Virus record (IMG/VR): IMGVR_UViG_3300031227_000005 | Direction: 5' to 3' (one strand) | Source of the DNA: a virus | Length of the DNA stretch: 39,713 bases | Shown here: positions 1 to 39,713 of the stretch, piece by piece | How positions within the stretch are numbered: the first letter of the stretch is position 1 | How the letters are laid out: each line of letters starts with the position of its first letter | Program-made: the position numbers and the translations under genes | The notes under the pieces: generated by a model | Databases searched by the model: none | What the model saw: only the letters and a program-made list of their open reading frames with translations | Told to the model about the DNA's origin: nothing

Positions 1-127
1 CCACCAACTCTTACAAGATTCTCGCCGACACGCCGCAAGACTTCCACGTCGCCGGGATATCGTCGATTGTTGCACTCCGCGTTGGGGCCGCCGATGGCGT
101 GCTCCAGATACTGGAGATGCTTCCAGA
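1..127. repeat. Left copy of 127-bp direct terminal repeat (identical to 39587..39713)
   Basis: Base-by-base comparison shows 1..127 equals 39587..39713. The repeat ends exactly at both window edges. Confidence 0.97.
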
Positions 128-140
128 GGTACCAGCGTGA
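1..140 (+). CDS. 3' end of the wrap-around ORF that starts at 39193
   Basis: Reading in the frame that continues from 39586 gives ...LQILEMLPEVPA then TGA at 138..140. Confidence 0.6.
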   Translation, partial: TNSYKILADTPQDFHVAGISSIVALRVGAADGVLQILEMLPEVPA

Positions 141-904
141 ATCTGGGATTGGGCCTGGGTATGGGCCTCGGGCGAGGCGTCGCGGGGGGTGGCGTGGCGG
201 ATAGCTTCTACGGGTTGATATTTGATGGCGATGATATGGCGATATGCCCGGCGTTTCGTGACGCAAACCTGGCAATGACCAAGATGTCAGTATTCTGCTG
301 GGTTAAATCCTCAGCGAACGCAACGTCTAACATCGTATCCAGGTATTTCGGCCCAGCATTTGATAAACGCTCGTATCAGTTCCTGACTAGTTCTTCTGGC
401 GGAACGGTGCGCGTAACTAATGTTGCCAATGGTGCCACGTATAAGCTGTATAATTATTCATCGAATTTCAACGATGGGGCATATCACCACGTCGGTTTTA
501 CCTGGGACGCTGGTGTATTGACACTCTGGATTGATGGAGTAGACGCAACCGGAACAAAATCAGTAGACGACGTATTCACAACGATATACGACAACTCCGC
601 AGATATATATCTGATGATTGGAGCCGACAGGCCAGCTGGCGGCGCATACTATACCGGTGAAATGTCTCAGGTGTTGACATCACCTCTCGCCATGACACAA
701 ACACAGATACAGGCGTTGATGGTCGGGACACTGCCTGACAGTGTATCATGCTACTACAAATTCATGCCGGGAACCGGCCAGGTCCTCACCGATGACTCAG
801 GAAATAGTCACGATGGGTACAGGGGTAGTGCCCAAACTACTGACGCAAATGACCCAGAGTGGACGACGATATACAAAAGATTAACCACAGGGGGACCACA
901 GTGA
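137..904 (+). CDS. LamG / concanavalin-A-like lectin domain protein
   Basis: 255-aa ORF. It has a Gly/Leu-rich N-terminus and motifs typical of Laminin_G_3 proteins: MSVFCWVKSS, YHHVGFTWDAGVLTLWIDG, and a ...LMIGAD...YYTGEMSQV segment. GC is lower than in the flanking sequence. Confidence 0.65.
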   Translation: MNLGLGLGMGLGRGVAGGGVADSFYGLIFDGDDMAICPAFRDANLAMTKMSVFCWVKSSANATSNIVSRYFGPAFDKRSYQFLTSSSGGTVRVTNVANGATYKLYNYSSNFNDGAYHHVGFTWDAGVLTLWIDGVDATGTKSVDDVFTTIYDNSADIYLMIGADRPAGGAYYTGEMSQVLTSPLAMTQTQIQALMVGTLPDSVSCYYKFMPGTGQVLTDDSGNSHDGYRGSAQTTDANDPEWTTIYKRLTTGGPQ

Positions 905-935
905 AACGCATCATCTTATTACTAGAGGTTGATAC

Positions 936-1205
936 ATGGAATTGATTCACAAGTCTAGTGCCGCGACAAACTGGCAGACAATATATAGGAACCGCGTGGA
1001 TGCCCTGTTCGGCGAGGATTTGATTATCGGGCCGGGCGTGCTCTTCACTGACGACGAGGGCAAGTGGTACGAGTGGCATTCGCATAGATTCACCAACGAT
1101 CAGATTATGTGCGTGCTGTCTTCTGACGAGGACGACGAACTCGGCGTGAAGTTCGGAGAAGGTCTCGCGGTCGGTCTGATCCGTGTCGAGAGTGCCGAAG
1201 AGTGA
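936..1205 (+). CDS. Hypothetical protein (head-tail joining region)
   Basis: 89-aa ORF with AGAGG 8 nt upstream of the ATG. Placed only by position among neck genes. Confidence 0.5.
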   Translation: MELIHKSSAATNWQTIYRNRVDALFGEDLIIGPGVLFTDDEGKWYEWHSHRFTNDQIMCVLSSDEDDELGVKFGEGLAVGLIRVESAEE

Positions 1206-1507
1206 TTGAGGCGTATCCGCGTCAGGATGTGATCGTGAACGTTGCCGGATCAGGCACGAACCGCACAGGTGATCCGACGTACACACCACGCACAGTATCG
1301 TGCGTAGTTGACGAACGGTCGAAGATGGTCCGCGACAACGAAGGAAACGACGTGATGTCCACCGCAACCGTGTATTTCCCCGGTGGCGACACCGTAAAAC
1401 AGGTTGACACGGTAGAGATCGGCGGATCCGAGATCAAGTCGCCGATTATCAAGATGGTGAAGGAACCGGCATTCGTACAGCCTTTCGTCGAGGTGATACT
1501 TGGCTGA
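1202..1507 (+). CDS. Putative head closure / head-tail joining protein
   Basis: 101-aa ORF whose GTG start overlaps the upstream stop (GTGA). The call rests on size and position upstream of tail genes. Confidence 0.4.
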   Translation: MIEAYPRQDVIVNVAGSGTNRTGDPTYTPRTVSCVVDERSKMVRDNEGNDVMSTATVYFPGGDTVKQVDTVEIGGSEIKSPIIKMVKEPAFVQPFVEVILG

Positions 1508-1955
1508 GAAAGATGTCATAAACACGCTAACCCCCGGACTGGAAGCGTTCGCTGTTCGTGCTGACGCGGCGCAAGTCGCCGCCGTTGGTGCTGCAGGAAT
1601 GCAGATACAGTCTGATTCGATCATGCAGGAACCGACGCCGCCACTGGAAGAGGGCACACTACGCGGATCCAACAGCTTGCACGTCGGGGACGAGTTCGTC
1701 CGCACAGTTGACGTGCCAGAGGATACCGAGGACGCCGACCCGAACACCGACGCGTTGGCAGATGGTCACACGGAACACCAGAAGGTCGCAACGGTCGGAT
1801 TCAACACACCCTACGCGGCAAGACATCACGAGATACCTGCCGATTTCGTGGAGCCAGGATCAGGTAACAAGTATCTGGAAACTCCGATGTCGGAAAACGC
1901 GGCTGAATACGGGAAGCTCATGGCAGATACACACAAGAAAGTGATAGACGCATGA
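1500..1955 (+). CDS. Putative tail completion / neck protein (HK97 gp10-like, lambda gpZ position)
   Basis: 151-aa ORF with a TTG start overlapping the upstream stop. The EGTLRGS segment resembles the TGxLRxS motif of the HK97 gp10 family. Synteny supports the call. Confidence 0.4.
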   Translation: MAEKDVINTLTPGLEAFAVRADAAQVAAVGAAGMQIQSDSIMQEPTPPLEEGTLRGSNSLHVGDEFVRTVDVPEDTEDADPNTDALADGHTEHQKVATVGFNTPYAARHHEIPADFVEPGSGNKYLETPMSENAAEYGKLMADTHKKVIDA

Positions 1956-2353
1956 TATACGCCGTTGCGTCATACATCGCGGGCCTAGTACCTGCTCTCA
2001 CTGTTGGCGAGAACCTGATTATTGGGAAGTTCCCGACGGTTGCACCTGATCTGTGTGTGGCTCTTCTTCCGCGTGGCGGCGTGCCTGACGGATACCGACT
2101 CGACTTTTCGCGTTACAGTATGCAGGTGGTAGTCCGTGGAACTGATTATGAGGCGGCGGACGCGATTGCACAATCTATATTCACAGCGATTCACGGCGTG
2201 TCTGGCGATACCATCCCGGCGGTGTCTCCGGACCCGGCGTACCATGTGGCTTCGATTCTAGCGAATCAACAGCCGTATACAATCGGCCAGGACGTCCAGT
2301 CGGGGCGTGCGGCAATCACCACGAACTACACACTTACACTCCTGGAGGAATGA
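1952..2353 (+). CDS. Putative tail terminator (lambda gpU position)
   Basis: 133-aa ORF with an ATGA overlap, lying immediately upstream of the major tail gene. Confidence 0.4.
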   Translation: MIYAVASYIAGLVPALTVGENLIIGKFPTVAPDLCVALLPRGGVPDGYRLDFSRYSMQVVVRGTDYEAADAIAQSIFTAIHGVSGDTIPAVSPDPAYHVASILANQQPYTIGQDVQSGRAAITTNYTLTLLEE

Positions 2354-2356
2354 CAG

Positions 2357-2947
2357 ATGGCAACACCACTGTTTTTCGCGCCTGGCGAAGCCGCACTGTA
2401 TTGGACCGGTCCCGCCGGTGGTGCGGTAAAGAAACGCATCTACACGCTGGACGGCGTGTGGATTACAATACCGGAGGAGTTCGAGCGCGTCACAGGCGAC
2501 GAACGGACCGGAAAGGGCACCGTGGAAACGCTTGACGTATCCAACGGGTGCTCGCTCAAATTCAAGTTCTATTACGCCGTGGTCGAAAGCACCGGAGTTG
2601 ACGACACCGACGTGACTGTCGAGGAAATGTCGCCGTATCTGGTCCTGAATGACACGGCGTCTGAAGCCTCCGGGTACAGTGAAGTCGGTGGAGGCGGTCG
2701 CGGATCTGATCGTGCCGGTACGTGGGAAATCACCCCGCTGGATGACGAGGTACCTGATACCGTGTTGGCGCACACATGGCACGTTCCGGCGGGCGTTCCG
2801 ATGTTGAACGGAACGTGGCAGTACTCCAAGGCTGGACAGCCTGACCAGTTCATCGACGTTGAGGTTGTCGCGTTGCCGTCCGATATCACAATCGGCGCGG
2901 TCACGAAATCCGTATACTATCACTACGGAGCCAATCCAGGAGCCTGA
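2357..2947 (+). CDS. Major tail protein (by synteny)
   Basis: 196-aa ORF with GGAGGA upstream. It precedes the chaperone pair and the tape measure. Confidence 0.6.
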   Translation: MATPLFFAPGEAALYWTGPAGGAVKKRIYTLDGVWITIPEEFERVTGDERTGKGTVETLDVSNGCSLKFKFYYAVVESTGVDDTDVTVEEMSPYLVLNDTASEASGYSEVGGGGRGSDRAGTWEITPLDDEVPDTVLAHTWHVPAGVPMLNGTWQYSKAGQPDQFIDVEVVALPSDITIGAVTKSVYYHYGANPGA

Positions 2948-3021
2948 TCTTAACCGAGGGTGTCAGGTGACCACGGGCACCCTAGACCATGAACACAAAC
3001 GGACCAACGGAGGAACCTGCC

Positions 3022-3471
3022 ATGAAGCAGTTCACAGTCGAGAATCTGACGTCTTTCGAACCTATCGAATTCGAGATCGAAGGCAAGGCGTACAAGATCG
3101 AGCACATTACCGAAGAGATGCTGTACGCCGGACCAGAGGAACACGGGCGACAGGGCGACGTCGCAATTGCTCATTATGCAGGGAAGCAGAAGCGCGACGA
3201 GCACAAGGCGATAAACGAGGCCGCGATAGAAGCAGCGCGGAAGGACGGGCGCGAGGTCGCTGTCGATCTACTTCCTATTCCCAAGGTGCCACCGATGACC
3301 TACCCGATGCACAGGGCATTCTCGCGTATCACAGGTGCACCGCTCAGCGACTTCACCGGCGTTGACCATCGCGTTCTGTTGGAGGCGTACGAGTATTTCA
3401 AGGCGGAAACGTTGCGACAACAGCAGGGCGTCAAGAACCCTACCTCCCCCGAGTCGAAGAGTACGGACTGA
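3022..3471 (+). CDS. Tail assembly chaperone (gpG-like)
   Basis: The ORF is open from 2989. The ATG at 3022 has GGAGGA 7 nt upstream. It is an acidic protein of about 149 aa lying directly before the tape measure. Confidence 0.6.
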   Translation: MKQFTVENLTSFEPIEFEIEGKAYKIEHITEEMLYAGPEEHGRQGDVAIAHYAGKQKRDEHKAINEAAIEAARKDGREVAVDLLPIPKVPPMTYPMHRAFSRITGAPLSDFTGVDHRVLLEAYEYFKAETLRQQQGVKNPTSPESKSTD

Positions 3472-3503
3472 TAGCGACTGAGTTCCCCGGATGGTTCAGT
3501 GCG

Positions 3504-3728
3504 GTGGAATTCGCCGCGCTGGACGTCAGGGATCAAGGACTGTACGCGAAGGCCGCGAAGATTCGGGAAAAGGAACGCGAACTGATGGCGATGGAATGCT
3601 CCAAGGCTGGAAACGCCACACAGGATTCGTACATGACCGTGATACGTCGAATGGAAACCAACATTGCGAGACTCCGCGACGGCGACAAGGCCGTTACACA
3701 GCAAAGTTTTCGCGCTCTACCTGGATAG
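3504..3728 (+). CDS. Tail assembly chaperone extension (gpT-like), in the -1 frame relative to 3022..3471
   Basis: This frame is open from 3366 and so overlaps the last 106 nt of the upstream gene. The first listed start is a GTG at 3504. The position matches the conserved G/GT arrangement. Confidence 0.5.
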   Translation: MEFAALDVRDQGLYAKAAKIREKERELMAMECSKAGNATQDSYMTVIRRMETNIARLRDGDKAVTQQSFRALPG

Positions 3729-3743
3729 AAACGAGGTTAAACG

Positions 3744-6314
3744 ATGCCTTTTGACGCTGGAGCGGTAATTGGTCAGGCGAAACTAAACACCGCCGAATTC
3801 GACAAAGGCGTCGATGATGTCAAGGTCGGCAGCAAGCAAGTAGAAAAGAGCATGGGTGGGTTGACGAAATCCATCCGTGCCGCTGTCGGCAAGATCCGCG
3901 ACGTGGCGAGGGCCGGAGCCGCCGCGATCAAGCGCAACGAACAGGCAATCCGAACAACCGGCGCAACCGCGACCGCTGTCGGTGCGGCGTTCACCGCCGT
4001 ATCTGCTGCTCAGTTCAAACTCGCCGCTGATGGTGTCGAATCAGTCAACCGGTTCAATCGCGCGCTCGGCGATCTCCAAGTTGCCGGTAACGATTGGGCG
4101 ATGCAGTACTCCAGCGATCTACACCTCGCACTGAACGCCGTACAGGATTTCACCGCGAACACGTTTCTCATGACGAAAAACATGGGGTTCACTGAGTCCG
4201 CCGCGTTCGATCTATCCAAGCAGGTAACACAGCTCACGTTCGACATGGCATCCTACTACACTCTACCCGTCGAACAGGCATTCAGTAAGATTCAGGCTGG
4301 CCTCGTCGGGCAGTCGCGGCCACTGCTCGAACTCGGTATCATCGTCAACGAGGCCACAACGAAGACGTTTGCGTACACAAACGCGATTGCCGAACAAGGC
4401 AAGAAGCTCACCGACTTGGAGAAGATACAGGCGCGGTTCGGTCTCATTATGCAGGGCACCGCTGATGCACAAGGTGACCTACGCCGCACGATGGAAAGCT
4501 CCGCGAACGAAACGAAGCGCATGGGTGTGGAGATCAAAGAACTTGCGCAGTCGTTCGGGGATCGCCTGTTGCCGTCGATCACACCGATCATCCACGGATT
4601 CAACGAGATGCTATCCGGGATACGAGAATGGGTTGACGAGGCGGGCATGGCGGCGAAGATCACGGCGAACCTGACCCTTGCGATCGGAGCGTTCGGTGTA
4701 GTTCTTGGTCCTATTCTGATTGCCCTTCCGACGCTGGTCGCTGGCATTGCGGCGATCACGGCGTCTCCGTTCGGCCTTGTGGCGATAGGTGTCGTTGCTC
4801 TCGGCGTTGCGTTCACTGCATTAGCCGGAGCAATGCAGGAAGTCGCGCAATCTCAGGAGGAGATCAACGAGGAACGCGCCCAAGCGTTCACGGACATTGA
4901 GTCACTAGAAAAGCTGTATGTGAAGCTGAAGGCCACGTCAGGAGACACGAGCCTGGAACAGTCCGAACTAAAGGCCACCACAGCCGCACTCGAAAACGCG
5001 TACAAAAAACTTGGACTCGCGGTCAAGGTGTCAGATGGTCGGTTCGCGCACCTGTTCGCGACACTGAAGTCGCCGCAAATCGACGTCCTTCTCGCACAAC
5101 GCAAGCAAGTAGAGAAGTCACTGGAGGACATCCAGTCGTTTGCAATCACCAGCGGTGGTTCCGCTGTCGGTGTAAGGGTGCGGGCTGTTGAGGCACGACG
5201 TGCGGAACTGATCGCCTCCATGAAGCAGATCAACACAGAACTGAAAGACTTGGGATTTGTCGCGAAGGGTTCCGCGAAGGAGACCACGGCGGCGATTGAT
5301 GATATTATCACGGTATCGAAGTCACTGGCGGACCGCCTGAAGGATGCGGGTATCACCACGTCCAAGCAGTTGCGTGCCGAACTGAAGGAATTGAACGACC
5401 TATACAGCACGACATCCGACGAGATCGCGCGCAGTGCTCTGTGGGATCAGATCACTGATCTGGAGGATATCCTGTTTCCTACAGCAGAGAAAACGACCGG
5501 ACCGAAGTCTCTATCCGAGATGTTCAAGGAAGCGACCAAGGATATCGACGACACCGCCGAAGCGACAGAAGGACTCGACGTTGCGATGGTTGGCCTCATC
5601 GAAACATCTACGGAATTATCACGAGCAACCGACGCCACTATCCGTGGTTTCATGACGGCAGAGGAAAGCCTGACCGGGTTGATGGAAGGCGTCACCGGTG
5701 GCTGGACATCGGATTTCGAGGAGTTCTTTGACCGCACGGGGAGTATGTTGCTTGAGTGGGAAGGCGGATGGGAGGGCGTGTTCGACTCTATCGACAACCT
5801 GTTCAAGAATATGCTGAGATCGATCATCACGGAAATGAACACATTGGTCTCTCGTGACATCGCGCAGTCGCTTATGAGTAGTGTCCGTGGTCAAACCGGC
5901 GTGAACACAGCGACCGCCGCACTCAGTTCTAACTTCTTGTCATCATTCAGTACACAGGGATTTGGCGACACTGCGTTGGGATCGTTTTTCGGATTCGCCG
6001 ACGGTGGTTCGGTGTTCGGAAAACTATCGAAACACGGGATAGTTGACACGCCGACTCCGATGATTGCAGGGGAGAACAACAGGCGAGAACGAATCCTGAA
6101 CGCCGACGAGACGGCCAACATGGAACGCGGTATATTCTCAGCAGGGAAGGCCGCAGGATCCGTTGTGGTGAATCTCACGAACGCTTCCGGCACGCCTGTC
6201 GAAGCTGAGGCCGCACCGCCTCGCCAGACTCCAGACGGAATGGTTGTAGATGTGATTATCAACGCGCTACACGGTAACACGAATCTCCGCAACGCAGTGA
6301 AGGGGATCATGTAA
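3744..6314 (+). CDS. Tail tape measure protein
   Basis: 856 aa, Ala/helix-rich. It has a central hydrophobic block (ITANLTLAIGAFGVVLGPILIALPTLVAGIAAITASPFGLVAIGVVALGV). It sits after the chaperones. Confidence 0.9.
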   Translation: MPFDAGAVIGQAKLNTAEFDKGVDDVKVGSKQVEKSMGGLTKSIRAAVGKIRDVARAGAAAIKRNEQAIRTTGATATAVGAAFTAVSAAQFKLAADGVESVNRFNRALGDLQVAGNDWAMQYSSDLHLALNAVQDFTANTFLMTKNMGFTESAAFDLSKQVTQLTFDMASYYTLPVEQAFSKIQAGLVGQSRPLLELGIIVNEATTKTFAYTNAIAEQGKKLTDLEKIQARFGLIMQGTADAQGDLRRTMESSANETKRMGVEIKELAQSFGDRLLPSITPIIHGFNEMLSGIREWVDEAGMAAKITANLTLAIGAFGVVLGPILIALPTLVAGIAAITASPFGLVAIGVVALGVAFTALAGAMQEVAQSQEEINEERAQAFTDIESLEKLYVKLKATSGDTSLEQSELKATTAALENAYKKLGLAVKVSDGRFAHLFATLKSPQIDVLLAQRKQVEKSLEDIQSFAITSGGSAVGVRVRAVEARRAELIASMKQINTELKDLGFVAKGSAKETTAAIDDIITVSKSLADRLKDAGITTSKQLRAELKELNDLYSTTSDEIARSALWDQITDLEDILFPTAEKTTGPKSLSEMFKEATKDIDDTAEATEGLDVAMVGLIETSTELSRATDATIRGFMTAEESLTGLMEGVTGGWTSDFEEFFDRTGSMLLEWEGGWEGVFDSIDNLFKNMLRSIITEMNTLVSRDIAQSLMSSVRGQTGVNTATAALSSNFLSSFSTQGFGDTALGSFFGFADGGSVFGKLSKHGIVDTPTPMIAGENNRRERILNADETANMERGIFSAGKAAGSVVVNLTNASGTPVEAEAAPPRQTPDGMVVDVIINALHGNTNLRNAVKGIM

Positions 6315-6670
6315 TGGCAACGCCCGCGTTCCCTACTCTGGATGGATACTTCGATCCGTCGTCGTATGTGATGGAACCAGCGGAGAACCCGTCGGTCCAG
6401 AGTGCACTCGAAAACGGCATGGTCTACGCCGCGAAGCGTTTCACGCGCATACGTTACCGGTTCTCACTCGTATATCGCACCGTGACGGAAGCGAACAAGG
6501 AGATACTGGAGGCGTTCGTGGAAGCGCGCGGTGTGTCTGCCGAGGTGTTCACATGGACCGCACCTGGCGAGTCGTCCGCACGCACCGTCAGGTTCACGCG
6601 GTCGCCGTCGTATCGTGCGGTCTCCGGTCTTCCGTTCTGGAATATCGCCGTTGAAGTAGTGGAGGAATAG
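6314..6670 (+). CDS. Minor tail protein, lambda gpM-like
   Basis: 118 aa, first gene after the tape measure. The FSLVYRTVTEANKEILEAFVEARG...FTWTAPG pattern resembles gpM as I recall it. Confidence 0.6.
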   Translation: MATPAFPTLDGYFDPSSYVMEPAENPSVQSALENGMVYAAKRFTRIRYRFSLVYRTVTEANKEILEAFVEARGVSAEVFTWTAPGESSARTVRFTRSPSYRAVSGLPFWNIAVEVVEE

Positions 6671-6672
6671 AC

Positions 6673-6831
6673 ATGATTGGTGCAATACTGACCGCTGTCC
6701 GATTGGTGTTCATGGCGAAGACCGTCGTCGAAGAAATCGAACGCCTGAAGAAGTCGAAGAAGCCGGGACGCGTAGTCCTTTCGCTTCTCGAAAAGGCCGT
6801 CGAACGGAAGGTCAAGAAGCGTGCCAGCTAG
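6673..6831 (+). CDS. Small hypothetical protein (52 aa, hydrophobic N-terminus, Lys-rich C-terminus)
   Basis: ATG at 6673 and TAG at 6829..6831. It is not in the ORF track (under 60 aa). It fills the gap between the gpM-like and gpL-like genes. Confidence 0.3.
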   Translation: MIGAILTAVRLVFMAKTVVEEIERLKKSKKPGRVVLSLLEKAVERKVKKRAS

Positions 6832-7672
6832 TATCCCCGTTGGATTGATACCCGTCAAGAACGAACTGTCCGGCGCGTCGCCGTTGGTGTTGGTCGAGAT
6901 CAGCGTACCAGGGGAAGCCACTCCGTTCCGCCTCGTGAGGAACAACGAGGATGTGACGTGGCCGACCGCCGGTGGAGATATTTACACTGCTTACGGTCTC
7001 ACGGTGACTGGACTACAGCAATCCGCGAACGGCAACATCGAAACGATGGAACTACAGCTCACCAACGCGGCGCGGTTGCTCGAATCCTACGTCCAGGAAG
7101 TCAACGGGATCATCGGCGGTACCGTAGTCCTACGCAAGGTGTTCGCTGATCACCTTGACGAGACCGAACCGGCGCAGATCGACACGTTGACAGTGATCAG
7201 GACGCGTTCTTCGGTTCGCGAGATGACGCTGTCGCTCGGGCCGTTCAACCCATTTACGCGCCGTTTCCCTGCTCAGTCATACATCCCGAACGCGTGCCGG
7301 TGGCAGTTCCGGGGACCAGAATGTGGATTCACCGGGCGGATTGTCACGAGTACGGCGATTTCGTTCCAAGTGGTGGCCGGGCTATCAAACGACACGATCA
7401 CACGCGGATCCGGTTCATGGATCACCGATGCCTACGCGGACGATATGTCTATCACCGTGTCGGGAAGTACGAGCAACGACGGCACATATCAGATTGTGAC
7501 CGTTGGCGCGACCACGCTGACAGTCGAACCGGATCTCGTCGCGGAATCCGCCGGTGCGACTATCACCGTTTCGGCGGCGTGTCCCGGTACGATACCAGCG
7601 TGTAAAACGAACGGGCAGATTGCGAACTACGGAGGTGCCCCCGGTTCCGCCGAGGGCATATATGCTGGGTGA
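6821..7672 (+). CDS. Minor tail protein, lambda gpL-like (4-Cys Fe-S motif)
   Basis: IIGGTVVLRKVFADHLD, CRWQFRGPECGFTG and CPGTIPACKTNGQIANYGG match the gpL signatures LVGGTVVRRKVYARFLD, CTWTYRGDECGYSG and CSKCLSGC...NFGG. Confidence 0.8.
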   Translation: MPASIPVGLIPVKNELSGASPLVLVEISVPGEATPFRLVRNNEDVTWPTAGGDIYTAYGLTVTGLQQSANGNIETMELQLTNAARLLESYVQEVNGIIGGTVVLRKVFADHLDETEPAQIDTLTVIRTRSSVREMTLSLGPFNPFTRRFPAQSYIPNACRWQFRGPECGFTGRIVTSTAISFQVVAGLSNDTITRGSGSWITDAYADDMSITVSGSTSNDGTYQIVTVGATTLTVEPDLVAESAGATITVSAACPGTIPACKTNGQIANYGGAPGSAEGIYAG

Positions 7673-8036
7673 AAACCTCGGCATTCTCGGGATCCCGTAT
7701 TGTCCGGGCGGGCGGGATCCCGAGACCGGTCTTGACTGTTGGGGGCTGGCGATGTACTTGTTCCGGGAACACGGCGTGGAATTGCCGGATCTGTCGGACT
7801 ACCGAAACGCACCGGCGATATCTGACCACATGGACCGCGTCGATGCACCGTATCCGGTCGGTGTGCCGTTGCTGGTTGCGATGCGACTCGAAGGCGGGCC
7901 AGTTGACCACGTCGGCACATGTCTGGATGGTGAACGCGTGATCCACACCACTATCGGATCGGGTGTGCATATACAGAAGATGACCGCGCGGACGGTGCGT
8001 GTATTTCTCGAAGGGGTATACAAGTGGCGTATGTGA
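7662..8036 (+). CDS. NlpC/P60-family tail tip peptidase (gpK-like C-terminal domain only)
   Basis: Starts at the internal ATG 7662, which overlaps the gpL-like stop. Candidate catalytic residues are the Cys in GLDCWGLAMYLF and the His residues in DHVG and VIHT. Confidence 0.75.
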   Translation: MLGENLGILGIPYCPGGRDPETGLDCWGLAMYLFREHGVELPDLSDYRNAPAISDHMDRVDAPYPVGVPLLVAMRLEGGPVDHVGTCLDGERVIHTTIGSGVHIQKMTARTVRVFLEGVYKWRM

Positions 8037-11000
8037 CGCTCGTTCGCATGTCCTCGCCGTTCACGCGATCCGCGAAGGAACTCGACCGCACCGTGGAGGC
8101 GATCCGCGAAGGATCAACACTCGCCGAATACTTGCCAGAAGGTGACCACATCGCGGCGAAGGTACCGGGTATCTCAGTTGAGGTGTCCAGCTTCATTCCC
8201 ACCGCTGGTGATATGATCGCGTTCGCGCCCATGCCCGGCGGCGACGCGAAAGAATACCTTCGGCCAATCGGACAGATAGGTATCGCCCTCGGGTCCGTTG
8301 CTCTTACGCTGTCGGGGCATCCATACGCCGCCGTTGCCCTCGCGTTTGGTGGCGATCAGCTAATCGACGTATTCCTGCCAGCTCCACAAATGACGAGACC
8401 CGATTCGGAAAGCGTCTACGGATGGACGTCTGGTGGCAATCCGCAAGCCGCGAACAACATCCCGATGTACGTCATATACGGCAAGGTGCGGATCAAGCCT
8501 GTGCAACTCGAACGCATCGTGCTGACGACGGGCAACACGCAACGGATCGATGTGGTGTATGGTGTCGCCGGGCATCGGATTGACACGGTCCACGAGGTAG
8601 AACTAAACGGAACAGACGCGGATACCATCGCCAACGTTGAAGTCACGACGCGAGAGGGCATCGTCGCGCAAACCACGATCCCCGGTTTCGACAGCACGTA
8701 CGTGGACCATCCGAATGGTCTCGTTCTCTTGTGTAATCTGACCACCGGGTCTCCGCTGTTCTGCACTGAATACACCGTGAACATCCTTGATTCAGATATC
8801 ACTGGCCTGAAGGTGGATTTTGTGTGTCCCGATGGGCTGTACGCGATTGCAGGTTCTGGCCTGATGCAACCGAACGCAGTCGCGTTCAACATGAAGTACA
8901 AGGAGACCAGTTCAGGAACGTGGGTAAATTTCCCGAATCCAGACGGTGCAGCTGGATACTTCAGGATAGAAGAAACGACCACGCGAACGGTCCGCCGTTC
9001 TTACGTTGTGTACGATCTTCCCGTCGGCACGTACGATGTGAAAATCCAAAAGGCATCACTGGAAAGCAGTAGCCCGGACACGTCCGATAAATTGACACTG
9101 GAGAATATCTCCAGCATCACGACCGACGGTCTACGTTACCCGGGTCAGGCATTGATCGCCGTTCAGGGTGTCGCCACCGAATCACTGTCCGGCGTGTTGA
9201 CGACGTCCGCCGTTGTTGAACGAACAACCGTCGATGTGTACGACGCTGTCGGCACGGCGTGGACCACGGAGAACGCGAACAATCCAGCGTGGGCGTGTTA
9301 TGACCTACTCGTCAACGGATGCACTGACCATCCAGCACTCGACACGGTAGGGAACCCGACGACCGCCGACGGTTCACGGTATGGATGTGCAATCGATCCC
9401 GACAACATCGATTACGCGGCGTTTCTCGCATGGGCGACGGAATGCGACACTCAGTCGTTTACGGTGAACCTCGCGGTTGATCAGTTCACCACGGCGGCGG
9501 AAACGCTGGCGACTATCGCGCAACTCGGCGCGGGTGTCGTGGTCACCGTGGGAAGCATGTTCACCTGTTCGTATGACTCGGCGACGGAACCGACGTACAT
9601 GTTCACACCGGGGAATATGCTGATCGATAGCTACTCGGCGACGTGGTCCGGGCCTACCGTCAACATGATCGAAACGACGTTCCTTGACGCGACTCGCGAC
9701 TATGCACAGACCACCCTCGCGGTACGGTCCGACGACTTCGACACAGGCGACGGACTGCACCCGGTACACCTTCGGCTTGATGGATGCACCGACGAGGCGA
9801 TGGCTTGGAAGATTGCCGGACGCTACATGCGGTCGAAGGAACTCCAGAAACAGACCATTCAGTTCTCCGCACCGCTGGACGCAATGCCGGTGGTGATCGG
9901 GGACGTGGTATACGTGCAACACGACTGGCCGTCGTGGACCACTTCTACTGCAGCAGGTCCGAACATCGGCGGGCGCATCCTCAGTATCAATGGACTGGAA
10001 ATCACGCTGGATAAGGAATTCACCGTTGACTCTGGCGAGACGTTCACACTCGTGTATCGTGCCGCCGCTGATGATACCGTTGTGTTCCGCACGCTCGAAC
10101 CTGTGTTCACGGAGACCACATCGGATACGGTTATCCTCGCCGCTGGTGGTACCGGCACAGATCCGTCGGTGCTGGATTACTACGCGATAGGCAACACGGG
10201 TTCCACGGTCAAGAAGTTCAGGATAACCGACGTACAGCCATCCGAAGATCAATTATACACCCTCTCTGCAATCGAATACGACGCGGCGGTTTATGACCCC
10301 GCCGTCACGCCGACGCTGTCGTTATCTGGTATCCCGATCCTCAACACGGCGTCGAACGTTCGTGCACTGGAGAAGACGTCGAAACGCAACACCGGCGAAT
10401 ACTATTCCACGGTGGACATCGACTGGACCGCCAGTTCTGACGCTGTATGGAGTCAGTGGCGCGTGTTCTCTCGTGATGTGACGTCGCAAGAACCGCGATG
10501 GATTGGTGACTATGCCGCCGGGACTACCTACGCAATCGGTGACGCTGTGCTGTACGGAGCAGACGCGTTCATATCAAAGCTCGACGGCAACATCGGCAAT
10601 ACTCCGGTGACCGGTGCAAACTGGGATCAGTACCGGGACGGCCTGACGTGGGCGGGTGTCTGGAGTGTAGGGACCACCTACGCAATCGGAGACAGCGTTG
10701 TCTACGTGGACGTGTCGGAAGGGGTGTACGCCGCCGTCACCGCCAAGGCGTCAAGCACAGGAGAACAGCCTTACACAGACTTTGGAGAATTGAACGGCTC
10801 GTATTGGGAACTATTGACGGGCGCACCGTGGGTATTCGAAGTAGACGCCAGAACGCGGAACGTCGTCGTCAATATCGATTACATCGACGGACATATCTAT
10901 CAATTCGCGGTGTGCGCCGTGTCGCCAACGGGCGAACAGGAATCACCGGATACCGCACCGTTCGCAACCGTGCGGATCATCGGACGCCTCGTCCCGAGTG

Positions 11001-13180
11001 ATGTCGATTTCAACGTGTCGGCGTGCACATTCCTGGAGGTGGTCCGCCTTTCTTGGACAGCCGCACCGCAACGCGACGTCACCGCATACGAGGTCCGCGA
11101 CGAGGACGCGAATTTCGGCACGGACGACGAGCACCGAATGCACTACAACACCGGCCAGGTTCTTCAGGCTGTGTTCCCGTGGACAACCAGCGTCAACCCG
11201 ACGTGGTATATTCGCGCCCGCAACTCCGCGGGGAACTTCTCGTCCGGTTCCGACAGCGTGCAAACGATAAACGCCGTGCCAACCTTACCGGATTCGCCAA
11301 TCCTCACGGCTCCGGGTATCGCGATCATCCAGGCGAATTGGGATCCGCTGGAGGGTGATCCCACCGATATCGACGTGAAGGAATGGAAAGTCTACATCGA
11401 CGCCGTGGACGGCTCGACGCTCGTGGCAACGTTGCCGGTCGGAACGCTGGTGTATCCATACATCGGAGAAACATCCACAACATACTACGTTCGGATATCA
11501 GCCGTGGATATCGTGGATCAGGAGGGCGCGAAATCCAGCGTCGTGTCGAAGCTGACCGGCAATGTCACAGGCAACGACATAGAAGACCACTCCGTCGAAC
11601 CGGTCAAGCTGGTACTACCTGCTCCTGAAGTCACAGACGGTATATGGTATAGTGACACAGGCACAGGCGAAGTGACGTGGGAAGATGTGGAGATCGAATT
11701 CGACGGCGTGTCGTACACGATCCTCGACGGCGCGGTGTTGTCACTGACTAATCACGGCTTTGAAACCGGCGACTTGACCGGATGGGGTCCGACATTCACC
11801 GGTTACCCGGCTACATACGAAGCATCACAAGCACAGGCATACTCGGGACTGTGGAGTTATCACCACGTTGATACTCTCGACGGTCCAGGCATACAGCAGA
11901 CGGTAGTCCTAGAGGACGGCGATACTTACACGCTGTCGTGTTGGGTATACCCTGTTTCTGGAGTGGCGGATTTGTTCCTGCACGGTGGTGGCGGATTCTC
12001 TGCGATGAAAGTCTCATCTGTCGGCACTGGAGCGTGGGAACGGTTGACACTCACGATGGCACTTGACGGAGGCACAGGCTTACCGATAGATGGATACATC
12101 CAGCTTCGTGGCATCACAGAAGCGTATTTCGACGGCGTGACATTGCACCACGACGTGGCATCCGGCGGTACTCAAGACGCTACAGCGAACAGATATATCA
12201 CATGGACCGCTGGCGATACGGTGCTGATCGACTATGCCACCGCGCCTGACCTGCTTGACCGCGAATACTTCATCGGTGTCAACGACGGCGGACAATTAAC
12301 GGCGTTCGCTTCGCCGTCTCGCTTGCCCACTGGCACCGTGGCAACGCTGCATATCGACGCGTTGGCTATCACAGACGCGAAGGTGGCGACCGGACAGGAC
12401 GCGTCGAAAATCAACATCGGAACGCTGTCAGAGATAACAGTTGAGACGAGTGCTACGGGTTCGGGCTTACAGCGTGTGGTGATAGATCAGTCAACAGCAA
12501 ACATGACTTTCTATGACTCAACAGGGACCGCCGTCGTGGTTATCGATGATGATGTTCTTCCAACCCCAGTTATCTCAAGCAACGCAGGGGGAGTAGCAAC
12601 CGAAGACGGCATTATCGTTGCAGGAACTAGCGATAATACTGGATATGTAGCTCTTACGCCTCGCATGATCGAAGGGTATACTGGTCAAAACCCAACTGGA
12701 TTCTATAGTCTCTGTGACTTGGTATGGGATATCGTTGGTGTAGCAGGCACAGATAAGATATTCAGGATAAGGCGATACTCAACAACTATTACAACACAAA
12801 TGAGTATCAGCGCGCAGGGCGACATTGATACGAACGGTGACCTAAACGTAGAAGGTGACACCACACTCGACGACCTGACTGTCGGCGGCGACCTGACCAT
12901 CACGGGTTCCCACCTGATGCAGAGTAAGGCTGTGGTGGCTACCTACACGGCGTTGACTACAGATAACGTCATACTGTGCACAGGGACGTTCACGGTCACG
13001 CTGTACGCTGTCAGTGGCAACTCAGGCCGCAACATGCGGATCAAAAACGTCGGGACCGGTGTGGTAACGGTCACGGGAGACTCAGCACCCGAGACAATCG
13101 ACGACGAGGTCACACAGGAGCTTTACGAAAACGACAGTATGGCAATTGTCACAAACGGAACAACTTGGAGCATCATCTAA
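8024..13180 (+). CDS. Host specificity / central tail fibre protein, gpJ-like with a gpI-like N-terminal module
   Basis: 1718 aa. The N-terminus has IAFAPMPGGDAKE, a hydrophobic stretch and NIPMYVIYGKVRIKP, resembling gpI. It is followed by a J-like body, FN3-like segments, two CBM5/12-like repeats, a CBM4_9-like module and a distinct C-terminal domain. Confidence 0.85.
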   Translation: MAYVTLVRMSSPFTRSAKELDRTVEAIREGSTLAEYLPEGDHIAAKVPGISVEVSSFIPTAGDMIAFAPMPGGDAKEYLRPIGQIGIALGSVALTLSGHPYAAVALAFGGDQLIDVFLPAPQMTRPDSESVYGWTSGGNPQAANNIPMYVIYGKVRIKPVQLERIVLTTGNTQRIDVVYGVAGHRIDTVHEVELNGTDADTIANVEVTTREGIVAQTTIPGFDSTYVDHPNGLVLLCNLTTGSPLFCTEYTVNILDSDITGLKVDFVCPDGLYAIAGSGLMQPNAVAFNMKYKETSSGTWVNFPNPDGAAGYFRIEETTTRTVRRSYVVYDLPVGTYDVKIQKASLESSSPDTSDKLTLENISSITTDGLRYPGQALIAVQGVATESLSGVLTTSAVVERTTVDVYDAVGTAWTTENANNPAWACYDLLVNGCTDHPALDTVGNPTTADGSRYGCAIDPDNIDYAAFLAWATECDTQSFTVNLAVDQFTTAAETLATIAQLGAGVVVTVGSMFTCSYDSATEPTYMFTPGNMLIDSYSATWSGPTVNMIETTFLDATRDYAQTTLAVRSDDFDTGDGLHPVHLRLDGCTDEAMAWKIAGRYMRSKELQKQTIQFSAPLDAMPVVIGDVVYVQHDWPSWTTSTAAGPNIGGRILSINGLEITLDKEFTVDSGETFTLVYRAAADDTVVFRTLEPVFTETTSDTVILAAGGTGTDPSVLDYYAIGNTGSTVKKFRITDVQPSEDQLYTLSAIEYDAAVYDPAVTPTLSLSGIPILNTASNVRALEKTSKRNTGEYYSTVDIDWTASSDAVWSQWRVFSRDVTSQEPRWIGDYAAGTTYAIGDAVLYGADAFISKLDGNIGNTPVTGANWDQYRDGLTWAGVWSVGTTYAIGDSVVYVDVSEGVYAAVTAKASSTGEQPYTDFGELNGSYWELLTGAPWVFEVDARTRNVVVNIDYIDGHIYQFAVCAVSPTGEQESPDTAPFATVRIIGRLVPSDVDFNVSACTFLEVVRLSWTAAPQRDVTAYEVRDEDANFGTDDEHRMHYNTGQVLQAVFPWTTSVNPTWYIRARNSAGNFSSGSDSVQTINAVPTLPDSPILTAPGIAIIQANWDPLEGDPTDIDVKEWKVYIDAVDGSTLVATLPVGTLVYPYIGETSTTYYVRISAVDIVDQEGAKSSVVSKLTGNVTGNDIEDHSVEPVKLVLPAPEVTDGIWYSDTGTGEVTWEDVEIEFDGVSYTILDGAVLSLTNHGFETGDLTGWGPTFTGYPATYEASQAQAYSGLWSYHHVDTLDGPGIQQTVVLEDGDTYTLSCWVYPVSGVADLFLHGGGGFSAMKVSSVGTGAWERLTLTMALDGGTGLPIDGYIQLRGITEAYFDGVTLHHDVASGGTQDATANRYITWTAGDTVLIDYATAPDLLDREYFIGVNDGGQLTAFASPSRLPTGTVATLHIDALAITDAKVATGQDASKINIGTLSEITVETSATGSGLQRVVIDQSTANMTFYDSTGTAVVVIDDDVLPTPVISSNAGGVATEDGIIVAGTSDNTGYVALTPRMIEGYTGQNPTGFYSLCDLVWDIVGVAGTDKIFRIRRYSTTITTQMSISAQGDIDTNGDLNVEGDTTLDDLTVGGDLTITGSHLMQSKAVVATYTALTTDNVILCTGTFTVTLYAVSGNSGRNMRIKNVGTGVVTVTGDSAPETIDDEVTQELYENDSMAIVTNGTTWSII

Positions 13181-13190
13181 GGGGACAGGC

Positions 13191-13757
13191 ATGAGCGTAT
13201 TCTCAAGATTGCTTTTGTGGGATGGAACACACACGGCTGGTGTGGATGCGATCACACACTCTCTCCAGGTAATCGACGTGCCCCACCACGAGATTCACGA
13301 AGGCGAGTCGTTTCACGCCGACCGGTACGACGACACCGTGGCGAACGCGGCATCGGTCAGCATGATCTTGGAAGCACCGGCAGGTTTCGACCTCCACATG
13401 ACATGGAGCGCGGAAATCTTCAGTACGTCGAATACCCCGACAGTGTGCAAGTCACAACTATTGATCCTGTCGGGTTACACACACGGTACCGCGCTCACTG
13501 AAGAGAATCGGCGCATCGACTTCGGCGCGGGTAATGCCATAGCGAGTTACGACGGGACACTCACGACACTCGGTAGAACGCTTGAGGAATCCATGATCCA
13601 GCCCGGCGGCAGGAAAGTCGGCGGTGGTTCACTTGCTCAGTCACGGCCAGAATGGATAGTGCCTGCCGAGACCGCTGTAGTCGTGAGAACTTTCAACTCA
13701 TCTGGTGCAACCGCCGCTGTACAGATCGACATGGATTGGTACGAGGAGGCGGTATAA
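13191..13757 (+). CDS. Hypothetical protein downstream of the fibre gene (possible tail accessory protein)
   Basis: Internal ATG at 13191 with AAGGGGA upstream. 188 aa, beta-rich, with an HHEIHEGESFH motif. Confidence 0.5.
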   Translation: MSVFSRLLLWDGTHTAGVDAITHSLQVIDVPHHEIHEGESFHADRYDDTVANAASVSMILEAPAGFDLHMTWSAEIFSTSNTPTVCKSQLLILSGYTHGTALTEENRRIDFGAGNAIASYDGTLTTLGRTLEESMIQPGGRKVGGGSLAQSRPEWIVPAETAVVVRTFNSSGATAAVQIDMDWYEEAV

Positions 13758-13885
13758 TGAGCTTGATTATCAGGATACTCGCGGCGTTAGTCATTGCCGG
13801 GGGATTCTCCGCAAAGATTCCGTCATGCGAATGGATGAACCCAGACAACGGGACAGGACACTGGATCACGAACACCAGTGAATAA
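13757..13885 (+). CDS. Small membrane or secreted protein (42 aa)
   Basis: The ATG overlaps the upstream TAA. The product is MSLIIRILAALVIAGGFSAKIPSC..., a hydrophobic N-terminus followed by a Cys. It is part of a longer track ORF (13652..13885). Confidence 0.35.
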   Translation: MSLIIRILAALVIAGGFSAKIPSCEWMNPDNGTGHWITNTSE

Positions 13886-13900
13886 CACCAAGGGGAAAAC

Positions 13901-14323
13901 ATGGACAAGCGATGCGTACTGGATCTCGTGAGGCTCGAATCATGGAGAGGGGCCACGATCGGATCTCTCAGTGTGGACGGATCCGTTCTGTGCAACACGC
14001 TGGAATTGCCGTGGGAGGAGAACGAGAGGAACATTTCCTGCATTCCCGCCGGGCAATACCGGTGCATAATGCAGAAATGCGGATCAGGGATCACCAACGG
14101 AAAAAGGGGAACCTGGTGCCTCGAAGGCGTTCCTGGTCGCGACGGTGTCCTTATCCACATCGGGAACACCGTCAAGGATTCTCAGGGGTGCATCCTCGTC
14201 GGTACCGCCGTCGGTGAACTGGACGGGAAACGGGCAGTGTTGAGTAGTCGTGTCGCGTTCGAGGCGTTGCACGCGGCGACGGAGGGGGCCGACGAATGCG
14301 TAATCAGGATCGCAGACAGGTGA
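13901..14323 (+). CDS. DUF5675-like protein with an H-x10-GC motif; candidate cell-wall-acting lysis enzyme
   Basis: 140 aa with AAGGGGA upstream. CNTLELPWEENERNISCIPAGQY and VLIHIGNTVKDSQGCILVG recall YkuD-type His/Cys active sites. It is flanked by membrane proteins. Confidence 0.4.
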   Translation: MDKRCVLDLVRLESWRGATIGSLSVDGSVLCNTLELPWEENERNISCIPAGQYRCIMQKCGSGITNGKRGTWCLEGVPGRDGVLIHIGNTVKDSQGCILVGTAVGELDGKRAVLSSRVAFEALHAATEGADECVIRIADR

Positions 14324-14619
14324 AACAGGAAACGCTCGGGCGCGTCATCGGGAAAGTTGTCCTTGTCGCGTTCTTCACGTCGCTCATGTCGGTAGGAACA
14401 ACCGCCGGGTTCATGATATTGCAGGTGATCCCGACGCTGGAGGTTCAGATCAAGGACATGGGGCGGCGCATCGATGTACGCGCGGTGAAGTTTGACGAAC
14501 TCAGCAGGGCCGTGAACGGCGGCGAGGTTCGTCCGGGGCTGAAGTCCGAGGTGGCGACACTGCAAGAGTGTACGCGAGGGCTGAAGCGGGACGTGGCGAA
14601 GTTGCAGGGAGATCGGTAA
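14296..14619 (+). CDS. Membrane protein with one N-terminal TM segment and a coiled-coil tail (holin or i-spanin-like)
   Basis: The TM segment is VIGKVVLVAFFTSLMSVGTTAGFMILQVI, followed by a charged helical region. An alternative GTG start at 14320 overlaps the upstream stop. Confidence 0.5.
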   Translation: MRNQDRRQVKQETLGRVIGKVVLVAFFTSLMSVGTTAGFMILQVIPTLEVQIKDMGRRIDVRAVKFDELSRAVNGGEVRPGLKSEVATLQECTRGLKRDVAKLQGDR

Positions 14620-14628
14620 CCTAAAATA

Positions 14629-14659
14629 AGAGGGGCCACTATTTCAAGTTGGCCCCTCT
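14629..14659. terminator. Bidirectional intrinsic terminator between convergent operons
   Basis: Perfect 10-bp stem: AGAGGGGCCA (14629..14638) pairs with TGGCCCCTCT (14650..14659), with an 11-nt loop. A T-rich run follows on the minus strand (CTTATTTTAG) and a C/T-rich run follows on the plus strand. Confidence 0.75.
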
Positions 14660-14703
14660 CTGCTTCTCTCGTTCGCGTTTTGATCCACGACCGGTAACCA
14701 TTA

Positions 14704-15909
14704 TTACGTCAACCCAAGATCGTACTGCTGTTCGGGTGCCTCATCTATCCGCTTGCGTGCCATCTCGCAATATTCTGGGTTCAACTCTATGCCTATGTAT
14801 CGCCTTCCGTGTGCCTTTGCTACCACCCCTACGGTACCAGACCCGTTGAACGGATCGAGGACGGTGCACGGTTGCGCGAACGGGTTGCCGCATTCACACG
14901 TAGGTTCCCACCCGGTTGTGGTTGACGTAACACACGGGCCGCGTCGCACGTCAAGCGTTCCGCCACCACCCTGCAAGTCTTCGCCGTTCTTGCCACTCGG
15001 TAGATTGCCAGCCTTGCCACTGCCAGACTCGAACGTCCGTGTTTTCTCGGTTACACGCGAGAACGGTGCGCCACACTTCACGCAACACCCTTTCTCTGAC
15101 GATCCAGCAAGCAGGCACGGCTCCACCAGCTTCGTCGGGAACGTGGCGAAGTGTGCCTCTGCGTATGGTTGTGTGGCGATGTTCCAGACGGTGCGCTTGT
15201 TGCGACCATTTGCGTTTACGGATCGCTTGCCGTCCCATGCGTCTTTATTGTGTGCTCCTTTGTGGTACTCGTCTGGTGTGGCATTTTTTGAACGATCAGC
15301 ACCCCACAGCCCACCTTTCCCATCCGATGCCATCTGTTCCCGTATCGCATCTGCGTCGTAGAAATACCTGTCACGTTTCGTCAGTAGGAACATGTATTCG
15401 TGCGACTTCGTTGGTCGGTCGATCACACTCTCAGGCATGGGGTTAGGCTTCGCCCAGATCACGTCGGAACGCAACCACCACCCGTCGGCCTGCAACGCGA
15501 ACGCCACACGCCACGGGATACCCACGAGGTCTTTGTGCTTGATCGTATTCCCTGTGTGCTTCTGTGTGCCAGTTGCCTTGTAAGACATTCCACCTGCACG
15601 ACCATCCGCTCTATGATCCCCGTCGTTTCTACCTGCTGCGGGGTTCCCGTAACTATCACCCAGGTTCAACCAACACACGCCGTCGTCACGCAACACCCGG
15701 CGAACCTCGCGGAACACGCCAACCATGCGGGTGACATATTCGTCAGGCGTTGACTCCAACCCGATCTGACCGTCTTCACCGTAGTCACGCAACCCCCAAT
15801 ACGGCGGGCTGGTGATGACACAGTGCACCGACTCGTCAGGTATCTGTGAGAGTCCGTCGAGAACGTCCGCGTTGATGATTGTGGTCATGCTGTCCACTTG
15901 AACCTCCAT
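14704..15909 (-). CDS. DNA methyltransferase, N4-cytosine/N6-adenine family (beta-class motif order)
   Basis: Motif IV (ITSPPYWGLRDYG) lies near the N-terminus and motif I (VLDPFNGSGTVGVVA) near the C-terminus. A Cys-rich segment (CCVKCGAPF ... CECG) lies between them. An alternative start is the ATG at 15888. Confidence 0.85.
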   Translation of the reverse strand: MEVQVDSMTTIINADVLDGLSQIPDESVHCVITSPPYWGLRDYGEDGQIGLESTPDEYVTRMVGVFREVRRVLRDDGVCWLNLGDSYGNPAAGRNDGDHRADGRAGGMSYKATGTQKHTGNTIKHKDLVGIPWRVAFALQADGWWLRSDVIWAKPNPMPESVIDRPTKSHEYMFLLTKRDRYFYDADAIREQMASDGKGGLWGADRSKNATPDEYHKGAHNKDAWDGKRSVNANGRNKRTVWNIATQPYAEAHFATFPTKLVEPCLLAGSSEKGCCVKCGAPFSRVTEKTRTFESGSGKAGNLPSGKNGEDLQGGGGTLDVRRGPCVTSTTTGWEPTCECGNPFAQPCTVLDPFNGSGTVGVVAKAHGRRYIGIELNPEYCEMARKRIDEAPEQQYDLGLT

Positions 15910-15945
15910 GTGTTAGGACCGATAAGGTACGGTATGTACAATGGG

Positions 15946-16287
15946 TTACGGGTCGTCCGTCGCCGTCTTCGTATGGAACTCGCCGAGCAGTTCGGCGGAC
16001 TGAAGTCTGAACGGCTCCAGGTAAGCGACCGTCGCCTTCAGCAGGGCAACGAAGTCGAGTTCGGGCGCGTCAACGTCGAGAGCATTATTGTCGTGGATGA
16101 CGTAAATGCCGATATCTGCGACTCTCTGAGAGTCGGTGTTGGTGACTACGCGTTGGATGAACAGATTTATGGCTACTCGTAGGCCAACAAAGCCATTATC
16201 GCGGGTTTGTGCAAGAGTCCACACAGGGTCAGGTATCGCCATAATGTAGTTCTTGAACGCCTTGTGATCAGAAGTAAACCAGCCCAT
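15946..16287 (-). CDS. Hypothetical protein
   Basis: 113-aa ORF with GGGGA 5 nt upstream of the ATG. Confidence 0.5.
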   Translation of the reverse strand: MGWFTSDHKAFKNYIMAIPDPVWTLAQTRDNGFVGLRVAINLFIQRVVTNTDSQRVADIGIYVIHDNNALDVDAPELDFVALLKATVAYLEPFRLQSAELLGEFHTKTATDDP

Positions 16288-16390
16288 GCCATTCCCCTAT
16301 CTCGTCAATTCGATGTGATGATCCAAGTCAACAAAATCACGGCACTGACGCCGCAACACAACAGACCGAACCTCGTTCTCCAGTCCATGA

Positions 16391-16747
16391 CTACCCCCGT
16401 GATGTGATCCTGGCAGAGATATAGCCGGAATCATCGTGGATCGATGCGCGATGTTTCCCGCCAACTTTCTTGAAACTGAGGCTGTGGTACCCGAGGAACC
16501 CGCGAGAACTGATGCGAATGCACCCGTGGCTGTCGAGTCGGTATCCTCGTTGGTGGACGCCGAACTCGCTGAACTGGACGGCAACCGTTCCGGTGGTGGC
16601 GTCATACAGCAACACCAGCGACCCCGACGCGTTACACCCTGATAGCTTCACCGCCGACGTGTTGATGCGTATCTCCGTCTTGGATATCGCGATCGTGGGC
16701 GGCGGTGTGTTCGGTTGGAACTCTATCATGTTGGAATCGTGACTCAT
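16391..16747 (-). CDS. Hypothetical protein
   Basis: 118-aa ORF with ACGAGG upstream. It is preferred over the overlapping ORF 16297..16605 because of start context and amino-acid composition. Confidence 0.45.
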   Translation of the reverse strand: MSHDSNMIEFQPNTPPPTIAISKTEIRINTSAVKLSGCNASGSLVLLYDATTGTVAVQFSEFGVHQRGYRLDSHGCIRISSRGFLGYHSLSFKKVGGKHRASIHDDSGYISARITSRG

Positions 16748-16759
16748 TGCGCGCCTCGT

Positions 16760-16785
16760 AAAAAGCCCGCCAGCGTCCGGCGGGC
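16760..16785 (-). terminator. Intrinsic terminator after the Erf gene
   Basis: On the minus strand: GCCCGCC, a 7-nt loop, GGCGGGC, then TTTTT. Confidence 0.65.
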
Positions 16786-16793
16786 GTCGTGTG

Positions 16794-17534
16794 TTACTCG
16801 TGGATCGGGATATCCTTGATCTGCAGAACGATGTTCATGATCTTCCCGGTGTCTAGCGAACCAAGGGCACACTTGAACTTTTCGTGGACCATGGCTTCAA
16901 CGTCAACAGACGAGATTTTGCGGGCCTTCGCCTCGGTTTCGAGCGTGTCTAGTGCGGCGTTTCGCTTGGAGTCGTCGCCGGGTTTCTGTGCTGGTTCGCG
17001 ATTCTGAGGCTGTCCGCCGTCAGGGTTCGTGCTTCCTGGACGGTTGCGGTTCGGCGGTGGTTCGTTGTCGTGGTTCGTTCGCTCCACGTCCTCGCCGCCG
17101 CCGTTGATGTTGAACGTCTGGCAGACGCTCACCTTGAACGCCGACGTGTGGCCCTTGTTGCTCTGCTTGTCGCCAGTGTCGGCACCTTGCCCCATGCATA
17201 TCGTATAGACGTACGAACCGTCGGTGGTGGAAATGTAACGGTGCTCGACGACTATCTCGGTAATCACCATCGATCCAGAAGGGCTTGGATAGTGTGTAGT
17301 GAATTCAGGGTGCAGTATCGGCTGGATGAAGATTCCAGCAGTCTTGAGCGGTTCGTGGATCGCCTCCTGGATGTCGTCGATGGAGCGGTACTTGAAACGA
17401 GGACCGGATTCGGTCTCCGTTTTCTTACCGAGTGCCTTGATGAGATTGAACGCGACGCCCATTTTCTGGTGTATGTCGCCTTCGGTGCCGTGTCGTGGAG
17501 TCGTTGTGAGATCCGGTGGGTTAGCGTTGTCCAT
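16794..17534 (-). CDS. erf: ERF-family single-strand annealing recombinase
   Basis: Starts at the internal ATG (MDNANPP) with GAGG 5 nt upstream. FKYRSIDDIQEAIHEPLKTAGI and GDKQSNKGHTSAFKVSVCQTFNI parallel P22 Erf YKYRSCEDILEGVKPLL and ...TSSYARKYCLNGLFGI. Confidence 0.8.
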   Translation of the reverse strand: MDNANPPDLTTTPRHGTEGDIHQKMGVAFNLIKALGKKTETESGPRFKYRSIDDIQEAIHEPLKTAGIFIQPILHPEFTTHYPSPSGSMVITEIVVEHRYISTTDGSYVYTICMGQGADTGDKQSNKGHTSAFKVSVCQTFNINGGGEDVERTNHDNEPPPNRNRPGSTNPDGGQPQNREPAQKPGDDSKRNAALDTLETEAKARKISSVDVEAMVHEKFKCALGSLDTGKIMNIVLQIKDIPIHE

Positions 17535-17610
17535 GTTCGCCTCGGTGGTTGATGGTGTGTGGCCTGTCCTGACGCCCGCACCTGGCCAAGGGTGCGGAAG
17601 CTGGGACAGG

Positions 17611-18093
17611 TTACCAGCAATGCGTCTCTCCGTTGTGGTCCGCTTCATAGCGTGCACTGGCCAGATTGCCCATGTATCCTTTGATATTACGCGGTGTTGT
17701 GGAGACGCCATATGTGAAGTGCGGGTAGTATGGGAACATGCGACGCAATGAGCGTGGAAGACCGTCCGAAATCCATGCGGGGGAAGTATCGCCGAGGGTG
17801 TGGGTGTTCGTTGCTTCAATAGCTTCCGGGGTAGGACGTGCGAAGCGTCGGATGTTGAATCGGGGGAAGATACCCTGACGTGCGAATAGGACCAGTTCAC
17901 GTTCCGTAATGGGGTACGAATCATCACACATGCCACTGAGAGGGTATGGTAATTCTCTACGCCGTGATATGGTGCGTGCAAGTTCGTGTTCAATCTTCAT
18001 ACCGCATAGTTCGCTGTATGCGTTGCTTGCGCCGATGCCGTCTATACGGATGTATGCCGTGTAGATTTTGCGGATCGTCGTCATGCTCGTCAT
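17611..18093 (-). CDS. Hypothetical protein
   Basis: 160-aa ORF with GAGGA 8 nt upstream. It is the first gene after promoter P1. Confidence 0.5.
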   Translation of the reverse strand: MTSMTTIRKIYTAYIRIDGIGASNAYSELCGMKIEHELARTISRRRELPYPLSGMCDDSYPITERELVLFARQGIFPRFNIRRFARPTPEAIEATNTHTLGDTSPAWISDGLPRSLRRMFPYYPHFTYGVSTTPRNIKGYMGNLASARYEADHNGETHCW

Positions 18094-18139
18094 CTTCTCG
18101 TCCTCGGTTGGTGTCGTTGCTCCGTCGTTCGTTACCTAG

Positions 18140-18168
18140 AATATAGAGGCGGGTATACATCACGTCAA
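18140..18168 (-). promoter_or_regulatory. Sigma70-like promoter P1 (leftward)
   Basis: On the minus strand: TTGACG, a 17-nt spacer (TGATGTATACCCGCCTC), then TATATT. Confidence 0.55.
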
Positions 18169-18212
18169 CACCAATACGCAAGAAACAGAGAAAGTATTCC
18201 ATAAATACGAAA

Positions 18213-18240
18213 GCGTGCGCCAGACTCAACCGGCGCACGC
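18213..18240 (-). terminator. Intrinsic terminator after the 196-aa gene
   Basis: 9-bp stem, GCGTGCGCC pairing with GGCGCACGC, and a 10-nt loop. On the minus strand it is followed by TTTCGTATTTATGG. Confidence 0.55.
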
Positions 18241-18259
18241 GTGATGTGGTCTCGTTGTG

Positions 18260-18850
18260 TCAGGATTCCAGAATCGTGACCGGCAGCGGTCCGTCGGGAC
18301 CGAAGCCTGGCTTGTATTCGGCGGCGTTCGTGCCTCTGATCGTGTACGTGCGCGTGTGTGTGATCAGTTCCTCCAGCTCCGGCGCAAGGGCGCGGTCCTT
18401 GTCGAGCATTCCCTTGACGTACTTCTGAAGTGCCGACCGGTTGACGGTTGTCGCGATCTCGCCGTCGATGCCCATGTCGCGTAGTTGTTCAATGACGCGG
18501 AGTGGGTCGATCAGAGATTCGTCGTATCCGTCCTTCAAACCAGCCTTACGCACCCATTCGAGCAGTCTGTCGGCGTTCTCGGGATCGAAAGCGACGGATG
18601 TCTCGCACCGCACTTTCATGTTCATCTCGACCCGCTCGTCGGAATCACATCCGGTTTCGAGATAGTATTCGACGACTTCGTGCTCTATCCCTCGTCGTCG
18701 CTTCTTGAGGGTGTCGATCTCCGTGAGCCTGACAGCGACAGCGCGGTCGATCGCTGCTATCTCGTCGGACTTATTTTCCTTGTCCGCTATGTATTCCTCG
18801 GTGTAAGGCAGAGTGTAGTCGATGCTGGGGGCCTTATCTGCTTCTGACAT
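18260..18850 (-). CDS. Gp157/Gam-like recombination accessory protein (tentative)
   Basis: 196 aa with an N-terminal coiled coil. Its architecture and C-terminal ...TRTYTIRG resemble the Sipho_Gp157 family. It lies upstream of erf. Confidence 0.35.
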   Translation of the reverse strand: MSEADKAPSIDYTLPYTEEYIADKENKSDEIAAIDRAVAVRLTEIDTLKKRRRGIEHEVVEYYLETGCDSDERVEMNMKVRCETSVAFDPENADRLLEWVRKAGLKDGYDESLIDPLRVIEQLRDMGIDGEIATTVNRSALQKYVKGMLDKDRALAPELEELITHTRTYTIRGTNAAEYKPGFGPDGPLPVTILES

Positions 18851-18907
18851 GCGTTCCTCCGTTCGGATGATGGTCAGTGGCGACGAATTGCCGCCACGCT
18901 CTCGGTC

Positions 18908-19717
18908 TCACTGTACGATGAAGTGCGGGACTGATTCAACGGTCCATGCCTTGCACATCGATGGATGCGCACCTGACGGGAAAGTCACCCCGGTACCGAG
19001 CATACACGATTGCAGTAATTCGACCGTGACGGTACAGTCGAGTGCATTCCCATAGCACTGATCAGGGTCCGCGATCACAACGCCGTGATTCCACAGTCGC
19101 CCGTGTTCCTGGATGACTCTGAGCGCATCGTGTGCGAATTCCCACGGTGTGCGCCCGGTGACGCCACCCTCGCGATCTCCGCCAATGGACAGGGTCATCT
19201 CGTCGCCGTACGTGGTGTGTATGTCGAGCGATTCATGCTCGGGATACACCGTGGAGAAATCGCCGTCGTTGTCCTGTTCCCCGTCCGCCTCCTTGTTTGC
19301 GATCGTAATATCGGCGTCAAGGACGTGAATCCACGGTGTCGCCTTGTATACCTTGATTGCTTGAATTGCGATGGAAAGGTCGCCGGTAAAGCTCCCACGG
19401 ATGATAGTTCCAGCGTCGTTGGTTACGAGATCTTCGCCAAGGTCGGTAAACCCATCTGGCACGATCCATCGCTCTGTGGTATACGCCACACCGTTTATCT
19501 CTGTCCTGCCGACCATCCGAGGAAATATCCGCATGGTAACGCGGACAGATCCGGGAATTGTCGCGACGTAAACAGGACGCCCGTCGGCCTGTCGTGTGGT
19601 GGTGATGTCAACGGTTCCGATTGTCGCGTCAGGTGGGTTCTCACGTTGACCCTCAGCGAATGGCGCGATCGCGTCCAGGTATCCGCCGATCAGCGTAGTT
19701 TCTTCGTATCGTGGCAT
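18908..19717 (-). CDS. Acidic hypothetical protein, first leftward early gene
   Basis: 269-aa ORF. My count is 39 D+E against 18 K+R. Confidence 0.55.
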   Translation of the reverse strand: MPRYEETTLIGGYLDAIAPFAEGQRENPPDATIGTVDITTTRQADGRPVYVATIPGSVRVTMRIFPRMVGRTEINGVAYTTERWIVPDGFTDLGEDLVTNDAGTIIRGSFTGDLSIAIQAIKVYKATPWIHVLDADITIANKEADGEQDNDGDFSTVYPEHESLDIHTTYGDEMTLSIGGDREGGVTGRTPWEFAHDALRVIQEHGRLWNHGVVIADPDQCYGNALDCTVTVELLQSCMLGTGVTFPSGAHPSMCKAWTVESVPHFIVQ

Positions 19718-19768
19718 GCCGTCTCCGTTCGTGTGGGTTCGTCGGTCTCTCGTCGGTCAGTGGTGTAT

Positions 19769-19797
19769 ATAGTACGTGCCGGTGTATACCATGTCAA
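19769..19797 (-). promoter_or_regulatory. Sigma70-like promoter P2 (leftward early)
   Basis: On the minus strand: TTGACA, a 17-nt spacer (TGGTATACACCGGCACG), then TACTAT. Confidence 0.6.
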
Positions 19798-19853
19798 CAC
19801 TACGCCGTGAAATGATTCCGATAATATTCCATAGTGATACACACGGGGCGGTA

Positions 19854-19882
19854 TTGACATGATGTATACCAGTCCATACATT
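19854..19882 (+). promoter_or_regulatory. Sigma70-like promoter P3 (rightward early)
   Basis: TTGACA, a 17-nt spacer (TGATGTATACCAGTCCA), then TACATT. Confidence 0.5.
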
Positions 19883-19931
19883 CTATACAGCAGATAAAGA
19901 AATACCAACACGAACGAGAAAGGAACACAAG

Positions 19932-20642
19932 ATGAACTGGCATAGTCGATACGACCCTGAAACACGAGGGACGATCTACACGCTCACGTTGACACTACCA
20001 GGGACTGAGCCGATGAAAGAAGGCGAACGGGACGGCGCGTGCGGTGGGGAGTATGATTGCGAGCTAGAGCCGGATACCGGTTCCTCCGTTGTGTTGATTG
20101 TCGAAAAGCTGTGCGTGGCCGAACGCCGGGCATTGTTTACCGTGAGGCTACAGAACGAAAAGGATTCGCAATTCGACGGGATGGATATATGGGCATTCCG
20201 TATGTTCCTCGCTGGATGGTATCTCGCGGTTGCGATGAAATCCGAGGTTCCGTCTACTAAAGAACTGGACGTGTGGTTTAATGAATCCCGCGTGCTGGTT
20301 TTCGACGAATTCGGCAATATGGCAGACAAGACTCCATATCGTGGCGATTATCTGATCGTGTCCTCGTCCGGCGGCGCACTCGCGGAAGGATACCCGGAGA
20401 TCAGATGGGAGATCAGCGAAGCCCTCTGCGTTGACGACGATGAAGCAAAGCACCTGATGGACAATCCAGGGTACGGAGTGCCCACATCTGACTCTACGCG
20501 AATGAAGAACGGCGCGTGGATCAACTACTGGAGGATCCGCGCGACCGAGGCGCAGCTTGTGAACATGCAGGAACGAGACCCGAAGTGGACGCGGTGGCTC
20601 GTTGTCGATGCTGACTGGAAAGGATCAGACCATGAATGGTGA
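19932..20642 (+). CDS. Hypothetical protein, first rightward early gene
   Basis: 236-aa ORF with AAAGGA upstream. Confidence 0.55.
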   Translation: MNWHSRYDPETRGTIYTLTLTLPGTEPMKEGERDGACGGEYDCELEPDTGSSVVLIVEKLCVAERRALFTVRLQNEKDSQFDGMDIWAFRMFLAGWYLAVAMKSEVPSTKELDVWFNESRVLVFDEFGNMADKTPYRGDYLIVSSSGGALAEGYPEIRWEISEALCVDDDEAKHLMDNPGYGVPTSDSTRMKNGAWINYWRIRATEAQLVNMQERDPKWTRWLVVDADWKGSDHEW

Positions 20643-21348
20643 CAGAACGGTACACAAATCCACGTCAGCAACGGCGAGGCAGTGGATGAAGCGCGGCGAC
20701 CACGACCACCCGAAATCGCTTGATGAACTGGTTGGCATCCACTGCACCGATCACGACGATATGATAGAACTCGCTGAGAAACGAGGCGTCGATCCTTCGC
20801 TGTGCGCTTACGTGTTCCTGACATGGAGAGACGCCGGATTCGGGTGGTATCTCATCGCTCCCGGTGACTGGCTCATTTGTCGCGGCGTGGGATGGGGTGG
20901 AACGCCCTACATCCGGCAGGTTCTCACGGACGCCGAGTTCCGCAAGGAGTGGAGCGAGACGCCGCTGGTGGACGGTGCCCTGTTCGCGAAGATGGCGGCG
21001 TTCTGTGCATGGGCCAGCGACCACGGAGTGATCGAAACGGCGATGGATGACCACATTGGTAGTTACCTGGAAACAAACACAGATGAGGAATACCAGGATA
21101 TCCTGAACGGTATTGAAAAAGAAATAAGCAATATGCCAACATTGCCAGAACTCGTCGAAGAGAAGTGTCCGAGGTGCAAAACAAGCACGCGCCGTCTGTT
21201 TCTGAAACCTGCTGATATTGACAAGCTCTCGTGGATGGATTGCGAGTTGCCGCCGTCGCCGGATTCGCGTCCGGTGTGCGAGGATTGCCGTAGTCGGATC
21301 ATTGATGAGGTCCGCAAGACGTTGAAATATGGGGGTAAGTCGAGATGA
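20632..21348 (+). CDS. Hypothetical protein with a C-terminal CxxC...CxxC zinc-ribbon-like motif
   Basis: The ATG at 20632 overlaps the end of the upstream gene. CPRCK and CEDC pairs lie near the C-terminus. Confidence 0.5.
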   Translation: MNGDRTVHKSTSATARQWMKRGDHDHPKSLDELVGIHCTDHDDMIELAEKRGVDPSLCAYVFLTWRDAGFGWYLIAPGDWLICRGVGWGGTPYIRQVLTDAEFRKEWSETPLVDGALFAKMAAFCAWASDHGVIETAMDDHIGSYLETNTDEEYQDILNGIEKEISNMPTLPELVEEKCPRCKTSTRRLFLKPADIDKLSWMDCELPPSPDSRPVCEDCRSRIIDEVRKTLKYGGKSR

Positions 21349-21683
21349 GCGGTGAATACGAAGGACTCGTGAAGGTGATTCAGGACTACGCGGACACCAT
21401 CGGGCACGATGCGTACGCGGTACTAGCCAAGGACTTCATGCGGATACACACAGAGCACACGGGCCGCGAGACTAAGACTACGCTCGTCGAGATACTAAAA
21501 CTCCGCACGCGCGCCGTAGAGAAATACGGAGCGTTCGCCAGCCCACACGAGGCGTACGGTGTGCTTGCCGAGGAAGTCGCGGAACTCCTGGACGAGATCC
21601 GCAAGAACGACAGAGCAGGGACGCGCCGCGAGGCGTTGGATGTCGCCGCCGTTGCGTTAAGGTTGGCCGAGGAATTGGAATAG
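21345..21683 (+). CDS. MazG-like nucleotide pyrophosphohydrolase
   Basis: 112 aa with an ATGA overlap. HEAYGVLAEEVAELLDEIRKND ... EALDVAAVALR matches the EExxE/D helical signature of the small MazG family. Confidence 0.6.
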   Translation: MSGEYEGLVKVIQDYADTIGHDAYAVLAKDFMRIHTEHTGRETKTTLVEILKLRTRAVEKYGAFASPHEAYGVLAEEVAELLDEIRKNDRAGTRREALDVAAVALRLAEELE

Positions 21684-21707
21684 TCCAGCGATCACGCCTC
21701 GCCACGC

Positions 21708-21736
21708 TTGACCTATGTATACACGAGATGTATACT
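21708..21736 (+). promoter_or_regulatory. Sigma70-like promoter P4
   Basis: TTGACC, a 17-nt spacer (TATGTATACACGAGATG), then TATACT. ATGTATAC occurs twice. Confidence 0.6.
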
Positions 21737-21768
21737 AATATCACGCACAACAACAAGGAGGCGACGAT

Positions 21769-21948
21769 ATGGCACTCAGGTCGAAACAGGTAAAGATGGA
21801 CGAGCATACGCGTTCCGTCTTGCAGGTTCTCGCGAAACGTATGCCGATCCCGAACGAGTCGGAGTTAATCAGGGACATGATCCACGCTCAGGCGAAGCGG
21901 GAGGGCGTAACGCGCATCGAAACAGAACTGCACGCTTCCGGGCGGTGA
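21769..21948 (+). CDS. Ribbon-helix-helix (CopG/Arc-like) DNA-binding protein, 59 aa
   Basis: Not in the ORF track. AAGGAGG lies 7 nt upstream of the ATG. The product MALRSKQVKMDEHTRSVLQVLAKRMPIPNESELIRDMIHAQAKREG fits a strand-helix-helix pattern. Confidence 0.65.
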   Translation: MALRSKQVKMDEHTRSVLQVLAKRMPIPNESELIRDMIHAQAKREGVTRIETELHASGR

Positions 21949-22011
21949 AACGAAGAAGCCCGCCGAGGTGCCGAGAAACACCAGGCGGGCCAGAACTGGA
22001 GTGCATGTTCC

Positions 22012-23082
22012 GTGAATGATACACCCATACCAGAAATAAGTCAACCACGCGCGTTCGTATACAGCAAGGCACCCGATATGATATTCGGTACTCCAGAATA
22101 CGATAACCTCTCGGAGACTGGCGGGTTCGTGTATCTATACTTGATTTACAGACTTGACAAAAACAGCCTCGCGGATCCTCCGATTATGGAGATAGCACGG
22201 GACACAAAGAAGTCGGTCCGCGAAGTGAAGCGTGGCATCCAGGAGCTAACCGCGTCCGGGTTGATTGACGTGCAAAAGAACGGTCGGAGGAATGTCTACA
22301 CCGTTATGTTCCCAGATGAGACCACGAAGCAAATAGGTGCCACACTGGCCTCTATTGCAAACACAACAGAGGCCACACCGGCACCTATTACACAAACAGG
22401 TGCCACACAGTCCTCAGTTGATATTACAACAGAGGCCACACCGGCACCTATCGCGGAAATAGGTGCCACACAGTCACCTATTAATCCCGAACAGGTGCCA
22501 CACCGGCACCTATCAGGACAGCAGGAGCTAGGACTAGGATTAGAACTAGAGCAAGGAGAGGAAGAGGACCGTAGCTCAGAGCACGGCCCATACGACGACG
22601 ACATGTCAAGTAATCGATACCGGACGTTTGGAGAGGACACGCCCGAGGAGTCACTGTCGAAACTGGTGTTGACCGAAGGCATGCAGAAGTTTTGCCGCAA
22701 GCACTTCGGCGAGTCTTCCGCCGCCGTCGAAAACTACTGGATTCAGTGCATGTTGTACGAGGCGAACGTTGACTCACGGTACAGGCCGTACAAAGAGACC
22801 GGCGTGATGATCTCGCGAATTATGCGTGCCTGGTTCAGGAAGGGCCACACGCCAGAGCGGTGCGTCGAGGTTATCCAGATCCACGTCGAGCGCATGAATG
22901 ATCCGGCGAAACGTCTCACGAAAAACCTCTCGTTCGTGGATGATTTTTTCAAGGGCGAGAAGCGACGCGCGAAGAACTCGAAAGGCATAGCGACCGAACC
23001 ACAACAGCAGGGCGAATACGCAACCGAAGCAGAGAAGTACGGCGGATCAGGCGGAACTGTTTCAACAGGCGGGTTCAGATGA
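22012..23082 (+). CDS. Replication initiator / replisome organiser (lambda O-like role) with an N-terminal winged helix
   Basis: A wHTH-like segment (IMEIARDTKKSVREVKRGIQELTASGLIDVQKNGRRNVYTV), internal iteron-like repeats and an acidic linker. It lies directly upstream of the DnaC-like loader. Confidence 0.65.
   Translation: MNDTPIPEISQPRAFVYSKAPDMIFGTPEYDNLSETGGFVYLYLIYRLDKNSLADPPIMEIARDTKKSVREVKRGIQELTASGLIDVQKNGRRNVYTVMFPDETTKQIGATLASIANTTEATPAPITQTGATQSSVDITTEATPAPIAEIGATQSPINPEQVPHRHLSGQQELGLGLELEQGEEEDRSSEHGPYDDDMSSNRYRTFGEDTPEESLSKLVLTEGMQKFCRKHFGESSAAVENYWIQCMLYEANVDSRYRPYKETGVMISRIMRAWFRKGHTPERCVEVIQIHVERMNDPAKRLTKNLSFVDDFFKGEKRRAKNSKGIATEPQQQGEYATEAEKYGGSGGTVSTGGFR
22335..22512. 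repeat. Iteron-like repeat array inside the initiator gene (candidate origin)
   Basis: The GCCACAC core occurs at 22339, 22372, 22402, 22435, 22465 and 22497, with spacings of 33, 30, 33, 30 and 32 nt. AGGTGCCACAC occurs 4 times. GGCCACACCGGCACCTAT occurs twice, plus one variant. The repeat unit is 63 bp. Confidence 0.7.
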
Positions 23083-23894
23083 TGACAAAGAGACGCGGAA
23101 AGACTACCAACACCGAGGAGTTATTCGGGAATACTGAGAGTATCCTGGATGCGATCAAGAACCACGTCGGCGGACCGCTGGATATCATCGATCGCGAGGA
23201 GAACCCGGAGGAGTATGAGAGACACCGGAACGCTCCGTCGGAATCGGATCAGACGTGGGTGAAGAGTTACCCGGAACGGGCGATGGTGGCCAGGTTGAAA
23301 AACGGGCGCGTGCCGGACGACTATCTGCACTCCAGACTTTCTAAGATGGTGTATCCTCCGGGGCCGAAATATATGATCCTCCGCCAGTGCCACGAAACAC
23401 TCATGAGATACGCGAAAAATCGCGAGTGGGAAAAACGCTGGTTGATCCTGCTCGGCGGAACAGGTACCGGTAAAACGAAAAGTGCCGTCGGGATCCTTCG
23501 TGCGTTTCTGCACTATGCGAACCCGAAGAATCGCGCACTGTTCGTGCCGGTGCGGACCTACCTCGACAACTGCAACAAGTGGAGCAACCACGCCACAACA
23601 GCACCGCGGGGATTCGACGAGATATCGAACGCGTCCGCCGTCCTCCTGGATGATCTCGGCGCGGAATCTGTAGACGAGAAGAACCGGTCACACATCGCTG
23701 AGGTTGTCAACGTGTGCTCTGCGTATCGTCGTCCGCTGATCATCACCAGTAACGCAAGTATCGGGCATTTTCTCGGCGATGAATCGGAGGGATGGCTGGA
23801 CGCCCGCACACGGTCCAGGTTACGCGAGGCGTCGTTGATCCTGACGCTCGACGGACCAGACTACCGAACACAAGAAACGGAGGAATCAACGTGA
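23079..23894 (+). CDS. DnaC/IstB-like AAA+ helicase loader
   Basis: Walker A (GGTGTGKTKS), Walker B (AVLLDDLGAE) and sensor-1-like LIITSN. Confidence 0.8.
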   Translation: MMTKRRGKTTNTEELFGNTESILDAIKNHVGGPLDIIDREENPEEYERHRNAPSESDQTWVKSYPERAMVARLKNGRVPDDYLHSRLSKMVYPPGPKYMILRQCHETLMRYAKNREWEKRWLILLGGTGTGKTKSAVGILRAFLHYANPKNRALFVPVRTYLDNCNKWSNHATTAPRGFDEISNASAVLLDDLGAESVDEKNRSHIAEVVNVCSAYRRPLIITSNASIGHFLGDESEGWLDARTRSRLREASLILTLDGPDYRTQETEEST

Positions 23895-24124
23895 TCAGAT
23901 TCGAGAGAATCGCACGCATGGAGGCGAACAACGCGCGGATGTATCTGTATATCGAAAAACACATGAATCAACACGGGTATTTTCCATCTGTCGAGAAGAT
24001 GGTCGCCGGTCTGGACCTGAGCGCGAGATCTGTTCGCCGAACTCTGAAGGCGATGCACGACGCCGGGTTGATAGTGCGAGATCTTCGCGGGAACTTTACC
24101 AGCCTTCATGAGTTGAAAGTCTGA
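23891..24124 (+). CDS. LexA-N-terminal-like winged-helix DNA-binding protein (77 aa)
   Basis: The GTG at 23891 has GGAGGA 6 nt upstream and overlaps the upstream stop. YIEKHMNQHGYFPSVEKMVAGLDLSARSVRRTLKAMHDAGLI resembles the LexA DNA-binding domain. Confidence 0.55.
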   Translation: MIRFERIARMEANNARMYLYIEKHMNQHGYFPSVEKMVAGLDLSARSVRRTLKAMHDAGLIVRDLRGNFTSLHELKV

Positions 24125-24148
24125 GAGACCACACGAACAGAGGAACGC

Positions 24149-24568
24149 ATGTCAGAACACGCCGAGGAATACACCGTCACCGACACCGTTATCACAATAC
24201 GGCGCAGGGTGGCGACAATCTACGGGAACGACCTACCGATCACCAGCGCGTCAGTAGAACGATGCGCCTCCCATCCTGATCTCGTCACCGGACCGGGTCC
24301 GCGTCCGCTGCGTATCTCGCTTTGTTTCAAGAATGGCACCGTTATACCTGCAAATGTTCGCGCGATAACATGGTCTGATCCGTCGTCAGTGGCGGAAGGA
24401 TTCGGGCACATGGAGTTCTGTTTGCGGATGGCGTCGCACCGTGTCCGCATTGAGATAGACGAGAGCAAGGGCGAGCACTACGATATCGCGTCGCACGATG
24501 GCGAGTCAGTGATTGATAGCCTAATGATCGATTACCGATTCCGCCTGTCCGGGACGTATTGGGACTAA
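24149..24568 (+). CDS. Hypothetical protein
   Basis: 139-aa ORF with AGAGGA upstream. Confidence 0.5.
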   Translation: MSEHAEEYTVTDTVITIRRRVATIYGNDLPITSASVERCASHPDLVTGPGPRPLRISLCFKNGTVIPANVRAITWSDPSSVAEGFGHMEFCLRMASHRVRIEIDESKGEHYDIASHDGESVIDSLMIDYRFRLSGTYWD

Positions 24569-24657
24569 ACGACAAGCGCGTGAGCGTGCGGGACACGGCT
24601 ACCGATCAACGGCTGTGGATACACCGACGCGGAAACATTCACGGAAAGGACCAGACC

Positions 24658-24783
24658 ATGAAGCATCGAATGATCATATGGTTTATCATCCTCGGCGCGG
24701 CGGCAATTGTCGCGAGTTCGCCCGGGTGTGATGACGGATACGGACGGACCGACGGTCGGCCCGCTCGCGTAGTGCGGAGGTAA
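24658..24783 (+). CDS. Small membrane or lipoprotein-like protein (41 aa)
   Basis: Internal ATG with AAAGGA upstream. The product is MKHRMIIWFIILGAAAIVASSPGC..., a signal-like segment followed by a Cys. Confidence 0.35.
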   Translation: MKHRMIIWFIILGAAAIVASSPGCDDGYGRTDGRPARVVRR

Positions 24784-24789
24784 CGAAGG

Positions 24790-25512
24790 ATGTTCGAGAA
24801 TATGAACAACGAGGAATACGCGAAGTTGACGAGCCAGGAACGGGCGGAACATCTTATGCGGGCGTTCGCGGATTCAGTCGGGACTTATTGCCCTGATACT
24901 CACGAGGGTGGACCAGAGGACGAGGAATGTATCTCGTGTGCGTTTGACGGATTCGCACAGAAACACGAATCAGATTGTGAATACGAACGAGCTGTCGCGT
25001 GGAAAACACGCGATCACCTGCACACACTCTCCGTTCGCGGCGAATTGCCGGTGGTAGAGGACACCCGCGAGTCGATGGGCTGGATAAACGTAAAGAAATG
25101 CGACGAGTCGAGGTGCCTCAGCAAGGCCGACGCGGACATGATCAACAGCGTCTCGCACATCGCGTGTTACCTGTTCATGCAGGAACAACCGGAGGAACTG
25201 AAGTGGAGGCGTGATTGCGACGCATGGAACGCCGCGAATATCAAGGTCAAGGTTTGGGGTTGTTGCCCGGTGCACAACGTTGACAACGATCCTGAATGGA
25301 CACTGGACGATGCTCTGGACTGGAACATGCACACGGCGCACCGCGTCAAGTCTCTTCGTGTCGAAGTCAACCAGGAATTCGGGGCAACTACTTTCACCGC
25401 TGATTCCGGGATGGGAAAGGCGTTAGAAACCGCGCGGGCAATGCGCGACCAGCTCCACGAACACGGCACGCCGGAGCAGAAACGACGCGCCGCGAAGGTC
25501 TTGCGCTACTGA
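24790..25512 (+). CDS. Hypothetical Cys-rich protein
   Basis: 240-aa ORF with GAAGG upstream. Confidence 0.55.
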   Translation: MFENMNNEEYAKLTSQERAEHLMRAFADSVGTYCPDTHEGGPEDEECISCAFDGFAQKHESDCEYERAVAWKTRDHLHTLSVRGELPVVEDTRESMGWINVKKCDESRCLSKADADMINSVSHIACYLFMQEQPEELKWRRDCDAWNAANIKVKVWGCCPVHNVDNDPEWTLDDALDWNMHTAHRVKSLRVEVNQEFGATTFTADSGMGKALETARAMRDQLHEHGTPEQKRRAAKVLRY

Positions 25513-25519
25513 GGTGAAC

Positions 25520-26800
25520 ATGAGGAACCGGACGCGGTCAATCGAATTCAGAGGCCAGAACACGAAAGAGACGCGGAAACGGATATTGCGTCACTTCCGG
25601 GCCGCATTCGGTCGCCGCCTTGGGCGTGAAATCTTCGACAGGAACACGAACCGGTCTTACTGGGTCAACGGGGTCGCTGTGTGTCGTTTCGCGGTCACTG
25701 TGAGCGAACGCGCGACGTGGAAACTCTACTGGAGAAACAAGAAGATGATTGATGGATGGGACATTTGGCATGCACACGGCGACAAAAACATGACGGCGTT
25801 GTCGCGCGAAGGCGAACACACCATCGACGACGGCCTCGCGATTGCACGTCACCACAAGGGATCTGATCCTAGAGATGATTCAGACGGCGAGACGCCGTTC
25901 ACCGAATGGCAGACGGAACGTGTCAAGTTGTTGAAGTTCGAGCCGACGCCGGAGGAATACAAGATCGCCGCCGTAGGCGCCGGGCCGGTGTTCGTGCAAC
26001 ATGACAGCGGCGCCGTCTATACCGTCGTGTACGATCCGAGATACCCGTTTCGTGGGTACGTGTCTGGCGCTGTCATTGCGTGCCTAACGTGGAACGGCGT
26101 GAACAAGACGGCGGAACGTGGCGGCGGCCTTCTGTCGGCACGCGCGGCGTTGACCAAACTCCACAACGAGGCAACCGAAGGCTGGACGCTGTTCGCGTGG
26201 GAACAGGCGGAAATCTACGCGCTAGTGAAGCCGGGCACGTTCGACCGAGAGGACGGTATCGCGGCACTGGAGGAACGGCACGGGTACGACGTGATCGGTA
26301 GCGATCAGACATACGATGTGTGGAAACATGAGGTGATGAATCTCGTCACGTTCTCAATTCCGCCAGCGGACAAGAACGGCGAACCGGTTCTCCGGTATGC
26401 AGCCGACGACGAACACGGGACGCCGCACACGCTCCTATTCCATACCGACGGAGTGAACCCGATCATCAAGGACGTGAGGTCGGCGGTCGGTATGTGGTGT
26501 CGTACGCAAGACTACATGTTGCCGCCTGAACTCGGGCGCATCATGCCGTACGTTCTGAAGATCCGCGAGGCGAAAGGGATACCGAGCCTTACCCGTCGCG
26601 AAGAGATCGCCACGGGAGAGCTTTCGACGCTTACCGGAATTGGTGACTCAGAGGCGAAACGGATAATCCATTCATGCGAAGTTATGAGCCTTGACGGCGG
26701 CCAGGTGTATGTTGTCCCGATCACGAAGGAACAAGCGGACCGCGCAAGAACATACGCGTGGGCAAGCGTTCGCCAGGTGTTCGCGGAGCCGCAACAGTGA
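25520..26800 (+). CDS. Hypothetical protein with a C-terminal helix-hairpin-helix motif
   Basis: The ATG at 25520 has GAGG 5 nt upstream (the track ORF starts at GTG 25514). LSTLTGIGDSEAKRII fits the HhH pattern LxxLxGIGxxxAxxI. Confidence 0.55.
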   Translation: MRNRTRSIEFRGQNTKETRKRILRHFRAAFGRRLGREIFDRNTNRSYWVNGVAVCRFAVTVSERATWKLYWRNKKMIDGWDIWHAHGDKNMTALSREGEHTIDDGLAIARHHKGSDPRDDSDGETPFTEWQTERVKLLKFEPTPEEYKIAAVGAGPVFVQHDSGAVYTVVYDPRYPFRGYVSGAVIACLTWNGVNKTAERGGGLLSARAALTKLHNEATEGWTLFAWEQAEIYALVKPGTFDREDGIAALEERHGYDVIGSDQTYDVWKHEVMNLVTFSIPPADKNGEPVLRYAADDEHGTPHTLLFHTDGVNPIIKDVRSAVGMWCRTQDYMLPPELGRIMPYVLKIREAKGIPSLTRREEIATGELSTLTGIGDSEAKRIIHSCEVMSLDGGQVYVVPITKEQADRARTYAWASVRQVFAEPQQ

Positions 26801-27126
26801 AGTTGACAAGTGAGATCAGCGCGATAGCTCGCGATGTGTATGTCGCAATATACGGGGCAAACGTCGTGGTGCTCGTCAACGAGGACACCGTGGGGAAAGT
26901 CCACTGCTTCGTGAAGATCGAAACTGACGATTACCGCATGGACACAGGCGCCGAGGCCGATACTGCCCGCGAACTGTACGACGATCTAAAGCTGGAGATA
27001 GAGATCGGTGTGTCGCGTGCCGATCCCGGAGCTGTCTTCGATCTCATGAGCAGACTGAACGCATGGTATCACGAGACATACGGCGAACTTCAACAACAAC
27101 TGCTCGAAATTGGTGGTGATTCATGA
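26797..27126 (+). CDS. Hypothetical acidic protein
   Basis: The GTG start overlaps the upstream stop (GTGA). 109 aa. Confidence 0.45.
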   Translation: MKLTSEISAIARDVYVAIYGANVVVLVNEDTVGKVHCFVKIETDDYRMDTGAEADTARELYDDLKLEIEIGVSRADPGAVFDLMSRLNAWYHETYGELQQQLLEIGGDS

Positions 27127-27299
27127 CTCGCGCAACGATTGAGAATGCGGTATTCCTCGCGTCCGTCGTCGGGCTGTGGATCGCCAGGACGTGCGCGGCG
27201 TGTGGGATTATCGTCGCGTGGTCGTATGTCGTCGTTCACGGCGCAGCACCTGTCGCGGATCGGATCATCGACGAATTCACAAGGTGGTATAGATCATGA
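27123..27299 (+). CDS. Small membrane protein (58 aa)
   Basis: Not in the track. ATGA overlaps at both ends. It has a hydrophobic core (AVFLASVVGLWIARTCAACGIIVAWSYVVV). Confidence 0.4.
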   Translation: MTRATIENAVFLASVVGLWIARTCAACGIIVAWSYVVVHGAAPVADRIIDEFTRWYRS

Positions 27300-27466
27300 C
27301 TGACGAGAAAAAGCCTGTTGATACGCCGGGTATATGCGAGCCTCGGTACGGTGTCGTGTTCGGGAAGCTCCCGACAATGCAGGAACGGCTCGACCAACTA
27401 GATAAGACTCGAATCCCTTACCGGTACAAGCTCGTGAAGATCGCCGAAGAGGGTGACGAGTCCTAA
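27296..27466 (+). CDS. Small hypothetical protein (56 aa)
   Basis: Not in the track. AAGGTGG lies upstream, and the ORF fills an otherwise non-coding gap. Confidence 0.35.
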   Translation: MTDEKKPVDTPGICEPRYGVVFGKLPTMQERLDQLDKTRIPYRYKLVKIAEEGDES

Positions 27467-27483
27467 AACGAACGGAGGAGCGC

Positions 27484-28225
27484 ATGTCAACGAGAATATC
27501 CTGGACGAACGAGACATGGAACCCGGTGACCGGGTGCACGCCCGTTTCCGAAGGGTGCAAGAACTGTTACGCCGAACGCATGTCGAAGCGGTTGGCCGGT
27601 CGGTGCGGGTATCCTGCAGGTGATCACGCATTCGACGTGCACGTTCACATGAACAGGATGTGGGATCCACTCGGGTGGAAGAATCCGCGAATGGTGTTCG
27701 TGTGTTCAATGGGTGATCTATTCCACAAGCGCGTCCCTGACCACACGCGGGACATGGTCTTTACCGTGATGGCTGGATCGCGGCGGCACACGTTCCAGGT
27801 GCTCACGAAACGCCCGGAAATCATGGCGGAATGGATCAGCAAGAGCGCGTTCGCCGGGGAAAACTTCCCGAGCAATGTATGGCTCGGTGTGTCGGTGGAG
27901 TCTCGCGCGACTCTTGCGCACCGCGTCGGCCAACTGAGTGGCATTGAGAATGTGAGTGTTCGATTTATGTCCGCCGAACCACTTCTTGAATCGCTCGACG
28001 AGATCGATCTGCACATAGACAGCCTTGATTGGATCATCGCCGGGTGTGAATCGATCAATGCACGGCCCGGGACCAGCGAAAGAGGAATGGTTCCGTGATA
28101 TCCGCGACGAGTGTTCGTATTGCAACGTGCCGTTTTTCCTGAAACAGATGGTCGTTGATGGGAAGTTGGTCAAGGAACCGCACTTGGACGGCAATAAGCA
28201 CCTCGAATTCCCCGAAAGGTTGTGA
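27484..28225 (+). pseudogene. Phage Gp37/Gp68 (DUF5131, three-Cys) family gene split by a frame change near 28063..28073
   Basis: The N-terminal part is ISWTNETWNPVTGCTPVSEGCKNCYAERM ... DWIIAGCESINARPG in frame 1. The family C-terminus (EEWFRDIRDECSYCNVPFFLKQ) continues in frame 2 (track ORF 28025..28225). Confidence 0.75.
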
Positions 28226-28228
28226 TGA

Positions 28229-28780
28229 ATGATGCGATATGTGAACTACTTCAGGTACGTGAACCGGCACAAGGGATGGGTTCTGTATTACGCGATCCAG
28301 GCTGTGTGCGGCGACATACCGGAATTCGGGCATACTCAGCTGTCGATCGCGCGTCGGTTGCTCTGGCGTGCGCTGGTCCACGATCTATCCAAGTTCAGGC
28401 CGTCGGAATTCATCGCGTACGCACGTCACTTCTACAACGCAGACGGGACACTCGCAGATCGGAACCGCGACGACCCTGCATACGACGAGGCATGGGGCAA
28501 GCATCTGGAACGGAACGAGCATCACTTCTGGTGTGAGGGTTCGCCGTGGTGCGACGCTGGTGTCGTGGTCAGGCTCACGGATGAGGACACGGTCGATTAC
28601 CTTGCCATTCTGGAGGCTGTGTGCGACTGGTGCGCCGCTGGTCGCGCACAAGGAAAGGGCAACGACACGAAACAGTGGTACCTTGACAATCAGGATCGGA
28701 TCAAGGTCAGCAGGTGGACGCGGGCATACCTGGAGGTGCTGATCAGGGGTCATGTGTGGAAATGGAATGGCGAGAAATGA
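28229..28780 (+). CDS. Conserved phage protein with HD-like motifs (DUF5662-like, tentative)
   Basis: 183 aa with VHDLSKF and HLERNEHHFW motifs. Confidence 0.4.
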   Translation: MMRYVNYFRYVNRHKGWVLYYAIQAVCGDIPEFGHTQLSIARRLLWRALVHDLSKFRPSEFIAYARHFYNADGTLADRNRDDPAYDEAWGKHLERNEHHFWCEGSPWCDAGVVVRLTDEDTVDYLAILEAVCDWCAAGRAQGKGNDTKQWYLDNQDRIKVSRWTRAYLEVLIRGHVWKWNGEK

Positions 28781-29034
28781 AAAGCGAACACAGACTCGTG
28801 CCGGTCGGTGGCGGTTGGTTTGAGTACCAAATTCTATACGATTTGTTGCCGCGTTTTGTGGACATGTGCATGAATGCCTCAACCACGGCCTTGTTAGCCG
28901 AAGAGTCGATGAAGGCATATAGGAAGCGACGCCGCGACACGAAGGGCTACGTCCGCGCGGTCCGCAAGGCCGCACGGCACCGGGTCAGGAAAGCGAACAA
29001 CCGGCGACGCGCCGAACGGAGGTACGGAGCATGA
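28777..29034 (+). CDS. Small protein with an Arg-rich C-terminus
   Basis: ATGA overlap at the start. The C-terminus is KAYRKRRRDTKGYVRAVRKAARHRVRKANNRRRAERR. Confidence 0.45.
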   Translation: MKSEHRLVPVGGGWFEYQILYDLLPRFVDMCMNASTTALLAEESMKAYRKRRRDTKGYVRAVRKAARHRVRKANNRRRAERRYGA

Positions 29035-29300
29035 ATATCACGGCAAGCGGACTATACCTGGAGATACTGTTGACGATCTTCATATTCACATACGTTGTTA
29101 GGATACTCGTAGATGCGGCAGGTATCGTCAAAACAAGCATGGATATCCGCGAGAAGAAACGCCTATTGAAGTTGAAGCAGAAACGCGCGGAAGACGTGGC
29201 GAAGCTATACGGGAAAACTCGCGTAGACCCAGCAGACGGGGATAACCCTGCAGATGAATCCGGGCATTTCATTCAAAACTACGGCACGGTGCCCAAATGA
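29031..29300 (+). CDS. Membrane protein with one TM segment and a basic tail
   Basis: ATGA overlap at the start. The TM segment is LYLEILLTIFIFTYVVRILV. Local GC is low. Confidence 0.5.
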   Translation: MNITASGLYLEILLTIFIFTYVVRILVDAAGIVKTSMDIREKKRLLKLKQKRAEDVAKLYGKTRVDPADGDNPADESGHFIQNYGTVPK

Positions 29301-29479
29301 CAGCAACGAGCAGACGCGAACGGAAGATCATCGGGATGTTCGCCGGGGCACAAGGTCAAGAGATGCACCAGAATGTGAAGAAAAGCGCGCGAAAACGGAT
29401 TCGGAAGATGTGGCACCGCGAAGCACGGCGCGAGTCTGGCGACTGGAACAACGCGGCGCGAAACGATAGGATGAGATGA
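29297..29479 (+). CDS. Small basic protein
   Basis: ATGA overlap at the start. 60 aa, with KKSARKRIRKMWHREARRE. Confidence 0.45.
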   Translation: MTATSRRERKIIGMFAGAQGQEMHQNVKKSARKRIRKMWHREARRESGDWNNAARNDRMR

Positions 29480-29480
29480 T

Positions 29481-29729
29481 ATGGGAATGTTTTTCTCTGG
29501 CTCGATCGCGTCGCACAAGAGATACCGAAGGCGCGAGGCTAGGTGCAAGCAATGCGGCAAGCCATTCGAGAAGCTCTGCGGGAACCACCTGTTCTGTTCC
29601 GAGGAATGCAAGCTGAAGGCAAGGAACGGGACGTGCACGTGCGAGGAATGCAGGAAGGTGTTTGTCGCGACGAAGCCAGGTTCTCGGTTCTGTTCGCGGA
29701 AATGCTACATGGATAACGTTGCAAGGTAG
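29481..29729 (+). CDS. Double zinc-ribbon protein (2 x CxxC...FCSxxC)
   Basis: CKQCGKPFEKLCGNHLFCSEEC and CTCEECRKVFVATKPGSRFCSRKC. Confidence 0.55.
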   Translation: MGMFFSGSIASHKRYRRREARCKQCGKPFEKLCGNHLFCSEECKLKARNGTCTCEECRKVFVATKPGSRFCSRKCYMDNVAR

Positions 29730-29748
29730 TTACAGGGGAGAATCAGAC

Positions 29749-29904
29749 ATGAGCCAGCGTAACGGGCACACGGGAAAGATTTGCTCCCCGTTCACAGGAA
29801 AGGGCGGTCGATCATGGAAGAAGCTGTGGAAAACGCGGGACGTTAGGAAGGTTCGCAAGGCGGACAGGCGCGAAGCTGACGAGAGACACACTAGGGGCAT
29901 CTGA
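29749..29904 (+). CDS. Small basic protein (51 aa)
   Basis: Internal ATG of track ORF 29662..29904 with GGGGAG upstream. It contains KKLWKTRDVRKVRKADRREADER. Confidence 0.35.
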   Translation: MSQRNGHTGKICSPFTGKGGRSWKKLWKTRDVRKVRKADRREADERHTRGI

Positions 29905-29921
29905 CACGAGAGGGCCAACCG

Positions 29922-30260
29922 ATGGGAATGAAAGTGCGGACCGCACGGAAGGGTCATGTGTGTTCATTATGCCAGTATCGCATCCCGAAGGGGACGCTAC
30001 ATCATTCGGGCACATTGACACCATGGGACCACGAGGACAACGACAGGTTCATCAATGTCCATATACACACGGATTGCATGCACGGGGCGACAGAGTGGTG
30101 GGGCGATGGCGATACCGGATTCCTCATTGATGCGCCGACGCCTGAATGGCTTGACGATGAGATCAGATTTGACGGCCTACCCGATCCAGGCATCCACACC
30201 GACGCGATAAACGAGGCTGGCGATGGCCTCGTCGCTTGGTATAATCGAGTGACGGCATAA
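29922..30260 (+). CDS. Hypothetical protein with a CxxC and His/Cys cluster
   Basis: 112-aa ORF with GAGAGGG upstream. Confidence 0.5.
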   Translation: MGMKVRTARKGHVCSLCQYRIPKGTLHHSGTLTPWDHEDNDRFINVHIHTDCMHGATEWWGDGDTGFLIDAPTPEWLDDEIRFDGLPDPGIHTDAINEAGDGLVAWYNRVTA

Positions 30261-30261
30261 C

Positions 30262-30858
30262 ATGCAGAAGCGCACGCCGAAGGAGATAGAAAGCGATCTG
30301 GTTGACGTCGCGAAGATGTACGTCGCCGGTTGGTCCCTTCGGCAGATGGCAGACGCGGCAGGGCGTTCGTTCAAGACCATGCACCGGGACGTCCAGCGGG
30401 TCCGCGAGGCGTGGATCGAACAATACACCGGTACGTATCACGAGCACGTCGCCGCACAACTCGCGAAGATTGACAACCTCGAACGCGAGGCGTGGACAGC
30501 GTGGGAGAACGACCGCACGTCCGACGGTGTATCCGTTGACATGAGCGAGGGCGGTGAGTTGTCGCACATCCCCGGCAACCTCCGGCACGACGCGTCGTTG
30601 CTTGGGAACGTTCGTTGGTGTATCGAAGCGCGGTTGAAAATACTCGGCGCGTTCGGTCCGCATGCGAAGGCACCGGAATTCATCGATGTGGGTATCACGG
30701 ACAAGCACGAGGCGGAACGGTCCATATTCGAGAATCAGGAGGCGTCATTCGCGGCGACTCAATACCTCGTTGCGATAGAGAAGGCACAGGAGCGGGAAGC
30801 AGAATCAGAACCGGAACCAGTCGAAGAAGGTGATGATGAGATCGCACGCACTGACTGA
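30262..30858 (+). CDS. Terminase small subunit (putative)
   Basis: N-terminal HTH-like segment (AGWSLRQMADAAGRSFKTMHRDVQRV). It lies immediately upstream of TerL and overlaps it. Confidence 0.55.
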   Translation: MQKRTPKEIESDLVDVAKMYVAGWSLRQMADAAGRSFKTMHRDVQRVREAWIEQYTGTYHEHVAAQLAKIDNLEREAWTAWENDRTSDGVSVDMSEGGELSHIPGNLRHDASLLGNVRWCIEARLKILGAFGPHAKAPEFIDVGITDKHEAERSIFENQEASFAATQYLVAIEKAQEREAESEPEPVEEGDDEIARTD

Positions 30859-32305
30859 CCCTGGATCACCTGCCAGGAGAGAACCGGATTATTCTCCGAC
30901 GGATGCACGGTGGAGTCCGGTCCACTTCGCGCGGCGCGTGGCGGAGATGGAAGGTCGTCAGTATTTCATCCCGCCGCACATCGCACTGTTGAACGACGTA
31001 ATCCTCCGTGTGGCGTTCGGCGAACTCGAACATGTGATCATCTGCCTACCGCCACGTCATGGCAAGAGCGAACTCGCGTCGGCAAGTTTGCCACCATGGC
31101 TGTTGGGACGTTGGCCTGACCGTCGTGTGATCCTCGCGGGATACAACAGTGAATTCGCTACCGGGTTCGGTCGCATCTGTCGGGATTACATGGAGCAGTA
31201 CGGCGAACAGCTATTCGGTGTCACTGTGGACCCGGCAAGCAGTGCCGCGAACAGATGGGGGATTCGCGGTCACCGTGGCGGTATGCTGGCGTCTGGAGTC
31301 GGTGGAACAATTACCGGGTTTGGTGCGGATCTCATGATTGTTGACGACGCGATCAAGAACCCTGTAGAAGCCATGTCGAAGGCTCGGCGGGATGCTGTAT
31401 GGGAATGGTTTACCCAGGCGGCGTATACTCGCGTTCATGAGGGCGGCGGTACCATCGTGATTGCGACGCGGTGGCACGAGGACGACCTGATCGGGCGACT
31501 GCTTAGTCCTGAGTACGTAGAGGATAAGGCGATGCGCGACATGTGGACCGTCGTCAATCTTCCCGCAATCGCTGGCGACGACGACATCCTCGGGCGCGAA
31601 CCCGGCGAACTGCTCTGGCCTTCGCAATTCGGACAGCTCTATATGGACCGCCGCAAGGCACTGATCGGCGAACGGATGTTCAACAGCCTGTATCAGCAGA
31701 AGCCGATGAAGAAATCCGAGGGTGCGTTGTGGTTGCCGGAATGGATCATCGACGGGCGCGTGCCGAAGACCGACCTTGCACACATACGAGAGCAATGCAC
31801 ACGGGTGGTGGTCGCTGTTGACCCTGCCGATTCACCATCGGGAGAAACCGGGATCGTCGTCGCGGGGTTGGCTGGAAACGACGTCTATATTATCGCGGAC
31901 TACACGGTATCAGGACGCCCGGAGATTTGGGTACCTCGCGTCGTTCAGGCGTACGAGCGGTTCAACGCGAACACGGTCGTCGCCGAAGCGAACTATGGCG
32001 GCGGGATGGTTCAGGATCTGTTGCGACGTGAGACGCGAGACGCCGCAAGGCTTGTACCGGTGAAGATGGTTCGTGCGAAGTACGGCAAGGAGATACGCGC
32101 CGAACCGGTCACGTTGCTGTATGCTCGTGGCATCGTGCACCACGTCGGCGAACATGAGGCACTGGAGGGTCAGCTTTGCACATGGGTTCCGGGTTCCGGC
32201 CAGAAGTCACCGGATAGACTGGACGCGTGCGTGTACGCCGTGATTGAACTCGTTCCCAGTGCGGGAACGGGCAACGCGGCTGTGATCAAACGGTATCAGA
32301 GGTAG
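30830..32305 (+). CDS. Terminase large subunit
   Basis: Walker-A-like LPPRHGKSE, Walker B LMIVDD, the coupling motif IATRWHEDDLIGRL, and a C-terminal nuclease-like region (VVAVDPA...). Confidence 0.9.
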   Translation: MMMRSHALTDPGSPARREPDYSPTDARWSPVHFARRVAEMEGRQYFIPPHIALLNDVILRVAFGELEHVIICLPPRHGKSELASASLPPWLLGRWPDRRVILAGYNSEFATGFGRICRDYMEQYGEQLFGVTVDPASSAANRWGIRGHRGGMLASGVGGTITGFGADLMIVDDAIKNPVEAMSKARRDAVWEWFTQAAYTRVHEGGGTIVIATRWHEDDLIGRLLSPEYVEDKAMRDMWTVVNLPAIAGDDDILGREPGELLWPSQFGQLYMDRRKALIGERMFNSLYQQKPMKKSEGALWLPEWIIDGRVPKTDLAHIREQCTRVVVAVDPADSPSGETGIVVAGLAGNDVYIIADYTVSGRPEIWVPRVVQAYERFNANTVVAEANYGGGMVQDLLRRETRDAARLVPVKMVRAKYGKEIRAEPVTLLYARGIVHHVGEHEALEGQLCTWVPGSGQKSPDRLDACVYAVIELVPSAGTGNAAVIKRYQR

Positions 32306-32668
32306 ATGATGGAGCGCAAGACAGGATACGAAGACCCTCTAACCGACCGTGTGGCATGGAATGACATTCTCGGTGCGGTAATCCACATCGCGATCATCGA
32401 CGAATACGAGGGTGAAGATGATGTCCCGTGTGTCGAACTTGGGTTTGTGCACCATGAAGACCCGGTGAATAAACCAAACTCATTTTTCATCATGGTCCCG
32501 CGTGGAATCACAACCGAAGATGAGTTCATTACAGCGGATACTCCAGTAGAAGCAGCAGCAGGGCTGATGATGATACTATTCGGCAGCGCAAAGCCGGTTC
32601 ACCAGTCTATGGCAGAATATCTCAGGGTGCTGATCAGCTTATACAAGCAAGATGAGCAGGATGGCTAG
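32306..32668 (+). CDS. Hypothetical protein (lambda gpW position)
   Basis: 120-aa ORF between TerL and the portal gene. Confidence 0.45.
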   Translation: MMERKTGYEDPLTDRVAWNDILGAVIHIAIIDEYEGEDDVPCVELGFVHHEDPVNKPNSFFIMVPRGITTEDEFITADTPVEAAAGLMMILFGSAKPVHQSMAEYLRVLISLYKQDEQDG

Positions 32669-32683
32669 TGAAGCCTCCTGAAG

Positions 32684-32712
32684 TTGCACAAACCCTGTTC
32701 GCGGTGTAGATT
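32684..32712 (+). promoter_or_regulatory. Possible sigma70-like promoter upstream of the portal gene
   Basis: TTGCAC, a 17-nt spacer, then TAGATT, within the 103-bp gap 32669..32771. Confidence 0.25.
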
Positions 32713-32771
32713 GGAAAATATACGCAGAGTGCCACGCATGACGCGCACCGCCTCACCAATCGGAGAATCGT

Positions 32772-34178
32772 GTGCTTAAATCACGCCGAGAAATCCAAGC
32801 ACTCGAACGCCGCCTGATCGAAACCAACGAAGCGCACACCGCACAACTTCAGCAATTCCAGGCCACCACAGCTGAACAACTCCAGCAATTCGAGAGCGAC
32901 GCCGCGTCTCAACTCCAGACCATGAGCGCGGTCTACTCCCGGCGGTACGCGGCGATTCAGAACGCCGAGGTCGGGATCTGCACGTCATACGATAGCATGG
33001 TCGAGGCAGTCGGAAAGGCATACAACGGATACGCGACGTACGGTTCTCACATCATGTACAACCTCATAAACACCCGTGCCGCGTTCACCGTTGGCGAGGG
33101 TGTTGTCTTTCGTGCCCGCGAAGGCATGAACGCCGACAGAGAACTCGCGTACATGGAACGGCTACTCGTGAACAACGGTCTCGACTACGCCGGGCCGCAT
33201 GAACTCGCGTGCGAGGCGGAGATCACTGGAAAGTGTGCTGTCGGTCTCTGGATGAAGAACGGGCAGGTAGAGGTTCGATTCCTGCCTTACGAGGTGTTGG
33301 GATACGAGGTCGAGATCGATGGCGTGGACTACCTGACTTACACCGGCATGTCATTCAACAAGAAGGACAGCAGCGGCAAGAAAATGCCGTCGTTGAAACC
33401 TGAACAGTTCGTATACGGTCGCTTCGGTGGTCGATACTTCTATGTGAACAACACGCCGCCACGCCTCGGTAAGGTCTTGCGGTACATCCAGAACCTTGAC
33501 CGCGTGATTCGAGACTGGCGTGATATCAACTCTGTCTCTGCACATCCCACTCCGACCATTACGCCGAACGAAGGCATCGGAGCGACGGCGATAAAGGACG
33601 ATCTCAAGGACAGCGACGGGAAACTGTTGTGGGAACCCGGCGACATGGTGATCGTCGATGGGAAATTCGCATGGGAAACGCCGCCGACATCGGCAGGTAT
33701 CGACAGCCTTCGTCAGGAGATGGAGGCCCTTGTCAAGTCGATTTCCGCGAACTCTGGCATTCCGCCGCACTTCCTCGGACACCCGGACCTCATGTCGAAC
33801 CGATCGGTTGCCGATAATCTCATTGATATGATTCTCATGACCACGTCGAAGGAAACGCAGACATGGGAAGGCTGGTGGCAGGAACTAGTATTTAAGTCTA
33901 TCACCATGCAGAACGAACGCGGCGCACCCGGCACAGGCGGCATGAAAACCGATGTGATCGAAGTATCTATCCAGCAGATTGCCGCCGCGAAGATATCAGA
34001 ACTGCAGGAAACGTGGTTGCCGCTGCACATGTCGGGCGCGTTGTCGCTTGATTCGCTCCTATCGAAGATCCCCGGCATTGACGCCACCGAAGAGCGATTA
34101 CGAATCGAAAACGACCAACTGAGGCTATTGCCGGGCGGAGCGTTAGATGGAACACTTGATACAGCGTCTGCAATGTGA
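32772..34178 (+). CDS. Portal protein
   Basis: 468 aa with a GTG start and GGAG upstream. The call rests on size and position between the terminase and scaffold/capsid genes. Confidence 0.7.
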   Translation: MLKSRREIQALERRLIETNEAHTAQLQQFQATTAEQLQQFESDAASQLQTMSAVYSRRYAAIQNAEVGICTSYDSMVEAVGKAYNGYATYGSHIMYNLINTRAAFTVGEGVVFRAREGMNADRELAYMERLLVNNGLDYAGPHELACEAEITGKCAVGLWMKNGQVEVRFLPYEVLGYEVEIDGVDYLTYTGMSFNKKDSSGKKMPSLKPEQFVYGRFGGRYFYVNNTPPRLGKVLRYIQNLDRVIRDWRDINSVSAHPTPTITPNEGIGATAIKDDLKDSDGKLLWEPGDMVIVDGKFAWETPPTSAGIDSLRQEMEALVKSISANSGIPPHFLGHPDLMSNRSVADNLIDMILMTTSKETQTWEGWWQELVFKSITMQNERGAPGTGGMKTDVIEVSIQQIAAAKISELQETWLPLHMSGALSLDSLLSKIPGIDATEERLRIENDQLRLLPGGALDGTLDTASAM

Positions 34179-35346
34179 ACTTCAGCAGATGGAAGCCGTT
34201 GACATAGAGGGGATGATCGATCCCGAACGACTCGCGTCGATTCAGTCACGCGACGACCATCCGCAATTCCGAGCGTATTCGATTGCACACGAGGGCGTGT
34301 CGAAGAACAGCAACCTCGTCGGCAAGGGTGCTGTCGCACTCAAATGGGTGCGCGATAAGGTTATCGCAACGTTCGGCATGCTGAAGGCCGGGACACCGGT
34401 GTTCGACGGGCACGGCTCGACCAACTCGACCGCGAACCGCGAATCCATCGGCGAGATCGTCGGTAAGACCATGTCCAACATCGGCGGGGTACTTCATACC
34501 ATCGCGGCGGTCTGGTTGAAACCGGAACACAGGGACAAGAAGCTGGATGGAGCTTCGATAGAGGCTGGCATATCGGTAAACAACACGGCGACGTCGGATA
34601 GGTCACCAATCACCGATTGGGCCATTACTGCACTCACGGGCCTTGGGTTGGCGGATAAGGACCAAACGCCACCAGCTCTGGCAGGTACTACCATGCTCGG
34701 ACAAATACAGCAGTTCGAGACAGGAAACAACGACAGCGGAGGAAATAACGTGGAACCTACAGCGACACCAATCAACTTGCAGACTATCAGGGCATTTATC
34801 TCGGAGCAGGGTACAGCACCCTCTGCGCTTTTCGGGGCCGATGTGCTCGCGAAGGACGAGACCGTGGTCGGTCTCGTTAATGCAACGAAGGAAGAATCCG
34901 GAAAACTGGTCACCGCCGAGAAGGAAAAGAACACCGCCGCCGTCGGGACCATGAAGGCCGACCGCGACAAGTGGCGCGTCGATGCCAGCATGAACACCGC
35001 GAAGACGGCACTCGACACGCTGTCCAAGGAACGCAAGGTCACCGACATGCAGAAGGCGTTCGTCGAGAAGCGGTTCGCATCGTTCAAGCCGGATATTCCC
35101 GAGGACAAGAACGGGAACATTCCCGAAGGCACCGACATGTCCGCCGTGATCTCGACACAGGTCGGCAAGCACCTGGACGGTGAAATTGCGGAATTCACGG
35201 AGTTCGGGAAGATCTACGGCGTCGAAGATCCCGGCACCGTGACCGGAGAGGACGACCCGAAGCCCGAAATGGGCGGCGGTGACAAGTCGGCGAAGGGTAG
35301 CGATAAGAATTACACGGACAAGAAAGACAATGACTTCATTGCCTGA
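34147..35346 (+). CDS. Capsid scaffolding protein (possibly with an N-terminal maturation domain)
   Basis: 399 aa. The C-terminal half is charged and coiled-coil (KEESGKLVTAEKEKNTAAVGTMKADRDKWR...). It lies between the portal and capsid genes. Confidence 0.5.
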   Translation: MEHLIQRLQCELQQMEAVDIEGMIDPERLASIQSRDDHPQFRAYSIAHEGVSKNSNLVGKGAVALKWVRDKVIATFGMLKAGTPVFDGHGSTNSTANRESIGEIVGKTMSNIGGVLHTIAAVWLKPEHRDKKLDGASIEAGISVNNTATSDRSPITDWAITALTGLGLADKDQTPPALAGTTMLGQIQQFETGNNDSGGNNVEPTATPINLQTIRAFISEQGTAPSALFGADVLAKDETVVGLVNATKEESGKLVTAEKEKNTAAVGTMKADRDKWRVDASMNTAKTALDTLSKERKVTDMQKAFVEKRFASFKPDIPEDKNGNIPEGTDMSAVISTQVGKHLDGEIAEFTEFGKIYGVEDPGTVTGEDDPKPEMGGGDKSAKGSDKNYTDKKDNDFIA

Positions 35347-35370
35347 AGACCGTAACCCGTAGGAGGACGC

Positions 35371-35646
35371 ATGGTCGAGTCCATTACTGATCTCATGACG
35401 AACCCGGTACTATCAGGGTTCGGCGGAATGGCTTCTGTGTACGTGGTGAGTCTGATAAAACGGATTGCACCGTCGAAGCAGATGCGGTTCCTCATTTCCG
35501 TTGCGGTGGCGGCACTGGCTGGTGTCGTTGTTCCGGCGTGTCGCGGCGTTCCTCTCGAATGGGGACAGATCATTCAGTATGCAACAGTTGGATTTGCGAC
35601 CGCCCAAGCGACATACAACTCGGTCAAGTTTCTTAGAAAAGCATGA
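35371..35646 (+). CDS. Holin-like membrane protein (2-3 TM segments)
   Basis: 91 aa. Hydrophobic segments are VLSGFGGMASVYVVSLI, FLISVAVAALAGVVVPA and IIQYATVGFATAQA, followed by a basic C-terminus. Confidence 0.45.
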   Translation: MVESITDLMTNPVLSGFGGMASVYVVSLIKRIAPSKQMRFLISVAVAALAGVVVPACRGVPLEWGQIIQYATVGFATAQATYNSVKFLRKA

Positions 35647-35713
35647 ACGCGCGGCGGGTACCCGACTGGTTGCCCGCCGCATGACTGACCATCCTTAATA
35701 CGGGGATATTAAC

Positions 35714-36598
35714 ATGGCCGTTGACGTCTACACGTTCCAACTCAGGAACACGCCCTACCGGATCGCAGAGGGGGCTGTTGCCGCCGCCACGCTGACAGCG
35801 GGCACGCTCATTGCACACGAGGACTTGATCGGTATTGTCAACCAGGACACCGCGATCACCGAAACGTTCGGGTTGATCTATCAGGCCGACAAGATCGTTC
35901 TGCCGATTGCCACCGTCAGTGGTTCTGCGGTCGTTGCTGGTGATCGTCTGTACTTCGACGAAGCGAACAACCAGTTGACGCAGACAGCTACCACGGACAT
36001 CTGGTGTGCAATCGCCCTCGAACCCGCCGCGCTCACCGAAGTTGAGGTTACGTGTTATCTGGACTCCACGATGGAAGACAGCGACATGTTGGCCGCACTC
36101 GCCACGAACACGGCTGGTATCGCTACCAACGTGACCGACATTGGCGACAATGTTACCGACATTGCGACTAACGTGTCGGACATCCTGGCCAACACAGCAC
36201 TCGCGAACGACGTGTCGAAGTTGCACGTTCACACGCAGGTTGTCACCACGTCCGAACTGAACGCGAACGAAGTGCTCGTTGCTGGTGTCGTCGGTAGGAC
36301 GTACACCATCCACGGATTCCGTCTGGCATTCGCCGGTGCGTTTGCGACGTTGACCGACGTTCGTATCTCTGATACGTTCAGCACCGAAGTTGATGCGGTG
36401 ACGGTCGCTGTCGCTGCTATCGGTTCCGGTGGTGAGATCATTTCTGACGCTCTGGTGATTGCCAACGTTACCATCGGTGCTGGTTTCGACGCGGCCCTGA
36501 CCGTAGATGAGGGTATCCAGCTTCGCAAGACCGGAAGCGATGGAACTGTCGGAACAGCGGTCACGGTCTCGGTTTTCTACACGTACACTGACGCCTAA
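35714..36598 (+). CDS. Head decoration protein (DUF2190-like N-terminus) with a heptad stalk and a C-terminal beta domain
   Basis: It sits directly before the MCP, like lambda D. The N-terminus is ...AGTLIAHEDLIGIVNQD...AVVAGDRLYF. Six heptads follow, then a beta-rich C-terminus. Confidence 0.55.
   Translation: MAVDVYTFQLRNTPYRIAEGAVAAATLTAGTLIAHEDLIGIVNQDTAITETFGLIYQADKIVLPIATVSGSAVVAGDRLYFDEANNQLTQTATTDIWCAIALEPAALTEVEVTCYLDSTMEDSDMLAALATNTAGIATNVTDIGDNVTDIATNVSDILANTALANDVSKLHVHTQVVTTSELNANEVLVAGVVGRTYTIHGFRLAFAGAFATLTDVRISDTFSTEVDAVTVAVAAIGSGGEIISDALVIANVTIGAGFDAALTVDEGIQLRKTGSDGTVGTAVTVSVFYTYTDA
36098..36223 (+). repeat. Six in-frame heptad (21-nt) repeats
   Basis: LATNTAG IATNVTD IGDNVTD IATNVSD ILANTAL ANDVSKL. 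At the DNA level, three adjacent related 21-mers lie at 36119..36181. Confidence 0.8.
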
Positions 36599-36660
36599 GC
36601 AGACATCACGCCCGGATGTTTGCCGGACGTATAGACACGAATACACACAAGGAGACAGAC

Positions 36661-37656
36661 ATGGGGCGTGTAATCAAGGACTGGTCAGTGGTCGATTTCA
36701 AGAACCCGGAGCATTTCAAGAAGGTTGTCGGCGCGGTGAATGCGTTCCTGCATGAGCCGAGTAACCCGACGATCAGCAAGGAGAAGCTCGAACAGTTCTC
36801 CGTTGTTGACGATCTGACCGAAGCACAGCGCAAGGTCGTGGCGCGTTTCTGGCAGACCGAAGCCTTCGATATGGGGTACGAGAAGATCTACCAGATCGAC
36901 GACTACATCGGTCAGGGTCTCGCTGGGTTCACCGTCGAGGACGTCACCGCTGCTATCGTGTTCAAGAAGATGCAGGACTTCAACAAGAGCGAAACGTACC
37001 AGATCGCCGCTGGCGACGCGTTCGTTCCGTTCTACACGATGTCCGCTGGTCTCGCGTGGACTGCTCAGATGATCCGTCAGCGGCAGTGGGTGAACATCGA
37101 ATCCAACATTGCGATGTTGAGGAATCAGGGATACCACGACCGCGCACAGGACTTCTACGACGGCCTCACTATCGCCATGACCGCCGCGTCTGGTCAGGAT
37201 ATCGCGTGGGGTGGCACTACCGACGACACTCAGGCACAGCGAGACGCGTACACGGCGAACAATGCTGTCGTGAAGATCATTCGCGGCACGAAGGATCTCG
37301 GCCTCGGTATCACGCCTATGTCTCAGTTCACGGCCGTGGTCCCGCTGGAACTCGTTGACCGCGTCGCGAAGGCGTTGTCCTCGAATCAGCAGGAGTTCGA
37401 CAGCTCCCGGAAGCTGACCAACTACAACATCGAATTGGTACCGACCGCGATGTTGCGGGACGCCAGCGGAGACCCGATCACGGATCAGTGGTACATCGTC
37501 GCACCTGGCCGCAAACTTCGCGGTGGCATTGAGGAAGAGTTCGAGCTGACAGCCTTCTTCGATCCATCGAACCGGAATCAGGCAAATTACGCGTTCATGA
37601 GCTACGGTTTGACGTTCGGCCAGTCCAAGCAGGGTACCACGCTGGCGATCGCCTGA
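36661..37656 (+). CDS. Major capsid protein (by synteny and expression signals)
   Basis: The ATG at 36661 has AAGGAGA upstream. 331 aa. TTA, CTA and TCA codons are absent, which is why the mirrored antisense frame is open. A hairpin with a T-rich tail follows the gene. Confidence 0.7.
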   Translation: MGRVIKDWSVVDFKNPEHFKKVVGAVNAFLHEPSNPTISKEKLEQFSVVDDLTEAQRKVVARFWQTEAFDMGYEKIYQIDDYIGQGLAGFTVEDVTAAIVFKKMQDFNKSETYQIAAGDAFVPFYTMSAGLAWTAQMIRQRQWVNIESNIAMLRNQGYHDRAQDFYDGLTIAMTAASGQDIAWGGTTDDTQAQRDAYTANNAVVKIIRGTKDLGLGITPMSQFTAVVPLELVDRVAKALSSNQQEFDSSRKLTNYNIELVPTAMLRDASGDPITDQWYIVAPGRKLRGGIEEEFELTAFFDPSNRNQANYAFMSYGLTFGQSKQGTTLAIA

Positions 37657-37697
37657 TCTTTCTGATTCCTCCGCGAGCTGGTCCGCTCGTGTTCGAC

Positions 37698-37740
37698 GGG
37701 GCCGGGTGCACACACGGCTCGGCTCCGTCTTTCTCTTTAC
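37698..37740 (+). terminator. Possible intrinsic terminator after the capsid gene
   Basis: GGGGCCGGGT (37698..37707) pairs with GCTCGGCTCC (37717..37726), using 3 G-U pairs. GTCTTTCTCTTTAC follows. Confidence 0.4.
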
Positions 37741-37757
37741 GCGATAGGTAAAGAATT

Positions 37758-38225
37758 ATGGCTCTGATACCCGGAACGAATACGTGGTGCACGTTGGTCG
37801 AAGCTGATGCCTACATGGTCTACCGTCTCGGTTCCGATGCGTGGGATGATAGCGACGCACAGGAGGCCGCGCTGGTTACCGCGTTCAACGACTTGAACCG
37901 GGCCGGGTTGTATTCATTGCCGGGTGTCCCAACAGCGGGCACCGACGACGATGTGTGTGGTGCACAATGCGAACAGGCACTGTTCCGCCTCCAGAACCTC
38001 AGCGGGCGCGACCAACGCGCCTCAACCTCCGCGATGGGAGTCAAATCGGCAGGATTGATACAGGAGACGTACATCGAACCGCGCCCCGGTATTTACATTT
38101 CGATGGACGCGGACGCCGCACTGCACGACCGCAAGACGCTGAAGAAGTCGGCGGTTATTCTACCGCTACGTACCAAGGATGTGCACACGTCGTACGACGA
38201 CGATGCCATACAGTACCAACCGTAG
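37758..38225 (+). CDS. Head-tail connector / adaptor (gp6-like, tentative)
   Basis: 155 aa. The N-terminus (CTLVEADAYMVYRLGSDAWDDSDAQEAALVTAFNDLN) resembles the connector/DnaT_2-like pattern. Confidence 0.45.
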   Translation: MALIPGTNTWCTLVEADAYMVYRLGSDAWDDSDAQEAALVTAFNDLNRAGLYSLPGVPTAGTDDDVCGAQCEQALFRLQNLSGRDQRASTSAMGVKSAGLIQETYIEPRPGIYISMDADAALHDRKTLKKSAVILPLRTKDVHTSYDDDAIQYQP

Positions 38226-38233
38226 GGGACCCG

Positions 38234-39196
38234 ATGCCGAAGCCTCGAATGTTCGGGATGACCGACATCGAAGCCGCAAATCTCGCGGAATCGTCACTGA
38301 CAGCTATCGACGACGCGTACCGGCGTGCCGACGTGCGGTTGACCCGTATCGTTGCGAAGGCGGGCACTGAGTCGAGCAGGGTTCGCGCGACCGAACTACA
38401 GCGTCAGGTCCGGATCATTCGTGGGCGTCTGAACAAAGCCGTCAAAGACCACTCGTCAAACCTCATTCGTGGCGACTACGCAAATGCCGCACTCACGACA
38501 CGCGGCGCACTCGCGAACCTCGGCAACGACATAGCTCGGACGCCGTTCGCACGAATACACACCGCCGCCGTCAACGTGGTAACCGAACAGATGTCAGTTG
38601 AACTTCTTGCGGCGAACAACAGCATCGCGAAGCGTGTCGGATCGTATATCCGCCTGACTCAACAGCAACTCGTCGCCGAGGAAGCTATCAATCGTTCTAT
38701 CGCCGCCGGACTGATCGAAGGGCAGACGCGCCGCGCGACGAGCAGCGAGTTTCACAAGCTGTTGCAGACTCAACTACAGGACGGCAAGTTTATGTCCGTG
38801 AACGGGCGAAGCTACCGCCCGGACAAGTACGCGGAACTAGTGACACGCACACGCACGCGCGAGGCGGTGACCGGTGGCGCGATCGACACGAACCTCGAAT
38901 ATGGCAACGACTTGATACAGGTGTCGGTCCACGTCCACGGGATCGATCCATGCACACCGTTCGCGGGGCGCGTGTTCTCTATCTCGGGAACGGACCCGGT
39001 GTTTCCGGCGTTGACTGAACGCCCGCCGTACCACCCGAACTGCAAACACGTCCTTGTTCCGGTGAATGATGCTATCCTGAAATCTCGCGGGCAGTACGAA
39101 GCACTCGCGGAACTGAGCAACGACCCGGACGCGGTGTTCGACAACCATTCCGATTTTGTTTCACAGCGTAACGCGCTGGAGGGGACCACAGTATGA
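38234..39196 (+). CDS. Minor head morphogenesis protein, Mu F / SPP1 gp7 family
   Basis: Starts at the internal ATG 38234 (GGGGA upstream). The C-terminal signature is ERPPYHPNCKHVLVP, of the PPxHPNCRC type. Confidence 0.75.
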   Translation: MPKPRMFGMTDIEAANLAESSLTAIDDAYRRADVRLTRIVAKAGTESSRVRATELQRQVRIIRGRLNKAVKDHSSNLIRGDYANAALTTRGALANLGNDIARTPFARIHTAAVNVVTEQMSVELLAANNSIAKRVGSYIRLTQQQLVAEEAINRSIAAGLIEGQTRRATSSEFHKLLQTQLQDGKFMSVNGRSYRPDKYAELVTRTRTREAVTGGAIDTNLEYGNDLIQVSVHVHGIDPCTPFAGRVFSISGTDPVFPALTERPPYHPNCKHVLVPVNDAILKSRGQYEALAELSNDPDAVFDNHSDFVSQRNALEGTTV

Positions 39197-39713
39197 CGTA
39201 CGTGCAATACCTGGACGCGATCCAGTCTGGCCTACCCGTAGCACTGACGAACGGCACAACGGCGAACATCTCCGTCAAGCTACCGCAAACAACGCGGTAT
39301 ATCACATTCCTCCCGAGTATTGCCGTCGATCTCGGGAAGTTCTATTCGACGAAACAGGCAAACGACTCGTTCGAGTTGCGCGCCTTCGTCGAGTCTGGCG
39401 ATCTGGTCGCGTCCACGGGAACCATCCCGATGCACGACGACAGCCCTGCATTCGCGCGGTCAGTGGCATTGATCAACCACGCGGTGACCGACGCGTCAAC
39501 CGCCGCAACGTTGACCGGTAGAGCGTTCGAGGTTCGCTTGCAGTGCGACATCGACGCTTACATTGGGTTCGACGTGGCAGCCGCCGCCACCAACTCTTAC
39601 AAGATTCTCGCCGACACGCCGCAAGACTTCCACGTCGCCGGGATATCGTCGATTGTTGCACTCCGCGTTGGGGCCGCCGATGGCGTGCTCCAGATACTGG
39701 AGATGCTTCCAGA
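39193..39713 (+). CDS. Hypothetical protein of the head/neck module. The ORF runs off the right edge and closes at 138..140 once the repeat is collapsed (about 177 aa).
   Basis: ATG at 39193 overlaps the upstream stop (ATGA). The frame stays open to 39713 and, through the repeat, reaches TGA at 138..140. That stop overlaps the GTG of the next gene (GTGA). Confidence 0.6.
   Translation, partial: MTYVQYLDAIQSGLPVALTNGTTANISVKLPQTTRYITFLPSIAVDLGKFYSTKQANDSFELRAFVESGDLVASTGTIPMHDDSPAFARSVALINHAVTDASTAATLTGRAFEVRLQCDIDAYIGFDVAAAATNSYKILADTPQDFHVAGISSIVALRVGAADGVLQILEMLP
39587..39713. repeat. Right copy of 127-bp direct terminal repeat
   Basis: Identical to 1..127. An overlap of 127 is typical of de Bruijn assembler circular overlaps. 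Confidence 0.97.

Follow-up and report, generated by a model that had tools for sequence, protein, structure and literature searches.

Operators placed in promoter spacers and small proteins that regulate their own genes are textbook designs. The ribbon-helix-helix (RHH) repressors Arc and Mnt of phage P22, like lambda Cro, are small proteins that turn down strong early promoters through operators overlapping the promoter core. The RHH protein CcdA2 has been solved on GTATAC itself, in an operator whose sites lie approximately 12 bp apart (PMC5389731; PDB 2H3C). A single RHH dimer recognises such a hexamer palindrome from the major groove, and CcdA2 barely discriminates among hexamer palindromes (PMC5389731). 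For YefM, paired TGTACA hexamers 12 bp apart are positioned over a -10 (PMC1802561), and Aca14, an RHH protein, uses inverted repeats over the -10 to repress its own phage operon and one beside it (PMC13551039).

We analysed a window of 39,713 nt (the whole stretch of DNA under study) that holds the complete, circular genome, approximately 39.6 kb, of an uncultivated phage from salt-lake metagenomes. Four sites, named P1 to P4, fit TTGACN-17 nt-TAnnnT and have GTATAC within the spacer; they stand at the heads of the four transcription units in the early/replication region (Table 1), where almost all of the early proteins are orphans. The initial annotation had quoted these four sites as promoters with a palindrome 3 to 5 nt after each -35; the quoted sequences are exact as written, all four have the 17-nt spacer, and GTATAC starts at spacer positions 5, 3, 5 and 4 in P1 to P4, respectively. 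Each site matches 10 of the 12 hexamer positions at a spacing of exactly 17 nt, and all are intergenic with 26 to 45 nt from the -10 to the start codon, as is expected of sigma-70 promoters, whose transcripts begin approximately 7 nt downstream of the -10. Purine-rich stretches of the ribosome-binding type (GAGGA, GGAG and AAGGAGG, with a weaker AAAGGAA at P3) precede the starts. P1 to P4 thus have the sequence features of real promoters and are probably active. P2 and P3 stand back-to-back with 56 bp between their -35 boxes, and the P1 unit, like the P2 unit, ends in a terminator. For the approximately 25 kb of genes that lie downstream, the searches gave no further recognisable promoter.

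Table 1. Putative promoters, GTATAC boxes and associated features of the phage genome.
Feature	Coordinates	Strand	-35	GTATAC	-10	Description
P1	18168..18140	-	18168-18163	18153-18158	18145-18140	Putative promoter TTGACG-17-TATATT; box ATGTATAC
P2	19797..19769	-	19797-19792	19784-19789	19774-19769	Putative promoter TTGACA-17-TACTAT; box TGGTATACA
P3	19854..19882	+	19854-19859	19864-19869	19877-19882	Putative promoter TTGACA-17-TACATT; box ATGTATAC
P4	21708..21736	+	21708-21713	21717-21722 and 21730-21735	21731-21736	Putative promoter TTGACC-17-TATACT; two ATGTATAC boxes
P4 inverted repeat	21706-21746					18-nt arms; encloses both P4 boxes
One-mismatch box at P2	19765..19770					GTATAT, from the main P2 box towards the start site; overlaps the end of the P2 -10
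One-mismatch box at P3	19883..19888					CTATAC, downstream of the main P3 box, right after the P3 -10
P1 unit		leftward				160-aa ORF and ERF recombinase; first ATG 18093, GAGGA 8 nt upstream
P2 unit		leftward				269-aa ORF and DUF7307 protein; start codon 19717
P3 unit		rightward				236-aa and 220-aa ORFans and MazG-like protein
P4 unit		rightward				59-aa orphan protein gene, then replication genes
59-aa protein gene	21769..21948	+				First gene behind P4; AAGGAGG 7 nt before ATG
Intrinsic terminator, P2 unit	18240..18213	-				Stem of 11 bp (9 G-C pairs) followed by a T tail; ends the P2 unit immediately upstream of P1
Terminator, P1 unit	16785..16765
Methyltransferase gene	14704-15909					N6/N4 type, SPPY motif
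Winged-helix protein gene	23891-24124
Additional composite site	12688	-				TTGACC-A-GTATAC, inside tail gene, without -10

The GTATAC signal is the location of the sites, not their number. The 16 copies in the genome exceed the 5.25 given by a dinucleotide shuffle, an excess that vanishes under higher-order Markov models (11 to 17 expected). Six of the 16 copies are in non-coding DNA, which makes up 5.4% of the genome (P = 1e-4). When the genome was searched with the composite motif TTGACN-N2-5-GTATAC, a check of the kind that the initial annotation had proposed, four sites were observed against 0.10 expected, all four intergenic, and none of 100 shuffles reached four; a looser gap adds only one more composite site. 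Five sigma-70-like sites in the genome match at least 10 of the 12 hexamer positions (shuffle mean 2.4), and four of these five best sites carry GTATAC in the spacer, as not one such site did in 200 shuffles; the frequency of GTATAC in this genome gives a chance of approximately 0.005 per spacer and 5e-10 for all four. Across 39.7 kb the extended box ATGTATAC has exactly four copies, all of them within these promoters and in sense orientation, and it accounts for four of the five box copies; on the strand opposite to its box, P2 reads TGTATACC. The repeat previously noticed across the P4 -10 is a second copy of ATGTATAC, its GTATAC centred 13 bp from that of the first. Measured against the shuffles, the composite sites bear out the claim that conservation extends past the sigma-70 hexamers and is real, not chance.

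The box does not keep one position relative to the promoter: its start slides over spacer positions 3, 4 and 5, up to 2 nt, and the spacer is fixed at 17 nt. P1 and P3 are identical at 29 of 36 positions (81%), but the agreement is uneven, since they match in GGTnTTGACnTGATGTATACC and in TAnATTCTA and at only 2 of the 6 nt between. The remainders of the P2 and P4 spacers are unrelated, a pattern that points to selection on the box. The sliding register, together with agreement of the P1 and P3 boxes where their spacers diverge, points to an operator that a distinct DNA-binding protein recognises more than to an element that the polymerase reads. The initial annotation had offered a shared operator or a phage-specific promoter class; the operator is favoured by the sliding register, the size of the hexamer and its duplication at P4, and the promoter class less so because an element read by polymerase should keep one register.

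The explanation that we favour, at about even odds, is that the box is a shared operator for a small dimeric phage repressor, the RHH-like 59-aa protein, that turns the early units down together; that a protein binds, which one it is and whether it represses are all predictions from sequence. With hexamers close to consensus and a spacer of optimal length, the promoters should need no help and would fire unaided once the DNA enters the cell. The box is a self-complementary hexamer, the size that is read by one small dimer, and such a dimer could occupy the two-fold-symmetric site at about -20 to -27 and exclude RNA polymerase; at P4 the second copy would place the binder over the -10 as well. 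Because a bound protein would exclude polymerase, the box most likely mediates coordinated repression. The early units would be shut off or placed under negative feedback: those of P2, P1 and P3, and the P4 unit, in which the gene of the regulator precedes the replication genes. P4 is possibly the sole promoter for approximately 25 kb, and tight repression there would starve late expression, so that a dampening role is the most that would be expected. One-mismatch boxes lie at an equal 19-bp offset from the main boxes of P2 and P3 and are possibly weak second sites.

Further observations weigh against an operator of this kind. The single perfect hexamers of P1 to P3 make a weak site for one RHH dimer, and the possible second boxes are 13 or 19 bp off, not on one helical face.

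The box is doubled at the promoter that precedes the only nearby small DNA-binding-like gene. This gene for a 59-aa protein was called at every one of the seven places listed, in different metagenome assemblies, and is followed by the gene of a replication initiator that has an HTH_36 / O-like domain. Pfam RHH_1 matches the protein over model positions 5-38 of 39 with E = 0.01 and 16.2 bits, under the 20.5-bit cutoff. RHH proteins have a strand-helix-helix topology in which the N-terminal strands pair in a dimer; an AlphaFold2 monomer (pLDDT 78) of the 59-aa protein is extended over residues 1-11 and then has helices of residues 12-24 and 30-57, and Foldseek ranks 1-6 for it include five RHH proteins (PrpA, ParD, PutA) at non-significant E >= 0.67. 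There was no NCBIfam match, no PDB sequence match at E <= 10 in a library that includes CcdA structures, and homologues were absent both from 1.84 billion representatives (E <= 1e-3) and from a set of 5.8 billion proteins. We infer that this weakly RHH-like protein is most likely the box binder, as the best candidate, and since this most likely occupant is encoded behind the two-box P4 it would be an autoregulator. The winged-helix protein and many ORFans are alternative binders. No relatives of the phage, in which an operator and its regulator might co-vary, and no population variation in sequence were found, and none of the RNA runs searched holds the phage.

The positional and statistical evidence applies equally to an operator of a host protein, through which the early promoters would join a host regulon (that of a stress or growth-phase repressor, for example) and fire only in a permissive host state. 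The candidate phage binder is weakly supported, the single hexamers of P1 to P3 could be parts of a longer site, and GGTAT-N11-ATACC does flank the P3 -35, with P1 matching 4 of 5 positions in one arm. We know of no host regulator with a GTATAC-centred site, and a doubled box at the promoter of a small DNA-binding-like phage gene is the usual signature of a phage autoregulator, which makes a host operator fairly unlikely. An origin by copying bears on all four promoters in a different way: they could descend from one ancestor by duplication or gene conversion and carry a functionless box by inheritance. The P1/P3 identity indicates that some copying did happen, but the 11 nt that include the box are identical in these two whereas the 6 nt beside it have decayed, and decay under neutrality would not have spared the box. 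In the spacer, P2 and P4 have only the box in common with P1 and P3, at different offsets and, in P2, with a different flank orientation, and P4 has a second copy, so a merely inherited box appears improbable.

A role in promoter function would make the box a spacer element for the host holoenzyme or for a phage factor, such as the loading site of a Q-type antiterminator. In lambda PR' the Q binding element does lie between the -35 and the -10. None of the strong promoters of this genome is without the box, terminators follow the P2 and P1 units and could be passed by transcription under a Q-type factor, a -10-like TATAC occurs just downstream of the P2 and P3 -10 elements where a sigma-dependent pause element would sit, and a separate late promoter was not seen. 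The shift in register is hard to square with an element docked to polymerase, however; no Q-like or sigma-like protein was recognised among the ORFs scanned, and Q-type systems normally serve one late promoter, not four early ones, leaving this reading with a low probability. Methylation of the box by a phage or host enzyme, with promoter activity depending on methylation state, could draw on the methyltransferase that the phage encodes: GTATAC is a typical type II site, and it is not depleted in a genome in which many other hexamer palindromes are strongly avoided. Nothing ties this methyltransferase to GTATAC, though, the ten copies outside the regulatory region are patternless, and methylation alone would explain neither placement in the spacer nor the directional flank of ATGTATAC, so we regard methylation control as very improbable.

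If the shared operator for a phage repressor is real, the phage, with its mostly orphan early proteins, has a regulon of four promoters together with a candidate pair of regulator and operator, a compact circuit of one 59-aa protein, one hexamer and four promoters that would be expected to function in standard reporter hosts. It would also allow a rational pick of immediate-early, possibly counter-defence, genes in an uncultivated salt-lake phage. A further proposal is that an orphan RHH protein is the single master regulator of all host-polymerase promoters of an apparently virulent phage, and that the orphans of the P1 to P3 units are an immediate-early host-takeover or anti-defence set. We hold this to be possible but doubtful; if true, a minimal 6-8-bp palindrome would flag new counter-defence genes under common control, as for Aca14 and Aca8, in a phage lineage without known relatives. 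The general picture is unchanged: the feature is real and the control design is a known one.

Comparison with known systems sets the locus apart from several. A temperate immunity switch of the CI/Cro type, with its divergent promoters and tripartite 14-17-bp operators, was rejected: neither an integrase nor a CI-type repressor was recognised among approximately 50 ORFs scanned in the complete circular genome, which indicates that this is not a lysogeny switch, and the box is a 6-8-bp palindrome. Stoperators of the mycobacteriophage L5 type are many asymmetric repressor sites spread genome-wide in the direction of transcription; the phage has only four copies of ATGTATAC, all within promoters. 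Arc, Mnt and Cro share with the proposed circuit a small repressor and operators that overlap the promoter core, but theirs are 17-21 bp with two half-sites and belong to temperate phages with immunity regions.

The F-plasmid ccd system has the identical hexamer, a spacing of approximately 12 bp that is close to that of the P4 boxes, and sites overlapping the promoter of the regulator's own gene, as P4 lies upstream of the RHH-like gene. The 59-aa protein has no detectable sequence similarity to CcdA, however, and next to its gene is the replication initiator instead of a toxin gene; the phage box is in four separate promoters where ccd has one 113-bp array, and CcdA requires CcdB for specificity. 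We therefore did not assign the locus to CcdA/CcdB-type toxin-antitoxin systems, even though the hexamer spacing at P4 agrees. YefM-YoeB is alike in having paired hexamer palindromes that cover a -10 and autorepression by a small dimer, and differs in protein fold, hexamer, toxin-antitoxin context and its single promoter.

Membership of a named Aca family was rejected as well, the 59-aa protein being without a homologue in the protein sets searched. Aca-type circuits differ in that the regulator is last in the acr operon, whereas the candidate here opens a replication operon; no anti-defence gene was recognised in the phage, the neighbours being replication or recombination genes or of unknown function, and the phage box is in the spacer near the -35 side and not over the -10, except for the second P4 box. 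The likeness to Aca-type regulators (Aca14, PMC13551039; Aca2, PMC6765145) is that of a small phage-encoded regulator with inverted repeats in strong, constitutive-looking early promoters. As in these systems, and as in the shared early regulatory sequence of archaeal viruses (PMC11065993), one motif is found in the regulator's own operon (at P4) and in neighbouring operons (at P1, P2 and P3), and, as with Aca-type regulators, the genes under its putative control are mostly orphans.

The initial annotation described four promoters with sigma70 hexamers (P1 to P4), each carrying the palindrome GTATAC (the box) between -35 and -10. All four quoted sequences were found letter-exact in the genome, with the 17-nt spacer invariant and the box beginning 3-5 nt after each -35 (spacer position 5, 3, 5 and 4 in P1 to P4), and the repeat reported across the P4 -10 was confirmed as a second ATGTATAC copy. 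A genome-wide search for the composite TTGACN-N2-5-GTATAC returned four matches against 0.10 expected, and all four are intergenic. A looser gap rule adds one composite, TTGACC-A-GTATAC at 12677-12688 (-), antisense within the gene for a 1718-aa tail protein; no -10 box was found 17 nt beyond this sole intragenic composite. The whole genome has five sigma-70-like sites matching at least 10 of 12 positions, where shuffles average 2.4; P1 to P4 account for four of the five, and none of 200 shuffles produced such a site with GTATAC in its spacer. GTATAC occurs 16 times in total, six of these within the 5.4% of the DNA that is non-coding (P ~1e-4). The 8-mer ATGTATAC has exactly four copies (P1, P3 and two at P4), all oriented with transcription; the P2 box reads TGGTATACA, which on the opposite strand is TGTATACC, the form shared with P1 and P3. 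The shared box is a real and statistically solid feature. We do not count the genome-wide excess of GTATAC as evidence, since the raw excess disappears under higher-order background models and so depends on the background chosen.

Promoters and associated sequence features, with coordinates in the window.
Feature	Position	Strand	Sequence	Remarks
P1	18168..18140	-	TTGACG-17-TATATT	
P2	19797..19769	-	TTGACA-17-TACTAT	
P3	19854..19882	+	TTGACA-17-TACATT	
P4	21708..21736	+	TTGACC-17-TATACT	
Fifth sigma-70-like site	22044..22016	-	TTGACT-17-TATCAT	10/12; within start of replication gene, facing the gene for the RHH-like protein
One-mismatch box	19765		GTATAT	19 bp nearer the start site than the P2 box
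One-mismatch box	19883		CTATAC	19 bp nearer the start site than the P3 box
Repeated 9-mer	18195-18203, 19825-19833		TATGGAATA (TATTCCATA on + strand)	26 and 27 nt upstream of the -35 of P1 and P2
G+C-rich hairpin	14628-14660		AGAGGGGCCA...TGGCCCCTCT	between convergent ends of rightward late genes and leftward arm
Iterons (~6, ~30-33 nt each)	22330-22515		near-palindrome AATAGGTGCCACACCGGCACCTATT	inside replication-initiator gene 22012-23082

By all that the sequence can tell, P1 to P4 are promoters. Each is followed, 26-45 nt downstream, by a start codon with a purine-rich stretch ahead of it, and every one of the four transcription units in the early region has one of them at its head. The leftward P2 unit comprises a 269-aa orphan and a DUF7307 protein and ends at a strong intrinsic terminator (18240..18213); the P1 unit follows directly, with a 160-aa orphan and an ERF gene before a second terminator (16785..16765). 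Rightward, P3 stands back-to-back with P2 and heads two orphans and a MazG-like protein, after which the P4 unit takes in a gene for a 59-aa protein, the replication initiator, the loader and then the remaining rightward genes, among which the genome scan revealed no sizeable gap or other recognisable promoter. We rejected the fifth sigma-70-like site as a box promoter: its GTATAC stands 12 nt before the -35, outside the spacer, so that site and GTATAC together span 22016-22062; it is intragenic, and chance alone would yield 2.4 such sites. An antisense promoter and a fortuitous match are both possible readings of it. The 9-mer TATGGAATA has the same orientation relative to both leftward promoters, with a third exact copy in coding DNA at 26436, and may provide a second factor with an upstream site. 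Rfam returned no real structured RNA in 17500-22500, the hairpin behind the 59-aa gene is unexceptional (z = -1.7), and no RNA run searched contains the phage.

The contig is a circularly closed assembly of ~39,586 bp, because its first and last 127 nt (1-127 and 39587-39713) are identical. It carries a tailed-phage gene set (tape measure, minor tail proteins, the 1718-aa tail protein, terminase and lysis region, with candidate portal, capsid and head proteins identified by weak matches only), together with genes for a DNA methyltransferase, an ERF recombinase, a replication initiator, a DnaC-like loader, DUF5131 and DUF5662. A scan of ~50 ORFs on the circular genome turned up neither an integrase nor a CI-type repressor, and the phage is apparently non-temperate. 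Purine-rich stretches of ribosome-binding type precede the start codons read, with clear AGGAGG-type sites at the P4 gene and several later genes, and transcription units end in G+C-rich hairpins with T tails; both features suggest a bacterial host of other than Bacteroidota type. The hairpin between the convergent arms is probably a two-way terminator. The iteron array is probably the phage origin, its position within the initiator gene resembling the O/ori arrangement of lambda. G+C-rich hexamer palindromes are strongly avoided genome-wide, with observed (expected) counts for GTCGAC of 0 (~22), GCCGGC 0 (13-19), CGGCCG 1 (10-28), CACGTG 1 (16-21), CCGCGG 2 (~23), TTCGAA 2 (~20) and TCCGGA 3 (12-19), an avoidance consistent with several host restriction systems exerting pressure on the genome.

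The phage is isolated. Megablast against 50,697 GenBank phage records gave zero matches, tblastn against GenBank phages gave no relative usable for phylogenetic footprinting, and its terminase shares no more than 43% identity with known phage terminases. Searches of IMG/VR with the 269-aa protein, the DnaC-like protein and the terminase, and of GTDB genomes with the terminase, found no relatives. Among 5.8 billion proteins, the 59-aa, 236-aa and DnaC-like proteins matched only themselves or sequences of at most 35% identity, so in that collection the tested early proteins count as orphans. TTGACNTGATGTATACC has eight single-copy matches in IMG/VR, each without a second motif copy and read as chance, and the motif with a -10 has two unrelated matches in JGI metagenomes; across phage records, IMG/VR, GTDB, JGI and protein collections, the DNA, five-protein and motif searches yielded only the phage itself or chance matches. 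The same contig and its fragments are present in several ENA, JGI and Logan assemblies, every run containing the phage is labelled as salt lake metagenome, and the promoter region shows no sequence difference among all contig copies and four metagenome runs. Three salt-lake runs contain a contig that matches the phage only over a 1.1-kb piece (20008-21124), covering part of each of two orphan early genes, and that continues into dissimilar DNA on both sides; this module seems to be present in a second genome from the lakes.

The initial annotation left open whether the box is a shared operator or marks a phage-specific promoter class. The box shifts its register although the hexamer spacing stays at 17 nt, which argues against an element contacted by the holoenzyme, as such an element would be expected to keep its register; we consider it improbable that the box is tied to polymerase function, for example as a Q-type loading site. 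Much the same low probability attaches to the box being inherited baggage from promoter duplication. P1 and P3 are identical at 29 of 36 positions, with matches over GGTnTTGACnTGATGTATACC and over TAnATTCTA, yet the six bases between these agree at only two positions, and the P2 and P4 spacers have nothing in common with P1 and P3 except the box, a pattern that looks like selection. At P4 the two ATGTATAC copies have centres 13 bp apart and both lie inside a longer dyad (21706-21746); the one-mismatch boxes of P2 and P3 may be weak second sites. The moving register, the selection-like conservation and the duplication at P4 thus argue for a site for a separate DNA-binding protein, outside what RNA polymerase reads, and the operator half of the earlier proposal is the one favoured.

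Service as a methylation target is the most improbable reading. The phage has a methyltransferase of the N6/N4 family, whose gene (14704-15909) closes the leftward arm, with SPPY in place of the DPPY catalytic motif, and SPPY goes more often with N4-cytosine enzymes. An operator for a host factor is unlikely, if somewhat less so than the other alternatives; a host protein is among the possible binders, and the double-box P4 stands directly before the gene for a small phage protein. A LexA box, an NrdR box, MerR-type activation and a -10 reading of the box were rejected, as sequences or spacer length do not match. The box is best read as an operator shared by all four early promoters and probably served by a small phage-encoded autoregulator. 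Regulation through it is likely negative, because the hexamers are already near consensus at optimal spacing and polymerase would face competition from a protein sitting at about -20 to -27. If P4 is the sole promoter for ~25 kb of downstream genes, strong repression would be self-defeating; either dampening by feedback is a more credible role than complete shut-off, or there is a late promoter that escaped recognition.

The candidate autoregulator is the 59-aa product of 21769..21948 (+), a ribbon-helix-helix-like (RHH-like) protein whose gene has a strong ribosome-binding site and was called in 7 of 7 places, in different metagenome assemblies, among the matches listed. It matches Pfam RHH_1 below threshold (E = 0.01; 16.2 bits against 20.5) over nearly the whole model; its single-sequence structure model has an extended N-terminus and two helices (pLDDT 78), and Foldseek placed five RHH proteins among ranks 1-6, none significant. 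PDB sequences gave zero matches, and a full HMMER search of 1.84 billion representatives found no homologue, only the query itself and several short stretches in two long proteins (E 1.6e-5 and 5.4e-4). With these results, assignment as an RHH regulator is plausible but weak. The winged-helix protein encoded at 23891-24124 or any orphan are other possible binders.

An RHH-type binder would fit the box, a two-fold symmetric 6-bp site, as one RHH dimer reads ~6 bp with two-fold symmetry and the RHH antitoxin CcdA has been solved on GTATAC itself, with operator sites ~12 bp apart (PMC5389731) against 13 bp at P4. In the YefM operator, a pair of hexamer palindromes spaced by 12 bp covers a -10 (PMC1802561), and the second P4 box likewise lies across a -10. 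By the example of CcdA, a lone hexamer would give little specificity, a weak point for P1 to P3, which have a single perfect hexamer each, and the second-box offsets of 13 and 19 bp do not set two dimers on one helix face. We do not claim the 59-aa protein as a member of the CcdA, YefM or Aca14 families, because homology tests failed and neither a toxin gene nor a known anti-defence gene adjoins it. The RHH protein Aca14 uses inverted repeats in two promoters, that of its own operon and that of a neighbouring phage operon, to repress both (PMC13551039), and in archaeal viruses early genes are marked by a common regulatory sequence located around strong early promoters (PMC11065993). The arrangement proposed here would be a further instance of this well-known design in a phage that is itself new, its interest being mainly that of a compact, testable circuit within a genome of orphans.

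Follow-up and report, generated by a model that had tools for sequence, protein, structure and literature searches.

We found that the replication initiator gene of an uncultivated tailed phage carries, in the part that encodes the linker between its two domains, an array of six phased direct repeats (iterons; 22333-22513) adjoined by a CTAG-rich polypurine element (22523-22567). Together these are probably the phage's theta-type origin of replication, arranged in the style of phage lambda, whose origin likewise lies within its initiator gene. The DNA analysed is a stretch of 39,713 nucleotides (IMG/VR virus record IMGVR_UViG_3300031227_000005), referred to below as the window, and all coordinates are positions in this stretch. 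A lambda-O-style internal origin had been proposed in an earlier sequence-only reading of the window, and it was supported by every computational test that we applied, namely gene identity, fold, position, DNA-level conservation and relatives. The sequences compared establish the architecture of the locus, the conservation of the repeats as DNA and not as peptide, and their recurrence in relatives.

The phage genome and its initiator

The assembly is a complete, circular 39.6-kb genome, as indicated by terminal 127 bp that are identical at both ends, and has a mean GC content of 0.56. It is that of a tailed phage, encoding a large terminase (TerL), a lambda-J-like central tail fibre, a tape measure and minor head proteins. 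A leftward gene block encodes an N6/N4 DNA methyltransferase and an Erf-like annealing protein, and the rightward early block begins near 19.8 kb at a divergent promoter region. Comparison of 36 ORFs with PHROGs, 16 of them also with Pfam, gave no match to helicase, primase or polymerase families, and integrase and partition protein families were likewise unmatched among the ORFs scanned (PHROGs/Pfam). Rfam and tRNA scans returned zero matches. TerL shares at most 43% identity with any phage record, and its use as a host clue gave no genome match. Only one other public contig (L001) contains the initiator gene, and it is identical over 6 kb. Across the whole genome, GC skew rises monotonically along the direction of transcription and shows no origin signal; DnaA boxes occur at chance frequency in the genome, with none close to the iteron array.

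AlphaFold2 modelled the initiator as an N-terminal winged helix-turn-helix (wHTH) domain (aa 17-100, pLDDT 71-92), a disordered linker (aa 106-206, pLDDT ~31) and a helical C-terminal domain (aa 207-324, pLDDT 81-94). Within the first of these, residues 35-98 follow the order H-H-H-beta-beta at pLDDT 81-92. The iterons encode aa 108-167, wholly in the disordered linker. When the protein was searched against Pfam-A (hmmscan, E ≤ 0.1), HVO_A0114 and HTH_36 (PF13730) were the only families matched, the latter with 22 bits against a gathering cut-off of 25 bits; HTH_36 was matched by four of the five family members, at best with 8.2e-11. Phage_rep_O gave no match in the same search, and by its sequence the protein falls outside the lambda O family that this Pfam entry represents. 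A match to PHROG 391 ('replication initiation O-like', 3.6e-6) covers aa 43-161 only, that is, the wHTH domain and linker. Foldseek comparison with the PDB returned generic winged helices only, none at E ≤ 0.001, including a weak resemblance of the wHTH domain to RepA_N initiators (4pql/4pt7). The BFVD yielded 72 fold matches at E ≤ 1e-3, many spanning both domains; these were mostly phage models named 'helix-turn-helix', 'replisome organizer', 'replicon initiation protein', 'replication protein O' or 'GpO N-terminal', with a 'replication protein O' match at 2.2e-4. The C-terminal domain has no Pfam family, and its one match to PDB sequences was judged spurious.

The gene that follows the initiator has both marks of a DnaC/IstB loader: a profile score above the cut-off (Pfam IstB_IS21, 29.5 bits against 24.1 bits; PHROG 50 'DnaC-like helicase loader', 1.5e-22) and a Walker A motif, GGTGTGKT; residues G126, G129, G131 and K132 do not vary among four loci. 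On the other side of the initiator, the ribbon-helix-helix (RHH)-like ORFs of the window and of two relatives (L010 and L012) aligned with eight invariant columns. The promoter-like site upstream of the window ORF is overlapped by TGTATAC boxes at 21716/21717 and 21729, a word that was found 10 times genome-wide against 2.45 expected. As suggested by its fit to the consensus, this site is the probable promoter of an RHH-initiator-loader operon, whose transcription would read through the array. A small HTH_36-like wHTH protein is encoded at 23792-24124, two genes past the initiator.

Table 1 Features of the candidate origin region in the window and the corresponding arrays of relatives
Feature	Position	Strand	Details
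Promoter-like site	21708..21736	+	TTGACC-17-TATACT; found by consensus scan; overlapped by TGTATAC boxes
Small ribbon-helix-helix-like gene, 59 aa	21769..21948	+	just upstream of initiator; weak match to Pfam RHH_1 (E=0.01)
Replication initiator gene, 356 aa	22012..23082	+	assigned from profile matches, AlphaFold2 model and fold matches
Iteron 1	22333..22355	+	ATAGGTGCCACACTGGCCTCTAT; frame 0
Iteron 2	22366..22388	+	ACAGAGGCCACACCGGCACCTAT; frame 0
Iteron 3	22396..22418	+	ACAGGTGCCACACAGTCCTCAGT; frame 0; most degenerate copy
Iteron 4	22429..22451	+	ACAGAGGCCACACCGGCACCTAT; frame 0
Iteron 5	22459..22481	+	ATAGGTGCCACACAGTCACCTAT; frame 0
Iteron 6	22491..22513	+	ACAGGTGCCACACCGGCACCTAT; frame +2 (EQVPHRHLS); both arms as in the consensus; nearest to the CTAG patch
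CTAG-rich, hexamer-phased polypurine element	22523..22567	+	candidate unwinding or entry site
DnaC/IstB-type AAA+ helicase-loader gene	23079..23894	+	4-nt overlap with the initiator stop codon
Array of L012 (P0002, 33% identity)	aa 115-164		5 x AATGGGTCCAGTGTGAACCCTAT; spacing 33, 33, 30, 30; frames all 0
Array of L010 (P0003, 23% identity)	aa 105-155		5 x CAAGGGACACACTGTCCC; spacing 34, 32, 31, 32; frames 0,1,0,1,0
Array of L016 (P0010, HTH_36, wHTH only)			7 x AAAGGGTGCCAC-n4-GTGGCACCCTTT-like dyads; spacing 44, 43, 33, 33, 32, 22; frames 2,1,2,2,2,1,2
L013 (P0006, short linker)			no array; one 27-nt imperfect palindrome containing GGGTGCC

The repeats are conserved as DNA and not as peptide

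Six GCCACAC cores, previously described as lying 30-33 bp apart, were located where they had been reported (22339, 22372, 22402, 22435, 22465 and 22497). Each core forms part of a longer unit, and all six units, on the + strand, fit the degenerate 23-bp pattern AyAGrkGCCACACnGkCmyCTAT, for which shuffled genomes gave an expectation of 0.01 matches and which has zero matches outside the array in the whole genome. Successive units are separated by 33/30/33/30/32 bp, or about three helical turns. With 10.5 bp to the turn they fall at 0, 3.14, 6.0, 9.14, 12.0 and 15.05 turns, with a maximum deviation of 0.14 turn, and this spacing would place the six sites on one face of the helix. In the region 22330-22515, Tandem Repeats Finder detected periods of 63 bp (3.0 copies, 77% matches) and 30 bp (5.8 copies). 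The longer shared blocks AGGTGCCACAC and CCACACCGGCACCTAT occur four and three times, respectively, just as the sequence-only reading had counted them, and both are confined to the array region.

Each 23-bp iteron is an imperfect palindrome, AGGTGCC-ACACC-GGCACCT, composed of the arms AGGTGCC and GGCACCT with five nucleotides between them. The left arm is kept in the odd-numbered iterons, the right arm in iterons 2 and 4, and both arms in iteron 6. Iterons 1-5 encode peptides of the type (I/T)GAT... or TEATPAPI. Iteron 6, which begins 32 bp after iteron 5, encodes VPHRHLS and not GATPAPI, while fitting the 23-bp pattern with zero mismatches. The earlier description of a 63-bp unit repeated in frame is therefore correct as to the period, as to both peptides quoted for the unit and as to the frame of copies 1-5, and fails for copy 6, which is shifted to frame +2. 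Because the sixth iteron is read in another frame, it is the DNA word that is conserved and not the peptide, and one DNA word in two frames, combined with dyad symmetry, points to selection acting on the DNA. An iteron-type theta origin is marked by at least three phased direct repeats that are conserved as DNA and not as peptide, and these features are present in the array.

The dyad symmetry and the frame shift of copy 6 had both been overlooked in the earlier reading. Further AGGTGCC half-sites beyond the array, of which the one at 21966 is an example, were considered and rejected, as they occur at chance frequency. Likewise, eight single matches to an iteron 17-mer in IMG/VR, all in unrelated contigs, were judged to be due to chance.

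A CTAG-rich polypurine element adjoins the array

The three CTAG sites noted earlier just past the array (22528..22549) were confirmed, at 22528, 22534 and 22546. They lie within 22 bp, in a genome that contains 26 CTAG sites against 55 expected. The element that contains them has a period of six nucleotides, TAGGAC TAGGAT TAGAAC TAGAGC AAGGAG AGGAAG AGG, and encodes aa 171-185, inside the predicted disordered linker. Its former description as an AT-rich patch does not hold: the GC content (22514-22573) is 0.52 against the genome mean of 0.56, and the low-GC windows of the genome do not include it. The patch is instead rich in purines (75-78%) and of low duplex stability. No other 50-mer of the genome has a higher purine content (78%, top 0.015%), and by nearest-neighbour calculation its duplex stability falls in the lowest 1.2% of 40-mers (z=+2.3). 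The least stable 40-mer near the initiator gene is found at 22125-22164, 208 bp upstream of the array.

The conservation of this element was evident in a codon alignment of the window gene with that of the relative L012. Over their whole length the two genes have identities of 0.32 (amino acids), 0.45 (nucleotides) and 0.36 (third codon positions). Among windows of 10 codons, conservation is highest at aa 175-184 (22534-22563), where nucleotide identity reaches 0.83 and all 10 third-codon positions are identical, against the gene mean of 0.36. The pattern common to the two phages in the DNA alignment is CTAGGA(C/T)TAG...AAC(A/T)AGAGCAAGGA. The leucine codons of the patch are CTA, CTA, TTA and CTA, in a genome that uses CTA at 9% and TTA at 3%. 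CTAG clusters lie no more than 60 bp from the last iteron in three of three loci (window, L012 and L010; Poisson P ~1e-5, 1e-3 and 1e-3), and the two CTAGs of L010 differ in frame. As judged from these observations, the CTAG patch is under constraint at the level of DNA. Searches with the conserved pattern gave zero matches in IMG/VR and, in metagenomes, only the L012 phage again. The Shine-Dalgarno-like AAGGAG of the patch was also considered as the signal for an internal start and rejected, the nearest in-frame start, M198, being ~50 nt away and having no ribosome-binding site of its own.

Differing arrays occupy the same position in three relatives

HMMER searching of 1.84 billion representatives gave 11 matches to the initiator, of which only three include the C-terminal domain: P0002 (1e-29), P0003 (3e-12) and P0006. 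Close relatives of the initiator, on which a synonymous-rate test of the iterons would depend, were not found when 50,697 phage records were searched by blastn and tblastn, plasmids by tblastn, and IMG/VR and JGI metagenomes with the initiator protein; a word-indexed search of 5.8 billion proteins yielded nothing beyond the query itself or P0006. The initiator family being very small, comparative support comes from three to four lineages. DNA was recovered for the P0002, P0003 and P0006 loci and for one wHTH-only relative, P0010 (Table 1).

The arrays of L012, L010 and L016 occupy the matching position in the gene, and two of the three span two frames. In L010 the repeated unit is again a dyad (GGGACA-CAC-TGTCCC), and its changes of frame give rise to the alternating peptides DTPQGTHCP and SRDTLSHD. 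The dyads of L016 have the GGTGCC half-site of the window; the last of them is the best palindrome and is followed by a polypurine tract. The gene order RHH-initiator-loader is kept in L010 and L012, and a loader also follows the initiator in L013. The sequence-only reading had held that repeats missing from otherwise conserved homologues would speak against an internal origin; arrays are present in L012, L010 and L016, and absent in L013.

Interpretation as an origin and alternative explanations

From this arrangement we infer initiator binding, melting, loader recruitment and origin activity. Dimers of the N-terminal wHTH domain would bind the six dyad-symmetric 23-bp iterons through the half-sites AGGTGCC and GGCACCT. 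The phased sites, on one face of the helix, would then assemble an O-some-like nucleoprotein complex, which would destabilise the adjoining low-stability CTAG/polypurine element. The helical C-terminal domain would recruit the DnaC-like loader encoded immediately downstream, in complex with the replicative helicase of the host, and replication would be completed by the host replisome, phage helicase, primase and polymerase not having been detected. Points that stand against reading the region as an origin are the very small size of the initiator family, the lack of an array in L013, the 52% GC of the patch, the position of the least stable nearby 40-mer upstream of the array, the silence of the GC skew and the HTH_36 score below the cut-off.

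Plasmid iterons also act in control, and the repeats could accordingly be real initiator-binding sites that serve autoregulation, copy control or incompatibility (through titration or handcuffing), with the origin elsewhere, for example in an AT-rich intergenic region. Less stable DNA does exist at 22125-22164, 21714-21753 and 19766-19955, and the homologue L013 lacks an array. We nevertheless regard a purely regulatory array as unlikely, given that the AT-rich sites have neither iterons nor another repeat family, that the conserved CTAG/polypurine element adjoins the array in three lineages, and that the layout is as in lambda, whose array is the origin (PMC7466680). The binder might also be another protein, either the small wHTH protein encoded at 23792-24124 or a host factor, and the array a partition or centromere-like site or a transcriptional roadblock. 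This explanation could draw on the PDB fold matches of the wHTH domain, which include, weakly (E ~2e-3), the centromere-binding protein AspA of pNOB8, and on the presence of a second HTH_36-like protein two genes downstream. It is very unlikely in view of the ORFs scanned, among which no ParA/ParB-type gene was found, and of L010 and L012, which have arrays and in which no small wHTH gene was seen after the loader. Moreover, the window shares the GGTGCC half-site with L016, in which the wHTH domain is the only part of the initiator in common, and this ties the site to the initiator domain.

It is hardly credible, finally, that the repeats arose by recent duplication within a low-complexity peptide linker and are devoid of any function at the DNA level, their identity being the product of slippage or duplication. 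As this explanation would have it, the first five copies keep one frame as a 63-bp unit, the segment that they encode is predicted to be disordered, and the five copies of L012 are all in frame. Against it, copy 6 is in another frame and the arrays of L010 and L016 alternate between frames, as in lambda; the units are dyads, for which peptide repeats have no need; their spacing tracks the helical phase; and different arrays are found at the same position in proteins that are 23-33% identical. An origin within the initiator gene is thus the reading that we prefer, and the region 22.3-22.6 kb with genes 22012-23894 constitutes a candidate minimal replicon.

Comparison with known origins

The origins of lambda and Stx phages lie in the middle of gene O and consist of four or six iterons and an AT-rich tract, and synonymous mutations in the iterons abolish origin function (PMC7466680). 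In lambda (NC_001416), the four annotated iterons of O are at aa 117-145, with spacings of 20, 24 and 23 bp and in frames 0,2,2,1, and the last of them is followed by a purine-rich tract of 26% GC. The origin candidate of the window is similarly located mid-gene, in a linker between a predicted DNA-binding domain at the N-terminus and a putative partner-binding domain at the C-terminus, and its iterons are likewise dyad-symmetric, helically phased, in several frames, flanked by purine-rich DNA and followed by a loader gene. Several candidate initiator-site repeats in an inter-domain linker, a hallmark of the lambda type, are thus present (six units, aa 108-167), and their number is that of the Stx phages. 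The two systems differ in that the units of the window measure 23 bp and recur every ~31.6 bp (three turns), whereas the 18-bp annotated sites of lambda recur every ~22 bp (two turns), and in that the downstream tract is CTAG-rich with 52% GC in the window and has 26% GC in lambda. Another hallmark of the lambda type, a lambda-P-type loader downstream, is missing: the loader of the window is a DnaC/IstB AAA+ protein, analogous in function and of another family. The initiator also differs from lambda O in having no Pfam Phage_rep_O match, only the 'O-like' PHROG match at 3.6e-6.

In Bacillus phage SPP1, the initiator gene 38 contains oriL, made up of repeated AB boxes and an unwinding element, and the gene of a helicase loader comes next (PMC5737612). 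The window resembles this G38P/oriL arrangement in having its origin candidate within the initiator gene and the loader gene next to it. Unlike SPP1, whose G38P-G39P-G40P module includes its own helicase, G40P, the window yielded no phage helicase among the 36 ORFs scanned; the unwinding element of SPP1 is AT-rich, and no sequence relationship was found. The direct repeats, a winged-helix initiator encoded in cis (with binding predicted here) and an adjoining candidate unwinding element are also shared with iteron plasmids (RepA/TrfA/pi). Iterons of plasmids are usually outside the rep gene, and plasmid initiators have WH1-WH2 tandem domains. In contrast, the array of the window lies within the ORF, and the initiator combines a single wHTH domain with a C-terminal domain that is helical and unrelated.

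We are most likely dealing with a known design, the origin inside the initiator gene, in an undescribed protein family. The analysis predicts a concrete origin in an uncultivated phage lineage with an initiator that is almost without relatives in the databases, and extends the design to another protein family, with three-turn in place of two-turn spacing. It also offers a simple computational criterion by which iterons can be told from peptide repeats, namely one DNA word in different frames together with dyad symmetry.

Possible roles of the CTAG element

The CTAG element is the only part of the locus that might surprise specialists, and a conserved element that is not AT-rich could inform how origins are melted or primed without an AT-rich tract. 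Instead of a passive melting tract, it might be an origin element recognised by its sequence that, in this initiator family, stands in for the classical AT-rich unwinding region. This proposal, which we consider doubtful, is consistent with the top DNA conservation of the patch, with its rare leucine codons and with the retention of CTAG across the frames of L010. The element may be a melting site that is not AT-rich and relies on weak TA and AG/GA stacking. Alternatively, by resemblance of pattern, it may be a single-strand track similar to the DnaA-trio (TAG-NAN), read by the DnaC-like loader or by host DnaA. The DnaA-trio consensus is 3'-GAT-5' (PMC8287927), and the succession TAG GAC TAG GAT TAG AAC TAG in the window is like the DnaA-trio of bacterial oriC in pattern, with phased NAN triplets beside candidate double-strand sites. 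Unlike oriC, the window has no DnaA boxes nearby, and the phage initiator has no AAA+ domain. Resemblance of pattern also suggests that the element may group several start triplets for primase: Firmicute and Proteobacterial DnaG have the start site d(CTA) in common (PMC2978363), and because CTAG is palindromic, d(CTA) is present on both strands at each site.

Linker iterons in relatives of the initiator

The HTH_36 protein P0010, encoded at locus L016, is related to the window initiator in its wHTH only. Its linker-coding part contains seven dyad iterons, which run in two reading frames and share the half-site GGTGCC with the iterons of the window; GAATATATCC and a long polypurine tract come after them. 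That a relative in the wHTH only carries such an array in its linker suggests that iterons in this position may be common among HTH_36 initiators. For the initiator homologue P0006 (locus L013), no iteron array was found within the 2.3-kb contig, and one could lie elsewhere. The short P0006 linker carries one 27-nt imperfect palindrome (TAACAATGGGTGCCGTGAACCGGCAAA / TTTGCCGG...), within which the same half-site, as GGGTGCC, is present.

In L012, the locus of the homologue P0002, the gene carries GTAGTAGTAGC some 30 nt 3′ of the conserved CTAG patch, the CTAG-rich polypurine element that follows the iterons. GTAGTAGTAGC consists of three consecutive TAG triplets, which match the consensus of the DnaA-trio motif. 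This likeness may be due to chance, because the same stretch also encodes a run of Ser residues. In the neighbourhood of the initiator gene, the 40-mer of lowest stability (z = +3.3, within the least stable 0.07% genome-wide) falls in the sequence that codes for the wHTH, at a distance of 208 bp upstream from iteron 1. It would be an alternative site of melting should the unwinding element not be the CTAG patch.

Candidate regulators and their sites

The heptamer TGTATAC is over-represented in the window (10 observed versus 2.45 expected) and is often enclosed by the palindrome TGTATACA. Its copies cluster in the divergent early promoter region and over the promoter-like site 5′ of the genes for the ribbon-helix-helix-like (RHH) protein, the initiator and the loader. 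These boxes are probably operators for a phage repressor or for an RHH regulator.

Directly 3′ of the loader gene, the window encodes a small winged-helix protein with matches to HTH_36 (25.8 bits) and LexA_DNA_bind (24.1 bits) and a weak similarity to the initiator wHTH (24% identity, E = 0.002). This protein could act at the iterons as a competitor or regulator; no such gene was seen at the position after the loader in L010, the locus of the homologue P0003, or in L012.

Coordinates of the features described, by sequence
Feature	Position	Strand	Sequence
TGTATAC boxes	18153, 19345, 19783, 19863, 21716/21717, 21729, 22057		window
Small winged-helix protein gene	23792-24124, probably 23891-24124		window
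Low-stability 40-mer	22125-22164		window
N6/N4 DNA methyltransferase gene	14704-15909	-	window
Erf-like annealing protein gene	16794-17993	-	window
Direct terminal repeat	1-127 and 39587-39713		window
Period-21 repeat	36127-36183		window
Dyad iterons	1271-1503		L016
Region of the imperfect palindrome	1011-1065		L013
TAG triplets	2779-2790		L012

Genome ends and gene content

An identical 127-bp direct repeat is present at both ends of the window and marks the window as a complete assembly of ~39.6 kb, either circular or terminally redundant. CTAG is strongly under-represented across this genome, with 26 sites observed against 55 expected and a higher count in all 100 shuffles. Genes for an N6/N4 DNA methyltransferase and an Erf-like annealing protein were identified; none of the scanned ORFs was recognised as an integrase, a member of a repressor family or a partition gene. 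In the late-gene region there is also a period-21 tandem repeat with 2.8 imperfect copies (CAACGTGACCGACATTGCGA).
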